Shown one piece after another: positions 1-64,000 of a DNA stretch of 64,000 nucleotides. The DNA is taken from contig CAVUCU010000004.1 of the NCBI GenBank assembly GCA_963740085.1, positions 576,001 through 640,000 of the forward strand, read 5' to 3'. Numbering within the stretch: position 1 is the first letter of the stretch; every line of letters starts with the position of its first letter. The stretch is from Nitrospirota bacterium (GTDB lineage: Bacteria; Nitrospirota; UBA9217). The notes under the pieces are model-generated. The model was given only the letters and a program-made list of their open reading frames with translations, was not told the DNA's origin and ran no database searches. A program made the position numbers and the translations under genes.

Positions 1-46
1 GAGAGCGTGAGCTAAAAATAGATTTCAAGAGAAGGGGTTCTCCATA

Positions 47-1150
47 ATGGCCAGCCTGCACGACTTGCTCAAGTTTATGATAGAAAAAGGCGCATCCGAC
101 CTTCACATTACCACCGGAATTCCGCCATCGATCCGCGTTGACGGCAAAATAAAACTGATCCCTGGACTGGAACCTCTTTCCGCAACTCAGACCAAGGACC
201 TCTGTTACAGCATCCTCACCGATGCCCAGAAGCACAAATTTGAAGAGAACAGCGAACTCGATCTCTCCTTCGGTGTTAAAAACTTGTCCCGCTTCCGCGC
301 AAATATGTTTGTGCAGCGGGGCGCCGTGGCTGCTGCGATCAGGACCATTCCCTTCAAGATCAAGACGTTCCAGGAACTTGGACTGCCGGAAATAGTATCC
401 GACCTTTGTAAGAAACCGAGAGGACTCGTTCTTGTCACAGGACCAACGGGGAGCGGGAAGTCGACAACACTGGCCTCGATGATCGATAAGATCAACAACG
501 AGCGGCAGGAACATATCATCACCATCGAAGATCCGATCGAATATCTCCACCCCCATAAAAAATGCCTTGTAAACCAGCGGGAGGTCAACGCGGACACCAA
601 ATCGTTCAAGGACGCATTGAAATATATACTCCGGCAAGACCCCGATGTCGTCCTCGTGGGCGAAATGCGCGATCTTGAAACCATTGAAGCGGCCCTGACC
701 ATAGCGGAAACAGGACATCTTACGTTTGCGACACTTCACACGAACTCTGCTGCGCAGACGATGAATCGTATCATCGATGTCTTTCCGCCTCACCAGCAAT
801 CCCAGGTCAGGGCACAGCTTTCTTTTGTTCTTGAGGGCGTCATGTCACAGCAGCTGGTACCGAAAATAGGCGGCGGCAGAATGCTCGCTCTTGAGGTCAT
901 GATCCCGAATATCGCTATCCGGAATCTTATCCGGGAGGACAAAATTCATCAGATCTATTCCATTATGCAGACCGGCCAGTCAAAGTTCGGGATGATGACG
1001 CTCAATCAGTCGCTCTATGATCTCTATACAAAAAAATTCATTTCGTATGAAGACTGTATCGGCCGGTCGTCGAATCCCGACGAACTTGTTCAAATGCTCG
1101 GGCGCTCCGGTCTTGCAGGGGCACAGACCGTACGCAAAGAATACCGCTGA
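47..1150 (+). CDS. pilT: Type IV pilus retraction ATPase PilT
   Basis: Walker A GPTGSGKS, TIEDPIE, LRQDPD, GHLTFATLHT, AIRNLIRE motifs. Confidence 0.97.
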   Translation: MASLHDLLKFMIEKGASDLHITTGIPPSIRVDGKIKLIPGLEPLSATQTKDLCYSILTDAQKHKFEENSELDLSFGVKNLSRFRANMFVQRGAVAAAIRTIPFKIKTFQELGLPEIVSDLCKKPRGLVLVTGPTGSGKSTTLASMIDKINNERQEHIITIEDPIEYLHPHKKCLVNQREVNADTKSFKDALKYILRQDPDVVLVGEMRDLETIEAALTIAETGHLTFATLHTNSAAQTMNRIIDVFPPHQQSQVRAQLSFVLEGVMSQQLVPKIGGGRMLALEVMIPNIAIRNLIREDKIHQIYSIMQTGQSKFGMMTLNQSLYDLYTKKFISYEDCIGRSSNPDELVQMLGRSGLAGAQTVRKEYR

Positions 1151-1188
1151 GGCGACGGCTGCCGGTCCAAATAATGATGAGGTGAAAA

Positions 1189-2400
1189 ATGGCAACAAAC
1201 GTATTTACCTGGGAAGGCAAAACACGGCAGGGTTCGGTCCAAAAGGGCGAGATTGCCGCAAACAGCAAAGAGGATGTTCTTGCGCTCCTTCGGAAGCAAA
1301 ATATTCAACCGATAAATGTATCCGCCAAGCCGAGAGAGCTCAAACTGAGTTTTGGCGCTCCAAAAGTCAAGGATAAGGATGTCGTGATCTTTACCCGGCA
1401 GTTGGCGACCATGATCGATGCCGGATTGCCGCTCGTACAGTGTCTTACTATCCTCGGCGACCAGACGGAAAACAAAACGCTTGCAAAGACAGTAAATCAG
1501 GTCAGGTCCGATGTCGAGAGCGGGGCAACCTTTGCCGATGCGCTCAAGAAACACCCGAAGATCTTTGACAGTCTTTATTGCAATATGGTTGCCGCTGGAG
1601 AGGCCGGCGGTATTTTGGATACCATTCTCGGACGCCTAGCCGTGTTTATGGAAAAGTTCGCGAAGATCAAGGGCCAAATTAAATCGGCGATGATTTATCC
1701 TTCGGTCATCCTGTTCGTCGCGGTTGGCGTGGTCTCCCTGCTGCTGGTTGTCGTTGTCCCCATGCTGGCAAACATTTTTGTTGAAGCAAAAATGCAACTG
1801 CCTTTCCCGACCCGCGTCGTAATGGCCGTCAGTAATTTTTTAAAAGGCTGGGGAGGACTGGTCCTTCTCGTCGCAATTATCGGATTCTTCGTTGGTCTCA
1901 AGCAATTTAGGAAAACAGAAAAAGGACTGAGAGTGACCGATGCCTTTGCGTTAAAAGTACCGGTTGCGGGATCTTTGATCCAGAGGGTGGCTGTTGCCAA
2001 GTTTACGCGCACCCTTGGCACGCTGCTTACCAGCGGAGTTCCTATTCTCGAAGGGTTGTTGATCGTTTCGAGGACCGCAGGCAATAAGGTTGTGGAAGAG
2101 GCGATCATGGCCACCCGGCAGAGCGTAAGCGAGGGTAAAACGCTTGCTGATCCGCTGGGAAGGGCAAAGGTTTTCCCCGCCATGGTTGTTTCGATGATAT
2201 CGGTTGGTGAGGCAACAGGCGCACTCGATAATATGCTGAACAAGATCGCGGACTTTTACGACGATGAAGTGGATTCCGCAGTAGCGGCCCTCACCTCCTT
2301 GCTTGAGCCCATGCTCATGATATTTCTGGGCGTTGTGGTCGGCTTTGTTATCATAGCCATGTACATGCCGATATTCCAGATGGGCGCGGCGGCAGGTTAG
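1189..2400 (+). CDS. pilC: Type IV pilus platform protein PilC (T2SS F family)
   Basis: FTRQLATMIDAGLPL, GEAGGILD, GEATGALD; follows pilT; SD GAGG. Confidence 0.96.
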   Translation: MATNVFTWEGKTRQGSVQKGEIAANSKEDVLALLRKQNIQPINVSAKPRELKLSFGAPKVKDKDVVIFTRQLATMIDAGLPLVQCLTILGDQTENKTLAKTVNQVRSDVESGATFADALKKHPKIFDSLYCNMVAAGEAGGILDTILGRLAVFMEKFAKIKGQIKSAMIYPSVILFVAVGVVSLLLVVVVPMLANIFVEAKMQLPFPTRVVMAVSNFLKGWGGLVLLVAIIGFFVGLKQFRKTEKGLRVTDAFALKVPVAGSLIQRVAVAKFTRTLGTLLTSGVPILEGLLIVSRTAGNKVVEEAIMATRQSVSEGKTLADPLGRAKVFPAMVVSMISVGEATGALDNMLNKIADFYDDEVDSAVAALTSLLEPMLMIFLGVVVGFVIIAMYMPIFQMGAAAG

Positions 2401-2408
2401 AACCTCAC

Positions 2409-4109
2409 GTGACACAAGAGTATTCAAAAGAAGAATACATAATACGCATTAAATGGCTTATCTGGAGCAGGGTAGTGCTCGCGACCTTTCTTGTCGGGAC
2501 ACTTGTCTTATTTCAAGGGCACTATGCTATTTACCTGTTTAAGACCGCCTACGTATACTATTTTCTGCTCTCCGTCTACTGCCTGACCGTTTTTTACTGG
2601 TACCTTCTTAAAAAGACAACGCGTTTTTCCCTCCTCGCTTATCTTCAGACTTCAGTCGATATTCTTCTTGTCACCGCTCTCATACATCTTACCGGAGGAA
2701 TCGACAGTGGTTTTTCGCTCCTCTATCATCTGACAATCATATCTTCAAGCATTATTCTGTACCGTCGAGGCGGGTATCTGTCGGCTTCTCTTTCGAGCAT
2801 ACTGTACGGTGCAATGCTGGATATGCAGTATTATAACATTTCCGGTTTCGTCAGGAGCCAGAACTTCACGGCAGTCCAGGTGCTTTTTCAGGTGGTCATC
2901 AATATCGTTTCATTCTACATCGTGGGTCTCTTGAGCGGCTACCTTTCCGAGCGTCTCAGGAAAACGCGCAAGGAACTTCGGGAGAAAATCATGGACCTTG
3001 AAGACCTCCGAGTGCTGCAGCAGCACATCCTGCGGAGCGTAGGAAGCGGGATCGTCACCATGGACCTGCAGGGCAACATCGCGTCATGGAACCCCGCGGC
3101 AGAACAGATAACGGGGTACCGTTACGATGAGATTAAAAAACGCTGGCAGCAGGTGTTCGGGGACAGCATCAAGGGAATCTTTGGCCATACGGACTCGCTG
3201 AAAGCGCGCCCATTTCGATTCGACGGACAGGTCATAAAAAAGGATGGCAATATTGCACTGCTCGGGATGACCGCCTCCCTGCTCAAGGATGATGCGAACG
3301 CCGTTCGCGGGATCATCCTTATCTTCCAGGACATAACCAGGTTGGTCGAAATGGAGAACCAGGTAAGGATGAAGGATCGGCTGGCTACCGTCGGGAGTCT
3401 TGCCGCGGGCATCGCCCATGAGATCCGGAACCCGCTCGCATCGCTCAGCGGTTCCATCCAGGTGCTGCAGGGCGAACTCGACCTCCAGGGGGACAATAAA
3501 CACCTTATGGATATTGTTGTCCGCGAGACAGACCGGCTCAATACGATCATCATTGAATTTTTGGAATATGCCCGTCTCAAGGACGCCCAGAATGACCACA
3601 TTGAGCTTTCACCCGTCCTTGATGAGACGATCATGCTGTTGAAGAACAGCAAGGATTTTACGGGAGACATCCGCATCACTCATCAGGTCGATCCGGATGT
3701 CGTGATAAAGGGGGACTCCCAGCGGATTCGCCAGGTTTTCTGGAACCTGCTTATTAACGCCTGCCAGGCAATGCCGCGGGGTGGCGAGATAACGATCACT
3801 GCGAGGTTGTTTTCCCGAGTGAATGATGACACTGATTGGTGCGAGATCATTATTGCAGATACGGGCCAGGGCATCACGTACGAAGATCGTGACAGGATAT
3901 TCAATCCCTTTTTCACGACAAAGACCGGGGGTACTGGTCTGGGATTGTCGATCGTCTACCGGATCATCGAGGATCATCGGGGAACGATAACGGTGGACAG
4001 CGTGCCCGGCAAAGGGACCCAATTCTTCATCAAGCTTCCGATTCTGGAGGAGCCAGTTTACACGACGCTCAAAAACAATACGGAGCATAAGCAGAAGAGG
4101 CGGAGTTGA
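2409..4109 (+). CDS. pilS: Sensor histidine kinase PilS (TM-PAS-HisKA-HATPase)
   Basis: N-terminal TM helices, H-box AHEIRNPL, NLLINA, FFTTK, GTGLGL; between pilC and pilR; GTG start. Confidence 0.9.
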   Translation: MTQEYSKEEYIIRIKWLIWSRVVLATFLVGTLVLFQGHYAIYLFKTAYVYYFLLSVYCLTVFYWYLLKKTTRFSLLAYLQTSVDILLVTALIHLTGGIDSGFSLLYHLTIISSSIILYRRGGYLSASLSSILYGAMLDMQYYNISGFVRSQNFTAVQVLFQVVINIVSFYIVGLLSGYLSERLRKTRKELREKIMDLEDLRVLQQHILRSVGSGIVTMDLQGNIASWNPAAEQITGYRYDEIKKRWQQVFGDSIKGIFGHTDSLKARPFRFDGQVIKKDGNIALLGMTASLLKDDANAVRGIILIFQDITRLVEMENQVRMKDRLATVGSLAAGIAHEIRNPLASLSGSIQVLQGELDLQGDNKHLMDIVVRETDRLNTIIIEFLEYARLKDAQNDHIELSPVLDETIMLLKNSKDFTGDIRITHQVDPDVVIKGDSQRIRQVFWNLLINACQAMPRGGEITITARLFSRVNDDTDWCEIIIADTGQGITYEDRDRIFNPFFTTKTGGTGLGLSIVYRIIEDHRGTITVDSVPGKGTQFFIKLPILEEPVYTTLKNNTEHKQKRRS

Positions 4110-4110
4110 T

Positions 4111-5484
4111 ATGAGTAAAATACTCGTTGTTGATGACGAACAGAGCATGCGGGACTTTCTCGCAATCCTGCTTACCAAGGAAGGTCACGAAGTCGTGACT
4201 GCAAAGAATGGTGCCGATGCCCTCCGGGCGGCCCAGGCCGAGATCTTCGACCTGGTGATCACTGATATGAAGATGCCTGGAGCCGACGGCATGGAAGTGC
4301 TCAAGTCTGTCAAAGAAATCTCACCTGAGACCGTCGTGATCATGATCACCGCCTTTGCAACCACTGAGACAGCGGTCGAGGCCATGAAGATCGGGGCGTA
4401 TGATTACATTATCAAACCGTTCAAGGTGGATGAGCTGAAGTTGATCATTAACAATTCGCTCGAAAAGCGCTATCTGAGAAAGGAGAATATCCTTCTCAAG
4501 CGCGAGATCGAGTCGAAGGCGGGATTTGCCAATTTTATCGGGAAAAGCCCACCGATGCAAAAAGTGTTTTCACTGATCCGTCAGGTCTCGGATACGACCA
4601 GCACCGTACTGATAACGGGTGAAAGCGGAACAGGCAAAGAGCTCGTAGCAAAAGCGGTCCATTTCAACAGCCCCCGGAAAAATGGACCGTTCGTAACGGT
4701 CAACTGCGGGGCATTGCCCGAGACGCTTCTGGAAAGCGAATTGTTCGGTTATATGAAGGGTGCCTTCACCGGTGCGTCGTCGAACAAACAGGGGCTTTTC
4801 GAAGCCGCCAACAACGGGACCATTTTTCTCGATGAGATCAGCGCGACTACGCCGGCGCTCCAGATCAAGCTTTTGCGGGTGCTCCAGGAGCGGGAGTTCA
4901 TCCGGGTGGGCGGGACTGCGCGGGTCAAGGTGGATGTGCATGTCATCTCCGCAAGCAACAAGGACCTGCCGTCCGAAATTGCCAAGGACACGTTCCGGGA
5001 GGACCTCTACTATCGTTTAAACGTGATCCCCATCCGCCTGCCTCCGCTCAGGGAGCGGAAGGAAGATATTCCGCTTCTTGCGGATTATTTTCTCAAGAAA
5101 GTCGTCCGCAAAGAGGCCGAACGGGCGCGGATCAAAACGATCGATGCTGATGCCATGAAGGCGCTGATGGCATATCATTGGCCGGGAAATGTTCGTGAGC
5201 TCGAGAATACAATAGAACGAATGATGATCATGACGCCGGAAGACGTTATTCGTCTCGAACAGATACCGGATACCGTAAAATGCCCCTCGGGCTGTTCCGA
5301 CCTTGTCTCGCTTGAGATCCCTGAGACAGGGGTGGACCTCGAGGCGCTTCTGGAAAATGCCGAAAGGACCTTTCTCAGGAAAGCGCTCGAAAAAACAGGT
5401 GGTGTCAAGACAGATGCGGCAAAGCTGCTCGGCCTCACTTTTCGCTCCTTTAGACACCGTCTGCAAAAATACGGCGACACGTAA
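4111..5484 (+). CDS. pilR: Sigma-54-dependent response regulator PilR
   Basis: REC domain, GESGTGKE, GAFTGA, WPGNVREL, C-terminal HTH; follows pilS. Confidence 0.9.
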   Translation: MSKILVVDDEQSMRDFLAILLTKEGHEVVTAKNGADALRAAQAEIFDLVITDMKMPGADGMEVLKSVKEISPETVVIMITAFATTETAVEAMKIGAYDYIIKPFKVDELKLIINNSLEKRYLRKENILLKREIESKAGFANFIGKSPPMQKVFSLIRQVSDTTSTVLITGESGTGKELVAKAVHFNSPRKNGPFVTVNCGALPETLLESELFGYMKGAFTGASSNKQGLFEAANNGTIFLDEISATTPALQIKLLRVLQEREFIRVGGTARVKVDVHVISASNKDLPSEIAKDTFREDLYYRLNVIPIRLPPLRERKEDIPLLADYFLKKVVRKEAERARIKTIDADAMKALMAYHWPGNVRELENTIERMMIMTPEDVIRLEQIPDTVKCPSGCSDLVSLEIPETGVDLEALLENAERTFLRKALEKTGGVKTDAAKLLGLTFRSFRHRLQKYGDT

Positions 5485-5503
5485 GCATTCGCGGAGTTTT
5501 TGA

Positions 5504-5532
5504 TTGCAAATGTCCAGTGATTCCGATACAAT
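5504..5532 (+). promoter_or_regulatory. Sigma70-like promoter of the UbiD gene
   Basis: TTGCAA-17-TACAAT, ATG 9 nt downstream. Confidence 0.5.
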
Positions 5533-5541
5533 TCAATTTCC

Positions 5542-7011
5542 ATGGCATACGATACGTTAAGAGATTATATCGCAGTCCTCGAAAAGAACAACGAACTGAT
5601 CAGGATCAAAGCCGAAGTTGACGCTGACCTTGAGATCGCTGAAATTACGGACCGGGTATCAAAAGAAAAGGGTACGGCGAACAAGGCGCTCCTGTTCGAA
5701 CGGGTCAAGAGGTCCGCTTTCCCGGTCCTGACCAATGCATTCGGCTCCATGAAGCGTATGTGCCTTGCGCTCGAGGTCGACAGCCTGGATGAGATCGGCC
5801 AGCGGATCAAGGAACTTGTCGACCCCACGAACCTGTTCCCGGGTCCCGGCGCCGGTATTATGGACAAACTGGGCATGTTGCCGAAACTTGCCGAACTCTC
5901 CAAATTTTTCCCCAAGACCGTAAAAAAGGCGCCCTGTCAGGACATCGTGCTGACGGGAGACAACGTAGACCTTTCCAAAATTCCCGTACTTCGGTGCTGG
6001 CCCTCTGATGGCGGACGTTTTATTACGCTCCCCATGGTCTGCTCGGTCGATCCCCTCACGAAGATCACAAACGTCGGCATGTACCGCATGCAGGTCTTTG
6101 ATCATCAGACCACCGGCATGCACTGGCACAAGCACAAGGACGGTGCCAGGCAGTACCAGCAGTACGAGGCTTTAGGCAGGCGCATGGAAGTGGCGGTTGC
6201 CATCGGCGGGGACCCCGCTATCATCTATTCTGCCACCGCGCCGCTCCCGCCGGTCATCGGCGAGTTCGTTTTTGCGGGCTTTCTCAGAAAAAAGCCTCTG
6301 GAGGTCGTCCAGTGCAAGACCATCGACGTTCGTGTACCGGCGGAGGCGGAGTTCATCCTTGAGGGCTTCGTTGATCCTCACGAACGTCGGGTGGAAGGAC
6401 CCTTCGGCGACCATACCGGCTACTACTCCGAGGCAGATGAGTATCCGGTATTCCATGTTACGGCCATTACGCACCGGCGGAACGCCATCTATCCGGCCAC
6501 ACTGGTCGGCCGCCCGCCGCAGGAAGACGCCTATCTCGGCAAGGCCACGGAACGCATCTTCCTTCCGCTGCTCCAGATGGTCTCGCCCGACATCCTCGAC
6601 ATGGACATGCCTGTTGAAGGCGTGTTCCATAACAATGTGATCGTCAGGATCAAGAAACGCTATCCCGGCCACGGCAAGAAGGTGATCAACACGATCTGGG
6701 GGACGGGCATGCTCATGCTCTCCAAGTTCGTCATTGTCTGCGACGAGGACGTCAATATCCACGATTACTCCGAAGTTACCTGGAAGGTCATGAACCATGT
6801 CGACCCGCAGCGTGATGTGATCATCACCGATGGGCCGCTTGACATCCTTGATCACTCCTGTCCCCAGATCGGATTCGGCGGCAAGATGGGCATCGATGCT
6901 ACGCGCAAAGGACCCGGTGAAGGATTCCACCGCTCATGGCCGGAGGAGATCAGGATGTCACCGGAGATTCAGGCGCTTGTCGAGAATCGCTGGAAGGAGT
7001 ACGGTTTATAA
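5542..7011 (+). CDS. ubiD: UbiD-family decarboxylase (likely menaquinone biosynthesis decarboxylase)
   Basis: NVGMYRMQ, EGPFGDHTGYY, GRPPQED, KMGIDAT motifs. Confidence 0.9.
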   Translation: MAYDTLRDYIAVLEKNNELIRIKAEVDADLEIAEITDRVSKEKGTANKALLFERVKRSAFPVLTNAFGSMKRMCLALEVDSLDEIGQRIKELVDPTNLFPGPGAGIMDKLGMLPKLAELSKFFPKTVKKAPCQDIVLTGDNVDLSKIPVLRCWPSDGGRFITLPMVCSVDPLTKITNVGMYRMQVFDHQTTGMHWHKHKDGARQYQQYEALGRRMEVAVAIGGDPAIIYSATAPLPPVIGEFVFAGFLRKKPLEVVQCKTIDVRVPAEAEFILEGFVDPHERRVEGPFGDHTGYYSEADEYPVFHVTAITHRRNAIYPATLVGRPPQEDAYLGKATERIFLPLLQMVSPDILDMDMPVEGVFHNNVIVRIKKRYPGHGKKVINTIWGTGMLMLSKFVIVCDEDVNIHDYSEVTWKVMNHVDPQRDVIITDGPLDILDHSCPQIGFGGKMGIDATRKGPGEGFHRSWPEEIRMSPEIQALVENRWKEYGL

Positions 7012-7168
7012 AACACTATTCAGGTGGATGGTCTGCAGGTTGAAGGTGGATGAAGTGAAGTGGATACTGAAAGTTCTTTGGATAGGTCAGCCGTCGGCTT
7101 AAATACCGCATCACCTCGGTCTCAGCCAGAACACCTCATCGTCATTAGCTAATCGGATATTTCACATT

Positions 7169-8509
7169 ATGCTGTTTTTTGGACTTCTCTTAATCATACT
7201 GCTCATCCTGCTGAACGGTTTTTTTGCTGCGGCCGAAATATCATTGATCTCGCTGCGCAAAAGCCGCGTTCGGCATCTCGTTAAAAGCGGCAATACGAAA
7301 GCAAGAAGAATCCAAAAGCTCCAGGAGGAACCGGAGCGTTTTCTTGCTACTATTCAGGTCGGCGTTACTCTCATCGGGACTTTAGCAGCCACGTTCGGCG
7401 GCGTAATAGCCATTGAGCATATTAAACCGTTTTTAGCTTCCTCGCCCGTGGAATTTATCAAGAGAGCGGCTGAACCGATCGCGGTCGGTATTGTCGTGAG
7501 TGTGATAACGTATTTAACGCTGGTATTCGGTGAACTGATCCCCAAGTCGCTTGCTATCCGATACGCTGAAAAAATTGCATTTCTGACATCGACATACGTC
7601 GATGTCATTTCAATAACCTTTCGCTGGGTACTGCGCATGCTTACCGCATCAAGTAATTTTGTCATTGGTCTGTTCGTTTCCTCAAATGATCGTGAACCAT
7701 CTCTGATATCGGAAGACGAGGTAAAATATCTTATTCGGGAAGGACGCAAGAGCGGCGTGTTCGAACCGTCGGAAGAGGACCTTATCCACAGCGTGTTCCG
7801 GTTCACCGACACCGTGGTAAAGGAGGTGATGGTCCCCCGGACCGAGATCGTGGCAGTCGAGGCGGAAAGCGACGTTGATTCGATCCTTCGTACCATGAAC
7901 GAGAAGGGGTTTTCGCGTCTGCCGGTATATTCCGAGACCATCGATAACATCATCGGCGTTGTCTATCTCAAGGATATTTTGCCGCTCCACCTGTCCGAGA
8001 AGGCGCTTCAACTCAAGCAGGTGCTCCGGAAGCCCTATATCGTTCCTCCCAATAAAAATGTCAGCGTTCTGTTGAAAGAGATGCGTGAAAAACGCATCCA
8101 CCTTGCCTTGGTGGGCGATGAATACGGAGGCACCGATGGCCTGGTGACCATGGAAGATCTTATTGAAGAGATCATCGGTGACATAAGAGATGAGCAGGAG
8201 AAGGAACTCCGGGAGATCAGTGAGATTGCCGCAAACCGGTACATCGTCGACGGGAGGACCGACATCGGCAAGGTGAATGACAAGCTGGGAATCAGGCTGC
8301 CGGAAGACGAATTCGAGACGGTCGGCGGTTTTCTGCTTGGGCTCTTCGGACGATTGCCTGCCGAGGGCGACCAGATCAAGCACCAGAACGTCATGTTTAC
8401 TGTGCTTCGGCTGAGGAAGAACCGGATATCGCGCATCAGGGTGCTCAAATATACGGGGGAGAACCAGGAAAGAGGGGAACATGAAGACGCCACTGATACT
8501 CGAGACTAA
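7169..8509 (+). CDS. Hemolysin/CNNM (DUF21)-CBS-CorC family Mg/Co transport protein
   Basis: [53 protein letters not shown]. Confidence 0.92.
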
Positions 8510-9365
8510 TCTCGCAGGACTCAAACCTCCGAAACGGGGCAAGGTCAGGGACATCTATGACCTCGATGAGATGCTTCTCATCGTGGCAACAGATAGGATT
8601 TCCGCTTTTGATGTAGTGCTGCCGAATGCGGTCCCCGAAAAAGGCAGGGTGCTTACCCAGATATCGAATTTCTGGTTTTCGAAGACCGCGGACATCGTGC
8701 ACAACCATCTCATATCCCTGGATGTCAGGGACTATCCCACCATATGCAAGCCGCACGCGGCAATCCTTGAGGGGAGAAGCATGCTCGTCAAGAAGACCCA
8801 ACCGCTGCCCGTGGAATGCATTGTGCGGGGATACCTTTCCGGCTCCGGACTGAAGGAGTACGGGACAATGGGCTCGGTGAGCGGCATCAAACTTCCGCCG
8901 GGGTTGACCGAGGCGTCGCGCCTTCCTGAACCGATATTCACGCCGTCCACGAAGGCCGAGATAGGCGAGCATGACGTTAACGTTGATTTTAATGATATAG
9001 TTAAGCGTGTCGGGGCCAACACAGCGGATAAAATAAGGAAATATACGCTCGCTATTTATCAGCGAGCGTGTAAACTTGCTGAGCCCAAAGGGATCATCAT
9101 AGCGGATACGAAGCTTGAATTCGGGGTCCTGAACGGAGAAATTATCCTGATCGATGAAGTGCTCACGCCCGACTCGTCCCGCTTCTGGCCGAAGAACGAC
9201 TACCGGGAAGGAGTTGTGCAGAAGAGCTTTGACAAGCAGTTCGTCCGTGATTATCTCCTTTCACTCAACTGGAACCAGAAACCCCCGGCGCCAGTGCTTC
9301 CCGACGATGTAGTGCGGAAGACGAGCGAAAAATATCTGGAAGTGCTCGGCATGCTGACCACGTAA
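8481..9365 (+). CDS. purC: SAICAR synthetase
   Basis: [51 protein letters not shown]. Confidence 0.97.
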
Positions 9366-9396
9366 AAAATGTCAACCTCGAACAGGCGATGGATTA

Positions 9397-9425
9397 TTGA
9401 TTTTAGCCGCCTTTCCTGATATACT
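9397..9425 (+). promoter_or_regulatory. Sigma70-like promoter
   Basis: TTGATT-17-TATACT upstream of the 9453 ORF. Confidence 0.5.
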
Positions 9426-9452
9426 GCCCTTGCCGTCCATGGGGAATGACAA

Positions 9453-9887
9453 ATGACGATGAAGAGATATCGATCCGATAAAATCGCACTCCTTGTCTTC
9501 TTCGTGCTGTATGCACTCTCACCGCTCACCTGCGACCTGTCCGTAAAATCCATAACACCCCATCTAGCCGGAAGAGCTTCCGGACATTCCTTTCAAAAGA
9601 CTTCTCTTTATCTTCTAGAAGTTTTGCACGAGGTTTTTTTTGGATCCAGCGAACCTGAAGACGATTCATCATCGAATCGCGTCCTTATCAGGAAGAAAAG
9701 CGCCGTTTATCGGGGCAGATTCAATTTTGTCCCGCAGTCAGGACATCCCTTTTCCGCGGCAGATCTGACGTCTGGCCAACATTTCTGCTTCGGGAGAGAA
9801 CGAGCCGAGATCGTGCAGTGCTCTCTCCGGAAGACCAGCGGTTACTGGACCCTGTATTCCGGCCTGTCCCCGCCGCTCCTTTCGTAG
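9453..9887 (+). CDS. Hypothetical signal/TM-anchored protein ending SGLSPPLLS; candidate arrest leader peptide
   Basis: Basic N-terminus, hydrophobic segment, own promoter, C-terminal PP motif 3 codons before stop. Confidence 0.65.
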   Translation: MTMKRYRSDKIALLVFFVLYALSPLTCDLSVKSITPHLAGRASGHSFQKTSLYLLEVLHEVFFGSSEPEDDSSSNRVLIRKKSAVYRGRFNFVPQSGHPFSAADLTSGQHFCFGRERAEIVQCSLRKTSGYWTLYSGLSPPLLS

Positions 9888-9952
9888 ATCCGCGAAAAGC
9901 CATTTCCGGAATGCTCTCCGGAAAATCTTTTGGGAGAAAGAAAGGAAAACCC

Positions 9953-10381
9953 ATGGGAATATTTGACAAACTCCTGGGAAAAGGAGAAAGCTATCCGCCC
10001 CTTGATCCTGCAAGTCCGGCCGCATCGAGGCTTGGATCGATTCAGCCCCATCTGGAGCCGTTCGTGAAACAGGTGTCTGATAAGTTGGAGATTGTGCCGC
10101 TAGATAAGGAGGCTGTGGTGTTCATCGGCAAGCCGCCTGATGCTTTTGGTGCGGCCTGGATCCGCAATGGAAAGATCTCAAACTTTAAAACGCTGATGCA
10201 GGACAAAAAGCTTCCCCCCGACCAGGTCCAACTGCTCTCGGACAAGCTGCGAGATGCATACATACGAAGCAAGGCGGCGGTTCGTTTCTCGATCGCGATC
10301 GGAGGCAAGACGGTCACGGTCACACCTTCTGAGTCGCTGGAGCATGACGTGGCCACCATATTTCAGGAACTGGGGGCATAG
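9953..10381 (+). CDS. Hypothetical protein (142 aa, starts MGIFDKLLGK)
   Basis: SD AAAGGA before ATG 9953; amphipathic N-terminus. Confidence 0.8.
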   Translation: MGIFDKLLGKGESYPPLDPASPAASRLGSIQPHLEPFVKQVSDKLEIVPLDKEAVVFIGKPPDAFGAAWIRNGKISNFKTLMQDKKLPPDQVQLLSDKLRDAYIRSKAAVRFSIAIGGKTVTVTPSESLEHDVATIFQELGA

Positions 10382-10382
10382 A

Positions 10383-10595
10383 ATGTCGCTGATGGCCCCT
10401 GCGTGTCGACAGCAATCGGCCCACAGGGGCTTTTTTGTGGACCCTCCCCGGCAGAGGATCAGCAAGTTCTCCCAGCGGCTGTTCGCGCGGACCGGCGCAT
10501 TCACCGATGCGCTGCTGATAGCAGGCATCATGCTCGTGACAGGCGTCATGATGCCCCCCCTGATCAGAGATCGGAAGCACACGGGAACACCTTAA
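10383..10595 (+). pseudogene. Possible remnant of the last TM helix of an MFS transporter
   Basis: SQRLFARTGAFTDALLIAGIMLVTGVMM resembles an MFS C-terminal helix; resemblance only. Confidence 0.2.
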
Positions 10596-10629
10596 CTTCA
10601 CGATGACGCCAAAGAAAGGGCAGTGAACC

Positions 10630-11097
10630 ATGAAATTGAAGATCGGTTTCTTCGGTGCGGCCATAAATATCGTTGTTGTCACCGGGATGGTTTGTTTCTC
10701 GGCGCTTACCCGCGGCGGCGCCTCATTCAGCGACTATTTTTCGGTCTTTCCGGTGCTGGCATTCGCGGCTTTTATTGTCTACTATTTTGTCGTTTCTTCC
10801 TATGTGGTAAAGCGTGCGGGAATTCAGAAACCGGCTTTTATTGATTCGCTCGTCGGAATGCTCGCTGAACTTATTCTTGTCACGGTAGGGGTCGTGATCT
10901 ACAGCCTGTGGATCACGCTCTCGGGTATGCACGGACAGGACCTCCGGATGATCGCCTCGGAACTCACGACCGGCATTCTGGTGAACCTCCTCTGGGTATT
11001 TGCAATGTTCCTTGTCCATATCTTGATCGCAGGAAATATCGCCGGCCTCGTCGGCTGGTACGTGTTGAGCAAGCTCTCTCCGAAAAGTCTTTCCTAG
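10630..11097 (+). CDS. Hypothetical 4-TM membrane protein
   Basis: Four hydrophobic segments in 155 aa. Confidence 0.75.
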   Translation: MKLKIGFFGAAINIVVVTGMVCFSALTRGGASFSDYFSVFPVLAFAAFIVYYFVVSSYVVKRAGIQKPAFIDSLVGMLAELILVTVGVVIYSLWITLSGMHGQDLRMIASELTTGILVNLLWVFAMFLVHILIAGNIAGLVGWYVLSKLSPKSLS

Positions 11098-11354
11098 CCG
11101 TCCGCAGATGCGAGCGATGCCTGCTTCAATATCCCGATCCTCATTTGGATAAACCCGAAGATCGGCCCGACCGGGGTCGCCGAAGTCTTTTCGCGACAGT
11201 GTGATCGTTTGACATGGTGGATCAGTTCCCCTGCAGATTTCATATTGCATTCTCAGCCTGAACAGTGTTAGCATATTTTTACGTATTACATTTATTATCC
11301 GGCGGTTCTCCCGTAAACGGCGTGAATGAACGTTTCCAGCATAGGACCCGCGTA

Positions 11355-12074
11355 ATGACCGGGACACGCATGTTTTTTATCTCCTTCTGCGCGGTATTGT
11401 CCTTATCGTCCCCCAATGCCGCTGAACGGGAACCAGGTCCGCTTCGGCAGGCAAAGGCAGCCATCGACGGCCCTGTCGCCCCGACACTCCGTCACGCTCC
11501 TGTCTACCGAATCCCGCTCCGCGTGCATTTGGGAGAGAGCGGACGAAGTCCGGGGGATTTCATTGCAATACTCGATGAGATCAACTCCATCTGGCTGACG
11601 CAGGCGGGGATTTGCTTCGAGATGCAGATCGTACTGGATAACAGGCCTCTTGAGCAGGGTATGGACATCTGGTTCATGCCGAACCTGCCCGGAGGAGCGG
11701 GGCTTAACGGTTACTTTCGAGACGAGCACAATATTCAGGTGCGGGACACGCCCGTCCTGGGACCTGCCGCGAATCCCGCCCACTATCCAGCTGCACGCAC
11801 GGCGGCGCATGAGTTCGGGCATGGCCTCTCCCTCCAGCACCGCCAGAATTCCGACGACAATCTGATGCGGTCCAAGACCTTTGGATGGCAGTTGAACAGG
11901 AAAGAAATCCAGGAAGCGCGTGGAGCTGCGGCGGAGAAGGCCTTGCAGGACACTGCGCCCAGAAAATGCGAAGAACCCAGGATATTGCCTACGCCAGAGT
12001 CTCCCGTTGTCTCAACCATGTCGAATACCGGGCCGTATCGTGATCGTGCAAACCTTGACGCCGATAAACACTAG
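11355..12074 (+). CDS. Secreted metzincin-like zinc metallopeptidase
   Basis: HEFGHGLSLQH zinc motif plus Met-turn NLM; signal-peptide-like N-terminus; start uncertain. Confidence 0.7.
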   Translation: MTGTRMFFISFCAVLSLSSPNAAEREPGPLRQAKAAIDGPVAPTLRHAPVYRIPLRVHLGESGRSPGDFIAILDEINSIWLTQAGICFEMQIVLDNRPLEQGMDIWFMPNLPGGAGLNGYFRDEHNIQVRDTPVLGPAANPAHYPAARTAAHEFGHGLSLQHRQNSDDNLMRSKTFGWQLNRKEIQEARGAAAEKALQDTAPRKCEEPRILPTPESPVVSTMSNTGPYRDRANLDADKH

Positions 12075-12108
12075 ACACATCAGATTGATAATCCCATCGA
12101 GGACTTTC

Positions 12109-12435
12109 ATGTTCAAGAAATACGATGCATCATCGGGTTACCACAACGCCCTGGAGAAGATAAAGAGGAAGACGCTGGTCCACGGACCCAGAACGCTGAT
12201 GGCCGAGTTCCGGCTCGAACAGGGGGCCCTGCTGCCGAAGCACAGGCATCCGCACGAACAGACCGGCTACCTTGTGTCCGGTCGCATGGACCTCTCGATC
12301 GGCAGCGAAACTCATGCAGTCTCGGCGGGGGACAGCTGGTGTATTCCCGGGGACATGGAGCATAGCGCCGTGGCCCGCGAGGACTCTGTTGCCGTAGAAG
12401 TGTTCTGTCCGGTAAGGGAGGACTATTTCCCGTAG
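12109..12435 (+). CDS. Cupin domain protein
   Basis: HRHPHEQTGY...G and IPGDMEH cupin motifs; SD GAGG. Confidence 0.9.
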   Translation: MFKKYDASSGYHNALEKIKRKTLVHGPRTLMAEFRLEQGALLPKHRHPHEQTGYLVSGRMDLSIGSETHAVSAGDSWCIPGDMEHSAVAREDSVAVEVFCPVREDYFP

Positions 12436-12476
12436 GACCAGGGGGTCGACCCTGGTCTCACTGATGTCGCCAGGCG

Positions 12477-12508
12477 AAACTTTGTCCCTCATAAGGGCAG
12501 AGTTTTTT
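12477..12508 (+). terminator. Probable intrinsic terminator after the cupin gene
   Basis: AAACTTTGTCCCT-CATA-AGGGCAGAGTTT hairpin followed by a T-run. Confidence 0.55.
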
Positions 12509-12749
12509 CCCCGTAATCCGCTTATGTTCCGACCCTCTTTGCATCGAATACGCAGGCGCCATCTATCCGGTATGCAAATCCGGGGACGTAGTGGACCCGT
12601 TGAGTGACCTTTTCCTCTGCAAGATTGAACCAGCAGGAGACCGGTAGTGCCTGAAAAGGGACCCGAAAACTTTATGGAAGAGCTCAATGCCAAGTCTGAT
12701 ATTTTTAGATGAAATCCTCATCCAGCCTGCCAATCAAGCTTGTTTATCC

Positions 12750-12778
12750 TTGACGATTCCGCATATAATCAGTATAAT
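12750..12778 (+). promoter_or_regulatory. Sigma70 promoter of lysS
   Basis: TTGACG-17-TATAAT. Confidence 0.7.
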
Positions 12779-12816
12779 CGGCGATTGAGTTTATCATCAT
12801 GGCAAAGGGGATTTTC

Positions 12817-14298
12817 ATGGAAGATCACAACGAGTTGATCCAACAGCGCTTTAAGAAGCGCGAAGAGATCAGCGCGATGGGCATTCGTCCGTATGCAGGA
12901 AGGTTCGACGTGTCTGTTTCCGCACAGGGACTCATCGATACCTATGGACAGACGAGCAAGGAAGACCTTGAAAAAACACGGGTTGAGCTCGCCATAGCGG
13001 GACGGATCGTCGCCATGCGAAGCTTCGGCAAGGCGGGTTTTGGCCATCTCCAGGACGGATCGGGAAGGATCCAGTTCTACTTCCAGAAGAACACGCTCGG
13101 TGATGACCGATACGCTTTCTTTAAAAAGCTCGACATCGGCGACTTCATGGGAGTGAAGGGTTTTCTGTTCCGTACCAAGACCAATGAGCTTACGATTGAC
13201 ATCGAGGACTTCACACTCCTCTCAAAATCCCTCCGCCCTTTGCCGGAAAAATGGCATGGCTTAACGGACGTTGAGCTTCGCTACCGCCAACGGTATCTGG
13301 ACCTGATCGTGAATCCCGAGGTTAGAAAAGTTTTTCTGCTCCGCACGAAGATCGTCCAGGCGATCAGGGGCTTTCTGAACACCCGGGGCTATATTGAAGT
13401 CGAGACACCGATGATGCAGTCCATTCCGGGCGGGGCGACGGCGAAACCCTTCAAGACCCATCACAATGCCCTGGACATGGACCTCTTCCTCCGCATCGCG
13501 CCGGAGCTGTATCTCAAGCGGCTCCTGGTGGGCGGTTTCGAACGGGTATATGAGATCAATCGAAATTTTCGGAATGAAGGCATCTCCACGCGCCACAACC
13601 CCGAATTCACCATGCTCGAGTTCTATACTGCCTATGCCGATTACCGCGACCTTATGACCATGACCGAGCAGATGATCAGCTCCATCTCAATGGATGTCCT
13701 CGGCAAAACAGAGGTGGAATACGAGGGGCATGTGATCAATCTTTCTCCGCCCTGGAAGCGTATCACCTACCGAGACGCACTTCGCGAGGCGGGTGTATCC
13801 GAGGCTGTCCTTGCCGATGATCTGAAAGCCCGGGAGTATGCGAGAAAACTCGGCGCAAACTTGACGGGCGGGGAACCCTTGGGAAAGGTACTGAATGAGA
13901 TTTTTGAGGCGCTTGTCGAGCCTAAGCTCATTCAGCCCACCTTTATTATCGACTACCCAACGGACATATCACCGCTGTCGAAGAAATGCGATGACAATCC
14001 CGATTATGTGGAGCGATTCGAGCTCTTCATTGTCGGAAGGGAACTGGCGAATGCCTTCTCCGAATTGAACGACCCGGTGGACCAGAAAGAGCGGTTCCTT
14101 AAGCAGGTTTCGGAAGGCGAGGCGGGAGATGAAGAGGCTCACCAGATGGACGAAGATTTCATTCGGGCCCTCGAGTACGGCATGCCTCCGGCCGCGGGGG
14201 AGGGGATCGGCATCGACCGTCTGGTGATGCTGCTTACGGGATCAACCTCCATCCGGGACGTGATCCTGTTCCCCCAGATGAAGAAGGAGAAATCGTAA
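12817..14298 (+). CDS. lysS: Lysyl-tRNA synthetase class II
   Basis: YRQRYLDL, LRIAPELYLKRL, FRNEG, HNPEFT, GIGIDRL; alternative ATG at 12799. Confidence 0.98.
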   Translation: MEDHNELIQQRFKKREEISAMGIRPYAGRFDVSVSAQGLIDTYGQTSKEDLEKTRVELAIAGRIVAMRSFGKAGFGHLQDGSGRIQFYFQKNTLGDDRYAFFKKLDIGDFMGVKGFLFRTKTNELTIDIEDFTLLSKSLRPLPEKWHGLTDVELRYRQRYLDLIVNPEVRKVFLLRTKIVQAIRGFLNTRGYIEVETPMMQSIPGGATAKPFKTHHNALDMDLFLRIAPELYLKRLLVGGFERVYEINRNFRNEGISTRHNPEFTMLEFYTAYADYRDLMTMTEQMISSISMDVLGKTEVEYEGHVINLSPPWKRITYRDALREAGVSEAVLADDLKAREYARKLGANLTGGEPLGKVLNEIFEALVEPKLIQPTFIIDYPTDISPLSKKCDDNPDYVERFELFIVGRELANAFSELNDPVDQKERFLKQVSEGEAGDEEAHQMDEDFIRALEYGMPPAAGEGIGIDRLVMLLTGSTSIRDVILFPQMKKEKS

Positions 14299-14309
14299 AA
14301 AATACTTTT

Positions 14310-14391
14310 ACCACAGAGGACGCAGAGGGCGGAAAGATAAAGATCGATTTTTTGTTGTTGCTCTTTTATTCTCTGTGAACTCTGAGGTGAG
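14310..14391. repeat. Intergenic imperfect palindrome of 9-bp units
   Basis: ACCACAGAG GACGCAGAG ... CTCTGTGAA CTCTGAGGT. Confidence 0.7.
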
Positions 14392-14401
14392 AGCCTCTAA
14401 A

Positions 14402-15637
14402 ATGAAAATCCCCTACGAAATATTCGTCAGCCTGCGGTATCTGAAGACCAAGAAGCGCTACGGCACTATCTCGCTCAATACGTTCATCTCCATCGCCGGC
14501 GTGGTCATCGGAGTGGCCACCTCCATTATCACCCTTGCGGTGATGACCGGTTTTCAGGGTTATTTCCGCGACAAGATCCTGTCAGCCATGCCGCATATTG
14601 TGGTGATGGAGTACACCGGCTCCGGCGTTAAGGACCCGAAGGCACTGCAGGAAAAGGTGGAACGGGTCGCGCATGTCACGGCGACAACGCCATTTATCTA
14701 TGCTCAGTCGATGCTGACGAGCAAAGACCGGATGCAGGGCGTGGTCGTGCGGGGCATCGACCCCAGGACCGAGGGAACGGTGACCGACCTCGCGAAGAAC
14801 ATGACGGCCGGCACCCTCGCGGGCCTTGAGAGCGCGGAGGGAAAACCACCCCGCATCATCATCGGCGAGGACCTTGCCAGAAAACTCGGCGTGTCGGTCG
14901 GAGAGACGGTTACCATGGTAAACCCGCTCGGAGAAGAAACCTCAATGGGCGTGATACCCAAAATGAAGAAGTTCGTGGTCGCAGGCTTGTTCGATGCCGG
15001 AATGTATGATTATAATACAACGTTTGTTTATATAACGCTGCCCGCGGCACAGAAGTTTTTCGAGATGCCGGGCAGGGTGAGCGGAGTACAGGCGAGGGTG
15101 GATGATATCTACCAGGCCGATACAATCGCTTCGGCTATCCAGGCGTCAGCCGGATATCCATTTTACACACGCAACTGGATGGAAATGAACAAGAATTTCT
15201 TTTCAGCCCTGCTGCTCGAAAAGATCGGCATGTCACTTATCCTTGTCGTCATTATCATTGTGGCATCGTTCAATATCATCGGCACCCTGACGATGATCGT
15301 CATGGAAAAGAGCAGGGAAATCGCCATCCTGAAGTCCATGGGTTCGCCGGCGCAGAGCATCATGAAGATATTCATGTTCGCGGGACTCGCGATCGGCTGC
15401 GTGGGGACCGCTATCGGAGCGATCATCGGCTACGGGGCCGTGACGATCATCTCCAGAACAGACATCATATCGCTGCCGAAAGATGTTTATCAGGTAAGCC
15501 ATCTGCCGCTCTCGATATCAGGCCTCGATGTGCTCTCGATAGCGCTCACCGCGCTCGGCATCAGTTTTATCGCGACACTCTATCCGTCGTGGCAAGCGGC
15601 AAAACAGGATCCTGTCGAAGTACTGAGATATGAATAA
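14402..15637 (+). CDS. lolE: Lipoprotein-releasing ABC transporter permease LolC/E
   Basis: AVMTGF, VRGID, EKSREIAILKSMG, LYPSWQAAKQDPVEVLRYE; follows lysS. Confidence 0.92.
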   Translation: MKIPYEIFVSLRYLKTKKRYGTISLNTFISIAGVVIGVATSIITLAVMTGFQGYFRDKILSAMPHIVVMEYTGSGVKDPKALQEKVERVAHVTATTPFIYAQSMLTSKDRMQGVVVRGIDPRTEGTVTDLAKNMTAGTLAGLESAEGKPPRIIIGEDLARKLGVSVGETVTMVNPLGEETSMGVIPKMKKFVVAGLFDAGMYDYNTTFVYITLPAAQKFFEMPGRVSGVQARVDDIYQADTIASAIQASAGYPFYTRNWMEMNKNFFSALLLEKIGMSLILVVIIIVASFNIIGTLTMIVMEKSREIAILKSMGSPAQSIMKIFMFAGLAIGCVGTAIGAIIGYGAVTIISRTDIISLPKDVYQVSHLPLSISGLDVLSIALTALGISFIATLYPSWQAAKQDPVEVLRYE

Positions 15638-15693
15638 ATATGGTACCTACTCATGTCAGTTATTCAATTTGAATAGTGCAGTTTCGGATTAAA

Positions 15694-15721
15694 TTGGAAT
15701 TTGGTTTTTGATATTTGGGAT
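15694..15721. repeat. Single arm of 7-bp periodic repeat
   Basis: TTGGAAT TTGGTTT TTGATAT TTGGGAT; same type as 31408-31537. Confidence 0.5.
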
Positions 15722-15745
15722 AGTGCTATCCTCAAGGAGGTTTCT

Positions 15746-16039
15746 ATGGCGCAAAAAGGCGGCAACTTGAAAACGTTCATTCTCATCGTGATCTTTCTGG
15801 GAGTGCTTTCGGTGGTCTTTGTTCTCCTGGGTGGCGGCAACTTTCTTAAATCCGCCGGCACCTGGATCGGCGGCCTGGGCAGCAAGGCGGAAACCATGAA
15901 GGGGAAAATAGAGGAAGGCGCATCATCGGTCGGAAAGAAAGCGGAAAAGGTAAAAGAAGCGGTAACGTCTGCCGGTAGAAAAGTCGAAAAGAAGGCGGAA
16001 AAAGTGAAAGACGCGGTAACCTCGGGAGAAACGAAATAA
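15746..16039 (+). CDS. Small membrane-anchored Lys-rich repeat protein (97 aa)
   Basis: Strong SD AAGGAGG; one TM helix; duplicated KKAEKVK(E/D)AVTS. Confidence 0.8.
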   Translation: MAQKGGNLKTFILIVIFLGVLSVVFVLLGGGNFLKSAGTWIGGLGSKAETMKGKIEEGASSVGKKAEKVKEAVTSAGRKVEKKAEKVKDAVTSGETK

Positions 16040-16719
16040 CGCGCACGCTTATTCATATCGAGCAGCTCCGCAAGACATTCACGAGCGGTCCCATGGAACT
16101 CCCCGTTCTTGACGGCATCAATCTCGATATCCGGTCAGGCGAAATGCTCGCCATTGTCGGAGCATCAGGTGTAGGGAAAAGTACGCTCCTCCACATCCTG
16201 GGCGCGCTCGACCGGCCGACGTCCGGAAAGGTCTATTATGGAGATGTCGATGTTTTCGGTCTCGACAACGGACGGCTTTCGCGTTTTCGCAACGAGCGTG
16301 TGGGGTTCGTGTTCCAATTCCACCACCTGTTGCCTGAATTTTCAGCGCTCGAGAACGTCATGATGCCGGGGCTCATCCGGCGGATGGGCCGAGAAGAAGC
16401 AGCTGTCGCTGCCGGGAAAATACTGTCCGATGTGGGGCTCGGCGGGCGGCTTCATCACCGGCCCGGAGAGCTCTCGGGCGGAGAGCAGCAGCGGGTCGCG
16501 GTTGCGCGGGCTTTGATGCTGAAACCCGATGTCGTACTTGCCGATGAACCGACGGGCAATCTTGATATGCATACAGGCGAGTCGGTACACGATCTCCTCC
16601 TCGGGATCAACAAACAGCAGGGGATAACCTTCGTGATCGTGACGCATAACGACAAACTTGCGGTCCGGGCGGACCGGGTGCTCCGGATGGCCGAAGGAAG
16701 GCTCACGCAAACCCAGTAA
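16036..16719 (+). CDS. lolD: Lipoprotein-releasing ABC transporter ATPase LolD (probable ATA start)
   Basis: GASGVGKS, GFVFQFHHLL, LSGGEQQR, ADEPTGNLD; ABC-type N-terminal strand LIHIEQLRKTF lies in frame upstream of ATG 16093. Confidence 0.92.
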   Translation: MTRTLIHIEQLRKTFTSGPMELPVLDGINLDIRSGEMLAIVGASGVGKSTLLHILGALDRPTSGKVYYGDVDVFGLDNGRLSRFRNERVGFVFQFHHLLPEFSALENVMMPGLIRRMGREEAAVAAGKILSDVGLGGRLHHRPGELSGGEQQRVAVARALMLKPDVVLADEPTGNLDMHTGESVHDLLLGINKQQGITFVIVTHNDKLAVRADRVLRMAEGRLTQTQ

Positions 16720-16811
16720 AACACAAACAGGCGACCTTTTTTCTTGACTTAGAGAGGCTGTAAAAAGTAATATTAATCCTTATCCATCAGACGATTACAG
16801 GGAACTGCCGA

Positions 16812-17624
16812 ATGAATCTCTTGTTTTTCCAAATAGCAACGGGTTTCTACCTGCTCGCGACAGCCGGGTACATCAGCTACATCTTAAAACCGGAGCGGAA
16901 GTGGACTTCTACGGCATCGCTCTGGGTGACCTTCTCGGGCTTCCTGTTTCATATAGTCTATTTTCTCTTCAGGTGGTTCGAATCAGGACGTATCCCGATA
17001 ACGAGCTTTTTCGAGGCCGCGAATTTTCTCGGCATGGGCATCGTTCTCGTGTTCCTCATCATGGAATTCCGCTACAAGATCCCGGCGCTCGGCTCGTTCA
17101 TGCTTCCTCTCGTGATCGTTCTCATGGCCCCTGCTCTCATCCTCTCCGGCGATATTAAAGAACTCAACCCCGTGCTCAAGAGCGGCTGGCTCGGCATACA
17201 TACGAGCCTGACGGTTTTGGGAGATTCCGCCTTCGCCTTCGCATTCATCGTTTCGATCATGTATCTGATCCAGGAACGCCAGCTCAAGGCCAAACGACTT
17301 GGCGCGATCTTTCATCGTCTGCCGTCCCTTGATATCATGGACACACTGGGTTACAAAGCGCTTACCATCGGTTGGCCCCTCTTTACACTCGGCATGCTTT
17401 CGGGGTCCATCTGGGCGAACAGCGCATGGGGCACCTACTGGAGCTGGGACCCCAAAGAGACGTGGTCGCTCATTACCTGGGTTGTTTATCTGGTGCTCCT
17501 GCACCTACGCACCATCGGATGGCGGGGGAGAAAAATGGCTTTTCTTTCGATCATCGGATTTCTCTTTGTCCTGGTCAGTTTTTTTGTGGTAAGCCGCATA
17601 CAGATAGGGAAGCATAGCTTTTAA
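16812..17624 (+). CDS. ccsA: Cytochrome c biogenesis protein CcsA/CcsB-like (WWD domain)
   Basis: WANSAWGTYWSWDPKETWS; multiple TM helices; upstream of hemA. Confidence 0.9.
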   Translation: MNLLFFQIATGFYLLATAGYISYILKPERKWTSTASLWVTFSGFLFHIVYFLFRWFESGRIPITSFFEAANFLGMGIVLVFLIMEFRYKIPALGSFMLPLVIVLMAPALILSGDIKELNPVLKSGWLGIHTSLTVLGDSAFAFAFIVSIMYLIQERQLKAKRLGAIFHRLPSLDIMDTLGYKALTIGWPLFTLGMLSGSIWANSAWGTYWSWDPKETWSLITWVVYLVLLHLRTIGWRGRKMAFLSIIGFLFVLVSFFVVSRIQIGKHSF

Positions 17625-17636
17625 GGTGATGCCTGA

Positions 17637-19001
17637 ATGAGTATCATTGTAGTCGGCCTTAGTCATAAAACAGCGCCCATCGAGGTCCGTGAGAAGCTCA
17701 ATTTTCCTGAAGCGACCGTTTCAGAGGCGCTTAAGAAATTGGTGAACTACGAGGGGATCCGGGAGGGCCTTATTCTCTCTACCTGCAACCGGGTGGAGAT
17801 CTATGCATCCGTACAGGACAGCGTATCTGGCATCGAACGGATCAAACAGTTCATCTCGGATTACCATGGCCTTTCCAGGGAGGCCCTGGAACAGTCTCTC
17901 TATGTTTATCCCGAGGCCCAGGGTGTGCGCCATACGTTCCGCGTGGCATCAAGTCTTGACTCCATGGTGCTGGGAGAGGCGCAGATACTGGGGCAGCTCA
18001 AGGAGTCCTTCGACATCGCCCTCAAGGCAAAGACCACGAGCACCATTCTCAATAAACTGATCAAAAAGGCGATTTCTGTTGCAAAACGGGTCCGTACCGA
18101 GACCAAACTCGCCGAAGGAGCGGTGTCCATCAGCACCGCGGCAGTGGAATTGGCAAAGAAGATCTTTGGCGAATTAACCGGCAAGAACGTCATGCTCCTG
18201 GGCGCCGGTGAAATGGCGGAACTTGCCGCCCAGCACCTCCTGGGCAATGGGGTGAAGAACATCATGGTCGCGAACCGCACTTTCGAACGCGCCGAAGAAC
18301 TCGCCAAGGAGTTCAAAGGCGACGCGATCCGGTTCGAACATTTCCCCGACGCCCTTGTTATGGTGGACATCCTTATCTGTGCGACCGGTGCGCCGCAGTA
18401 TGTCGTCAACCGCGAAATGGTCATGCGGGTGCTTAAAGAACGGCGTAATAAGCCGATCTTCATGATCGACATCTCGAATCCGAGAAATATCGACCCCGAG
18501 GTTGACAAGGTCGACAACGTCTATCTCTATGACATCGATGACCTTCAGAGCAAGGTCGACGTGAACACCGGGGGCAGGGCAAAAGAGGCGGAAAAGGCAG
18601 AGGAACTCATCACCCAGGAGGTAGAGACGTACCTCCAGTGGGAGCGTGCTCTTGATGCCGTACCTACCATCGTGGACCTTCGGGAAAAAGTAGAAGACAT
18701 TCGGAAACGCGAGCTCGATAAGACCATCGGTTCATTGAACACCGTCACCGAAGAGCAGAAGCGGGCGATGGAGGCCATGTCCCAGGCGATCGTGAACAAG
18801 TTGCTTCACGCGCCTCTGGTTGTCCTAAAGCAGGCGGCGTCAACTCCGGACACCGGTGACGCAACCATCGCCATAGCGCGCAGACTTTTCAACCTGGACA
18901 AGGAATTAAAGCGGCCCGGCCGCGAGAGGGTTGTCGAGTCGTCGCGTAAAGACGATACTGAACAGAACAAGGAACCCCAAACATCAAAAAATATTTGCTG
19001 A
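17637..19001 (+). CDS. hemA: Glutamyl-tRNA reductase
   Basis: STCNRVE, SLDSMVLGEAQILGQ, GAGEM. Confidence 0.98.
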   Translation: MSIIVVGLSHKTAPIEVREKLNFPEATVSEALKKLVNYEGIREGLILSTCNRVEIYASVQDSVSGIERIKQFISDYHGLSREALEQSLYVYPEAQGVRHTFRVASSLDSMVLGEAQILGQLKESFDIALKAKTTSTILNKLIKKAISVAKRVRTETKLAEGAVSISTAAVELAKKIFGELTGKNVMLLGAGEMAELAAQHLLGNGVKNIMVANRTFERAEELAKEFKGDAIRFEHFPDALVMVDILICATGAPQYVVNREMVMRVLKERRNKPIFMIDISNPRNIDPEVDKVDNVYLYDIDDLQSKVDVNTGGRAKEAEKAEELITQEVETYLQWERALDAVPTIVDLREKVEDIRKRELDKTIGSLNTVTEEQKRAMEAMSQAIVNKLLHAPLVVLKQAASTPDTGDATIAIARRLFNLDKELKRPGRERVVESSRKDDTEQNKEPQTSKNIC

Positions 19002-19003
19002 TG

Positions 19004-19043
19004 AATCAGACGGATCAGTCAGATCGGTCGGATCCGACTGATT
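19004..19043. repeat. Intergenic palindrome of 9-bp units
   Basis: TCAGACGGA TCAGTCAGA TCGGTCGGA TCCGACTGA; arms AATCAGACGGATC / GATCCGACTGATT. Confidence 0.65.
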
Positions 19044-19073
19044 TTTAGAACGAGTTATTCAAAGGAGTCCTCA

Positions 19074-20039
19074 TTGCGAAAACAGATCAGAATCGGTACA
19101 CGCGCCAGTGCGCTCGCGCTCTGGCAGGCGGAGTGGGTGAAATCGGAGCTCGAAAAGGACTATCCAGGCCTGATCGTGACGCTCATGAAGATCAAGACCA
19201 CGGGCGACAAGATCCTCGATGTGCCGCTCGCCAAGGTCGGCGGCAAGGGGCTGTTCGTGAAGGAGATCGAGGAGGCCATGCTGGCGAACGAGATCGACAT
19301 TGCCGTGCACAGCATGAAAGACGTGCCGACCTTTTTCCCCGATGGGCTCCATCTGTCATGCATCACGAAGCGAGAGGACCCGAGGGACGCCTTGCTTTCA
19401 AGGAACAATACGGCGTTCAAAGATCTGCCCCGGAGCGCGAATGTGGGCACGAGCAGTTTGAGGCGTCAGGCCCAGCTCATGAACGCGCGTCCGGACTTCG
19501 TGATCCATCAACTGCGCGGCAATGTGGGCACAAGGTTGCAGAAATTGAAAGAAGGAAAGTTCGACGCCATCATCCTTGCAGCGGCCGGGGTGAAGCGGCT
19601 GGGGCTTGAGGAGAATGTGTCGGAATACCTCTCACCCGAGATCAGCCTGCCCGCTATCGGACAGGGGGCACTCGGCATTGAATGCCGGGTGGATGACCGG
19701 GAACTCAATGACATGATCGCGTTCTTCAACCATGCGGACAGCCGCACCTGCGTGACGGGAGAACGCGCGCTCCTCAGAAGGCTTGAAGGAGGATGTCAGG
19801 TCCCGATCGCCTGCTACGGGCAGATGAAGGACAGGAAGCTGAAGCTGATCGGTCTTGTCGGCAGCGTGGACGGAAAGCGCATTGTCAAGGACTCCATTGA
19901 AGGAGAGCCGGACAAGGCCGAGAAGCTCGGCGTGGTCCTTGCGGAAAAGCTACTCTCCCGGGGCGCGGACGTGATCCTTCGGGAAGTATACGGAAATACT
20001 ACCGACTTCAGCGGGAATAATCTGCTGGAAAATTCCTAA
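19074..20039 (+). CDS. hemC: Porphobilinogen deaminase
   Basis: GTRASALALWQ, GKGLFVKE, HSMKDVP, GTSSLRR, EGGCQVP; TTG start with SD AAGGAG. Confidence 0.98.
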   Translation: MRKQIRIGTRASALALWQAEWVKSELEKDYPGLIVTLMKIKTTGDKILDVPLAKVGGKGLFVKEIEEAMLANEIDIAVHSMKDVPTFFPDGLHLSCITKREDPRDALLSRNNTAFKDLPRSANVGTSSLRRQAQLMNARPDFVIHQLRGNVGTRLQKLKEGKFDAIILAAAGVKRLGLEENVSEYLSPEISLPAIGQGALGIECRVDDRELNDMIAFFNHADSRTCVTGERALLRRLEGGCQVPIACYGQMKDRKLKLIGLVGSVDGKRIVKDSIEGEPDKAEKLGVVLAEKLLSRGADVILREVYGNTTDFSGNNLLENS

Positions 20040-20057
20040 TAGAACCTGAATCTTCGA

Positions 20058-20142
20058 ACCGCTAGGGCGCGAAGGTCGCGAAGGGTGGATTCTTCATCTT
20101 AAAAATCCGAGATTTTCTTCGCGTACTTGGCGCCTTCGCGGT
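20058..20142. repeat. Intergenic palindrome of 9-bp units
   Basis: ACCGCTAGG GCGCGAAGG TCGCGAAG ... CTTCGCGTA CTTGGCGCC TTCGCGGT. Confidence 0.7.
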
Positions 20143-20162
20143 AAATTAATTTATAGCCAACC

Positions 20163-21695
20163 ATGACTCAATCAATCGGAAAAGTATATTTAATAGGCGC
20201 CGGCCCGGGTGACCCGGGTCTGATCACGGTCAAGGGACTGGAGTGCGTAAAAAAGGCTGATGTGATCATCTACGACTATCTTGCGAACGAGCGTTTGCTC
20301 GACCAGCGGCGGCCCGATGCGGAACTGATCTATGTCGGCAAACAGGGCGGCAGACACACGCTGCCCCAGGATGAGATCAACAGCCTGATCGTCAAAAAGG
20401 CGAAAGAGGGAAAGATCGTTGCCCGTTTAAAAGGGGGAGATCCTTTCATCTTCGGCAGGGGCGGGGAAGAGGCCGAGGACCTGGTAGACAGCAATATCCC
20501 CTTCGAAGTAATACCCGGCGTTACTGCCGCCACCGCGGTGCCGACCTATGCGGGCATCCCGCTGACCCATCGGGATTTTACCGCAAGCGTTGCGTTCGTG
20601 ACCGGACATGAGGACCCCACCAAACCGGAATCAAAGGTGCATTGGGACAAGATCTCGACAGGCATTGGTACGCTGGTGTTCTTTATGGGGATGAAGAACC
20701 TCCAGAACATTGTTGACAATCTAGTGTCTCACGGCAGGAACCCTGAAACGCCGGTAGCTGTCGTTCAGTGGGGCACCCGCACTGACCAGAGGGTCATAAC
20801 AGGAACGCTCAAAGACATCGTCCCGCGGGTCAAAGAAGGCAGGCTCGGGCCGCCTGCCATCATCATCGTAGGCGAGGTGGTGAACCTGAGGCAAAAACTG
20901 AACTGGTACGAGTCCAAACCGCTTTTCGGAAAACGGGTCGTGATCACGCGTTCGCGGGACCAGGCAAGCGTGTTTGCCGAGATGCTTATCGACCGCGGCG
21001 CGACGACCATTGAATTTCCCACGATCGATGTTGTTCCTCCCGCGAGCTGGGCCGAGCTGGACAGCGCCATCCAGACGATCGAATCGTATCAATGGATCAT
21101 ATTCACGAGCGCGAACGCGGTCAAATATTTCATGGACCGGCTTCGCGGACTGGGAAAGGACCTGCGCATACTCAAGGGAGTGAACATCTGCACGGTAGGG
21201 CCAAAGACTGCGGAGTTGCTTATGCAGTACGGCCTCAAGGCTGATCTGATACCCGCGGAGTTCAAGGCGGAAGGAGTCGTTGCCGCCCTCCTCGGCGGTC
21301 TCAATGTGAAAGGCCTGAAGATACTGGTCCCCCGGGCGAAGGCGGCACGCGAGATAATCCCGGACAAGCTCAGGGAACAGGGCGCCTCGGTGACCGTAGC
21401 GACCGCTTACGAGAACGTACGACCGACGGCGGATGTGGACAGGATAAAAAAACTGTTCGCGGAAAATAAAATATCCGCTTTGACCTTCACCAGCTCCTCG
21501 ACCGTGCACAATTTTGTTGAAATACTCGGACAAAAAGAGTATAAAACGTTTTTACAGGGTGTAACCGTGGCCTGCATCGGACCGGTAACGGCAAAGACCG
21601 CGAAGGAATACGGTATGAAAATAGATGTTATGCCGAAAGAATATACCATTCCTGCTCTCGTCGATGCGATGGTGGAATTTTTCAAAAAAGAATAA
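20163..21695 (+). CDS. cobA: Uroporphyrinogen-III C-methyltransferase / uroporphyrinogen-III synthase fusion (CobA-HemD)
   Basis: GAGPGDPGL, RLKGGDPFIFGRGGEE, then HemD-type FTSANAV, FTSSSTV, CIGPVT. Confidence 0.95.
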   Translation: MTQSIGKVYLIGAGPGDPGLITVKGLECVKKADVIIYDYLANERLLDQRRPDAELIYVGKQGGRHTLPQDEINSLIVKKAKEGKIVARLKGGDPFIFGRGGEEAEDLVDSNIPFEVIPGVTAATAVPTYAGIPLTHRDFTASVAFVTGHEDPTKPESKVHWDKISTGIGTLVFFMGMKNLQNIVDNLVSHGRNPETPVAVVQWGTRTDQRVITGTLKDIVPRVKEGRLGPPAIIIVGEVVNLRQKLNWYESKPLFGKRVVITRSRDQASVFAEMLIDRGATTIEFPTIDVVPPASWAELDSAIQTIESYQWIIFTSANAVKYFMDRLRGLGKDLRILKGVNICTVGPKTAELLMQYGLKADLIPAEFKAEGVVAALLGGLNVKGLKILVPRAKAAREIIPDKLREQGASVTVATAYENVRPTADVDRIKKLFAENKISALTFTSSSTVHNFVEILGQKEYKTFLQGVTVACIGPVTAKTAKEYGMKIDVMPKEYTIPALVDAMVEFFKKE

Positions 21696-21754
21696 GGTTT
21701 TTGATCGCACCCGACCCTGTGGCAAAGATGTTAACTAATCAAGAAGGAGACGTT

Positions 21755-22135
21755 ATGATAACCATTTCAGAAGTTGCAGCTGACAAGATCAAGGAGATAC
21801 TCGAGTCAGAGGGCGTACCCGGGCATGCGCTGCGCGTGACAGCGGCCGCCGGCGGATGCGGCTGCGGCCCATCCTATGAGATCATGATCGATGATAAGAC
21901 CGGCGACGGAGACACCGTGGTCGAGAAGAACGGAGCCAGACTTTTTGTCGATGCTTCGACCGCCATGAAGCTGGAGGGGGCCGAACTCGGCTTCATCAGC
22001 GATGAGCGCGGCGAGGGTTTTGCGATCGGATTTCCAAACGGCGCGCCGTCCGGCGGGAGCTGTGGCTGCGGCGGTGGCGAAGAGCCCAAGACGGGCGGCG
22101 GTGGATGCGGTTCAGGCGGCTGCGGCTGCAGTTAA
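21755..22135 (+). CDS. HesB/IscA family Fe-S cluster assembly accessory protein with Cys/Gly-rich tail
   Basis: ITISEVAADKIK, GGCGCGPSY, LFVD, SCGCG; SD AAGGAG. Confidence 0.85.
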   Translation: MITISEVAADKIKEILESEGVPGHALRVTAAAGGCGCGPSYEIMIDDKTGDGDTVVEKNGARLFVDASTAMKLEGAELGFISDERGEGFAIGFPNGAPSGGSCGCGGGEEPKTGGGGCGSGGCGCS

Positions 22136-22212
22136 GATTCGGACGATGTGAAGAGATGAAGGTGAGAACTGAAGCAAAGACAGCACAACTTCCCATCTCC
22201 CTAACTTCTTAA
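22136..22212. repeat. Degenerate palindrome of about 8-bp units
   Basis: ACGATGTG AAGAGATG AAGGTGAG ... AACTTCCC ATCTCCCT AACTTCTT. Confidence 0.4.
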
Positions 22213-22240
22213 CGTCAGGTTGTATAAGACAGGAGATCCC

Positions 22241-23215
22241 ATGTTCCAGCCAGTATACCGGCCGAGAAGGCTGCGCTCCAACGAGAACATACGTCGTATG
22301 GTGCGGGAGACGACACTTTCCCCCGATGATTTCATCTATCCGCTTTTTGTCACTCATGGCAAGGGAGTGAAGAAAGAGATCGGGGCCATGCCCGGGAACT
22401 ATCAGCAGTCCATTGACAATATCGTAAAGGACTGTGAAGAGGTGAAGAACCTGGGGATTCCGGCGGTGCTTCTCTTCGGCATCCCCGAGCACAAGGACGA
22501 GGTCGGCAGCGAGGCCTACTCCGACGAGGGTATCGTCCAGCACGCCATCAAGGCGATCAAGAACAAACTGCCTGAACTTGTCGTGATCACCGACGTCTGT
22601 CTCTGCGAATATACGAGCCACGGCCACTGCGGCCTGATCAAAAACGGAGTTGTTCAGAACGACGCCACGCTCGAACTGCTTGCCAGGGAGGCGCTTTCCC
22701 ATGCCAAGGCGGGTGCGGACATGGTCGCTCCGTCGGACATGATGGACGGCAGGGTCGCCGCCATCCGCGAGATACTTGACAGCGAATGTTTTTACGATGT
22801 TCCGATCATGTCCTATGCCGCGAAGTATGCTTCGAGCTTCTATGGCCCCTTCCGCGAAGCGGCTGAGTCTACTCCGCAGTTCGGCGATCGTCGATCGTAC
22901 CAGATGGACGCCCCGAACAGCCGTGAGGCCCTGCGAGAAGTATCCCTCGATATCGACGAAGGTGCGGACATCGTGATGGTGAAGCCCGCACTCGCCTATC
23001 TTGATATCATCTACCAGGTGAAACAGCAATTCAATCTGCCTGTCGCAGCCTATAACGTCAGTGGAGAATACTCCATGATAAAGGCCGCGGCAAAGCTCGG
23101 ATGGATCGATGGCGAACGCGCCATGATGGAGTCGCTTATTGCGATCAAACGTGCGGGCGCCGATATGATCCTGACTTATTTTGCCAAAGAGGCTGCAGCG
23201 TTATTGAATAAATAG
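22241..23215 (+). CDS. hemB: Porphobilinogen synthase (Zn-binding)
   Basis: [40 protein letters not shown]. Confidence 0.98.
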
Positions 23216-23218
23216 CGA

Positions 23219-23550
23219 ATGAAGGACTTTCACGGTGAGAAAATTTCCTTAACCTCTTCCTTTCCTATCAGAAGGATGGTTTCATCGTGTTGGCCGTATA
23301 CACAGACGATTCAGAGAAACCCGTCCAATCGTTCATCAGGAAAAAGGCGATAGCTTTTCCCGTGCTTATTGATAAGGACCAGGAGGTTTATTTCGACGAG
23401 TATGGGGTCATTGGTCTTCCAACAAGTTTTCTCATAGACCGGGATGGGCTTGTCAGAGAAAAGTTTCTTGGCGATCGGCCATGGGATGCCCCGGAAATGA
23501 AGGAGAAAACAGAAAAGTTGTTGTCAAAAAACAGGAAGAAGGGGAAATGA
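23219..23550 (+). pseudogene. TlpA/ResA thiol-disulfide oxidoreductase remnant lacking the CXXC region
   Basis: MKDFHGEKISL in one frame, then NLFLSYQKDGFIVLAV...YGVIGLPTSFLIDRDG...GDRPW in another; no WCxxC. Confidence 0.65.
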
Positions 23551-23681
23551 GGACCTGGCTATAAAGCTCAGCTTGCTCCCGGTACAACCACAACTCTCCG
23601 CGCAGATTATTACCTCCATCGCAACTCATTGCCTCACATCCGATCAAGGTCATAAACCCAAAAATATAACGATCAATACAA

Positions 23682-23813
23682 GATGAAGCCGTAAAAGTTG
23701 AAGAACTCCCTACTTGTCATTTCGAACGAAGTGAGAAATCTTGTTTTTCCGGTCGGTTGAAAGATCCCTCTCTCCGTTCGGGATGACACTTTCTGACTTT
23801 TTACGAGACCATC
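23682..23813. repeat. Compound REP/MITE-like palindromic element
   Basis: Outer imperfect IR GATGAAGCCGTAAAAGT / ACTTTTTACGAGACCATC; inner TGTCATTTCGAACG...AAATCT / AGATCCCTC...CGTTCGGGATGACA. Confidence 0.7.
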
Positions 23814-23825
23814 TCACAAGAAGGT

Positions 23826-24623
23826 TTAAGAGACCTTTCCTGGATTTTGTCTGTGCTCATGATTTAATATATGGTCCTTGCAGTAGCCAAGCCCGCCGCA
23901 CTCGGGGCAGTAACGAAATTCCATCTGAGGATGCGATAGATCGGTAATGCCGCAGGTAGCGCACGTATGGAATGCTTCCTTCTTTCCCGTGAACTGTCTC
24001 GCCTGGGCTGCCATGACCCGCTTGCCGGTCTTCATTCTCCACGCGATATCTCTTCCAAAGAACAGGAGGAAGTTGCTGATCGAGGCGAGCACGAAGAGCC
24101 GCGTTGACCAGGACCCGAACAGGACCTCATAAGCATAGCCGATCCACGTGAGAAGCGCCAGCCATTTGATCTTGACCGGGAGGATAAACAAGATATAAAG
24201 CTGGAAATCCGGATACAGGAAGGCGAAGGCCAGGAACACTGAACCGCCGATGAACACGTTCGTTGCCGGATACATGGGCAAGATGAAAGACACTGCCACG
24301 GTGATAACGTAACCGATAAGAAGAAAAAGGTTGTAACGGAATGCCCCCCAGTGGCCTTCGAGGGCGCTCCCCATGAGATAGAACAGGTACCAGGCGAAAA
24401 ATGCGAATATCGGGTTGGTCATTGGGGGGATGAATATGAACGTGAGCAGTCTCCACCACTCGCCCGCAAGAACAAGATACGGGATAAGCACCACACGATC
24501 GAGGATGAACCTGCCCGACAGGGCGAAAACGAAAAAGAGCACCTGGCCGAGGATAAGGTAGACGGTCAGGTTTTGAACGGCGTAACGCCGGAATTTTCTT
24601 TCGAGCTTTTCAAGCATGTTCAT
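23826..24623 (-). CDS. Rhomboid-like membrane protein with C-terminal Cys/His zinc finger
   Basis: GEWWRLLTFIF, multiple TMs, HTCATCG...CPEC...CKDH; SD GGGAG before ATG 24623. Confidence 0.8.
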   Translation of the reverse strand: MNMLEKLERKFRRYAVQNLTVYLILGQVLFFVFALSGRFILDRVVLIPYLVLAGEWWRLLTFIFIPPMTNPIFAFFAWYLFYLMGSALEGHWGAFRYNLFLLIGYVITVAVSFILPMYPATNVFIGGSVFLAFAFLYPDFQLYILFILPVKIKWLALLTWIGYAYEVLFGSWSTRLFVLASISNFLLFFGRDIAWRMKTGKRVMAAQARQFTGKKEAFHTCATCGITDLSHPQMEFRYCPECGGLGYCKDHILNHEHRQNPGKVS

Positions 24624-24640
24624 GAATAACTCCCTGACCT

Positions 24641-24760
24641 GACAAGCCGGAACAAATATCAATTCAAATTTACCACGGATGGACACTAATGAACACAAAT
24701 AAAAAAATCAAGATTGAGTCCCTATTTATTCCATCAGTGTCAATTCGTGTTAATCCGTGG
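24641..24760. repeat. Palindrome of about 9-bp units with conserved flanking motif
   Basis: GACAAGCCGGAACAAATATC then CCACGGATGGACACTAATGAACAC ... ATCAGTGTCAATTCGTGTTAATCCGTGG. Confidence 0.7.
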
Positions 24761-24837
24761 CAAAACAGCTTTTAGATTTTTTTGCCATGTTAAGCAGAAT
24801 TTGATCCGTAGTAATTACTCGAGGTATCCCACCGTCA

Positions 24838-25509
24838 TCAGGTGGTAATTGGTTCTCCGTTCAACTGTGTCAGATGACCTGCACTATCGAACTCGGCGCT
24901 CAACCGCTCGCCCGTGTCGAGGTCGCCGGTGACTGTGGAGCCGTTTACTGCAAGGGGGATGCCTCTTGTCCGGAGATAGGAAAGAAGCGCATTCCGGTGA
25001 TTAATTTCATATCGGGAGATCAGTTCAAGGAACCGGCGTGATAAGCGCGACAGGTCAAAGAAGGGCTGCGCGTCGATCAATTTGTCATAGAGCAGGAGAA
25101 ATGCCGATCCACCTTCGTATGCGTCCCGGAGATAGCAGCTCGCCTTGCAGAGTTCGCAGGCGATCATCGAAAGCATGTGGCCATCAGCTTGGTGAAGGTC
25201 AACGGCAGGGAGGGTAAATTCCGGAACACCTTCATGCGATCCCCAGTCCCGGAGGTCACGGGATGCTTTGAGCAGATCCACCGGGACCTCCTCTGTCTGC
25301 TCGTCAGCCCAAGCCCAGAGCCACATGAGCGTGTTGTCTGATTCCGTGCCGAGTACCTGAAAGGTAACATCGAGGTTGTCGTTGAAGCGTATCTTCCCGG
25401 CATCAAGATCGAGACAATAGGTGTGTTCACCGAACAGGAGGTCCATCTTGTCCTGTTTTTCGAGCGAGAGAAGGGCGAACTGTTCGAGGTATTCCGTAAG
25501 CTTGGCCAT
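24838..25509 (-). CDS. Hypothetical protein (DUF6882-like)
   Basis: DLDAGKIRF, QVLGTES, WLWAWAD motif pattern. Confidence 0.65.
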   Translation of the reverse strand: MAKLTEYLEQFALLSLEKQDKMDLLFGEHTYCLDLDAGKIRFNDNLDVTFQVLGTESDNTLMWLWAWADEQTEEVPVDLLKASRDLRDWGSHEGVPEFTLPAVDLHQADGHMLSMIACELCKASCYLRDAYEGGSAFLLLYDKLIDAQPFFDLSRLSRRFLELISRYEINHRNALLSYLRTRGIPLAVNGSTVTGDLDTGERLSAEFDSAGHLTQLNGEPITT

Positions 25510-25645
25510 GATCCACCGAATGGCGACAATAGAATGGATTTACTATACTGTTATTCATTCTTTTTTGCAAGAGCGACTAATGAATACAAATAAAATACAA
25601 ATAAAATAATTGCATTTGCGAACAACATGGAGTATCCTATGTACC

Positions 25646-27088
25646 ATGAAAATGAGAACGCATGGCCTGTCATATCCTGCAATTATACTGGCATTTCTCC
25701 TGGTCAGTTGTTCCGCACACACCTCACCGGAAAAGGCGGCGCAACAAATCGAAAGCATCCAGTCACCGAGTGCGGGAAATGGTGCGGGCACACTGCTTGA
25801 TCAGGCGGACCTTGTTCCCGATCAAAACGTCGATGAGGCTGATGACGGGGAAGACTCAGCCCAGGATGAGACAAGGAACGGGAACGCTGCGCCAGTAGAG
25901 GAGAACCCACTCGACACGGCACTTGAACTTACCGCGACCTCCCAGGACCTCTGGGAAGCGGGAGATGCCGGGAAGGCCATCGATGCTCTGGATCAGGCAT
26001 ACGCGCTCATCTTGAAAGCACCTGCGGACGCTGAGGGAAAGGACAGCCAGCAAAAGGACGATTTGCGGTACCTGATCTCCAAGAGGCTCATGGAGATCTA
26101 CACGTCGCGTCTCAACTCGGTGAACGGCATTCACAATGAGATTCCTCTTGTCATGAATGAGCATGTAGCGAGCGAGATCAAGCTTTTCCAGACCATGGAA
26201 CGTGATTTCTTTATAGAATCGTACAAGCGCTCTGGCAGATACCGGGAGGAAATGGTCAAGGCATTCCGTGAAGCTGGCATTCCCGAGGAGATCACGTGGC
26301 TCCCCTTGATAGAGAGCGGATTTAAGGTGCGCGCCATGTCCCGTGCACGGGCACTGGGTCTGTGGCAGTTCATCCCCTCAACAGGCTATAAGTTTGGCCT
26401 CAAGCGCGATGCCTGGATCGATGAGCGGTTAGATCCGGGAAAGGCCACAGCGGCGTCCATTGCCTATTTAAAGGAATTGCATCAGATGTTCGGCGACTGG
26501 GCCACGGTGCTTGCAGCGTATAACTGTGGTGAAGGGAACGTGCTGCGCGCCATCCGGAGACAAAAAATCGATTACCTCGATAATTTCTGGGATCTCTACC
26601 AACGTCTGCCGCGAGAGACCGCCCGGTATTATCCGCGGTTCCTGGCGGTCCTTACGATCCTTAAGGACCCTGCAAAATACGGATTCACCCTTGATGAGCT
26701 GGAGAAGCCGGCCGCTTACGAAGTGGTCACCATTGAAAAACCGGTCCATTTAAAAAAGATCGCGGAAAAGACGGGGTGCTCCGATGAAGAACTTGCAAAC
26801 CTGAATCCCGAACTTCGAAATCGAGCCACCCCTGCCGAGCCGTACGAGCTCAAAGTGCCGGTTGGGAAAAAGGAAGCTGTTCTCGCCTGCGTGGATACTC
26901 TGCCAAAATGGTCTCCACCCCAAATGGACTATGTGGTCCATCGGGTGCGGAGAGGGGAGACGCTCTCCAGAATCGCCATGCACTATCGCACGAGTGTCAA
27001 ACGGATCATCGAATTGAACAACCTGCGGCGGGGAAAGCTGATCAGCATCGGCCAGCGATTGAAAATACCTGTTCGCAAAACCAGCTAG
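25646..27088 (+). CDS. mltD: MltD-like lytic transglycosylase lipoprotein with LysM
   Basis: Lipobox LVSC, LIESG, GLWQFIPSTG, AAYNCG, C-terminal LysM VRRGETLSRIA. Confidence 0.9.
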   Translation: MKMRTHGLSYPAIILAFLLVSCSAHTSPEKAAQQIESIQSPSAGNGAGTLLDQADLVPDQNVDEADDGEDSAQDETRNGNAAPVEENPLDTALELTATSQDLWEAGDAGKAIDALDQAYALILKAPADAEGKDSQQKDDLRYLISKRLMEIYTSRLNSVNGIHNEIPLVMNEHVASEIKLFQTMERDFFIESYKRSGRYREEMVKAFREAGIPEEITWLPLIESGFKVRAMSRARALGLWQFIPSTGYKFGLKRDAWIDERLDPGKATAASIAYLKELHQMFGDWATVLAAYNCGEGNVLRAIRRQKIDYLDNFWDLYQRLPRETARYYPRFLAVLTILKDPAKYGFTLDELEKPAAYEVVTIEKPVHLKKIAEKTGCSDEELANLNPELRNRATPAEPYELKVPVGKKEAVLACVDTLPKWSPPQMDYVVHRVRRGETLSRIAMHYRTSVKRIIELNNLRRGKLISIGQRLKIPVRKTS

Positions 27089-27534
27089 ATATTTTCCAGT
27101 TCAGCGATCCGCTTCCTTATCTCTTCAGTGATAGCGGTCTTCTTTCCTTCGCGATAATTATACATCACCACCACACCATCGCCCTCCGCTGCGATCTTCC
27201 CGTGACGACGGCTCACCACTACGTATTTCATCGAGAAACGATCCTCCTCAACGCCAACGATCTTTGCCCCAACAGAGACGGTATCGGGATATGTGAGGGG
27301 TAATTTGTATTTACAGCTCGTTGAGGCAAGGATGGGGCCGATGCCGGTCTCGTCTTTCATCTTGTGCAGTCCGAGCTTCTCGGAGTAAAGAATGCGCGCG
27401 CTCTCGAAGTAGCGGAAGTAAACGATGTTGTTCACGTGTTGGAAAGAGTCCATTTCTCCCCAGGCAACGGGAATTTCAATTACAACGGGATAGCCTTCTA
27501 AAAAATTGTTGTCCATATTTTTTTGCATGATCAT
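27085..27534 (-). CDS. Acyl-CoA thioesterase (hotdog fold)
   Basis: WGEMDSFQHVNNIVYFRYFESAR; start uncertain. Confidence 0.9.
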   Translation of the reverse strand: MIMQKNMDNNFLEGYPVVIEIPVAWGEMDSFQHVNNIVYFRYFESARILYSEKLGLHKMKDETGIGPILASTSCKYKLPLTYPDTVSVGAKIVGVEEDRFSMKYVVVSRRHGKIAAEGDGVVVMYNYREGKKTAITEEIRKRIAELENI

Positions 27535-27594
27535 TCTCTTTTACTTTTCACCGGCTTCGTTTTGTTCTGTGACTTGGCAAGCTTCGTCTCGGTT

Positions 27595-27741
27595 TCATTT
27601 TTGTATGATATATCTCTTCTTCCCGATTATTTCTGACTTTAACCAATCCTCCAAATCATGTCCATGCACCTTCCCTCTTTTTTCAAAGAGGTCATAGGCA
27701 ACCTTGGCGACTTCATCATAGAAATTATCAAGCTGGTTCAT
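27595..27741 (-). CDS. DUF2934-like small protein
   Basis: VAKVAYDLFEKRGKVHGHDLEDWLKSE; SD AGGAGG. Confidence 0.8.
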   Translation of the reverse strand: MNQLDNFYDEVAKVAYDLFEKRGKVHGHDLEDWLKSEIIGKKRYIIQK

Positions 27742-27880
27742 CCGGCGCCTCCTGTTAAATGGCAATCCTTCATCTTCACCCCGCCGTGGTTTGCTTGTGT
27801 GGCTTAGAACCATAATAGCCGAGTGAAAGAAAACCTTCAAGGCAAAAAAAGAAAATAAGCGCGGCGGATAAAAGAAAGGG

Positions 27881-30800
27881 TCAGATAAGCGAGACAACGC
27901 CGGCGCCGAGCACGGACTCGATCTCGGTGATGAGCTGCTCGTTGGGGTTGACCCGGATGTCGCGGCCCACGGAAATAAGGGATTCCTTACGAACGGGGTT
28001 CTGGAGGCGGAAATAGACGGGGATGGAACCCTGGTAACGGAGAAGGATGTCCTTGACCTTCAGGAGGTCGTCCTGCGTCATACCGGTGGAGTTCAGCTTG
28101 ATGTCCATCCTGGTGGTGCCTTTTTTCTTCACCTCCGTGAGGAGATGGAGGCGCATGGCCTTGATCTTGTTGCCCTGTTCGCTCTTGTCGAGCTGGCCCG
28201 CCACGATAAGCGGCGTGTCGGTCAGCAGCATATGCTGCGCGGTCCTGTAAAGGTCAGGGAAGATGATGACCTCAATGGTTCCGAAGAGGTCTTCGAAACT
28301 CAGGATCGCCATTTTCTCGTTCTTCTTCGTCATCTTCGGTTTAAGCCCCGCGATGACCCCGCAGATGGTCACTTCCCTGCCGTCCGGGATGGTCTCGAGC
28401 GTTTCCGTGGTTGCCGTGGCGTAGCGCTTGATGTCCGCCTCGAAGGCCGCCAGGGGATGGCCGCTGATATAGAACCCCACGCTTTCTTTCTCGTAGGCCA
28501 GAAGCCGGCCCTCCTTCCACTCAGGGACGTCAGGGAGGGCGATCTCCTTGTGGCCTTCCATGGAATCAAAGATGCTGAACTGTCCAATGGCCTCCTGCTC
28601 CTGGTGTTTGCCGCCCTGGTCGATGAGCATGTCGAGACCGTCCATCATCTGAGCCCTGCGTGCGCCGGTATCGTCAAAGGCCCCGCACTTGATGAGCGCC
28701 TCGATCACCCGGTGGTTAACTCTGCGCTGGTCTACCTTCTGGCAGAAATCCGCGAGGGACGTGAAAGGGCCTTTTGCCTGTCGCCCTTCGACGATCGCCT
28801 CAATTGCGGAGAGGCCCACATTCTTGACCGCGGCCAGGCCGAAGCGAATGGACCCGATCGTGCTGCCGGGTTCCACCTCATCGCGGTCGTGCGAATCCGT
28901 CACGGTAAAGTCCCACATGCTCTGGTTCACGTCCGGTGGCAGGATGTTGATGCTCATCTGTCGCACTTCGTTGATATACTTCACCACCTTGTCCGTGTCC
29001 TGGACCTCGCTCGTGAGCAGCGCAGCCATGTACTCTACGGGAAAATGGTACTTCAAGTATGCGGTCTGATAAGAAACGAGGGCGTAGGCCGCGCTGTGGG
29101 ACTTGTTGAATCCGTACTCCGCGAACTTGGCCATGAGGTCGAAGATCGCCTCAGCCTTTTTCAGGTTGATTTTCTGTTTTTCCGCGCCTTTGAGGAATGG
29201 CACCTTTTCCTTGGCCATGACCTCGGGGTCTTTCTTTCCCATGGAACGACGCAGCAGGTCAGCGCCGCCGAGAGAATAGCCCGCCAGGGTGCGGGCGATC
29301 TGCATCACCTGTTCCTGATAAACGATGACACCGTAGGTCTCTTTGAGTATCGGTTCGAGCGCGGGCAGTTCGTAAGTTATCTTCGTAGCGCCTTTTTTCC
29401 TTTTAATGAAGTCGTCCACCATACCGCTCCCGAGAGGTCCCGGCCGGTAGAGGGCCACGAGAGCAATGATATCTTCGAAGCATTGAGGCTTCATCTTGAT
29501 AACGATATCGCGCATGCCTGAGGACTCGAGCTGAAAGATGCCCGCTGTCTCTCCGCGCGACAGGAGTTCAAAGGTCTTTGCATCATCCAGGGGGATGCGG
29601 GAGATGTCGAACCGTTCAGCGTGCTCCAGAGGGGCCTTGGAAAGCCGCAGGTTGATCGTCTTGACGGCCTTGTCGATGACCGTAAGTGTGCGCAGACCGA
29701 GAAAGTCGAATTTTACGAGACCTATCTTTTCGACACCTTTCATATCGAACTGGGTGATGATCTCGTCCTTTGGCGTCTTGAAGAGAGGGAGATATTCTGT
29801 GAGCGGTTCCTGAGAGATCACGACTCCCGCCGCGTGTTTCGATGCATGCCTGACCTGGCCTTCGAGGTGGAGCGCGATCTCGATCAGTTCGGCCATGCGC
29901 GGGTCCTTCTTGAGCTCTTTGAGCTTTGGCTCCTGCTCCATGGCCTTTTCCAGTGTTATGCCAAGGGTGTTCGGCACGAGCTTGGCGACCTTGTCCACTT
30001 CGGCGTAAGGAATATCGAGCACCCTCCCGACATCGCGGATCACCCCCTTGGCAAGCATGGTTCCGTAGGTGATGATCTGGGTAACATGGTCCTGCCCGTA
30101 CTTTTCGGTAACGTACTTCAACACCTCGTCACGGCGGTCCATGCAGAAGTCCACGTCGATGTCCGGCATGCTGATGCGCTCGGGGTTGAGAAACCGTTCG
30201 AACAGCAGGTTGTAGGGGATGGGGTCGAGGTCCGTTATCCTGAGGCTGTATGCCACGAGACTTCCGGCCGCGGAGCCCCGGCCCGGGCCCACGGGGATGT
30301 CCTTTTCCCTGGCATAACGGATAAAGTCCCAGACGATCAGAAAATATCCGGCAAAGCCCATCTTGCCGAGCATCTCGATCTCGAATTCCAGTCTTTTTTT
30401 ATACGCCTCGCGGTCAATGCTGCCGGGGCCGCGCACTGCCTCGATCTCCGCGAACCGTTCTTCGAGCCCCTTGCGGCTGAGGTCAGCCATGTAGGATTCA
30501 CGCGTGGTGCCTTCAGGGACGGGGAAGTGGGGGAGGTGATACTTGCCAAGTTCAAGTTCCAGGTTGCAACGTTCGGCAATGGCCACCGTGTTCGAGATCG
30601 CTTCGGGCACGTCTGCAAAGGACTTTTTCATCTCCTCGGGCGTCTTCACGTAGAAGGTCTCGGAGGCGAACTTCATCCGGTTCGCGTCTTTTACTGTTTT
30701 TCCGGTTTGGATGCAGAGAAGGGCATCGTGAGACTTGTGGTCCTCCCTGTTCAGGTAATGGCAGTCGTTTGTTGCCACCACAGGGATCCCGGTATCGGTC

Positions 30801-31396
30801 GACAAGCGGAGTAACTCACGATTAGCCTGGTCCTGTTCGGGAATGCCGTTGTCCTGGAGCTCGAAGTAGAAGTTTTCAACGCCGAGGATAGCCTGGTATT
30901 CAAGGGCGGTTTTCTTTGCGTCGTCGTACCGCCCCTGAAGCAGGAGCTTGGGAATCTCTCCTGAAAGACATGCCGACATGCCGATAAGACCCTCAGAATA
31001 TTTCCTGAGGAGTTCCTTGTCGATTCGCGGCTTATAGTAAAAGCCCTCGAGGTATCCCGCGGTCACGAGTTTGACGAGGTTCTTATATCCGACCTTGTTC
31101 CGTGCCAGGAGAATGAGGTGATAGGAACTTTCTTCGTGTTGCCCTGCTGTGCCGGCTTTTTCAAAACGTGACCCGGGAGCCACATACATTTCGCAGCCGA
31201 TGATGGGTTTGATCCCGGCCTTGGTGGCCTTGAGATAGAAATCCAGGGCGCCGAACAGGTTGCCGTGGTCCGTGACGGCGATCGCGGGCATACGCAGTTC
31301 AACGGCTTTTTTGATCAGGTCATCGAGTGCGTTGGCGCCGTCAAGAAGGCTGTATTCGGTGTGGAGGTGGAGGTGGACGAAGTCGGCATGATGCAT
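27881..31396 (-). CDS. dnaE: DNA polymerase III alpha subunit
   Basis: PHP HLHLHTEYSLLDG, GRGSAAGS, PDIDVDF, YGFNKSH; no intein. Confidence 0.98.
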   Translation of the reverse strand: MHHADFVHLHLHTEYSLLDGANALDDLIKKAVELRMPAIAVTDHGNLFGALDFYLKATKAGIKPIIGCEMYVAPGSRFEKAGTAGQHEESSYHLILLARNKVGYKNLVKLVTAGYLEGFYYKPRIDKELLRKYSEGLIGMSACLSGEIPKLLLQGRYDDAKKTALEYQAILGVENFYFELQDNGIPEQDQANRELLRLSTDTGIPVVATNDCHYLNREDHKSHDALLCIQTGKTVKDANRMKFASETFYVKTPEEMKKSFADVPEAISNTVAIAERCNLELELGKYHLPHFPVPEGTTRESYMADLSRKGLEERFAEIEAVRGPGSIDREAYKKRLEFEIEMLGKMGFAGYFLIVWDFIRYAREKDIPVGPGRGSAAGSLVAYSLRITDLDPIPYNLLFERFLNPERISMPDIDVDFCMDRRDEVLKYVTEKYGQDHVTQIITYGTMLAKGVIRDVGRVLDIPYAEVDKVAKLVPNTLGITLEKAMEQEPKLKELKKDPRMAELIEIALHLEGQVRHASKHAAGVVISQEPLTEYLPLFKTPKDEIITQFDMKGVEKIGLVKFDFLGLRTLTVIDKAVKTINLRLSKAPLEHAERFDISRIPLDDAKTFELLSRGETAGIFQLESSGMRDIVIKMKPQCFEDIIALVALYRPGPLGSGMVDDFIKRKKGATKITYELPALEPILKETYGVIVYQEQVMQIARTLAGYSLGGADLLRRSMGKKDPEVMAKEKVPFLKGAEKQKINLKKAEAIFDLMAKFAEYGFNKSHSAAYALVSYQTAYLKYHFPVEYMAALLTSEVQDTDKVVKYINEVRQMSINILPPDVNQSMWDFTVTDSHDRDEVEPGSTIGSIRFGLAAVKNVGLSAIEAIVEGRQAKGPFTSLADFCQKVDQRRVNHRVIEALIKCGAFDDTGARRAQMMDGLDMLIDQGGKHQEQEAIGQFSIFDSMEGHKEIALPDVPEWKEGRLLAYEKESVGFYISGHPLAAFEADIKRYATATTETLETIPDGREVTICGVIAGLKPKMTKKNEKMAILSFEDLFGTIEVIIFPDLYRTAQHMLLTDTPLIVAGQLDKSEQGNKIKAMRLHLLTEVKKKGTTRMDIKLNSTGMTQDDLLKVKDILLRYQGSIPVYFRLQNPVRKESLISVGRDIRVNPNEQLITEIESVLGAGVVSLI

Positions 31397-31407
31397 AATA
31401 GTAAAGC

Positions 31408-31537
31408 AAGCTCCAAATTCCAAGCGCCAAATTACAAACAAAGTTCAAATACCAAATTCCAAATTCAAAACTGTTTGGTTATTGAGATTTGGTGATTGGT
31501 AATTATTTGTTTTTTGGAATTTGGTATTTGGAAATTT
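31408..31537. repeat. Long palindrome of 7-bp tandem units
   Basis: AAATTCC AAGCGCC AAATTAC ... AAATACC AAATTCC mirrored by GAATTTG GTATTTG GAAATTT. Confidence 0.8.
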
Positions 31538-31559
31538 CTCTTCCGCAAAACGGAAGAAA

Positions 31560-31635
31560 TGGAGGCGGCGATCGGATTTGAACCGATGAATGAAGGTTTT
31601 GCAGACCTCTGCCTTAGCCACTTGGCTACGCCGCC
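31560..31635 (-). tRNA. tRNA-Cys(GCA)
   Basis: GGCGGCG acceptor stem, anticodon loop CT-GCA-AA, TTCAAAT T-loop, encoded CCA. Confidence 0.95.
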
Positions 31636-31656
31636 GCATGTCAGTTATCACTTAGA

Positions 31657-31744
31657 AGTTTTGAGTTGGGAGTAAAAGAGATGAAGATACGAGTCGTGAG
31701 TTACGAGATGAGAAAGTTTAACTCCGAACTCCGAACTCAGCACT
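31657..31744. repeat. Palindrome of 7-bp units between two tRNAs
   Basis: AGTTTTG AGTTGGG AGT ... AACTCCG AACTCCG AACTCAG CACT. Confidence 0.6.
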
Positions 31745-31757
31745 TTGAACAAAAAAA

Positions 31758-31833
31758 TGGAGCGGGTGGCGGGATTCGAACCCGTGACCTCAACCTTGGC
31801 AAGGTCGCGCTCTACCAACTGAGCTACACCCGC
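31758..31833 (-). tRNA. tRNA-Gly(GCC)
   Basis: GCGGGTG acceptor stem, anticodon loop TT-GCC-AA, TTCGAAT T-loop, encoded CCA. Confidence 0.95.
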
Positions 31834-31880
31834 ATACGTCAGAACATACCCCAGAATGTTTTCTGCCGTTTGACTGGGCA

Positions 31881-31909
31881 AATATAACAAAGTGGTATTT
31901 CAATGTCAA
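31881..31909 (-). promoter_or_regulatory. Sigma70 promoter for tRNA-Gly/tRNA-Cys (possibly also dnaE)
   Basis: TTGACA-17-TATATT with extended -10 TG on the minus strand. Confidence 0.65.
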
Positions 31910-32044
31910 TAGAAAAGAATCTGAAAACAACTCAGGTGTATAGACTGAAGGGAGAAGGGTGTGAGAAAAATCAAGTTGAGATACTTCAATCATCAGCCTT
32001 CAGACTCAAGCAGGACCTACCTGTTACCCTGTTTATGTATCGGT

Positions 32045-34042
32045 CTACGGCGCTTCATCATGGATGAGCATCTCATCGGTTGAGACGCCGGTCTCATTGC
32101 AATACTGTCTCGGTTCTGTTCCCGGTAGAAAGGCCTCCCGAATGGACTGCTTGCAGGTTTCCGTGCTCAGCAGACCGGTCCGGGGATCGATCTGCTTGAA
32201 AAGAACGCCCTCGGGCGCTATAAAATCTTCGGGCGCCCGGTCGGCGAGCGCTTTTTTCATGAAATCGAGCCAGATAGGGAGGGCAGCGCGCGCTCCCGTT
32301 TCCCGGGGACCGATGCTCGTCTGGTTGTCGTGTCCGACCCAGACCCCGGTTACCAGGCTTGGTGTATATCCGATGAACCAGGCATCGCGGTAGTCGTTCG
32401 TGGTGCCCGTTTTGCCCGCCGCTGGCCTGCCGAGTTCCCGGGCCTTCCATCCCGTTCCCTGCTCGATCACTCCCCTGAGCAGATCGGTGGTGAGATATGC
32501 AATCTCCGGTTTGATGGCCTGCGTGGGAAGCGCATCGTTGGAATAGAGCACACGACCGGTGCTGTCGGTGATCGTCAGGATGGATATCGGTCCCATCCTG
32601 ATACCGTGATTGGCGAACACGGAGTAGACGGAGGTCAGTTCGGCAAGCGTCATGTCGGAACTGCCGAGAGCCAGCGATAAATAGGGGTTGAGAGTGCTTT
32701 TGATGCCGAGTTTTCTCGCATACCGGATAGTCTCGTCAATGCCGATCTTTTCAAGCAACCTGATCGTCGGCACGTTCAACGACTGGATGAGCGCCTTTCG
32801 AAGCGTTACCCTGCCCTGATAGGTCCGTGAAAAGTTCTCAGGCGACCAGTTATTGTTCCGGTCCAGCTTGATTGTGAGGGGTGAGTCGTCAAGCATATCG
32901 GAAGAACCAAAACCACGGTCAAGGGCCGCAGCATAGATGACCGGTTTGAAAGCCGAGCCGGGCTGCCGAAGTGCCTGCCACGCACGATTGAACTGGCTTT
33001 GACTGAAGTCCCGTCCGCCGACCATGGCCCGGATGCGGCCGCTTGCAGGTTCGACGGCAAGAAGAGCAGCCTGGAGCGGAGACTTGACGTGACGTTTATG
33101 GCGGGACTCGATGCTCAGGATACCGGCCGCCACTGCCTGCTCTGCGTACTTCTGCAGATCATCGTTGATGCTCGTATAGATGTTCAGCCCGCCGGAATAG
33201 AGGATGCTCGATCCAAAACGCTCTTCCACTTTCTGACGGACGTATTCGACGAAATAGGGCGCCGATCCGCCGGCTTTGAGCGCTTTCTGGACCGGCAGAG
33301 GTTCTTTCTTCGCCTCCTCCGCCTGCTCCCTGGAGATGGCGCCGCTTGCGACCATCCGGTTCAGGACATAGGCGCGCCTTCCCAGGGCGCTTTGCGGTGA
33401 TTTGAAAGGGGAATAGTATTTCGGGGTCCGGGGAAGACCCGCGAGGAGAGCGCACTCGGCGATGTCAAGATCCTTGGCGTATTTTCCGAAATAGATCCGG
33501 GCAGCCGCTTCAACGCCGTAGGCGCCGCTGCCAAAATAGATCTGGTTCAGATAAAGCGAGAGGATCTCCTGCTTGGTGTAACGCTGCTCGATCCTGAGCG
33601 CGAGGATCATTTCCTTGAACTTGCGCGAATAACTTCGTTCGGGGGTCAGGAAGAGCACCTTTGCGAGCTGTTGCGTCAGGGTGCTGCCGCCCTCAAGCAC
33701 TTTCCGAGCCGTGATATTACGGTACATGGCCCGGGCGATTCCGCGCGGGTCAAGCCCGCGATGGCTGTAGAACCTGGTGTCCTCGGTGGCAATCAGTGCC
33801 TTGATCAGCATATCGGGTACGTCCGAAAAGACAACGGGAGTACGGTTCTCAAGGTAGAACTCAGCAAGCAGTTTGTTGTTGTCGGAATAGACGCGGGAGG
33901 TGATGCTCGGTTTGTATTGTTCGAGAAGATTGATCTCGGGCAGATCCCAAAGTGAAAAGATGATAAATCCTGCGCCCCCGCCGATGAGCGCCGCGAAGAG
34001 AACCAGTAACAGGATAAGGATGAGAGATCTGCTTTTTTGCAT
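32045..34042 (-). CDS. mrcA: Class A penicillin-binding protein PBP1A
   Basis: TM anchor, EDTRFY, GGSTLTQQ, SAFK, SLN, KTG. Confidence 0.92.
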   Translation of the reverse strand: MQKSRSLILILLLVLFAALIGGGAGFIIFSLWDLPEINLLEQYKPSITSRVYSDNNKLLAEFYLENRTPVVFSDVPDMLIKALIATEDTRFYSHRGLDPRGIARAMYRNITARKVLEGGSTLTQQLAKVLFLTPERSYSRKFKEMILALRIEQRYTKQEILSLYLNQIYFGSGAYGVEAAARIYFGKYAKDLDIAECALLAGLPRTPKYYSPFKSPQSALGRRAYVLNRMVASGAISREQAEEAKKEPLPVQKALKAGGSAPYFVEYVRQKVEERFGSSILYSGGLNIYTSINDDLQKYAEQAVAAGILSIESRHKRHVKSPLQAALLAVEPASGRIRAMVGGRDFSQSQFNRAWQALRQPGSAFKPVIYAAALDRGFGSSDMLDDSPLTIKLDRNNNWSPENFSRTYQGRVTLRKALIQSLNVPTIRLLEKIGIDETIRYARKLGIKSTLNPYLSLALGSSDMTLAELTSVYSVFANHGIRMGPISILTITDSTGRVLYSNDALPTQAIKPEIAYLTTDLLRGVIEQGTGWKARELGRPAAGKTGTTNDYRDAWFIGYTPSLVTGVWVGHDNQTSIGPRETGARAALPIWLDFMKKALADRAPEDFIAPEGVLFKQIDPRTGLLSTETCKQSIREAFLPGTEPRQYCNETGVSTDEMLIHDEAP

Positions 34043-34049
34043 GGTGCGC

Positions 34050-34078
34050 ATTATAACTCTGGAGGCTGCAAAAAGCAA
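34050..34078 (-). promoter_or_regulatory. Sigma70 promoter of PBP1A (probably leaderless)
   Basis: TTGCTT-17-TATAAT, 7 nt before ATG 34042. Confidence 0.6.
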
Positions 34079-34285
34079 AGCCGATGAAGAAAAGATAATT
34101 CTCGAAACCGTTAACCCGCATGTCACGACGAAGATGAATTGAACGATGAAATTCGGTGTTTAAGCCGTGCTAATATTTTGAATTCGGCTTGACGGAACAG
34201 GCCAGGAAGTTGTCTTCTTCTCTTGAGTTTTGTCAGGCAAGATGCTATGATTCACCATCCCCGAGCGTGAACAAAGGAGGGAATT

Positions 34286-34816
34286 TTGCAAAAAGGACTG
34301 GTGATCGTTTTTACCGGTGAGGGCAAAGGAAAGTCGAGCGCAGCCCTGGGGATAACCCTTCGTGCTTACGGCCATAAAATGTCCGTATCCTTTGTGCAGT
34401 TCATAAAAAGCCCGTCTGACATCGGTGAGGCGCGGGCAGCCGAGCGGCTTGTACCCGAGATCGAATTTGTTTCGCTGGGCAAGGGCTTTGTAAACTGTTG
34501 CGGAAACACCACACCATTGGACGAACACAAAAGAGCGGCTACTGAAGCTTTGACAGCGGCTCGCCAGCGCATACATGCAGCTTCATGGGACATCGTGGTG
34601 CTCGACGAGATCAATAATGCGGTAAAACTCGACCTGGTAGACATCAAAGATGTCCTGGACCTTATCAGGAACAAACCGCCCGAGCTGCATTTGATCCTCA
34701 CCGGACGTGATGCGCATCCTGACATCATTGCTGCAGCCGACATGGTGACCGAAATGCGTGAACTCAAGCATCCCTATGATACAGGCGTACAGGCGCAAAA
34801 GGGGATCGACTATTAA
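34286..34816 (+). CDS. cobO: Cob(I)yrinic acid a,c-diamide adenosyltransferase (CobO/BtuR)
   Basis: TGEGKGKSSAALG, QFIK, LDEI, LTGR, KGIDY; TTG start with SD AAGGAGG. Confidence 0.93.
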   Translation: MQKGLVIVFTGEGKGKSSAALGITLRAYGHKMSVSFVQFIKSPSDIGEARAAERLVPEIEFVSLGKGFVNCCGNTTPLDEHKRAATEALTAARQRIHAASWDIVVLDEINNAVKLDLVDIKDVLDLIRNKPPELHLILTGRDAHPDIIAAADMVTEMRELKHPYDTGVQAQKGIDY

Positions 34817-34846
34817 AAGTCAACTAGTAAAAGTCAAATTGACTTT
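34815..34846. promoter_or_regulatory. Operator-like direct and inverted repeat overlapping the phoH -35
   Basis: AAAAGTCAA twice (14-bp period), then TTGACTTT; TTGACT-17-TAACAT. Confidence 0.45.
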
Positions 34847-34909
34847 GAATTTTCACCATGTTAACATAATATCCACGCGGGTTCCGCGAACCCGGTGCAG
34901 TGCTACCTC

Positions 34910-35884
34910 ATGAAAACCTTTGCCGTTAATCTGACCATAGAACATGAAAAGTCACTGCCAAGTCTCTACGGAGACCTGGATAAGAATCTGAGGCTGATCG
35001 AGAACACCTACGGAGTGGTCCTGCACGCAAGAGGCAACAGGATCCAGATCGAGGGCGAGGAGAAGGCAGTCTCGAAAGTCGAGCACCTTATCACCCAGCT
35101 TGCCGACATGCTTGCGCAGGGCATCATTTGTCAGAAGGATGACGTCAGAGACGCAATCCAGGCATATTCTTCCGATTCATCCGCTGCCTTGAAGGACATT
35201 TTTCAGAAAGCGGTTCCTGTCTCGAGCAGAAAGCGCCCTGTTACGCCCAAGAACGAAACCCAGCGAAGGTACATAGAATCCATCAGGCAATACGATATCG
35301 TGTTCGGCATCGGGCCGGCGGGTACGGGCAAGACCTATCTCGCCATGGCCACGGCGGTTTCCGCGCTCCTGCGGAGGGAGGTGAGCAGGATTATCCTGGT
35401 GCGCCCGGCCGTTGAGGCCGGCGAAAAGCTCGGGTTCCTTCCCGGAGACCTTTACGAAAAGATCAATCCCTATCTGCGTCCATTATACGACGCACTTTAT
35501 GACATGATCGAATCGGAAAAAGCGAACAAGCTCGTCGAGCGGGGGGACATTGAGATAGCCCCCCTGGCGTTCATGCGCGGACGAACGTTGAACGACTCCT
35601 TCATCATTCTGGATGAGGCACAGAACACGACCTCTGAACAGATGAAAATGTTCCTTACCCGCCTTGGCTTTAATTCTAAAACCGTTATCACGGGCGATAT
35701 CACCCAGGTCGACCTCCCGAGCGGCAGAGGATCGGGTCTCATCGAGGTGCAGAAAATCCTCGAGGGTATTGAAGATATACGGTTCGTCTATTTTACGAAT
35801 AAAGATGTGGTCCGCCACAAGCTGGTGCAGCAGATCATCAAGGCATACGAGCATTATGAGGCTGCGGATGATCAGCAACGATAA
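34910..35884 (+). CDS. phoH: PhoH-like ATPase
   Basis: GPAGTGKTYLA, RPAVEAGEKLGFLPGD, LDEAQN. Confidence 0.95.
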   Translation: MKTFAVNLTIEHEKSLPSLYGDLDKNLRLIENTYGVVLHARGNRIQIEGEEKAVSKVEHLITQLADMLAQGIICQKDDVRDAIQAYSSDSSAALKDIFQKAVPVSSRKRPVTPKNETQRRYIESIRQYDIVFGIGPAGTGKTYLAMATAVSALLRREVSRIILVRPAVEAGEKLGFLPGDLYEKINPYLRPLYDALYDMIESEKANKLVERGDIEIAPLAFMRGRTLNDSFIILDEAQNTTSEQMKMFLTRLGFNSKTVITGDITQVDLPSGRGSGLIEVQKILEGIEDIRFVYFTNKDVVRHKLVQQIIKAYEHYEAADDQQR

Positions 35885-37652
35885 ATCAGCGGCGAAACTC
35901 CTGACCAAGGACCAGGAACCCGACCATGACGAGTCCCCCGCGGGGATCCCTTTATCCATACGGATCGTTACGTCAGCCATCGCCCTTGTAACGGCGCTCA
36001 TTCTCGCCTTTGTGCTGCTCCCCCGGATGCCGCTGCTGGAACTGGGTGAGACCGCCGACCATGATATCGTTGCGCCCTATACTCTTTCTATAGAATACCC
36101 CGGTCCTGACCAAACAATATCGCTCCAGGTGAATAAGGGAGAGCTGATCGTCGGATCAGGACAACAGGTGACGGAACGTGCGGAACGCGTGCTCCGGGAA
36201 ATAGCCCACCGGGAAGGCATCGGCAACCGACTCTCTGCATACCTCGGTCTGTGCATGCTCATCCTTGCAGTTCTCTACCTGTTCTACCGCGACATCAAGC
36301 GGTATCGGCCTGCGCTCATTTCAGAATGGAAAAAGATCGTGTTGTTGGTCTGCCTGCTGCTCATGACGATCATCCTGTCGCAGTCAGGGAAATATGTGCT
36401 GTCGCTCCTGGCGGACAGGCTGCATCTCGATATCATGACGATCGGCTTCGTGCTTCCCGTGGCTTCAGGCGCCATGCTGACGAGCCTGCTGCTTGACTTT
36501 CATCTCGCCCTTGGTTTCTCGTTCGTCGTCAGCATCCTCCTCGGCATCCTGTACCCGGGGGAACCATTCATCCCGATCTATTACTTCCTCGGCAGCATCG
36601 TGGCGGCACTCAGCGTGATCCGGTGCAAGAAGCGGACAGCCCTGCTGAAGGCGGGAGGGATGACGGCGCTCATCAATCTGCTGGCCATCATCGGCATCGA
36701 CCTGTACCGGGGGGAGCTCTGGAACCGTGGTGCCTATGACCTTGCGGCGGGCATAGTCTGCGCAGTCGCCGTATCAACGGTCGTTTCGGTGTTGCTGCCG
36801 TTCTTTGAAACGGTGTTCGACATCGCGACGGACATCAAGTTATTGGAATTCCTGGACCCCAACCAGCCGCTTCTCAAAGAGCTGGTGTACAAGAGTCCGG
36901 GGACCTACTACCACAGTATTCTTATCGGGAACCTGGCCGAGGCTGCTGCCGAGGCCATCGGTGAGAACGCCATCCTTGCGCGGGTCGGCGCGTACTACCA
37001 TGATGTTGGGAAGACGCATAAGGCCGAGTATTTTATCGAGAACCAGCGGCCAACGGAGAACAAACACGACCGCCTCATGCCATCGATGAGCAGCCTGATC
37101 ATCGCTTCCCACGTCAAGGAAGGGATGGAGGTCGCGCGCGCGCACCGGATTCCGTCACAGATCGTCGATATCATTCAGCAGCACCATGGCACATCGCTGA
37201 TCACGTATTTCTATCAGAAGGCAAGAGAGCTTCAGCCCTTCACGCCTATCGCCGAGGAGGACTACCGTTATCCCGGGCCCCGTCCACGGACAAAAGTGGC
37301 CGCCATCGTCATGTTGGCCGACTCGGTCGAAGCCGCATCGCGGACCCTGGACAACCCGACACCCGATCGGATCCAGATGCTCACCAGCAGTGTCATCACC
37401 CGCTTCTACCTCGATGATCAGCTGAGCATGTGCGACCTGACGCTCAAGGATCTGCGGGTCATATCCAGGAGTTTTAATCGCGTCCTGACCGGCATCTTTC
37501 ATCACCGTATCGACTATCCCGGCATGGATTTCAGCGGAGAAAAGAAACAGAATGAACATCAGGATAACAAACAAACTGAGAAAAAGAAGGCTGCCGACAC
37601 CGTTTCTCAAGACAAGGCTCGAGAAGCTGCTCCGGAGCCTCGGTCTTCCTGA
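35868..37652 (+). CDS. 7TM-HD phosphohydrolase (PgpH-like cyclic-di-AMP phosphodiesterase family)
   Basis: PGTYYHS, YYHDVGK, YFIENQ, HHGT, YRYPGP, MLADSVEAASR; phoH-ybeY context. Confidence 0.88.
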   Translation: MISNDKSAAKLLTKDQEPDHDESPAGIPLSIRIVTSAIALVTALILAFVLLPRMPLLELGETADHDIVAPYTLSIEYPGPDQTISLQVNKGELIVGSGQQVTERAERVLREIAHREGIGNRLSAYLGLCMLILAVLYLFYRDIKRYRPALISEWKKIVLLVCLLLMTIILSQSGKYVLSLLADRLHLDIMTIGFVLPVASGAMLTSLLLDFHLALGFSFVVSILLGILYPGEPFIPIYYFLGSIVAALSVIRCKKRTALLKAGGMTALINLLAIIGIDLYRGELWNRGAYDLAAGIVCAVAVSTVVSVLLPFFETVFDIATDIKLLEFLDPNQPLLKELVYKSPGTYYHSILIGNLAEAAAEAIGENAILARVGAYYHDVGKTHKAEYFIENQRPTENKHDRLMPSMSSLIIASHVKEGMEVARAHRIPSQIVDIIQQHHGTSLITYFYQKARELQPFTPIAEEDYRYPGPRPRTKVAAIVMLADSVEAASRTLDNPTPDRIQMLTSSVITRFYLDDQLSMCDLTLKDLRVISRSFNRVLTGIFHHRIDYPGMDFSGEKKQNEHQDNKQTEKKKAADTVSQDKAREAAPEPRSS

Positions 37653-37989
37653 CGCCGAGTTGAGCGTTCTGTTCATCGGCGACCGGGCCATGCGCACGCT
37701 CAATCGCGCTTGGCGTAACAAGGACAAGCCCACTGACGTCCTGTCGTTCTCGCTGCGTGAGGGTCGCTTCCTCCATATTCAGCCTGACATGCTCGGCGAT
37801 ATTGTGATCTCCGTTCCGGTTGCAGCGCGCCAGGCGGATGAGGCAGGTCACTCTCTTGCCATTGAACTCGAACGACTGCTTGTTCATGGCCTGGTCCATT
37901 TGCTCGGCTACGATCATGAGAAAGGCATCAGGGAGGCCCGCGGAATGGAACGCAAGGAACGGCAGCTCCTGAAGAAGCTTGCCGAATGA
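37552..37989 (+). CDS. ybeY: rRNA maturation RNase YbeY
   Basis: KDKPTDVLSF, LGDIVIS, HGLVHLLGYDH. Confidence 0.96.
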   Translation: MNIRITNKLRKRRLPTPFLKTRLEKLLRSLGLPDAELSVLFIGDRAMRTLNRAWRNKDKPTDVLSFSLREGRFLHIQPDMLGDIVISVPVAARQADEAGHSLAIELERLLVHGLVHLLGYDHEKGIREARGMERKERQLLKKLAE

Positions 37990-38687
37990 AACCGAAGAAC
38001 TGGATACAGCGTGCCAACGTGGCGATCGAAGGGGTCATTCTTGCCGTCAAGACCCAGCGGCATATGCGCTACCATCTTTTTGCGGCGCTGTCGGCGCTGA
38101 TCCTTGGCCTTGTCCTGAACATTTCTCGAACTGATTTTATTCTGCTGTGCATGGCGATCGTGCTTGTTTTGGTCACCGAGATGCTGAACACCGCCATCGA
38201 GACGACGGTGGACATGATCTCCGAAGAATATCATCCCAAGGCGAAGAACGCCAAGGACATCGCCGCCGGCGTCGTGCTCATTGCCTCCATAGGGTCCTTA
38301 ATGCTCGCATATCTGATCCTGTACCCCGCGTTCAAAGAAGCCGTCATGGCGGGACACTGGCAAATGCGAAAGGCGCCGAGCGACGTTGTGGCTTTCGTTG
38401 CCCTTGCCGTTGTCATCATTTTGGTTATAATTTTCAAGGCCTTCCTCGGTAAGGGTGAGCCACTCCATGGCGGAATGCCGAGCGGTCATGCCGCAGTGTC
38501 CTTTTCCGTCTGGACTGCTGCGCTGTACCTTTCCGATTCGGTTCCGATCATTCTCCTGACCTTCCTGCTTGCCGTCATGGTGAGCTGGAGCAGATGGTCA
38601 TCGGGCATTCACCGGCCGATTGAGGTAATTGCCGGCGCAATGCTCGGTTTCGTGGTGACCTTTCTATTTTTCCGGCTGTTCACTTGA
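37986..38687 (+). CDS. dgkA: Diacylglycerol kinase fused to a PAP2-like domain
   Basis: EMLNTAIE, AKDIAAG; C-terminal GMPSGHAA, SR...H. Confidence 0.85.
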   Translation: MKPKNWIQRANVAIEGVILAVKTQRHMRYHLFAALSALILGLVLNISRTDFILLCMAIVLVLVTEMLNTAIETTVDMISEEYHPKAKNAKDIAAGVVLIASIGSLMLAYLILYPAFKEAVMAGHWQMRKAPSDVVAFVALAVVIILVIIFKAFLGKGEPLHGGMPSGHAAVSFSVWTAALYLSDSVPIILLTFLLAVMVSWSRWSSGIHRPIEVIAGAMLGFVVTFLFFRLFT

Positions 38688-38747
38688 TACGCGTGAATCC
38701 GCAGCAATTCGCGACGAATCCCGTTTATGTTTATCTCAGGAGGACAC

Positions 38748-39101
38748 TTGATCAAGCGTATACTGGACGACCTGGTAGCGGAGGGTAACGAGGTCCAGGC
38801 TGCGATCTTTCTGGATGGAGAAGGGGAGACCATTGGACAATCAGGAGACCTCGATATTGACATACAGCTGATCGGGGCGTGGAAAGAGATCCATCTCGAC
38901 CAGATCAAGGACATCAGCAAACGACTGAAGTTCGGAAAGGTGCACGCGGTATTGTTCTCGCTGGACAAGGGGCAGGAGCTGGTGGTCCCGGTAGCGGATG
39001 AGTATTGTTTGGTGCTTTTCCTGCCGGTTTACGCCAATTTCCGGATCGCCTTGATCAAGGCCAGGAGTACCGTTGAACGGTTGACAAAAGACATCAGCTG
39101 A
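38748..39101 (+). CDS. Roadblock/LC7-like (MglB-like) protein
   Basis: AAIFLDGEGETI and EYCLVL pattern; TTG start with SD AGGAGG. Confidence 0.6.
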   Translation: MIKRILDDLVAEGNEVQAAIFLDGEGETIGQSGDLDIDIQLIGAWKEIHLDQIKDISKRLKFGKVHAVLFSLDKGQELVVPVADEYCLVLFLPVYANFRIALIKARSTVERLTKDIS

Positions 39102-39118
39102 AACCGCCGAAAGCACTG

Positions 39119-40078
39119 CTACAATTGATCGTACATCCCTAATTTTCTGAACTTCTCATATCTTCGCTTCACGAGTTCGTCCGACGGCGTATTCTTGATC
39201 TCCGCAAGGTTCCTGGTAACGGCTTCTTTGAGCAATTCCGCGGCCCTTCGCGCGTCACGGTGCGCCCCGCCGATCGGCTCCTCCACAACTTCATCGATCA
39301 CTTTCATATGGAAGAGGTCCTGCGCCGTGATCTTGAGCAGTTCAGCGGCCTCGCTCGCCTTTGCGCCATTGTTCCAGAGGATGGTGGCACACCCTTCGGG
39401 GGAGATGACAGAATAGGTGGCGTGTTCAAGCATGAGCACGCGATCGGCAACTCCCAGGGCGAGCGCTCCGCCGCTCCCGCCTTCGCCGATCACCACCGCG
39501 ACTATGGGGACCTTGAGCAGGGACATGACAGAGAGGTTACGGGCGATGGACTCTCCCTGGCCCCGTTCTTCCGCGCCAATGCCGGGATAGGCGCCCTGGG
39601 TATCGATGAACGTGACGATGGGTTTATTGAACTTCTCTGCGAAGCGCATCAGGCGCAATGCCTTGCGATAGCCCTCTGGATTCGGCTGTCCGAAGTTGCG
39701 GCGCACCCGTTCCTTGAGAGTCCTGCCTTTCTGGTGGCCGATGATCACGATCGGCATCCCGTCCAGTTTTGCCATGCCGCAGACAATGGCCGGATCGTCG
39801 GCAAAACTGCGGTCACCGTGCATCTCCGTGAAATCGGTGAGCATGGCCTCGATGTAGTCAAGGGTATATGGGCGGTTCGTGTGGCGCGAGATCTGAACCT
39901 TCTGCCATGGTGATAGCCGCGAATAGATCTCGGCCAGCAGCTGATCGGATTTTTTCTGGAGCTTAAGGATCTCCTCTTCGAGGTCGATGTTCCCGTTCGA
40001 CGTGAAGAGCGTCAGCTCCTCGATCTTTTTTTCCAGTTCCGCGATCGGTTTTTCAAACTCCAGATATTCAGCCGGCAA
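39119..40078 (-). CDS. accA: Acetyl-CoA carboxylase carboxyltransferase alpha
   Basis: LEFEKPI, GHQKG, PEGYRKALR, GEGGSGGAL, YSVISPEGC; TTG start with SD AAGGAG. Confidence 0.97.
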   Translation of the reverse strand: MPAEYLEFEKPIAELEKKIEELTLFTSNGNIDLEEEILKLQKKSDQLLAEIYSRLSPWQKVQISRHTNRPYTLDYIEAMLTDFTEMHGDRSFADDPAIVCGMAKLDGMPIVIIGHQKGRTLKERVRRNFGQPNPEGYRKALRLMRFAEKFNKPIVTFIDTQGAYPGIGAEERGQGESIARNLSVMSLLKVPIVAVVIGEGGSGGALALGVADRVLMLEHATYSVISPEGCATILWNNGAKASEAAELLKITAQDLFHMKVIDEVVEEPIGGAHRDARRAAELLKEAVTRNLAEIKNTPSDELVKRRYEKFRKLGMYDQL

Positions 40079-40172
40079 ATCCCGCTCCTTAGAATCCCCT
40101 CGATGACTCAAAAACACATATGCCGCTCATGATGACGCGGCAGATATAATTATTTCACATTAATTGCAACTT

Positions 40173-40201
40173 ATTATCGGATATTAAAGGGGCATTGTCA
40201 A
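40173..40201 (-). promoter_or_regulatory. Sigma70 promoter of accA
   Basis: TTGACA-17-GATAAT on the minus strand. Confidence 0.6.
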
Positions 40202-40346
40202 GGGTTTGTTCATAAGACGCGATACCAGTGGAGGAAACGGTCGTTCAGAAGGCGAGAACCGGATACGGTACACGCTTTCTTGCCTGGTAGTATCGGTATT
40301 AGTGGGAAATCGCGTACTACTTGAACTTTACGACTTTTACTTGGGG

Positions 40347-40375
40347 TTGACAAAAGACCACAAAAATAACATAAT
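40347..40375 (+). promoter_or_regulatory. Sigma70 promoter of the REC-PilZ gene
   Basis: TTGACA-17-CATAAT. Confidence 0.65.
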
Positions 40376-40443
40376 GCTGCGTAAACCGTCTTTTAGTGAC
40401 CTCAGCGGAAGCTGATATTGGAACCGTCAACCAGGAAGGGGAC

Positions 40444-41190
40444 ATGACTAAATCCAGCATAACGAATACCGAAGGGCGTAAAAGCCGCTTCCTTCTCGTG
40501 GTGGACAGCAACGCAAATGATCTTATCTATGTCTCCATGCTCCTGCAACGATTTGAATACAATATCTGTACTGCCAAGACAGGGGTGGAAGCCGTTGAAC
40601 TGTCGTCCGTCTCTGTCCCCTCCCTTATTATCGCCGATATGGACCTCTCTGACATGAAGGGACTCGAACTGATCAAGAGGCTCAAACGAGAGCAGCGTAC
40701 GGCAAACATCCGGGTCATCGTCAAGATTGTGAAACACACATCTGAGAAGGAAAGACTCTGCGTTCTGGCGGGGGCCTTCGCCTGCATACGAAATCCGGTC
40801 CAAGCCGAGGATCTTTATCGTGCTGTTCAGGCAGCCATCGAGTCCACGCCTCGCAAGACCATCCGCATTCCCACGCACTTGCCGGTGTCCGTGAACAACG
40901 TGCAGCTTGATACTGGTGAAGGCGAATTTGTCTCGGTCCTGTCTGAAAATGGCATGTTCATCCGGACGCTAAAACCATATCAACCCAAATCATCGGTCAA
41001 CGTGCAGATCACGATAAAGGACCACAGCATCAAACTCGAGTCCGTGGTCCTTTACTGTCACAAATTCGAAGAGGGGCTCTATAGAGAGCCCGGCATGGGT
41101 CTTCAATTTACCCGCATCGCATTTCGAGACCAGTCGATAATCCAGCAATTTATCATTGAAGAGATCAATCGAGGTATCAAGGCTCTCTAA
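40444..41190 (+). CDS. Response regulator receiver + PilZ domain protein
   Basis: REC fold (LLVVD, LIIAD), RKTIR, LSENGMFI, GMGLQF. Confidence 0.8.
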   Translation: MTKSSITNTEGRKSRFLLVVDSNANDLIYVSMLLQRFEYNICTAKTGVEAVELSSVSVPSLIIADMDLSDMKGLELIKRLKREQRTANIRVIVKIVKHTSEKERLCVLAGAFACIRNPVQAEDLYRAVQAAIESTPRKTIRIPTHLPVSVNNVQLDTGEGEFVSVLSENGMFIRTLKPYQPKSSVNVQITIKDHSIKLESVVLYCHKFEEGLYREPGMGLQFTRIAFRDQSIIQQFIIEEINRGIKAL

Positions 41191-41377
41191 GGGATCAACC
41201 GCCGAGAAGTACGTAAAATTCAACGTTAGTTAAGGCTTTTAAAGAACACGGGGCACTACTGAGAGGCCTCTCTGCTCAAGGTTGCACAGCTTCACAATGG
41301 TCCCTTGAAGTGTACACATGACTTATGATAAGATGTATCATTAATCTCAATTCTGACATCAGGAGGATATAAATCGT

Positions 41378-42376
41378 ATGGATAAGGTATCTTACAAGGA
41401 TATCGGTCTGGTCACGACTACAGAGATGTTCGCCAAGGCAATGAAGGGCAGGTACGCGATCCCGGCGTATAATTTCAATAACATGGAGCAGCTTCAGGCC
41501 ATTGTCATGGGATGTGTTGAATCGAAATCACCGTTCATCCTGCAAGTCTCGAGCGGTGCCCGGAAATATGCGAACCAGACCCTCCTGCGTTTCCTGGCCA
41601 TGGGAGCGGTCGGGATGATCAAAGACGCCAATTCACCAGTGAAGTTCTCTCTCCACCTGGACCACGGTGATACCTTCGAGCTTTGCAAATCGTGCATCGA
41701 CTCGGGATTCTCCTCGGTCATGATCGACGGGTCCCATCATTCATACGATGATAACGTGAAGTTGACCAGACAGGTGGTCGAATACGCACACGCCAACAAC
41801 GTTGTTGTGGAGGGAGAACTGGGCCAACTGGCAGGTATTGAGGACGCGGTCTCGGCTGAGAAGTCCACCTATACGAAACCCGAAGAGGTCGAGGACTTTG
41901 TGAAAAAAACGAACGTCGATTCCCTGGCCATCTCTATCGGTACATCCCACGGCGCCATGAAGTTCAAACCTGCCCAGTGTACGCGTGACTCGCGGGGGGT
42001 ACTGGTTCCGCCGCCGTTGAGGTTCGACATCCTCGAAGAGATCGAGAAGCGGATCCCGGGCTTCCCCATCGTACTGCACGGGGCCTCTTCGGTGATCCCC
42101 GAGTACGTCGAGATCATCAACAAGAACGGCGGGGCACTCAAGGACGCTGTAGGCATCCCCGAGGAACAGCTCAGGAAGGCTGCGCGAAGCGCCGTCTGCA
42201 AGGTCAACATTGACAGTGACGGCCGCCTCGCTATGACGGCGCTGATCCGGAAAACCCTGACCGAAAAGCCCGCGGAGTTCGATCCGAGAAAATACCTCGG
42301 CCCGGCACGTGACGAACTGATCAAGATGATCATCCATAAGAACAAAGAAGTGCTCGGCTCGGCGGGACAGGCCTAG
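41378..42376 (+). CDS. fba: Fructose-1,6-bisphosphate aldolase class II
   Basis: LHLDHG, SVMIDGSH, EGELG, GTSHG, VLHGAS. Confidence 0.96.
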   Translation: MDKVSYKDIGLVTTTEMFAKAMKGRYAIPAYNFNNMEQLQAIVMGCVESKSPFILQVSSGARKYANQTLLRFLAMGAVGMIKDANSPVKFSLHLDHGDTFELCKSCIDSGFSSVMIDGSHHSYDDNVKLTRQVVEYAHANNVVVEGELGQLAGIEDAVSAEKSTYTKPEEVEDFVKKTNVDSLAISIGTSHGAMKFKPAQCTRDSRGVLVPPPLRFDILEEIEKRIPGFPIVLHGASSVIPEYVEIINKNGGALKDAVGIPEEQLRKAARSAVCKVNIDSDGRLAMTALIRKTLTEKPAEFDPRKYLGPARDELIKMIIHKNKEVLGSAGQA

Positions 42377-42389
42377 AAGCAGGCCGTTG

Positions 42390-42794
42390 ATGAAAAGTAA
42401 TGATCCTTTTCAACAGCCTTTTCTTTTACCGGACCGGCTATTGAGCGCTCGGAGCTCGTTGTCTGACTATGACGAAAATGACAAAAAAGAGCTTCACCTG
42501 CTTGTCTCGTCGACCGGTGACGCCTCGAACTGCGATCTCTCAGGGGCCGATCTGACCGGCATGGAACTTCTCGGCCTCCGGTTCGATGGATCAAATCTCA
42601 AAGGAACGAACTTGAGCAGCGCAATCCTGAGCGGATCGAGTTTCAGGAACTGTGACCTGTCAGGGTGCGATCTGAGCAGCTCAAACTTCACCTGTGCAAG
42701 GTGCGCATCAATCGGACGGACCTTACCCGTGAAACTCAAGAATGTAAAACACGATGAAGCATTGAAGGAACTGATGTCAAGATTTTCTCTTTAA
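42390..42794 (+). CDS. Pentapeptide repeat protein (possibly degraded)
   Basis: CDLSG ADLTG, SNLKG TNLSS AILSG, CDLSG CDLSS. Confidence 0.6.
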   Translation: MKSNDPFQQPFLLPDRLLSARSSLSDYDENDKKELHLLVSSTGDASNCDLSGADLTGMELLGLRFDGSNLKGTNLSSAILSGSSFRNCDLSGCDLSSSNFTCARCASIGRTLPVKLKNVKHDEALKELMSRFSL

Positions 42795-42970
42795 ATAAAG
42801 CACAGGTCAGCGTCGGCGGAAAAAACTACGGCTGGAAAATCCTGGAAGATATTCATTGCTGCAACGCATCATCGTGCGACAGCGAAGAGGTGAAGGGATG
42901 AAGGGATGATCGGCTGTGGAGAGCGCGGGAAGAAATACTCCCGAACTTACTAAGATCAAATACGTTTTCT

Positions 42971-43366
42971 CTAGACAGGTTCCTGTTTTAAAGATTCAAG
43001 CTGCATTGCGACGAACCGTCCCAGGTCCTTGAGCGGTTCACGTGGACCTGATTGTGCAACCTGATTTTTAACACCCGATACCGAATCATGGGGCATGGGA
43101 GAAAATCGAATGCCTGACCGGTACAAAGACCCAACTTGTTTACTCCAAAGCAGCATGCCGCTCTGTTGCCCCCAGATCCGGTTCCTGAACAAGACAAGGC
43201 CGGGTTCCATGGGCGTATTTGATTCGATTCCGACGCCACTATTGCTTATGTCTACGATAGAAGCATGGTAATCTGTCCGTTCGATCTGTTTTGACGCATA
43301 AATCCCCAGGTCGCATTCCTTCTTTACCATGATTGGCTGTCGTTGTGATTTCCTGCTGTCGTCCAT
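42971..43366 (-). CDS. Stand-alone PilZ-like protein
   Basis: RKSQR and DISNSG match RxxxR / DxSxxG; GIRF. Confidence 0.7.
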   Translation of the reverse strand: MDDSRKSQRQPIMVKKECDLGIYASKQIERTDYHASIVDISNSGVGIESNTPMEPGLVLFRNRIWGQQSGMLLWSKQVGSLYRSGIRFSPMPHDSVSGVKNQVAQSGPREPLKDLGRFVAMQLESLKQEPV

Positions 43367-43599
43367 TTTTTTATTATACAGAAAAACTCCAAAAAGGAAA
43401 GAAAATATTTTCGCTGCCTCGGGACATTTACTCTATAGACTATTGAGAAGAATTGAGCGATAATGTGATTAGTATATAAAATACATGTAGAGAACTTTCT
43501 CATACTTTTGAATTATCTATGCACTGTTTCCTTCCGGCAAAAGGAGTGCTAACCAGGAAACCTCTGAAATAAAACTCGCCCAGATTGAGATTGAAAGAT

Positions 43600-43622
43600 T
43601 TCTCTGTGTACTCTGCGGTGAG
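43600..43622. repeat. Single arm of the 9-bp palindromic repeat family
   Basis: TTCTCTGTGTACTCTGCGGTGAG matches 14369-14391 at 21/23. Confidence 0.55.
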
Positions 43623-43640
43623 CTTTGACCTTAAGGAGAA

Positions 43641-45179
43641 ATGATGAAAATCCTGCTCGTCTATCCCAAATATCCGGAAACGTTCTGGAGCTTTAAGTAC
43701 GCCCTGAAGTTCATTTCTAAAAAAGCGACTCTGCCGCCACTTGGGCTGCTGACCGTTGCGGCCATGCTGCCTGCTGAATGGGAAGTACGTCTCATTGACA
43801 AGAACGTGAAGAAACTATCGGACGCCGACCTTCTCTGGGCTGATTATGTTTTTTTAAGCGCGATGTCCATTCAGCGCGAGTCCACCGAGGGCATCATACG
43901 CCGATGCAAGTCGCTCGACGTTAGAATAATCGCCGGTGGTCCTCTGTTCACGTCTGTGCCGGAAGAGTTCAGCGATGTTGACCATCTCGTTCTGAATGAA
44001 GCCGAGATAACGCTGCCTCTCTTCCTTGCGGACCTCGAACAAGGGAAGGCTCAGCATATCTATACCTCTTCCGAATGGGCGGACCTTTCTACTACCCCCG
44101 TGCCTCGGTTCGACCTCCTGGACAAAAAAAGATACGCGTCCATGAACATCCAATATTCACGGGGCTGCCCTTTTGACTGCGACTTCTGCAACATTACCGT
44201 GCTCTACGGCCGTATTCCGCGGACCAAGGACACATCTCAGGTACTTGCGGAGCTGGATTACATTTATACGCGGGGGTTTCGGGGAAGTGTGTTCATTGTG
44301 GACGACAATTTTATCGGCAACAAGGGAAAGCTCAAGAAGGAAGTTCTTCCTGCCATTATCGACTGGATGGAGAAGCGGAGGCATCCCTTTACGCTGTACA
44401 CGGAAGCATCGATCAATCTTGCGGACGACGCGGAACTGATGAAGCTTATGGTCAGGGCGGGATTTGATCAGGTTTTTATCGGCATTGAATCGCCGAATGA
44501 CGAGAGCCTCGCCGAGTGCAGCAAGCTCCAGAACCGGAACCGCGACCTTGTCGCTTCTGTCAGGAAGATCCAACAGGCTGGAATGGAGGTCCAGGCGGGA
44601 TTTATCGTGGGGTTTGACAAGGACCCGGCATTGATCTTCGACCGGTTGATCGCGTTCATTCAGGAAAGCGGGATCGTGACCGCGATGGTGGGGCTTTTGA
44701 ACGCTCCACACGGGACCAAACTCTACGATCGTATGAAGGAGGAGGGGAGGCTCGTGATGTCCCCGACCGGCGATAACACGGACTTCTCGATCAACTTCAT
44801 CCCGAAAATGAGCAAGGAAGCCCTGCTGACCGGCTATAACACGATACTAAAAACGATCTATTCGCCGAAGCACTATTACGCGCGAGTAAAAACATTTTTA
44901 AAGGGTCACCACCCTGCCCAAATACGCAGCGGAAATTTCAGGTTTACTTATGTCATGGCCGGGTTCAAGTCCACGGTGCGCCTCGGCATTATTGGGAGGG
45001 AGCGGTACCAGTACTGGAAGCTCTTCTTCTGGTCCCTTTTCAGAAGGCCCAGGCTCTTTCCCCTCGCTATAACCCTGGCGATCTACGGGTTCCACTTCCG
45101 GAAGGTATTCAGTAAGCACGAAAAGGCTTTCCGTGCAGGCATCATGAAGCATAAAGCGAATGCGCATCTTCCGATGTAA
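43641..45179 (+). CDS. B12-binding radical SAM protein (DUF4070 type)
   Basis: PPLGLLTVAA, SRGCPFDCDFC, DDNFIGN, GFIVGFD. Confidence 0.92.
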   Translation: MMKILLVYPKYPETFWSFKYALKFISKKATLPPLGLLTVAAMLPAEWEVRLIDKNVKKLSDADLLWADYVFLSAMSIQRESTEGIIRRCKSLDVRIIAGGPLFTSVPEEFSDVDHLVLNEAEITLPLFLADLEQGKAQHIYTSSEWADLSTTPVPRFDLLDKKRYASMNIQYSRGCPFDCDFCNITVLYGRIPRTKDTSQVLAELDYIYTRGFRGSVFIVDDNFIGNKGKLKKEVLPAIIDWMEKRRHPFTLYTEASINLADDAELMKLMVRAGFDQVFIGIESPNDESLAECSKLQNRNRDLVASVRKIQQAGMEVQAGFIVGFDKDPALIFDRLIAFIQESGIVTAMVGLLNAPHGTKLYDRMKEEGRLVMSPTGDNTDFSINFIPKMSKEALLTGYNTILKTIYSPKHYYARVKTFLKGHHPAQIRSGNFRFTYVMAGFKSTVRLGIIGRERYQYWKLFFWSLFRRPRLFPLAITLAIYGFHFRKVFSKHEKAFRAGIMKHKANAHLPM

Positions 45180-45355
45180 TCTGGTGGATCGCAACGGCGA
45201 GGAGAGAACTTATTATTCTTTTTTCCGCCCTGTGCTGTTCATGCTATCAGGCTTCCTTTATCATTTACCAAGACAATAGTTTTATGCTATACTCCCCGCA
45301 TCAAAGAATTGAACCCAATAAAAATGGATTATTCTTCATTCCCTTTGACTGTTAG

Positions 45356-45652
45356 ATGAGCATGTCAAAAACACTTCCTTTATCACAACCGGGAACAAAT
45401 GCTGAAAAGGACACGCTTCACATCCCGTTGTATCAGGTGCTGCTTCATAATGACGATAACAATTCCATGGAGCACGTGATAAAGGCCCTGAAGCGAGTTT
45501 TTAAATTCGAATTTAGGGTTTGCGAACGGATCATGATGGAGGCACATCAGACCGGGATAGCGCTTTGTACTGTAGAGCCGCTGGAAAAGGCAGAGCACCA
45601 TCGGGACCAGCTTAGCTCTTTTTCATTGATTTCCACCATCGAACCGGAGTAG
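45356..45652 (+). CDS. clpS: ATP-dependent Clp protease adaptor ClpS
   Basis: YQVLLHNDD, IMMEAHQTG, STIEPE. Confidence 0.88.
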   Translation: MSMSKTLPLSQPGTNAEKDTLHIPLYQVLLHNDDNNSMEHVIKALKRVFKFEFRVCERIMMEAHQTGIALCTVEPLEKAEHHRDQLSSFSLISTIEPE

Positions 45653-45654
45653 CA

Positions 45655-46077
45655 GTGGTCAAGGGAAAATGCTTTTACAAGGATGGTATTCGTTTCGAAT
45701 GCCAGGGAGAGGGCAAGTGCTGCCTAACGCGCGGCAGATATGGTTACGTCTATCTGTCGTTCATCGATCGGAAACGCCTGGCAGCCCATTTCAGGATGTC
45801 CACAAGCGATTTTACCACCACCTTCACCCACAAGGTAGACGGGCTTTATGAATTGCGGTATACCGGCAAGGACTGCCCCTTTCTTCAGGACAAGCGCTGC
45901 CAGGTCTACGAAGCCCGGCCCTGGCAATGCCGCACCTGGCCTTTCTGGCCCGAAAACATGAACAACGTGGTGTGGGAGCAGGAGGTGGCTTCCTGGTGTC
46001 CCGGAGCGGGCAGGGGGAGGCTCTACTCCGCGGAAGAGATCGAGGAAATCCTTGCGAGGAAAAAGGACGCCTTATGA
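45655..46077 (+). CDS. YkgJ family cysteine cluster protein
   Basis: FECQGEGKCC, CPFL, CQVYEARPWQCRTWPFW, CPG. Confidence 0.9.
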   Translation: MVKGKCFYKDGIRFECQGEGKCCLTRGRYGYVYLSFIDRKRLAAHFRMSTSDFTTTFTHKVDGLYELRYTGKDCPFLQDKRCQVYEARPWQCRTWPFWPENMNNVVWEQEVASWCPGAGRGRLYSAEEIEEILARKKDAL

Positions 46078-46190
46078 CCCTTAAGACCGAAACGCCCCCT
46101 GATCAAGGTGGATCTGAATGCTTTTATTGTTGCTAAGCCGCAGGCCGGTGTAAAGCGTTATTGCCAGTCTGTTTTTCCCCGGAGACACCA

Positions 46191-47060
46191 ATGGAAAAGA
46201 AACCCTGTTTCTGCGTTGTCGATGATGATGAGTCGCTCCTGGACATTATGAAACGTTTTCTCGCAATGCAAGGGAATGTTTGTGATGTGTTTACCAGCGC
46301 CGAGGCGGCACTGGACCATCTCGCAGAAAAATCCTGCGATATCCTTATCACCGATATTGTAATGCAGGGGATGAAGGGGCTGCAGCTCACGAAGCAGGTA
46401 AAACTGTCGTGGCCGAATACAAACGTCATTGTCATGTCGGGATTCATTGATGATTATTCCTATGATCAGGCGATCGAGGCCGGGGCTTCGGATTTCATCA
46501 AAAAACCCTTTACCATACATGAGCTGATGGTCCGTATCAAACACGTTATGCTGCAGGAGAAGCTGCGGGAGATGTCGATCACCGACGAGTTGACCGGCCT
46601 TCTGAATAGACGCGGGTTCTTTGCCATCGCGCAGCAGCAGCTCAAAGTCGCAAAGCGGGTAAAAGGTAAAATGGCGCTGGTGTTTGCCGACATGGACGAC
46701 TTCAAATCAATAAACGACAAACTGGGACATCAAAAGGGCGATGAGGCATTGGCAGCGATGGCGGACATATTCAGGCGGTCCTTCCGTGATTCAGACCTTA
46801 TCGCCCGTATTAGTGGCGATGAGTTTGTCCTGCTCCTTCTTGATACGCATGAAGATAATTTCGACATCATTTTTCGCAGGCTGCAGATGAATATCGATTC
46901 GTTTAACGTCCAAACGGGGGGATTGTTCATACTTTCGCTCAGCATCGGCATGGCACTCTATGATTACAGCCGTCCATGTTCCATCGACGAGCTGCTGAAG
47001 CTGGCCGACAAGCGGATGTATGATCAGAAACAGCGGAAAAAGAATATCTGTCAAGCTTAG
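46191..47060 (+). CDS. Response regulator diguanylate cyclase (REC-GGDEF, SGDEF variant)
   Basis: REC with TD and KP, DELTGLLNRR, DFKSIND, I-site RDSD, SGDEF. Confidence 0.92.
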   Translation: MEKKPCFCVVDDDESLLDIMKRFLAMQGNVCDVFTSAEAALDHLAEKSCDILITDIVMQGMKGLQLTKQVKLSWPNTNVIVMSGFIDDYSYDQAIEAGASDFIKKPFTIHELMVRIKHVMLQEKLREMSITDELTGLLNRRGFFAIAQQQLKVAKRVKGKMALVFADMDDFKSINDKLGHQKGDEALAAMADIFRRSFRDSDLIARISGDEFVLLLLDTHEDNFDIIFRRLQMNIDSFNVQTGGLFILSLSIGMALYDYSRPCSIDELLKLADKRMYDQKQRKKNICQA

Positions 47061-47125
47061 CTCGACCCATTTTTATCATTTTTCAAGAGAACTCGTTTCA
47101 CCAGAAATCTTTTACTCACTATTAT

Positions 47126-47214
47126 GCCGCTGTGGCGAAATTGGCAGACGCAAGAGACTTAAAATCTCTCGACGGGCAACTGTCGTACCGGTTCGATTCC
47201 GGTCAGCGGCACCA
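47126..47214 (+). tRNA. tRNA-Leu(TAA)
   Basis: GCCGCTG acceptor stem, anticodon loop CT-TAA-AA, long variable arm, TTCGATT T-loop, CCA. Confidence 0.95.
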
Positions 47215-47221
47215 GAAATAG

Positions 47222-47250
47222 AAAAGATCGGCTGTTCAGCCGGTCTTTTT
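47222..47250 (+). terminator. Intrinsic terminator after tRNA-Leu
   Basis: AAAAGATCGGCTG-TT-CAGCCGGTCTTTTT. Confidence 0.75.
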
Positions 47251-47355
47251 ATATTTGTCGATGAGCGAAAGCGGCAAAGAGAGATCTTGAACAAGGAGAA
47301 GGCGTTTTTTAGATACTTCGGTTAAGTTACACGGTAACTATGAGCACACAGGGTC

Positions 47356-47384
47356 TTGACGAAAACGGCTGATTGTGGTAATTT
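47356..47384 (+). promoter_or_regulatory. Sigma70-like promoter of htpX
   Basis: TTGACG-17-TAATTT. Confidence 0.45.
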
Positions 47385-47428
47385 GTCCTACCAAGAAGTA
47401 ATGGTTTACAAGGAGATAGAGATAACAG

Positions 47429-48277
47429 ATGAACACGGTGAAAACGATTGGGTTAATGGTGTTTATGACCCTGCTTCTGGTATTCGTGGGAGCGGCTATC
47501 GGCGGCAGGGGAGGCATGGTAATGGCCTTCGCCGTGGCAGCGATAATGAACCTCGGGATGTACTGGTTCAGTGATAAGCTAGTTCTGAAGATGTACAAAG
47601 CGCAGCCGGTGACCGAAGCTGAGGCACCGGAACTCCATGCAATAGTGCGAACGTTGGTCCAGAAGGCCGGGATGCCCATGCCCAAGGTCTACATCATCCC
47701 GGATGAGACCTCAAACGCCTTTGCAACAGGCAGGAACCCCGAACATGCGGTGGTTGCCGTTACTCAGGGTATCATGAGGATACTCTCCCGAGAGGAACTC
47801 ACAGGCGTCATCTCCCACGAACTGGCGCATATCAAACACCGGGATATGCTTACAGGAACGATCGTAGCGACCTTCGCCGGCGCGATCAGCATGCTGGCGC
47901 AAATGGCGCAGTGGTCCATGATCTTTGGCGGCCGGCGAGATGATGACGACGGGAGCCCGATCGTGGCTCTCGTCATGATGATCGTGGCGCCCATTGCAGC
48001 GATGCTTGTGCAGATGGCCATTTCTCGCACCCGGGAGTTCGAAGCAGACAAGGGAGGCGCACAGATCGCAGGCAGCCCCTCGGGGCTGGCGAATGCCCTG
48101 CTGAAGCTGGAAAGGGGATCGCAGATCATTCCCATGACTGATGCGAGGCCCGCTACGGCACACATGTTCATTGTGAACCCGCTCACGGGCGGCGGTCTGA
48201 TGAAACTTTTCAGCACTCACCCTCCTATCGCTGAACGGGTGGCCCGGCTTAACGAGATGTCGCGGGGAATGAGGTAA
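47429..48277 (+). CDS. htpX: Zinc metalloprotease HtpX
   Basis: [27 protein letters not shown]. Confidence 0.97.
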
Positions 48278-48587
48278 AAGATCGCATCTGCATACCCGTC
48301 CTTCGTGATCAAGAACTATCCCTAATTGTGGAACATGTTCTTCAATACTGGAACGGTTGAGGTTCGGGCGGCGGAGAGTGGACATGCGGTTCTGAAATTC
48401 CTCCTGCCCGAGATCTTCAATGACTGGCTTCCGCCTGCTTGCCTGGGGTATTCAAAAAAAGGCCGTTGAGTTACAATAGCAGCATAAGAAATGAGAACCC
48501 TGCGGTCCTGCAAAGAAAAACAGTATCTTTCATAACTCACTGTTGTTTTATGATCTATAGTATAGCATTATAGAGAGGAGTGGCTGA

Positions 48588-48986
48588 GTGCGTTACAAAT
48601 ACATCGCCTATAAATATACTCGACGCGTGCTCCCGGATACCCCGTTCCAGAGCAGTTGGGAATCATTCGGTTCATGGCCGATGTATTCCACAATCGCGTG
48701 GCGTCCGCCTACAGATATATACGAAACTCCTGATGAGATCATCGTGGTGATCGAACTTGCCGGAGTGGACGACGAAGATATGACCGTCACGCTTTTCAGC
48801 GACCTGCTTATTGTTGAGGGGAGAAGGGAACAGCCGGTGACCGAAATGAGCGCCTGTCACCAGTTGGGAATCAAATACGGAGATTTCAGATCGGAAATTG
48901 TAATTCACGTCCCCGTAGACCATGACGCTGTGAAGGCGGACTACAAGAATGGATTGCTGAAGATCAGTCTCCGGAAGTGCGATTGA
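48588..48986 (+). CDS. Hsp20/alpha-crystallin small heat shock protein
   Basis: WRPPTDIYET, ELAGV, YGDF, ADYKNGLLKI; GTG start with SD AGGAG. Confidence 0.9.
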   Translation: MRYKYIAYKYTRRVLPDTPFQSSWESFGSWPMYSTIAWRPPTDIYETPDEIIVVIELAGVDDEDMTVTLFSDLLIVEGRREQPVTEMSACHQLGIKYGDFRSEIVIHVPVDHDAVKADYKNGLLKISLRKCD

Positions 48987-49060
48987 CTGCTAAAGACGGT
49001 ATCTTGAATATGCGAAAACGGTTAATGAACCTATTCAGCAAACAGACCAGGAGCAAACCA

Positions 49061-51460
49061 ATGGAGATAATTGAACCCGAGAAGGAAAAAACAACACCCG
49101 TACCTGATGAACTGCCTTTGCTCCCACTCAAGGATACGATTGTATATCCGCTCACGGTCTATCCTCTGGTGATAGGCAAGGAAAAATCTATCAAGCTTAT
49201 CAATGATGTAACCATGGGTGATAAGATCCTCGGCTTGACCGCACAGAAAAAGGTGGATATCGAGGTAACAGGATTGGCTGATATCTATTCAATAGGGACG
49301 ATGGCCCGGATTCTCCAGATGGTCAAGGTCCCCGACGGAACGCTCAGGGTACTGGTCCAGGGAATCGAGCGGATCAGTATCACGGAGCTATCCCAGACCG
49401 AACCGTATTTAAAGGCCAGGATCAAGGCTTTTCCGGATAAGGCCGAAAAGTCCGTAGAGATTGAGGCGCTCATGCGCGGTGTCTCCCAAGTATTTCAAAA
49501 GATGGTATTGCTCACACCCAACATGCCGGAAGAACTTTCCGGTGCGGCCCTCAATATTGAGGATCCGCGCCAGCTCGCCTATCTCATTGCGACGAACATC
49601 CGCCTGGAACTGGCGCAACGACAGGAGATACTCGAAAGCGAATTGGTAAGTGACAAGCTCACCAAACTCATGCAGTATCTGAACCGCGAGGTCGAGGTGC
49701 TTGAACTCGGGAGGAAGATCCAGGGACAGGCCAAGGACCAGATGCAGAAGGCCGAGCGGGAATATCTTCTTCGTCAACAACTTTCGGCCATTCGCAAGGA
49801 ACTCGGCGAGGAGGGCGACGACGGTGCGGAGATGAAGAACCTGCGCGAGAAGATCGAACAGGCCAAGCTGCCTCCCGAAGCGGAGAAAGAGGCCAAACGG
49901 GAACTCGGACGCATGGAAAAGATTTCATCTGCATCTCCTGAATATTCGGTCATCCGCACATATCTCGAATGGATGACCAGCCTCCCCTGGAACAAGACCT
50001 CGGCTACGGCCATCGATATTGCCAGGGCCAAGGTCACCCTTGACGAAGACCACTATGATCTCGAAAAGGTCAAAAACCGTATTTTGGAATACTTATCCGT
50101 AAAAAAGCTCGGCGAAGAACGCAGTGCAGATGAGGGGATCAGGACACGCGAACCCATCTTGTGTTTTGTGGGTCCTCCGGGAGTGGGCAAGACCTCTCTC
50201 GGCCAGTCCATCGCTCGCGCCCTTGGAAGGAAGTTCATGCGACAGTCTTTTGGCGGTATGCATGACGAGGCCGAGATCCGGGGCCATCGGCGTACCTACA
50301 TTGGAGCCATGCCAGGCAGGATCATCCAGGCGCTTAAGCGGGTGGAGACAAGGGACCCGGTGATCATGCTCGACGAGGTGGACAAGATAGGTTCCGACTG
50401 GCGGGGAGATCCTTCTTCTGCGCTGCTCGAGGTGCTGGATCCCGAGCAGAACAAGGATTTTCGGGACAACTATCTCGATGTGCCGTTCGACCTCTCCAAG
50501 GTCATGTTCATCACCACGGCAAATCAGCTCGAGACCATTCCACCGCCGCTCCTGGACCGAATGGAAGTGCTCCAGTTGCCGGGCTATACCGAGCATGAGA
50601 AGCTGAGCATCGCGCAAAAATACCTGATCCCGAAAGAGATCAAGGCGAACGCACTTCGGACTGATGAGATCGTAATCCAAGAAGACGCGCTCCACGGCAT
50701 TATCAAGGATTATACGCGCGAGGCCGGAGTCCGGAACCTGGAGCGTGAGATAGCGAACGTCTGCCGCAAGGTTGCAAAGAATGTTGCGGAGGGGAAACCG
50801 ACACCCATCACGATAAAGGTGGAAGAGTTGCACGAATATCTGGGAAGACCAAGGTATTTTGCTGAGACCTCCATCATGATCGATCGGCCTGGGGTAGTCA
50901 CGGGCCTTGCCTGGACACCCACGGGAGGAGACATCCTTTTTGTCGAAGCGTCTCAGATGCCGGGAAACAAGCAACTGATCCTCACCGGCCAGCTTGGAGA
51001 TGTAATGAAGGAATCGGCCCAGGCCGCGCTTTCCTATGTGCGCTCGCAGGCAGAGTCATTCGGGATCAAAAAGGATTTTTTTGAAAAGAGCGATATTCAC
51101 ATCCATGTTCCCGCAGGTGCTATCCCCAAGGATGGACCGTCTGCTGGTGTTACCATGACCACCGCGATCGTATCCATGCTCACGGGCAGGCTGGTAAAAC
51201 ACGATCTTGCCATGACCGGCGAAATAACTCTTCGCGGCAAGGTCATGCCCATCGGAGGGGTGAAGGAAAAAGTACTTGCCGCCAAACGGGCAGGGATCAA
51301 GACCGTAATTCTTCCCCAGCAGAACAAGCACGATATCGAAGATGTTCCCGAGGACCTGCGCAAAGAGATGGAGTTCGTCTTTGTGGATACCATAGACCAG
51401 GTGATCAAGAATGCCCTGAAGGGAGAAAATCCTGAATCCGAATCACCAAATTCTAAATAA
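49061..51460 (+). CDS. lon: ATP-dependent protease La
   Basis: LPLLPL, GPPGVGKTS, GHRRTYIG, PKDGPSAG, catalytic Lys in GVKEK; start may be further upstream. Confidence 0.97.
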   Translation: MEIIEPEKEKTTPVPDELPLLPLKDTIVYPLTVYPLVIGKEKSIKLINDVTMGDKILGLTAQKKVDIEVTGLADIYSIGTMARILQMVKVPDGTLRVLVQGIERISITELSQTEPYLKARIKAFPDKAEKSVEIEALMRGVSQVFQKMVLLTPNMPEELSGAALNIEDPRQLAYLIATNIRLELAQRQEILESELVSDKLTKLMQYLNREVEVLELGRKIQGQAKDQMQKAEREYLLRQQLSAIRKELGEEGDDGAEMKNLREKIEQAKLPPEAEKEAKRELGRMEKISSASPEYSVIRTYLEWMTSLPWNKTSATAIDIARAKVTLDEDHYDLEKVKNRILEYLSVKKLGEERSADEGIRTREPILCFVGPPGVGKTSLGQSIARALGRKFMRQSFGGMHDEAEIRGHRRTYIGAMPGRIIQALKRVETRDPVIMLDEVDKIGSDWRGDPSSALLEVLDPEQNKDFRDNYLDVPFDLSKVMFITTANQLETIPPPLLDRMEVLQLPGYTEHEKLSIAQKYLIPKEIKANALRTDEIVIQEDALHGIIKDYTREAGVRNLEREIANVCRKVAKNVAEGKPTPITIKVEELHEYLGRPRYFAETSIMIDRPGVVTGLAWTPTGGDILFVEASQMPGNKQLILTGQLGDVMKESAQAALSYVRSQAESFGIKKDFFEKSDIHIHVPAGAIPKDGPSAGVTMTTAIVSMLTGRLVKHDLAMTGEITLRGKVMPIGGVKEKVLAAKRAGIKTVILPQQNKHDIEDVPEDLRKEMEFVFVDTIDQVIKNALKGENPESESPNSK

Positions 51461-51672
51461 CTTCAATATAATTAATAATTAAACCAAAATTAATCCACGA
51501 AGGACTTCAACGGGACGTCGCCTGAGTTCAGTCGAACGCCCAGTCGAGCCGCTTTAAATCAAAAAGAAGAGACGAAGAATTAGGTAATTAACAAGCCGCA
51601 TAACTTTGTGTGAATTTCTTCGTGTCTTTGTGGATATTTGGTGCCGGCTAGTCCGGCTTAGGATTTAGTAAT
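51428..51672. repeat. Nested composite of palindromic repeats
   Basis: 7-bp unit arm overlapping the lon 3' end; 9-bp type arms ATCCACGAAG / CTTCGTGTCTTTGTGGAT; motif 51633-51653 shared (inverted) with 24641-24660. Confidence 0.6.
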
Positions 51673-51694
51673 TCATGCTTCGCGTTTAATACAC

Positions 51695-52624
51695 ATGCGG
51701 GTAAATGCCTCTACAAAACGCCTTCCTCCCTGGTTTAAGATCCGACTCACGACGAATGACCGTCTGGCGAATGTCCGGAATCTGATCAGGGACAATAACC
51801 TCCATTCGGTTTGCAGCAGTGCGGCCTGTCCAAACCAGACCGAATGCTGGAATGCGGGCACTGCCACGTTCATGATCCTCGGAAATATATGCACCAGGAA
51901 CTGCCGGTTCTGCGGTGTTCCCAAAGGCTTACCGCAGGGACTTGATCTTGATGAACCGGACCGTGTGGCTCATGCCGTGGCGTCTCTTGGCTTGAAATAC
52001 GCCGTCATCACGTCGGTCACCAGAGATGATCTGGCCGATGGCGGGTCCTCGATGTTTGCTGCTACTATCCGCGCCATACGAAAAAAGACTGCTGACTGCA
52101 AAATCGAGGTTCTGATCCCTGATTTTAAAGGTTCCCCGGTCGCTCTCGAAACCGTACTCGATGCCTCACCTGATGTTTTGGATCACAATATCGAGACTGT
52201 GCCGGCATTGTATCCGACTGTGAGACCGCAGGCTGATTATCAGAGATCGCTGGCCTTGCTCGCGACTGCGCGTATACATGGTGCGGTCACAAAAACCGGA
52301 CTTATGCTCGGCCTCGGAGAGGCCGTTGATGAGGTCAGAGCGGTCATGCATGATCTCAGAAAGCTCGGTTGTTCCATCCTGACACTCGGCCAATATCTCC
52401 GGCCCGGTAAATACCATCTCCCCGTTGAAAAATACTATCATCCCGACGAATTTACCCAACTTCGCGATGAGGGTATGACGATGGGATTTCGTCACGTCGC
52501 AGCCGGACCGCTCGTCAGGAGTTCCTATCATGCTGAGCAGCATGGGCCAGGGGAGCTTTCAAAACACGCCCATGAGACCGATCTGATGAGCTCTTCAGTG
52601 CAGTCCTCAAGAGAAAGAATATGA
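51695..52624 (+). CDS. lipA: Lipoyl synthase
   Basis: CSSAACPNQTEC, CTRNCRFC, HNIETV, GQYLRP, VRSSY. Confidence 0.96.
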   Translation: MRVNASTKRLPPWFKIRLTTNDRLANVRNLIRDNNLHSVCSSAACPNQTECWNAGTATFMILGNICTRNCRFCGVPKGLPQGLDLDEPDRVAHAVASLGLKYAVITSVTRDDLADGGSSMFAATIRAIRKKTADCKIEVLIPDFKGSPVALETVLDASPDVLDHNIETVPALYPTVRPQADYQRSLALLATARIHGAVTKTGLMLGLGEAVDEVRAVMHDLRKLGCSILTLGQYLRPGKYHLPVEKYYHPDEFTQLRDEGMTMGFRHVAAGPLVRSSYHAEQHGPGELSKHAHETDLMSSSVQSSRERI

Positions 52625-53448
52625 ACGTATCCGTCATTGTACCCACCTATAACCGTCCCGGGGCACTCAAGCTTTGCCTGAAGAGCCTGGCAGGACAGAG
52701 TATGGTACCGTCAGAAGTCTTAATTGCCGATGACGGGAGCTCTTCCGAGACACGGGATTTTGTGCAGGAAATGCAGGGGTCGCTTCACGATATTTTCCCC
52801 ATCAAACATATTTGGCAGGAGGATATCGGCTTCAGGAAGCCTCAAATCCTGAATCAGACAGTCAGGCAGACAACCGGAGACTACCTGATCTTTATCGACG
52901 GCGACTGTATGGCGCACCGGAATTTCGTTCAGGCTCACGTAGAGCACAGCAGCTCTTCAGCTATTCTGGGCGGCAAGCGGGTTGAGATTGGAAAGAAATT
53001 GACAGAACAACTGCTTAAAGAGGGAATGATATTGAACAGCTTCAACCTGCGGCTCATTCTGGACTCTTTGGTCGGCAATTCTCGAAAAGTCGAAGAAGCA
53101 ATCCAGATTAAAAATCCGCTTCTCAGACGTCTTATGCACCGCGATCAAATTACTGACGATGGCATCTGGGGTTGTAATTTCAGTCTTTCTAAAAGCCTGT
53201 TCATGGACATCAACGGCTGCGATGAGGACTTCCTGGACGGATCGCTTGAGGATAATGACCTCGGCATCAGGGTGTTGAACCAGGGTAAACAAGTCAGATC
53301 GGTAAGAGGCCTCGCGATCGTACTGCATCTCTGGCATCCTTCGTCGTGGAGCTTTGAAGGAGAAAAATACCGGGATAACTTAAAAATAATAAAACGCCGG
53401 ATAGAACTCAAAGAGACTTTTTGTAAAAACGGGATTAAGAAACTTTAG
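52621..53448 (+). CDS. Glycosyltransferase family 2
   Basis: VIVPTYNR, IADDGS, FIDGD, WGCNFS, EDNDL. Confidence 0.92.
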   Translation: MNVSVIVPTYNRPGALKLCLKSLAGQSMVPSEVLIADDGSSSETRDFVQEMQGSLHDIFPIKHIWQEDIGFRKPQILNQTVRQTTGDYLIFIDGDCMAHRNFVQAHVEHSSSSAILGGKRVEIGKKLTEQLLKEGMILNSFNLRLILDSLVGNSRKVEEAIQIKNPLLRRLMHRDQITDDGIWGCNFSLSKSLFMDINGCDEDFLDGSLEDNDLGIRVLNQGKQVRSVRGLAIVLHLWHPSSWSFEGEKYRDNLKIIKRRIELKETFCKNGIKKL

Positions 53449-53527
53449 GAAAGCATAAGAGTATAATCGGACAGGGGAGTGAAAAAAAACCGCAAGAAAC
53501 CGGAAAAGAAAAACAGATATATTCACA

Positions 53528-53555
53528 ATTTAACATAATATACATTATCAGACAA
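53528..53555 (-). other. dif: dif-like XerCD recombination site
   Basis: Minus strand TTGTCTGATAA-TGTATA-TTATGTTAAAT; XerD arm and spacer identical to E. coli dif; AT-rich gap between convergent genes. Confidence 0.85.
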
Positions 53556-53643
53556 TTTAAATAATAAAGGTAAACGTAACTTAACAGCCTTTAACTTACT
53601 GTTATATTGACAGTTATATTATATAGTTCACGTATTTTTAATG

Positions 53644-54519
53644 CTAAAACTTTACGCTCATTAATCCCATAACCCTGCCTGAATTGTCATATCCCTCAAG
53701 TTTTTTGTGCAAAGATTGGGACCCGATGGTAAGATTGAACCGTTCGGTCACCAGCCTCAGGCCGTAAGTAAGCCCGGTGTAGTCTCCACCGCCCAGGGTA
53801 ATCAAGTCTTTCCCCGTTAACAAGGAAAACTCAACGAACATCTGAAGGTTCTTATATTTACTGATCGGGAAAAGCATACCCGCATTATATATCTGGTACA
53901 TGTCCTTGAGTCGCTTTGAGGTCAAATCCTGTCCTACCATTTGCCCATCAATATAGATACCGAGGATATGATCCTGCCAGCTGACCTCGGTGCCAACTGA
54001 CAGGCCTAATCGCATCCCCCAATGGGAAACCGCGTTGGTTTTAAGGTCGCTATTGTTTTCCGTCGGTATCATGCCGGAGACGATTAGGGAGACCGCCGGA
54101 CGCACCGAGGCTTCAGGTTGGGGAAGAAAATTCCATTTGTATGACAATTCGATGTCTCCGGTTTTTCGAGTGACCACAGTCGTGCCGGTTGGACCTTCCG
54201 AGATGCTAAAGTATGAAGTTTTGAATGCGAGTTCCGAGTGACTCGATATTCCAATGGTTGCACTTAATGGATACTCGGTAATAGTATAATCAGGCCTGAT
54301 ACTGTTTTCAGACACGACAGAAGCTCCGATCTCGATGGTTCCCGGTGTAAGAGTATAGGGTGATGTGGTTATTAGAAGGCCAGTGAGTCCCGATGTGTTT
54401 ACCGGCCGGTTCACGATATCAAGTTCCTCCGCCACAACAACGTCAGTCTTCCAACACAGCAGCGCGCAAAAGAAGAACAACAGGACGGGAAATTTCTTTT
54501 TTATCAGAGTAATGATCAT
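53644..54519 (-). CDS. Hypothetical exported, probably outer-membrane beta-barrel protein
   Basis: Signal peptide, GLTGLLITTSP, amphipathic strands, terminal Phe (MSVKF). Confidence 0.7.
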   Translation of the reverse strand: MIITLIKKKFPVLLFFFCALLCWKTDVVVAEELDIVNRPVNTSGLTGLLITTSPYTLTPGTIEIGASVVSENSIRPDYTITEYPLSATIGISSHSELAFKTSYFSISEGPTGTTVVTRKTGDIELSYKWNFLPQPEASVRPAVSLIVSGMIPTENNSDLKTNAVSHWGMRLGLSVGTEVSWQDHILGIYIDGQMVGQDLTSKRLKDMYQIYNAGMLFPISKYKNLQMFVEFSLLTGKDLITLGGGDYTGLTYGLRLVTERFNLTIGSQSLHKKLEGYDNSGRVMGLMSVKF

Positions 54520-55118
54520 TATTTGCCTATCTTTGGTTCTGTTCCTGCAAGAAGCCGCTTGATATTTTCCCGGTGTCGATAATAGATCATGCCGAAAATA
54601 AAGAGGGAAAGTAAACCATAATTATTTGAAAGGGGCGAGATTGCAAAAAAGGTTACCCCGAGATAGAAGGCGAATGAAATGAGCGCCGCGAGGGAAGAAT
54701 AACCCCAGATGTATGCGGCAAGCGCCCAGATAAGAAGGCACAGGAGGCCTGTCAAGGGGGCAACCGCAAGGACAACTCCAAAACTGGTTGCCACCCCTTT
54801 CCCGCCTTTAAAATTAAGATAGATGGGGAAATTATGTCCCAGGACGGCGGCCGCACCGGACAAAACCGTTGCAGTATCGTCATGGAAAAAAGACTTCACA
54901 AGCAACACGGGTATCAGGCTTTTCAACACGTCAGCCAGAAGGGTCAGGACCGCCGCCTTTTTTCCTGCAGCCCGAAGCACGTTGGTAGCGCCGATGTTGC
55001 CGCTCCCGACGGTGCGCACATCAACGTCGGAAAAGAGTTTACTGAACATGAGGCCGAACGGCACTGCGCCCAGTAAATAGGATGAGAGGATCGCGAGTAT
55101 CTGGATGAGGGTATCCAT
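54519..55118 (-). CDS. plsY: Glycerol-3-phosphate acyltransferase PlsY
   Basis: YLLGAVP, GSGNIGATN, GHNFP, FKGGKGVAT, HRENIKRL. Confidence 0.96.
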   Translation of the reverse strand: MDTLIQILAILSSYLLGAVPFGLMFSKLFSDVDVRTVGSGNIGATNVLRAAGKKAAVLTLLADVLKSLIPVLLVKSFFHDDTATVLSGAAAVLGHNFPIYLNFKGGKGVATSFGVVLAVAPLTGLLCLLIWALAAYIWGYSSLAALISFAFYLGVTFFAISPLSNNYGLLSLFIFGMIYYRHRENIKRLLAGTEPKIGK

Positions 55119-55123
55119 AACGG

Positions 55124-55672
55124 CTAGTTCAGTTTTTTCCAGTAGGTCCTGAAGTACTGCAATGCTGAATACACGGAGAGGATCATTGCAATCCAGAGTG
55201 CGTACCACCCGAGATCTCTCATCCAATCCTCGGTAAAGACATGATCAAGAAGAAGGGAAAGAACTGCGGTGATCTGGGCCCCTACTTTGTATTTACCGAC
55301 GGTTTCTGCCGGAATGATAATGCCGTCGCTCGACGCAATCGCGCGGAGCCCGGTAACAGCAAACTCCCTCCCGATGATCAGGATTGCCATCCAGGAACGG
55401 ACAATGTGCGGGGGTAATGCCACTAAGATGACCAGTGCGGACATAATCAAGATTTTATCCGCAATGGGGTCAAGAAGTTTCCCCATTTTAGTCACCTGCC
55501 CCCATTTTCGCGCTAAATAGCCATCGAGCCAGTCCGTGGCAGAGGCAAGCGAGAACACAAGGCCCGCAGCGAGCGTCCGTACCGGGCTGGGTTCGAGCAT
55601 AAGAACGATGAAGATTGGCACCGCCAGGATCCTGCTTATCGAGAGCAGATTAGGTATGTTGAAAATATTCAG
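55124..55672 (-). CDS. pgsA: CDP-diacylglycerol--glycerol-3-phosphate 3-phosphatidyltransferase (probable CTG start)
   Basis: NIPNLLSISR, DWLDGYLAR, GKLLDPIADK, REFAVTGLR; SD GGAGGAG 6 nt before CTG. Confidence 0.93.
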   Translation of the reverse strand: MNIFNIPNLLSISRILAVPIFIVLMLEPSPVRTLAAGLVFSLASATDWLDGYLARKWGQVTKMGKLLDPIADKILIMSALVILVALPPHIVRSWMAILIIGREFAVTGLRAIASSDGIIIPAETVGKYKVGAQITAVLSLLLDHVFTEDWMRDLGWYALWIAMILSVYSALQYFRTYWKKLN

Positions 55673-56568
55673 GGTTGTCTCCTCCAGCGGCGGTGCATCC
55701 AGACCCACTGTTCCGGGTTTTTTCGTATCGAATTCTCTATCTTCTTCGTAAGCATGGCAGTATTGGCTAGTATGTCTTTTTCGCTGTCGCCTGTTTGAAC
55801 CAGTTCGACCGGTCCTTCGACGGTGATGGTATGCCTGTTATCTCTATTGCGGTGGACGTAACCGAAAATCACCGGCGCTCCGAATTTTAACGCCATCGAT
55901 GCAGCTGCCGTCGGGGTCCATGCTGGCCGTCCCATGAAGTCCACGAAAGTGCTCTCCACATCCGTATCCTGATCAATCAGGATACCCATGATGCGATTTT
56001 CCTTGAAAACCCGTACCAGTTCTCTTGATGCGCCCGGCCTGCTGCGCAGGATCGTCCTCACACCCATCCCCGCGCGCAATCCCACGATCATGTCGTTTAC
56101 CTGTTCCGGTTCGATGGGTGCCGCTATGACGCTGAGGTTGTATCGGGCCGCAACAGCATGGCCCATGATCTCCCAGTTGCCGATATGACCGGTAACATAG
56201 ATCACTCCCTTGCCGCTGCCGATTGCCGTGTGAAGCGCTTCTTCTCCCCTGAATTCGATGACCTGTTCAAGACGTCGGGGCGTCATGAGCATGACCTCCA
56301 GCACGCACTTACCCAGATGAATGAAACAGCTTTTGGCCGTATGGCGTATCCATGAACTGTCTTTTTCAGGGAACGCAATCGTCAGATGGGTGATCGCCCT
56401 TTTCCGCTCCCGGGGAAGCAGAAAGTACGTAATTAAACCGAGCCTGCCTCCCGCCCAAACACCCGCTTGATACGGCATGAGCAAAGAAAATAACCTGACA
56501 AGTCTGGTGGACCATATCAGGGACAAGCGTGTTATCCATTTTCTCGTCTGCAGCGCCCATTCTCTCAT
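55669..56568 (-). CDS. Lipid A late acyltransferase (LpxL/HtrB family)
   Basis: HIGNWE, ILIDQD, PEQWVWMHRRW; in the kds operon. Confidence 0.9.
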   Translation of the reverse strand: MREWALQTRKWITRLSLIWSTRLVRLFSLLMPYQAGVWAGGRLGLITYFLLPRERKRAITHLTIAFPEKDSSWIRHTAKSCFIHLGKCVLEVMLMTPRRLEQVIEFRGEEALHTAIGSGKGVIYVTGHIGNWEIMGHAVAARYNLSVIAAPIEPEQVNDMIVGLRAGMGVRTILRSRPGASRELVRVFKENRIMGILIDQDTDVESTFVDFMGRPAWTPTAAASMALKFGAPVIFGYVHRNRDNRHTITVEGPVELVQTGDSEKDILANTAMLTKKIENSIRKNPEQWVWMHRRWRRQP

Positions 56569-57084
56569 GAAGTATACAGCTTGCCCTGATGCTTCAGTAT
56601 GAGGTTGATGAACTCACGCACTGCGCCCCTCCCGCCCGCTGTTTTGGTCACCATGTGCACGAATGGCTTCACGGAGGGGTCCGCATCGGCAACAGTCACG
56701 GCAAGACCAGCGCGCTTTAAAATACCCACATCAACGACATCGTCCCCCATATACGCAACATCCTCGTCAAGGAAACCGTATTTCAGCAGGATCGATTCGT
56801 AAATCGCTATCTTCTCGTACGCTCCCTGATGTACTTCCTCGATGCCGAGCTCCCGCGCACGGATGTTTACGACCTCTGATTTTCTCCCCGTGATAATGCC
56901 GACGATAATACCGGCACGTTGGGCCAGTTTGATCCCGTGTCCGTCGCGCACATGGAATGCCTTGAGCTCATTGCCCTGAGTGTCAAGCACGATCCTGCCG
57001 TCGGTTAACACGCCGTCAACATCAAGCAACAGAAGCTTGATGTTTTATCGCCTTCGACTGGATCGATGTTTTAGTTGTTCTCAT
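56565..57084 (-). CDS. kdsC: KDO 8-phosphate phosphatase, with a 1-bp frameshift near 57043-57048
   Basis: LDVDGVLTDG, RDGHGI, GGRGAVRE; ATG 57084 to stop spans 520 nt (3n+1). Confidence 0.9.
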
Positions 57085-57112
57085 TGACTCCGAACTCCGA
57101 AATTGTTATAAG

Positions 57113-58077
57113 TCACACCACCCCGGCCTTCAGCAGATCGTGGAGATGAATGACCCCTTCAGGCGCACCGTTGGAGTCCGATATGATGAGCGAGGTAATG
57201 GAGTTATTCTCCATGATGGCCACGGCCTCCGCTGCAAGGGAATCTTTCCTTGCGACCTTCGGATTTCTGGTCATGATGTCCTTTGCCGATTTCGCGAGCA
57301 GGTTCTCTCCCGATTTCTCGGTTTTTTCCATCCATCGACGGAGATCGCCGTCGGAAATAATACCGACCAGTTTCCCAGATGCATTCACAACCGCTGTGAT
57401 GCCCATCTTCTTAGATGATATTTCGTAGATCGCATCCTTGATAAGCGTGCCCTCGGAGACGATCGGGACGTCAGTTCCGCTGTGCATCAGGTCCCGCACA
57501 CGAAGCAGGAGCTTTTTGCCAAGCGCTCCGCCGGGGTGAAAGCAGGCAAAGTCCTCTTCCCGGAATCCACGCTGGTCCAGCAGCACAACGGCCAGGGCAT
57601 CCCCCATCGCCAGTGTCGCCGTGGTGCTTGCCGTCGGCGTGAGCCCAAGAGGACAGGCCTCTTCCTTAACTCCGACGTCGATGACCACGTCGCTGTTCTT
57701 GGCCAGGGTGGACTCTGGATTTCCGGTGAGCGCGATGATGCCGATCCCGAGCCGCTTCAGCGACGGCAGCATTCTCGATACTTCATCGGTCTCGCCGCTG
57801 TTGGAGAGGGCTATTACCGTGTCGCCTCTCATGACCATACCGAGGTCTCCATGGATGCCCTCGGCCGGATGCAGAAAGAGCGCGGGTGTGCCGGTGGATG
57901 CGAGCGTGGCAGCGATCTTCTTGGCAATGAGTCCGGACTTGCCCATGCCGGTTACAACGACCCGGCCTTTACAGCTCAGGATCATCTTTACGGCCTGTTC
58001 GAATCGTCCGTCAATACGGTCAATAAGCGCCGCGACTGCTTCGGCTTCTATTCCCAAAACCTTTTTCGCCCGGTCAA

Positions 58078-58081
<4 letters not shown>
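57113..58081 (-). CDS. kdsD: Arabinose-5-phosphate isomerase (KpsF/GutQ, SIS+CBS)
   Basis: GMGKSG, HPAEGIHGDLG, FHPGGALG, DGDLRR. Confidence 0.95.
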
Positions 58082-61342
<3,261 letters not shown>

Positions 61343-61410
61343 ACCGGTTGGTCATTAAGATCACGCTCGGCAGCTGCTTATAATTTGGTAATTGATCAGG
61401 GGATCCTATT

Positions 61411-62355
61411 TTACTTGGCTTTTGAGATAGCCAGTTCTTTTTTGAAATATTCGATGGTTCTCTTGAGCCCTTCGTCAACCGATACTTTGGGCTGCCATCC
61501 GAGTTTCTCTGATGCAAGGGTAATATCGGGCATGCGTTGTGTTGGATCGTCCGACGGAAGCGGTTTGTAAATAATCTTCGATTTGGACCCCGTCATGGCA
61601 ATGATCTTCTTCGCAAAGTTTAGGATCGTGTATTCGTCCGGGTTCCCGATGTTCACGGGGCCGGTGAAGTTCTCGCTGTTCATCAGCGTCACCATGCCGT
61701 CGATGAGATCGTCCACGTAGCAGAAAGAGCGTGTCTGTGAACCTTTGCCGTAGACGGTGATGTCCTCTCCCTTGAGCGCCTGGACGATGAAGTTGCTCAC
61801 GACACGGCCGTCGTCGGCCAGCATCCGGGGGCCGTAGGTGTTGAAGATGCGCATGATCTTGATGTCCACGCGGTTCTGGCGATGGTAGTCCATCATCAGG
61901 GTCTCGGCAGCGCGCTTGCCCTCATCATAGCAGCTCCGGATGCCGATGGGGTTCACATGTCCCCAGTAGTCCTCTTTTTGCGGGTGCACTTCGGGGTCGC
62001 CGTAGACTTCCGACGTGGACGCCAGGAGCATTCTCGCATTGACCCTTTTTGCGATGCCGAGCATGTTGAGCGTGCCCATGATATTGGTCTTGATGGTCTT
62101 GACCGGATTGTACTGATAGTGGATAGGCGAGGCCGGACATGCCAGATGGTAGATCCTGTCCACCTCCAGGAGAATGGGAAGAACAATGTCGTGCCGCACC
62201 AGCTCAAAAGAAGGATTTCGCAGGAACTCTGCAACGTTTCTCTTTCTGCCGGTAAAAAAATTATCCAGGCAAAGCACTTCATCCCCGTCCCGAAGCAGTC
62301 GTTCGCACAGGTGTGATCCTAAAAAGCCCGCACCGCCGGTTACCAGAATTCTCAT
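61411..62355 (-). CDS. UDP-glucuronate decarboxylase (UXS-like SDR)
   Basis: [38 protein letters not shown]. Confidence 0.93.
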
Positions 62356-62456
62356 TTTTCTCCTTTACACGAAATACCTGAGAGCACTGAGTAACTTGAA
62401 TGGAGAGCAAATCTTATTTTCCATTCTTTGCTCTGTGCTTTTGTCCAGCACTGTCG

Positions 62457-63794
62457 TTACTTTCGCCCTATGCTGTGATAGGTGAACCCCATTTTCCTGA
62501 GTTCTGCTTTATTATAGATGTTCCTGCCATCGAAAATGAGCGGTTTCTTCAAGAGCTTTTTGATCTTCTTGAAATCGGGTGTCCGGAATTCGCTCCATTC
62601 GGTAACAACCGCAAGCGCATCCGCATCCCGGAGCATTTCATAGTCGTCATCACTGAATTGAACCCTCTTCTTAAAGATCTTGCGCGCCTCGTTCATAGCC
62701 ACCGGATCATGCGCCTTGATTTTCGCACCTGCACGAAGAAGACTGTTGATGATGACGACGGAAGGCGCTTCCCGCATATCGTCGGTGCGGGGTTTGAACG
62801 CAAGACCCCAGACGGCGATCGTCTTGCCGACGAGGGGTTTTGAGGTCTTGGCGACTTTTTTAGCTCCCATCATCGCCTCGAAATGTGCAATGATCATATC
62901 TGACAACAGCGACTTCTGATGTTCATTCACTGCTTCGACGGCTTTAAGTACCTTCGCTTCAACACCATGGTCTCGAGCAGTTTGGACCAGCGCCTTCACG
63001 TCCTTGGGAAAACATGATCCGCCATATCCCACTCCAGGGAACATAAATTCAAACCCAATGCGCTTGTCATAACCCATGCCCTTGCGCACATTGTCGATAT
63101 CGGCCCCTAAACTGGCACAGATGATCGCCATTTCATTGATAAACGATATTTTGGTCGCGAGCATGGCATTTGATGCATACTTGGTCATTTCCGCGCTCCT
63201 GATATCCATGACAAGGGTGCGGTCTCCTTTTCGAACGAATGGCGAATACACGATCTTGCATGATTTCCATTGCTCGTGCGCTATCCGTGCCAATCACAAT
63301 CGGTCAGGCTTCATGAAATCTTCGATCGCTGAGCCTTCCTTTAAAAATTCTGGATTGGAAACAACGTCAAACGCATGAGAGGTCTTATCTGCTACTGCGG
63401 TTTTGACCTTTTCAGCCGTACCGACCGGCACGGTGCTCTTGTTGACAATTACCTTATAGCCGTTCATGTGCTTGCCGATCTGACGGCTTGCATCAATCAC
63501 ATACTTAAGGTCAGCGGAGCCGTCTTCCCCCGGGGGCGTGCCCACGGCAATGAAGATGATGTCTGATCTTTTAACCGCTTTGGACATGTCCGTGGTAAAG
63601 GTCAAGCGTTCATGGGACACGTTCCGCTTGATAAGCTCTTCCAGTCCCGGCTCGTAGATGGGCAACTTTCCGGAATTAAGCATCTCGATCTTCCGTTCAT
63701 CAATGTCCATACATATGACGTCGTTGCCGCTTTCGGCAAGACAAGTGCCTGTCACCAGGCCCACATAACCGGTTCCGATTACGGATATTTTCAT
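62457..63794 (-). CDS. ugd: UDP-glucose 6-dehydrogenase, interrupted by two compensating indels
   Basis: GTGYVG, KSTVPVG, SNPEFL; [23 protein letters not shown]; both ORFs in the same frame, 1338 nt in total. Confidence 0.92.
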
Positions 63795-63886
63795 ACTACT
63801 CCTTCTCCTTGTTCAAAGCCCGTTGCGCGTGGTAAAGCTTTATGGTACGATCATTAAGAAGTATCATCTATCTCTTATACGCCTGC

Positions 63887-64000
63887 TTATGATCTCTTCA
63901 TATAGTTTTTTTCGATCCACTTCATGTACTCTCCGCTCCTGACGCTCTTTACCCAGTCGGCGTTGTTAAGGTACCAGGCGATCGTATCCTTCAAACCATT
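63887..64000 (-). CDS. rfbB: C-terminal end of dTDP-glucose 4,6-dehydratase (partial, runs off window)
   Basis: Manual translation NGLKDTIAWYLNNADWVKSVRSGEYMKWIEKNYMKRS*. Confidence 0.7.
   Translation of the reverse strand, partial: NGLKDTIAWYLNNADWVKSVRSGEYMKWIEKNYMKRS

Follow-up and report, generated by a model that had tools for sequence, protein, structure and literature searches.

A candidate ribosome-arrest leader peptide with a conserved C-terminal SGLSPP upstream of an uncharacterized gene in a Nitrospirota bacterium

Few arrest peptides are known in bacteria, and they cluster around R-x-P-P or R-A-G-P cores and around Sec or YidC genes. Four criteria for monitoring substrates are given in the excerpted text of PMC7897499: (i) a small ORF (80-200 aa) of unknown function that directly precedes a sec or yidC gene, (ii) an N-terminal secretion signal or transmembrane segment, (iii) a C-terminal sequence conserved among homologs, and (iv) a distance of over 40 residues from the signal to the putative arrest sequence. 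In ApcA, ApdA, and ApdP, any substitution of the Arg residue abolished arrest and the change from Ala to Ser was only partly permissive, according to an excerpt of PMC12992588, and the RAPP-like motifs used as queries in the extract of PMC10987492 include HAPP and RSPP. In E. coli, G, L, S, or T before Pro-Pro attenuates polyproline pausing, and the L/PP/L context is weak (PMC5811046, in part).

In the present study, we analyzed a leader gene, ORF144, and the gene downstream, ORF142, in the window (the whole 64,000-nt stretch of DNA). An initial annotation proposed that ORF144 encodes an arrest peptide that controls ORF142 by sequestering its Shine-Dalgarno (SD) sequence. We regard ORF144 as a good, though still unproven, candidate for a new regulator of the ribosome-stalling type.

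ORF144 and its protein family

The features of the leader gene are as follows.

9397..9425, plus strand: sigma-70-like promoter candidate, TTGATT-17 nt-TG-TATACT (9/12 matches)
9453..9887, plus strand: ORF144, leader gene, 144 aa (10 close homologs, 1 genome locus, 186 representatives)
9480..9536, plus strand: hydrophobic segment of the export type, preceded by a basic stretch (hydropathy, AlphaFold2)
9510-9527, plus strand: conserved Y-A-x-S-P-L motif inside the signal segment (family alignment)
9606..9626, plus strand: motif 2, [IL]-F-L-x-E-L-L, in the predicted helix 44-61 (family alignment, AlphaFold2)
9681..9704, plus strand: basic motif 3, [IV]-L-x-[KR]-K-K-R-A, with S for R in the window (family alignment)
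9840..9875, plus strand: conserved C-terminal block G-Y-W-T-L-Y-S-G-L-S-P-P, candidate stall sequence (family alignment)
9876..9887, plus strand: variable tail L-L-S and TAG stop, overlapping the anti-SD TCCTTTC at 9877-9883 (sequence, folding)

Direct reading located the 144-aa ORF of the initial annotation at 9453-9887. Its C terminus is Y-S-G-L-S-P-P-L-L-S-stop, with the Pro-Pro codons at 9870-9875 and the stop codon at 9885-9887, and a second ATG at 9459 is an alternative start that corresponds to the start used by homologs. The promoter assigned to it is well placed at 9397-9425, the sole promoter-like match in 9000-11500; however, 1.7 such matches are expected by chance, and the candidate is plausible by position only.

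The protein database had no entry identical to ORF144, although ORF142 is present there as P0011. ORF144, ORF142, and three distant members of the ORF144 family had no Pfam or NCBIfam match, and in the ESM Atlas ORF144 and ORF142 fell merely into unnamed "hypothetical protein" clusters. The missing entry and the blank domain searches would suit an intergenic leader in which the frame is open by chance. However, full-length homologs of equal size were found (10 close homologs and 186 representatives), and the motifs are kept although the codons of the window differ synonymously from those of L001, a second locus that carries both genes. On this comparative sequence evidence, the chance-frame reading is effectively refuted already, and ORF144 is a real, conserved gene whose product belongs to a hitherto undescribed protein family (about 140 aa).

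The family was collected by a profile search, which returned 186 representatives (E<=0.001) with a length of about 140 aa; 151 of these were examined. The initial annotation had staked its proposal on conservation of SGLSPP at homolog C termini, and such conservation was found. GLSPP is invariant in 12/12 close sequences (the window, 10/10 close homologs, and the L001 ORF), and x-G-x-[S/A]-P-P lies near the C terminus in 147/151 sequences, the other four being short (87-132 aa). Among these 147 aligned sequences, Pro-Pro is present in all, G in 143, and S in 141. The near-invariant form is [Y/F/H]-S-G-L-S-P-P, 2-3 codons ahead of the stop. LSPP occurs in 101 of the 147 sequences, followed by HSPP (15), TSPP (6), NSPP (5), RSPP, ISPP, and PSPP (4 each), PAPP (3), HAPP and VSPP (2 each), and IAPP (1). 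The tail after Pro-Pro comprises 1-7 residues in 141/147 and 2-3 residues in 104/147 (2 in 78, 3 in 26). Conservation is graded from G128 to S134, with its peak at G-x-S-P-P (4.3 bits at Pro-Pro), and then falls to about 1.3 bits, a profile that looks like that of a tunnel-resident arrest sequence.

The motif is also carried by 17/21 hits whose best match spans the N-terminal part of the profile only (ending at 81-101); therefore, its conservation is not a mere search bias. Since four of the five GLSPP codons differ synonymously between the window and L001, selection acts on the amino acids. The initial annotation did not recognize LSPP as a described arrest motif. In the literature searched, "SGLSPP" occurs in 0 papers, and LSPP lacks the Arg of RAPP-type arrest. 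A C-terminal sorting signal (PEP-CTERM-like) was ruled out, since what follows the motif is only 1-7 residues long and lacks a hydrophobic segment.

The N terminus is basic and hydrophobic, as the initial annotation described, and its hydropathy peaks at 1.8 in residues 10-28. In 144/151 sequences, an uncharged run of 11-19 residues precedes the Ser of A-x-S-P and follows a mean net charge of +2.5. The Y-A-x-S-P-L columns are conserved for A (120/150), S (141/150), P (148/150), and L (127/150), and those of motif 3 for K79 (144/151), R81 (123/150), and A82 (126/150). The expectation that only the signal and the terminal SGLSPP are conserved was not borne out, because A-x-S-P and two internal motifs are kept too. 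AlphaFold2, run with 131 sequences, gave a pLDDT of 63.6, a pTM of 0.32, and helices at 3-29 and 44-61 only, which fits the poorly structured spacer that had been claimed. This model shows no globular fold, and the body is predicted to be mostly disordered. The C-terminal part of ORF144 is predicted to lie outside the cytoplasm, and ORF142 has no signal sequence. A lipoprotein N terminus was ruled out; the Cys of L-T-C is Tyr in most homologs.

The downstream gene and the SD hairpin

The features downstream of the conserved C-terminal block are as follows.

9877..9946, plus strand: nested hairpin with an outer anti-SD/SD helix, a middle stem 9895-9899/9927-9931, and an inner stem-loop 9903-9924 (RNAfold, pair probabilities)
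9940..9946, plus strand: Shine-Dalgarno GAAAGGA of ORF142, 6 nt before the ATG at 9953
9953..10381, plus strand: ORF142, conserved cytoplasmic alpha/beta protein, 142 aa, presumed regulated gene (56 homologs, 34 genome loci)
10418..10441, plus strand: terminator-like hairpin and T-run that would end the two-gene unit (terminator scan, site at 10418-10431)

All pairing elements of the initial annotation were found by direct reading. The anti-SD is the exact complement of the SD, AAAAG (9895-9899) pairs with CTTTT (9927-9931), and the inner stem-loop is TTTCCGGA-ATGCTC-TCCGGAAA. RNAfold of 9860-9960 returned exactly the nested hairpin (MFE -31.6 kcal/mol), which confirms the predicted long hairpin hiding the SD. 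In the context of 9800-9990, the SD had a mean P(unpaired) of 0.02 (paired P=0.98), and 6.86 of its 7 nucleotides were paired with the 25 nt after Pro-Pro. The total fold energy of 9860-9960 is ordinary (z = -1.21; 22/200 shuffles fold equally well). When only 9876-9939 was shuffled, the SD was equally hidden in 6/300 and equal cross-pairing occurred in 2/300. Among 34 other automatically chosen start sites in the window, 2 were equally hidden, a rough and weak control in which some starts are clearly internal.

When a ribosome mask was applied in silico to the window, P(unpaired) of the SD rose from 0.02 to 0.68 with the mask at Pro-Pro and to 0.86 with the mask at the stop; the values in L001 were 0.15 and 0.58. 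The claim that a stalled ribosome frees the SD thus holds in silico for the window, but not for L001, where the SD stays hidden with the mask at Pro-Pro. Moreover, SD pairing in L001 does not exceed chance (equalled in 43/300 and 47/300 shuffles), and its spacer has no hairpin comparable to the inner hairpin of the window. This comparison of hairpins covers two loci, the window and L001.

ORF144 and ORF142 are separated by 65 nt in the window and by 50 nt in L001, whose other neighbors differ, and the stop follows Pro-Pro 3 and 5 codons on, respectively. A member of the ORF144 family lies upstream of an ORF142 homolog in only 1/34 genome loci. Indirectly, the largest contig of 4/10 close ORF144 homologs matches that of an ORF142 homolog in size (18032, 4286, 2961, 4266). 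On these apparently shared contigs, identity is 49-54% for ORF144 vs 77-89% for ORF142, and ORF144 evolves much faster than ORF142. Six distant members of the family, on contigs of 9.7-157 kb, had no size match to any ORF142 homolog found, a weak comparison limited by sensitivity; contig size as a proxy for co-occurrence is uninformative for such distant members. The wider ORF144 family may not always precede the ORF142 gene.

The 142-aa protein had been described as being without an assignable function, and Pfam, NCBIfam, and a PDB fold search were indeed all blank for it; the AlphaFold2 model used (pLDDT 88) had no PDB match at E<=0.001. ORF142 is not a Sec or YidC component. A Pfam search of 73/124 neighboring ORFs at the 34 ORF142 loci, hand-picked and mostly the nearest and larger ones, found no conserved synteny that names a function. 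A tblastn search of P0119 and ORF142 against plasmids gave no match. Complex prediction for ORF144 with ORF142 returned no answer (score 0.00), which has no bearing either way.

An nhaA-I riboswitch lies upstream of ORF142 homologs in 13/34 loci, and such homologs belong to other phyla; in these other settings, the leader of this gene family has a regulatory role. The region 9300-10500 had no Rfam match at E<=1, including nhaA-I (RF03057), and the whole window had no nhaA-I match at the gathering score. For the genes associated with nhaA-I, the portion of the supplements of PMC9646797 that was available gives only "[Hypothetical] 171".

Arrest leader and alternative explanations

In our tentative view, ORF144 is most likely a cis-acting translated leader of ORF142, similar to SecM, VemP, MifM, and the RAPP-type peptides. 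Ribosomes would slow or stall at S-P-P, the open hairpin would last longer, and ORF142 would be initiated. Export or membrane insertion of the N terminus would pull the nascent chain and shorten the stall; impaired export or membrane energetics would then raise ORF142 output. Since the ORF142 homologs in other phyla follow Li+/Na+-responsive nhaA-I riboswitches, the sensed condition may be tied to cation or membrane stress. The parts of the initial proposal that stood are the conservation, the N terminus, and the hairpin in the window. Motif conservation, the shape of the profile, selection on amino acids, and the absence of a globular fold all argue for an arrest leader, as do the linkage to ORF142, the masked SD in the window, the faster evolution of ORF144, and the nhaA-I leaders elsewhere. 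RAPP-like variants (H-S-P-P, R-S-P-P, or H-A-P-P at the motif site) in 21/147 family members and the features numbered (ii)-(iv) in the excerpted PMC7897499 point in the same direction. Against it, the Arg of RAPP-type arrest is absent from LSPP, and pairing in L001 is at chance. The weak polyproline context, the ordinary hairpin energy, the single locus among 34, and the absence of a Sec or YidC function in ORF142 also count against an arrest leader. So do three further conserved motifs, Y-A-x-S-P-L, [IL]-F-L-x-E-L-L, and L-x-K-K-K-R-A, for which a pure signal-plus-arrest model has no need.

These motifs may instead act in a mature protein. That ORF144 encodes an ordinary exported or membrane-anchored small protein sharing an operon with ORF142 is a distinct possibility. 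SGLSPP would then serve for binding, processing, or modification, and A-x-S-P would mark the junction of a signal anchor that is not cleaved; the SD hairpin would be incidental or a source of mild coupling. Four separate conserved motifs, rather than the signal and the C terminus alone, and a length conserved at about 140 aa in 186 representatives would be natural in such a protein, which is also compatible with the failure of LSPP to provide the Arg of RAPP-type arrest, its weak polyproline context, the non-significant SD pairing in L001, and the long contigs of distant members without a size match to ORF142 homologs. In L002, L003, L005, and L006, a small membrane ORF of another kind precedes the ORF142 homologs, and ORF142 may accordingly work with membrane partners. 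However, only two helices are predicted even from 131 aligned sequences, and the C terminus of ORF144 is predicted outside the cytoplasm, whereas ORF142 has no signal sequence. In C-terminal recognition tags, the very last residues normally matter; the abrupt end of conservation at Pro-Pro and the short variable tail are unusual for such a tag. The pairing of the codons after Pro-Pro with the SD, rare in shuffles of the window (2-6/300), also speaks against an ordinary protein.

Two further alternatives concern the hairpin itself. In plain translational coupling, any ribosome that finishes ORF144 would melt it, ORF142 output would follow ORF144 translation, and Pro-Pro would be conserved for another reason. 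A mask at the stop opens the SD no less than one at Pro-Pro (0.86 vs 0.68 in the window, 0.58 vs 0.15 in L001), the stop is only 3 or 5 codons past Pro-Pro, and, judged by E. coli rules, the polyproline context is a weak one. Nevertheless, we consider such coupling unlikely: it leaves unexplained the kept export signal and a near-invariant S-G-L-S-P-P at 2-3 codons from the stop (147/151), and, for coupling of the reinitiation type, spacers of 65 and 50 nt are long. The inner hairpin at 9903-9924, followed by AATCTTTTGGG, was matched by the terminator scan on the plus strand (8 pairs, 4 G-C, loop 6, 5 T in 8) and could act as an intrinsic terminator or attenuator, with transcriptional control and no SD masking. 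However, its T-run is short and interrupted, it is nested within the SD-masking helix, and the L001 spacer has no comparable hairpin. Since the scan found 7 terminator-like sites vs 3.0 +/- 2.0 in shuffles, false positives are common, and a terminator is very improbable here.

The arrest-leader explanation may be extended, with considerable doubt, to a joint reading in which proteins with SGLSPP form a new homologous class of arrest peptides that sense force or export, stall through S-G-L-S-P-P without an Arg, and replace the Li+/Na+ riboswitch in Nitrospirota-like lineages. The invariant A-x-S-P would constitute a site for signal peptidase that Pro at +1 renders uncleavable, and the uncleaved nascent chain would stay tethered at the translocon. 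Failure of export or membrane energy under cation stress would lead to ORF142 synthesis. VemP, which couples salinity to the choice of SecDF, offers a parallel.

If ORF144 is an arrest leader, a large family of homologs built on another invariant core and placed before a gene that is under a Li+/Na+ riboswitch in other phyla, would widen the sequence rules for stalling. It would also provide a function-linked handle on two uncharacterized protein families and a natural case of a protein leader and a riboswitch as alternative controls of one gene. The predicted arrest is open to direct tests by standard in vitro translation and reporter assays.

Comparison with described leaders

Similar to SecM, VemP, and MifM as described in the excerpt of PMC7897499, ORF144 is small, lies directly upstream of the presumed regulated gene, and has an N-terminal signal, a conserved C terminus more than 40 residues away, and, in silico in the window, an SD-hiding stem-loop that would open when a ribosome halts close to the end of the ORF. 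Regarding the four criteria in that excerpt, the size and position of ORF144 fit (i), but ORF142 is no sec or yidC gene; (ii) a signal is predicted from hydropathy, charge, and helix 3-29; (iii) the C terminus is conserved (GLSPP 12/12, motif 147/151); and (iv) residue 28 and S134 are some 105 residues apart. In contrast to those three systems, as far as the excerpt describes them, ORF142 is cytoplasmic and is not secA, secDF, or yidC, and SGLSPP resembles none of their arrest sequences. Furthermore, the signal of ORF144 holds Y-A-x-S-P-L, two internal motifs are conserved, and arrest is a candidate property only.

ORF144 shares with ApdA, ApdP, CruR, and the RGPP/RAPP proteins a localization signal and an x-x-P-P core located within a few residues of the stop (PMC10987492 and PMC12992588, both in excerpt). 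Like the RAPP-like peptides in these excerpts, it is small, has a predicted secretory or membrane location and a motif near the C terminus, and precedes another gene (cf. PMC12992588). Its lineage distribution is likewise patchy, and its Ser takes the place of Ala, a change that is partly permissive in those peptides. However, the RAPP-like (RQH) core is [R/Q/H]-[A/G]-P-P with an irreplaceable Arg, and that position is Leu in the window (L-S-P-P) and in 101/147 members. The RAPP-like peptides, as excerpted, share the motif alone, whereas the ORF144 family is homologous throughout and its conserved block reaches S-G upstream.

As in EF-P-dependent XPPX pauses, ORF144 has two consecutive prolines, which slow peptide-bond formation (PMC5811046, in part). 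Unlike the pauses described there, the residues before its Pro-Pro are attenuating in E. coli, and SGLSPP is conserved beyond any generic need. ORF144 occupies the same leader position before an ORF142-type gene as the nhaA-I (Li+-I) leaders (RF03057; PMC9646797). The leader is an RNA aptamer there and a translated ORF here; however, both probably serve the same purpose, the conditional expression of the ORF142 gene.

Layout of the ORF144-ORF142 unit and its predicted hairpin

ORF144, the 144-aa candidate leader, lies directly 5' of ORF142, which encodes a 142-aa protein. The coordinates in the initial annotation were exact on direct reading and in the ORF list. The elements of the unit are listed below.

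9397-9425: promoter-like site (1 found vs. 1.7 expected; count not above chance)
9453-9887, + strand: ORF144; its second ATG (9459) matches the homologs' start position
9870-9875, + strand: Pro-Pro codons of ORF144, within the C-terminus Y-S-G-L-S-P-P-L-L-S-stop
9877-9883, + strand: anti-SD TCCTTTC, the exact complement of GAAAGGA at 9940-9946
9940-9946, + strand: ORF142 SD GAAAGGA, 6 nt 5' of the ATG
9953-10381, + strand: ORF142, with its ATG at 9953
10418-10431: terminator-like site 3' of ORF142

The promoter proposed upstream of ORF144 coincides with a promoter-like site, but such sites are no more numerous than expected by chance.

RNAfold returned the nested hairpin as originally drawn. 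Its total folding energy was ordinary (z = -1.21; 22/200 shuffles folded equally well). In a 191-nt context, the ORF142 SD was hidden (mean P(unpaired) = 0.02), with 6.86 of the 7 SD nucleotides pairing to the 25 nt just after Pro-Pro. When 9876-9939 alone was shuffled, the SD was equally hidden in 6/300 sequences and cross-pairing was equal in 2/300. Unlike the total energy of the hairpin, the pairing of the SD with the post-Pro-Pro segment is unusual. Among other start sites in the window, 2/34 were as hidden; these were picked automatically and several are evidently internal, making this a weak control.

A ribosome at Pro-Pro was simulated by forbidding pairing for everything up to 10 nt beyond the A-site codon, which raised SD accessibility in the window from 0.02 to 0.68; with the ribosome at the ORF144 stop codon, it reached 0.86. 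At L001, the one genome locus of 34 that shares this arrangement, SD pairing was no better than in shuffles (43/300 and 47/300).

Two further ORFs lie 3' of the terminator-like site: a 155-aa hydrophobic ORF (10630-11097, + strand) with no family match, and a 269-aa ORF (11265-12074, + strand) with the zinc-protease-like motif H-E-F-G-H-G-L-S-L-Q-H, which matched Peptidase_M10 weakly and below the cut-off (E = 0.026). The sole Rfam matches at gathering score in the whole window were three tRNA genes (31563-31635, - strand; 31761-31833, - strand; 47126-47211, + strand).

The ORF144 family

A word-based protein search with ORF144 found 10 proteins of 143-146 aa with 48-58% identity, all ending in SGLSPP plus three residues. 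Among 34 genome loci with ORF142 homologs, one (L001, a Nitrospirota MAG) had an ORF144 homolog directly upstream (HMM E = 1.4e-14); it was 25% identical overall and ended in Y-S-G-L-S-P-P-L-L-I-C-S. A family profile of 12 sequences (the window ORF144, the close homologs, and L001), searched against 1.84 billion representatives, matched 186 proteins at E<=0.001, 23 of them at E<=1e-10. Nearly all were 130-175 aa and aligned end to end.

We examined 151 sequences, namely the window ORF144 and the best 150 of the 186 matches. The pattern x-G-x-[S/A]-P-P was present near the C-terminus in 147/151, a count that is partly circular because the profile itself included the motif; exact SGLSPP was found in 85/151. 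The four members without the motif were short (87-132 aa). Among matches confined to the N-terminus (best stretch ending at profile position 81-101), 17/21 carried the motif, and the remaining four were the short ones. The tail after Pro-Pro was two residues in 78/147, three in 26/147, and one to seven in 141/147. Since four of the five GLSPP codons differ synonymously between the window and L001, selection acts on the peptide, not the RNA. The predicted conservation of SGLSPP at homolog C-termini was thus borne out in the close homologs, L001, and the wider family.

The family had no entry in Pfam or NCBIfam, and the string SGLSPP did not occur in the literature searched. The sequence comparisons indicate that ORF144 is a real gene and a member of a large, undescribed family. 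The protein database held no entry identical to the window ORF144, while ORF142 is present there as P0011; ORF144 was probably not called as a gene in the source genome annotation.

In the family alignment, a basic N-terminus (mean net charge +2.5) is followed by 11-19 uncharged residues up to Y-A-[IV]-S-P-L (A in 120/150, S in 141/150, P in 148/150). The small residues at -3/-1 before an invariant Pro resemble a signal peptidase I site in which Pro occupies +1. A +1 Pro is disfavoured and reportedly interferes with signal peptidase I (PMC10269814). Further motifs are [IL]-F-L-x-E-L-L, within a predicted helix; [IV]-L-x-[KR]-K-K-R-A; and a C-terminal block, G-F-x-P-L-[YHF]-S-G-L-S-P-P. Conservation climbs toward Pro-Pro (4.3 bits) and falls sharply to ~1.3 bits directly after. 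The Arg of the K-K-K-R-A motif, conserved in 123/150 members, is Ser in the window protein (residue 81 in the 142-aa numbering; window 9699-9701).

AlphaFold2 (131 aligned sequences) predicted only helices 3-29 and 44-61, with coil beyond residue 61 (pLDDT 63.6, pTM 0.32). A second strongly hydrophobic window was present in only 15/144 members. The overall picture is an export-targeted chain, mostly unstructured, whose C-terminal dodecapeptide is conserved. Conservation had been expected only in the signal and the terminal SGLSPP; the terminal motif is indeed conserved, but so are three further motifs, which suggests functions beyond a signal and an arrest sequence.

ORF142 and its varied leaders

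ORF142 is well conserved: homologs fall into 56 clusters and were present at 34 genome loci, which span eight or more phylum-level groups. Its model is a confident alpha/beta structure (pLDDT 88), for which a PDB fold search gave nothing at E<=0.001, and no Pfam or NCBIfam family was assigned. Its neighbours vary by locus (73/124 listed neighbour ORFs scanned). The ORF144-type leader was seen in the window and in 1/34 loci; other elements in this position were as follows.

L004, L008, L013, L022, L026-L034: nhaA-I riboswitch (Rfam RF03057), e.g., L031:4788-4837 and 4887-4943; L028:4795-4843 and 4893-4949
L002:2500-2862, L003:4640-5006, L005:900-1261, L006:4650-5006: small membrane ORF with a conserved element

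The nhaA-I riboswitch stood just upstream of ORF142 homologs on the same strand in 13/34 loci, in tandem in six of them (19 matches altogether). PMC9646797 describes nhaA-I RNAs as validated Li+-responsive switches, with some Na+-responsive variants, one of them upstream of a "hypothetical" gene; its supplement counts 171 "hypothetical" genes downstream of nhaA-I without giving identities. Because nhaA-I precedes it in these loci, the uncharacterised ORF142 family is tied to Li+/Na+ stress regulation.

Four Thermodesulfobacteriota-type loci instead have another small membrane ORF, about 67 aa long and beginning MKPFALAALC, followed by a strongly conserved element, comprising the full anti-16S-type AAGGAGGTGATC and then ATTCAAGTTTCTGGTTAAGG; the latter could encode a tiny peptide, I-Q-V-S-G-stop. 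The ORF142 homolog's own SD lies about 60 nt beyond this element, which may be another kind of leader. Lineage-specific conserved 5' leaders were also observed about 60-90 nt (L017, L023, L025) or 15-40 nt (L014, L020, L021) upstream of the match start. The sequence GGGCTAG[GA]ATAAA...CCCGTCG.GAGAC is common to the gammaproteobacterial loci, and TATTCTGTCGCCGG.CAGAAAGG to the Desulfuromonadales loci. None of the lineage-specific leaders matched Rfam at gathering score. Judging by these varied upstream elements (nhaA-I, small membrane ORF with its element, ORF144), ORF142 is a conditionally expressed gene, and different lineages fill the regulatory slot in front of it in different ways.

Candidate mechanism and comparison with known arrest systems

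The evidence fits best with ORF144 acting as a translated leader. On this reading, the ORF142 SD would be freed when a ribosome slowed at S-P-P, or simply ending ORF144, covers 9877-9883. We tentatively favor programmed arrest as the mechanism, although our confidence in it is limited. The main rival, which we regard as a realistic possibility, is that ORF144 is an ordinary exported protein in one operon with ORF142. Distant family members on long contigs gave no sign of sharing a contig with detected ORF142 homologs, weak evidence given the limited sensitivity of both searches; the family at large may stand in front of different genes, or of no gene at all.

Plain translational coupling, in which no pause is programmed, ranks after the exported-protein reading and appears rather unlikely. 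L001 fits coupling better than stalling: its SD stays hidden with the ribosome at Pro-Pro (0.15) and opens with the ribosome at the stop codon (0.58). A programmed pause is favored over coupling by the near-invariant SGLSPP motif, by its constant spacing from the stop codon, and by conservation that ends sharply with the codon that would occupy the A site. The same is true of the export signal kept >100 residues upstream of the motif, the absence of a predicted fold, and the much faster divergence of ORF144 than ORF142 (49-54% vs. 77-89% identity in four pairs, apparently on the same contigs).

Against the monitoring-substrate screen of PMC7897499, ORF144 agrees with criteria ii-iv and departs from the sec/yidC part of criterion i. 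Under the E. coli polyproline rules, pausing is attenuated when G, L, S, or T precedes Pro-Pro (PMC5811046), which counts against arrest at SGLSPP. ORF144 would work, or is built, like SecM, VemP, and MifM, but is not a member by sequence. The same applies to the RAPP/RGPP leaders, a recently expanded group that PMC10987492 and PMC12992588 place upstream of diverse genes: the defining Arg is generally absent, H or R occupying its position in only 21/147 family members, and the motif is not strictly RAPP-like. In ApcA, ApdA, and ApdP, arrest was lost in all 19 Arg substitutions and the Ala-to-Ser change was only partly permissive (PMC12992588). We regard ORF144 as a candidate for a new variety of arrest leader.
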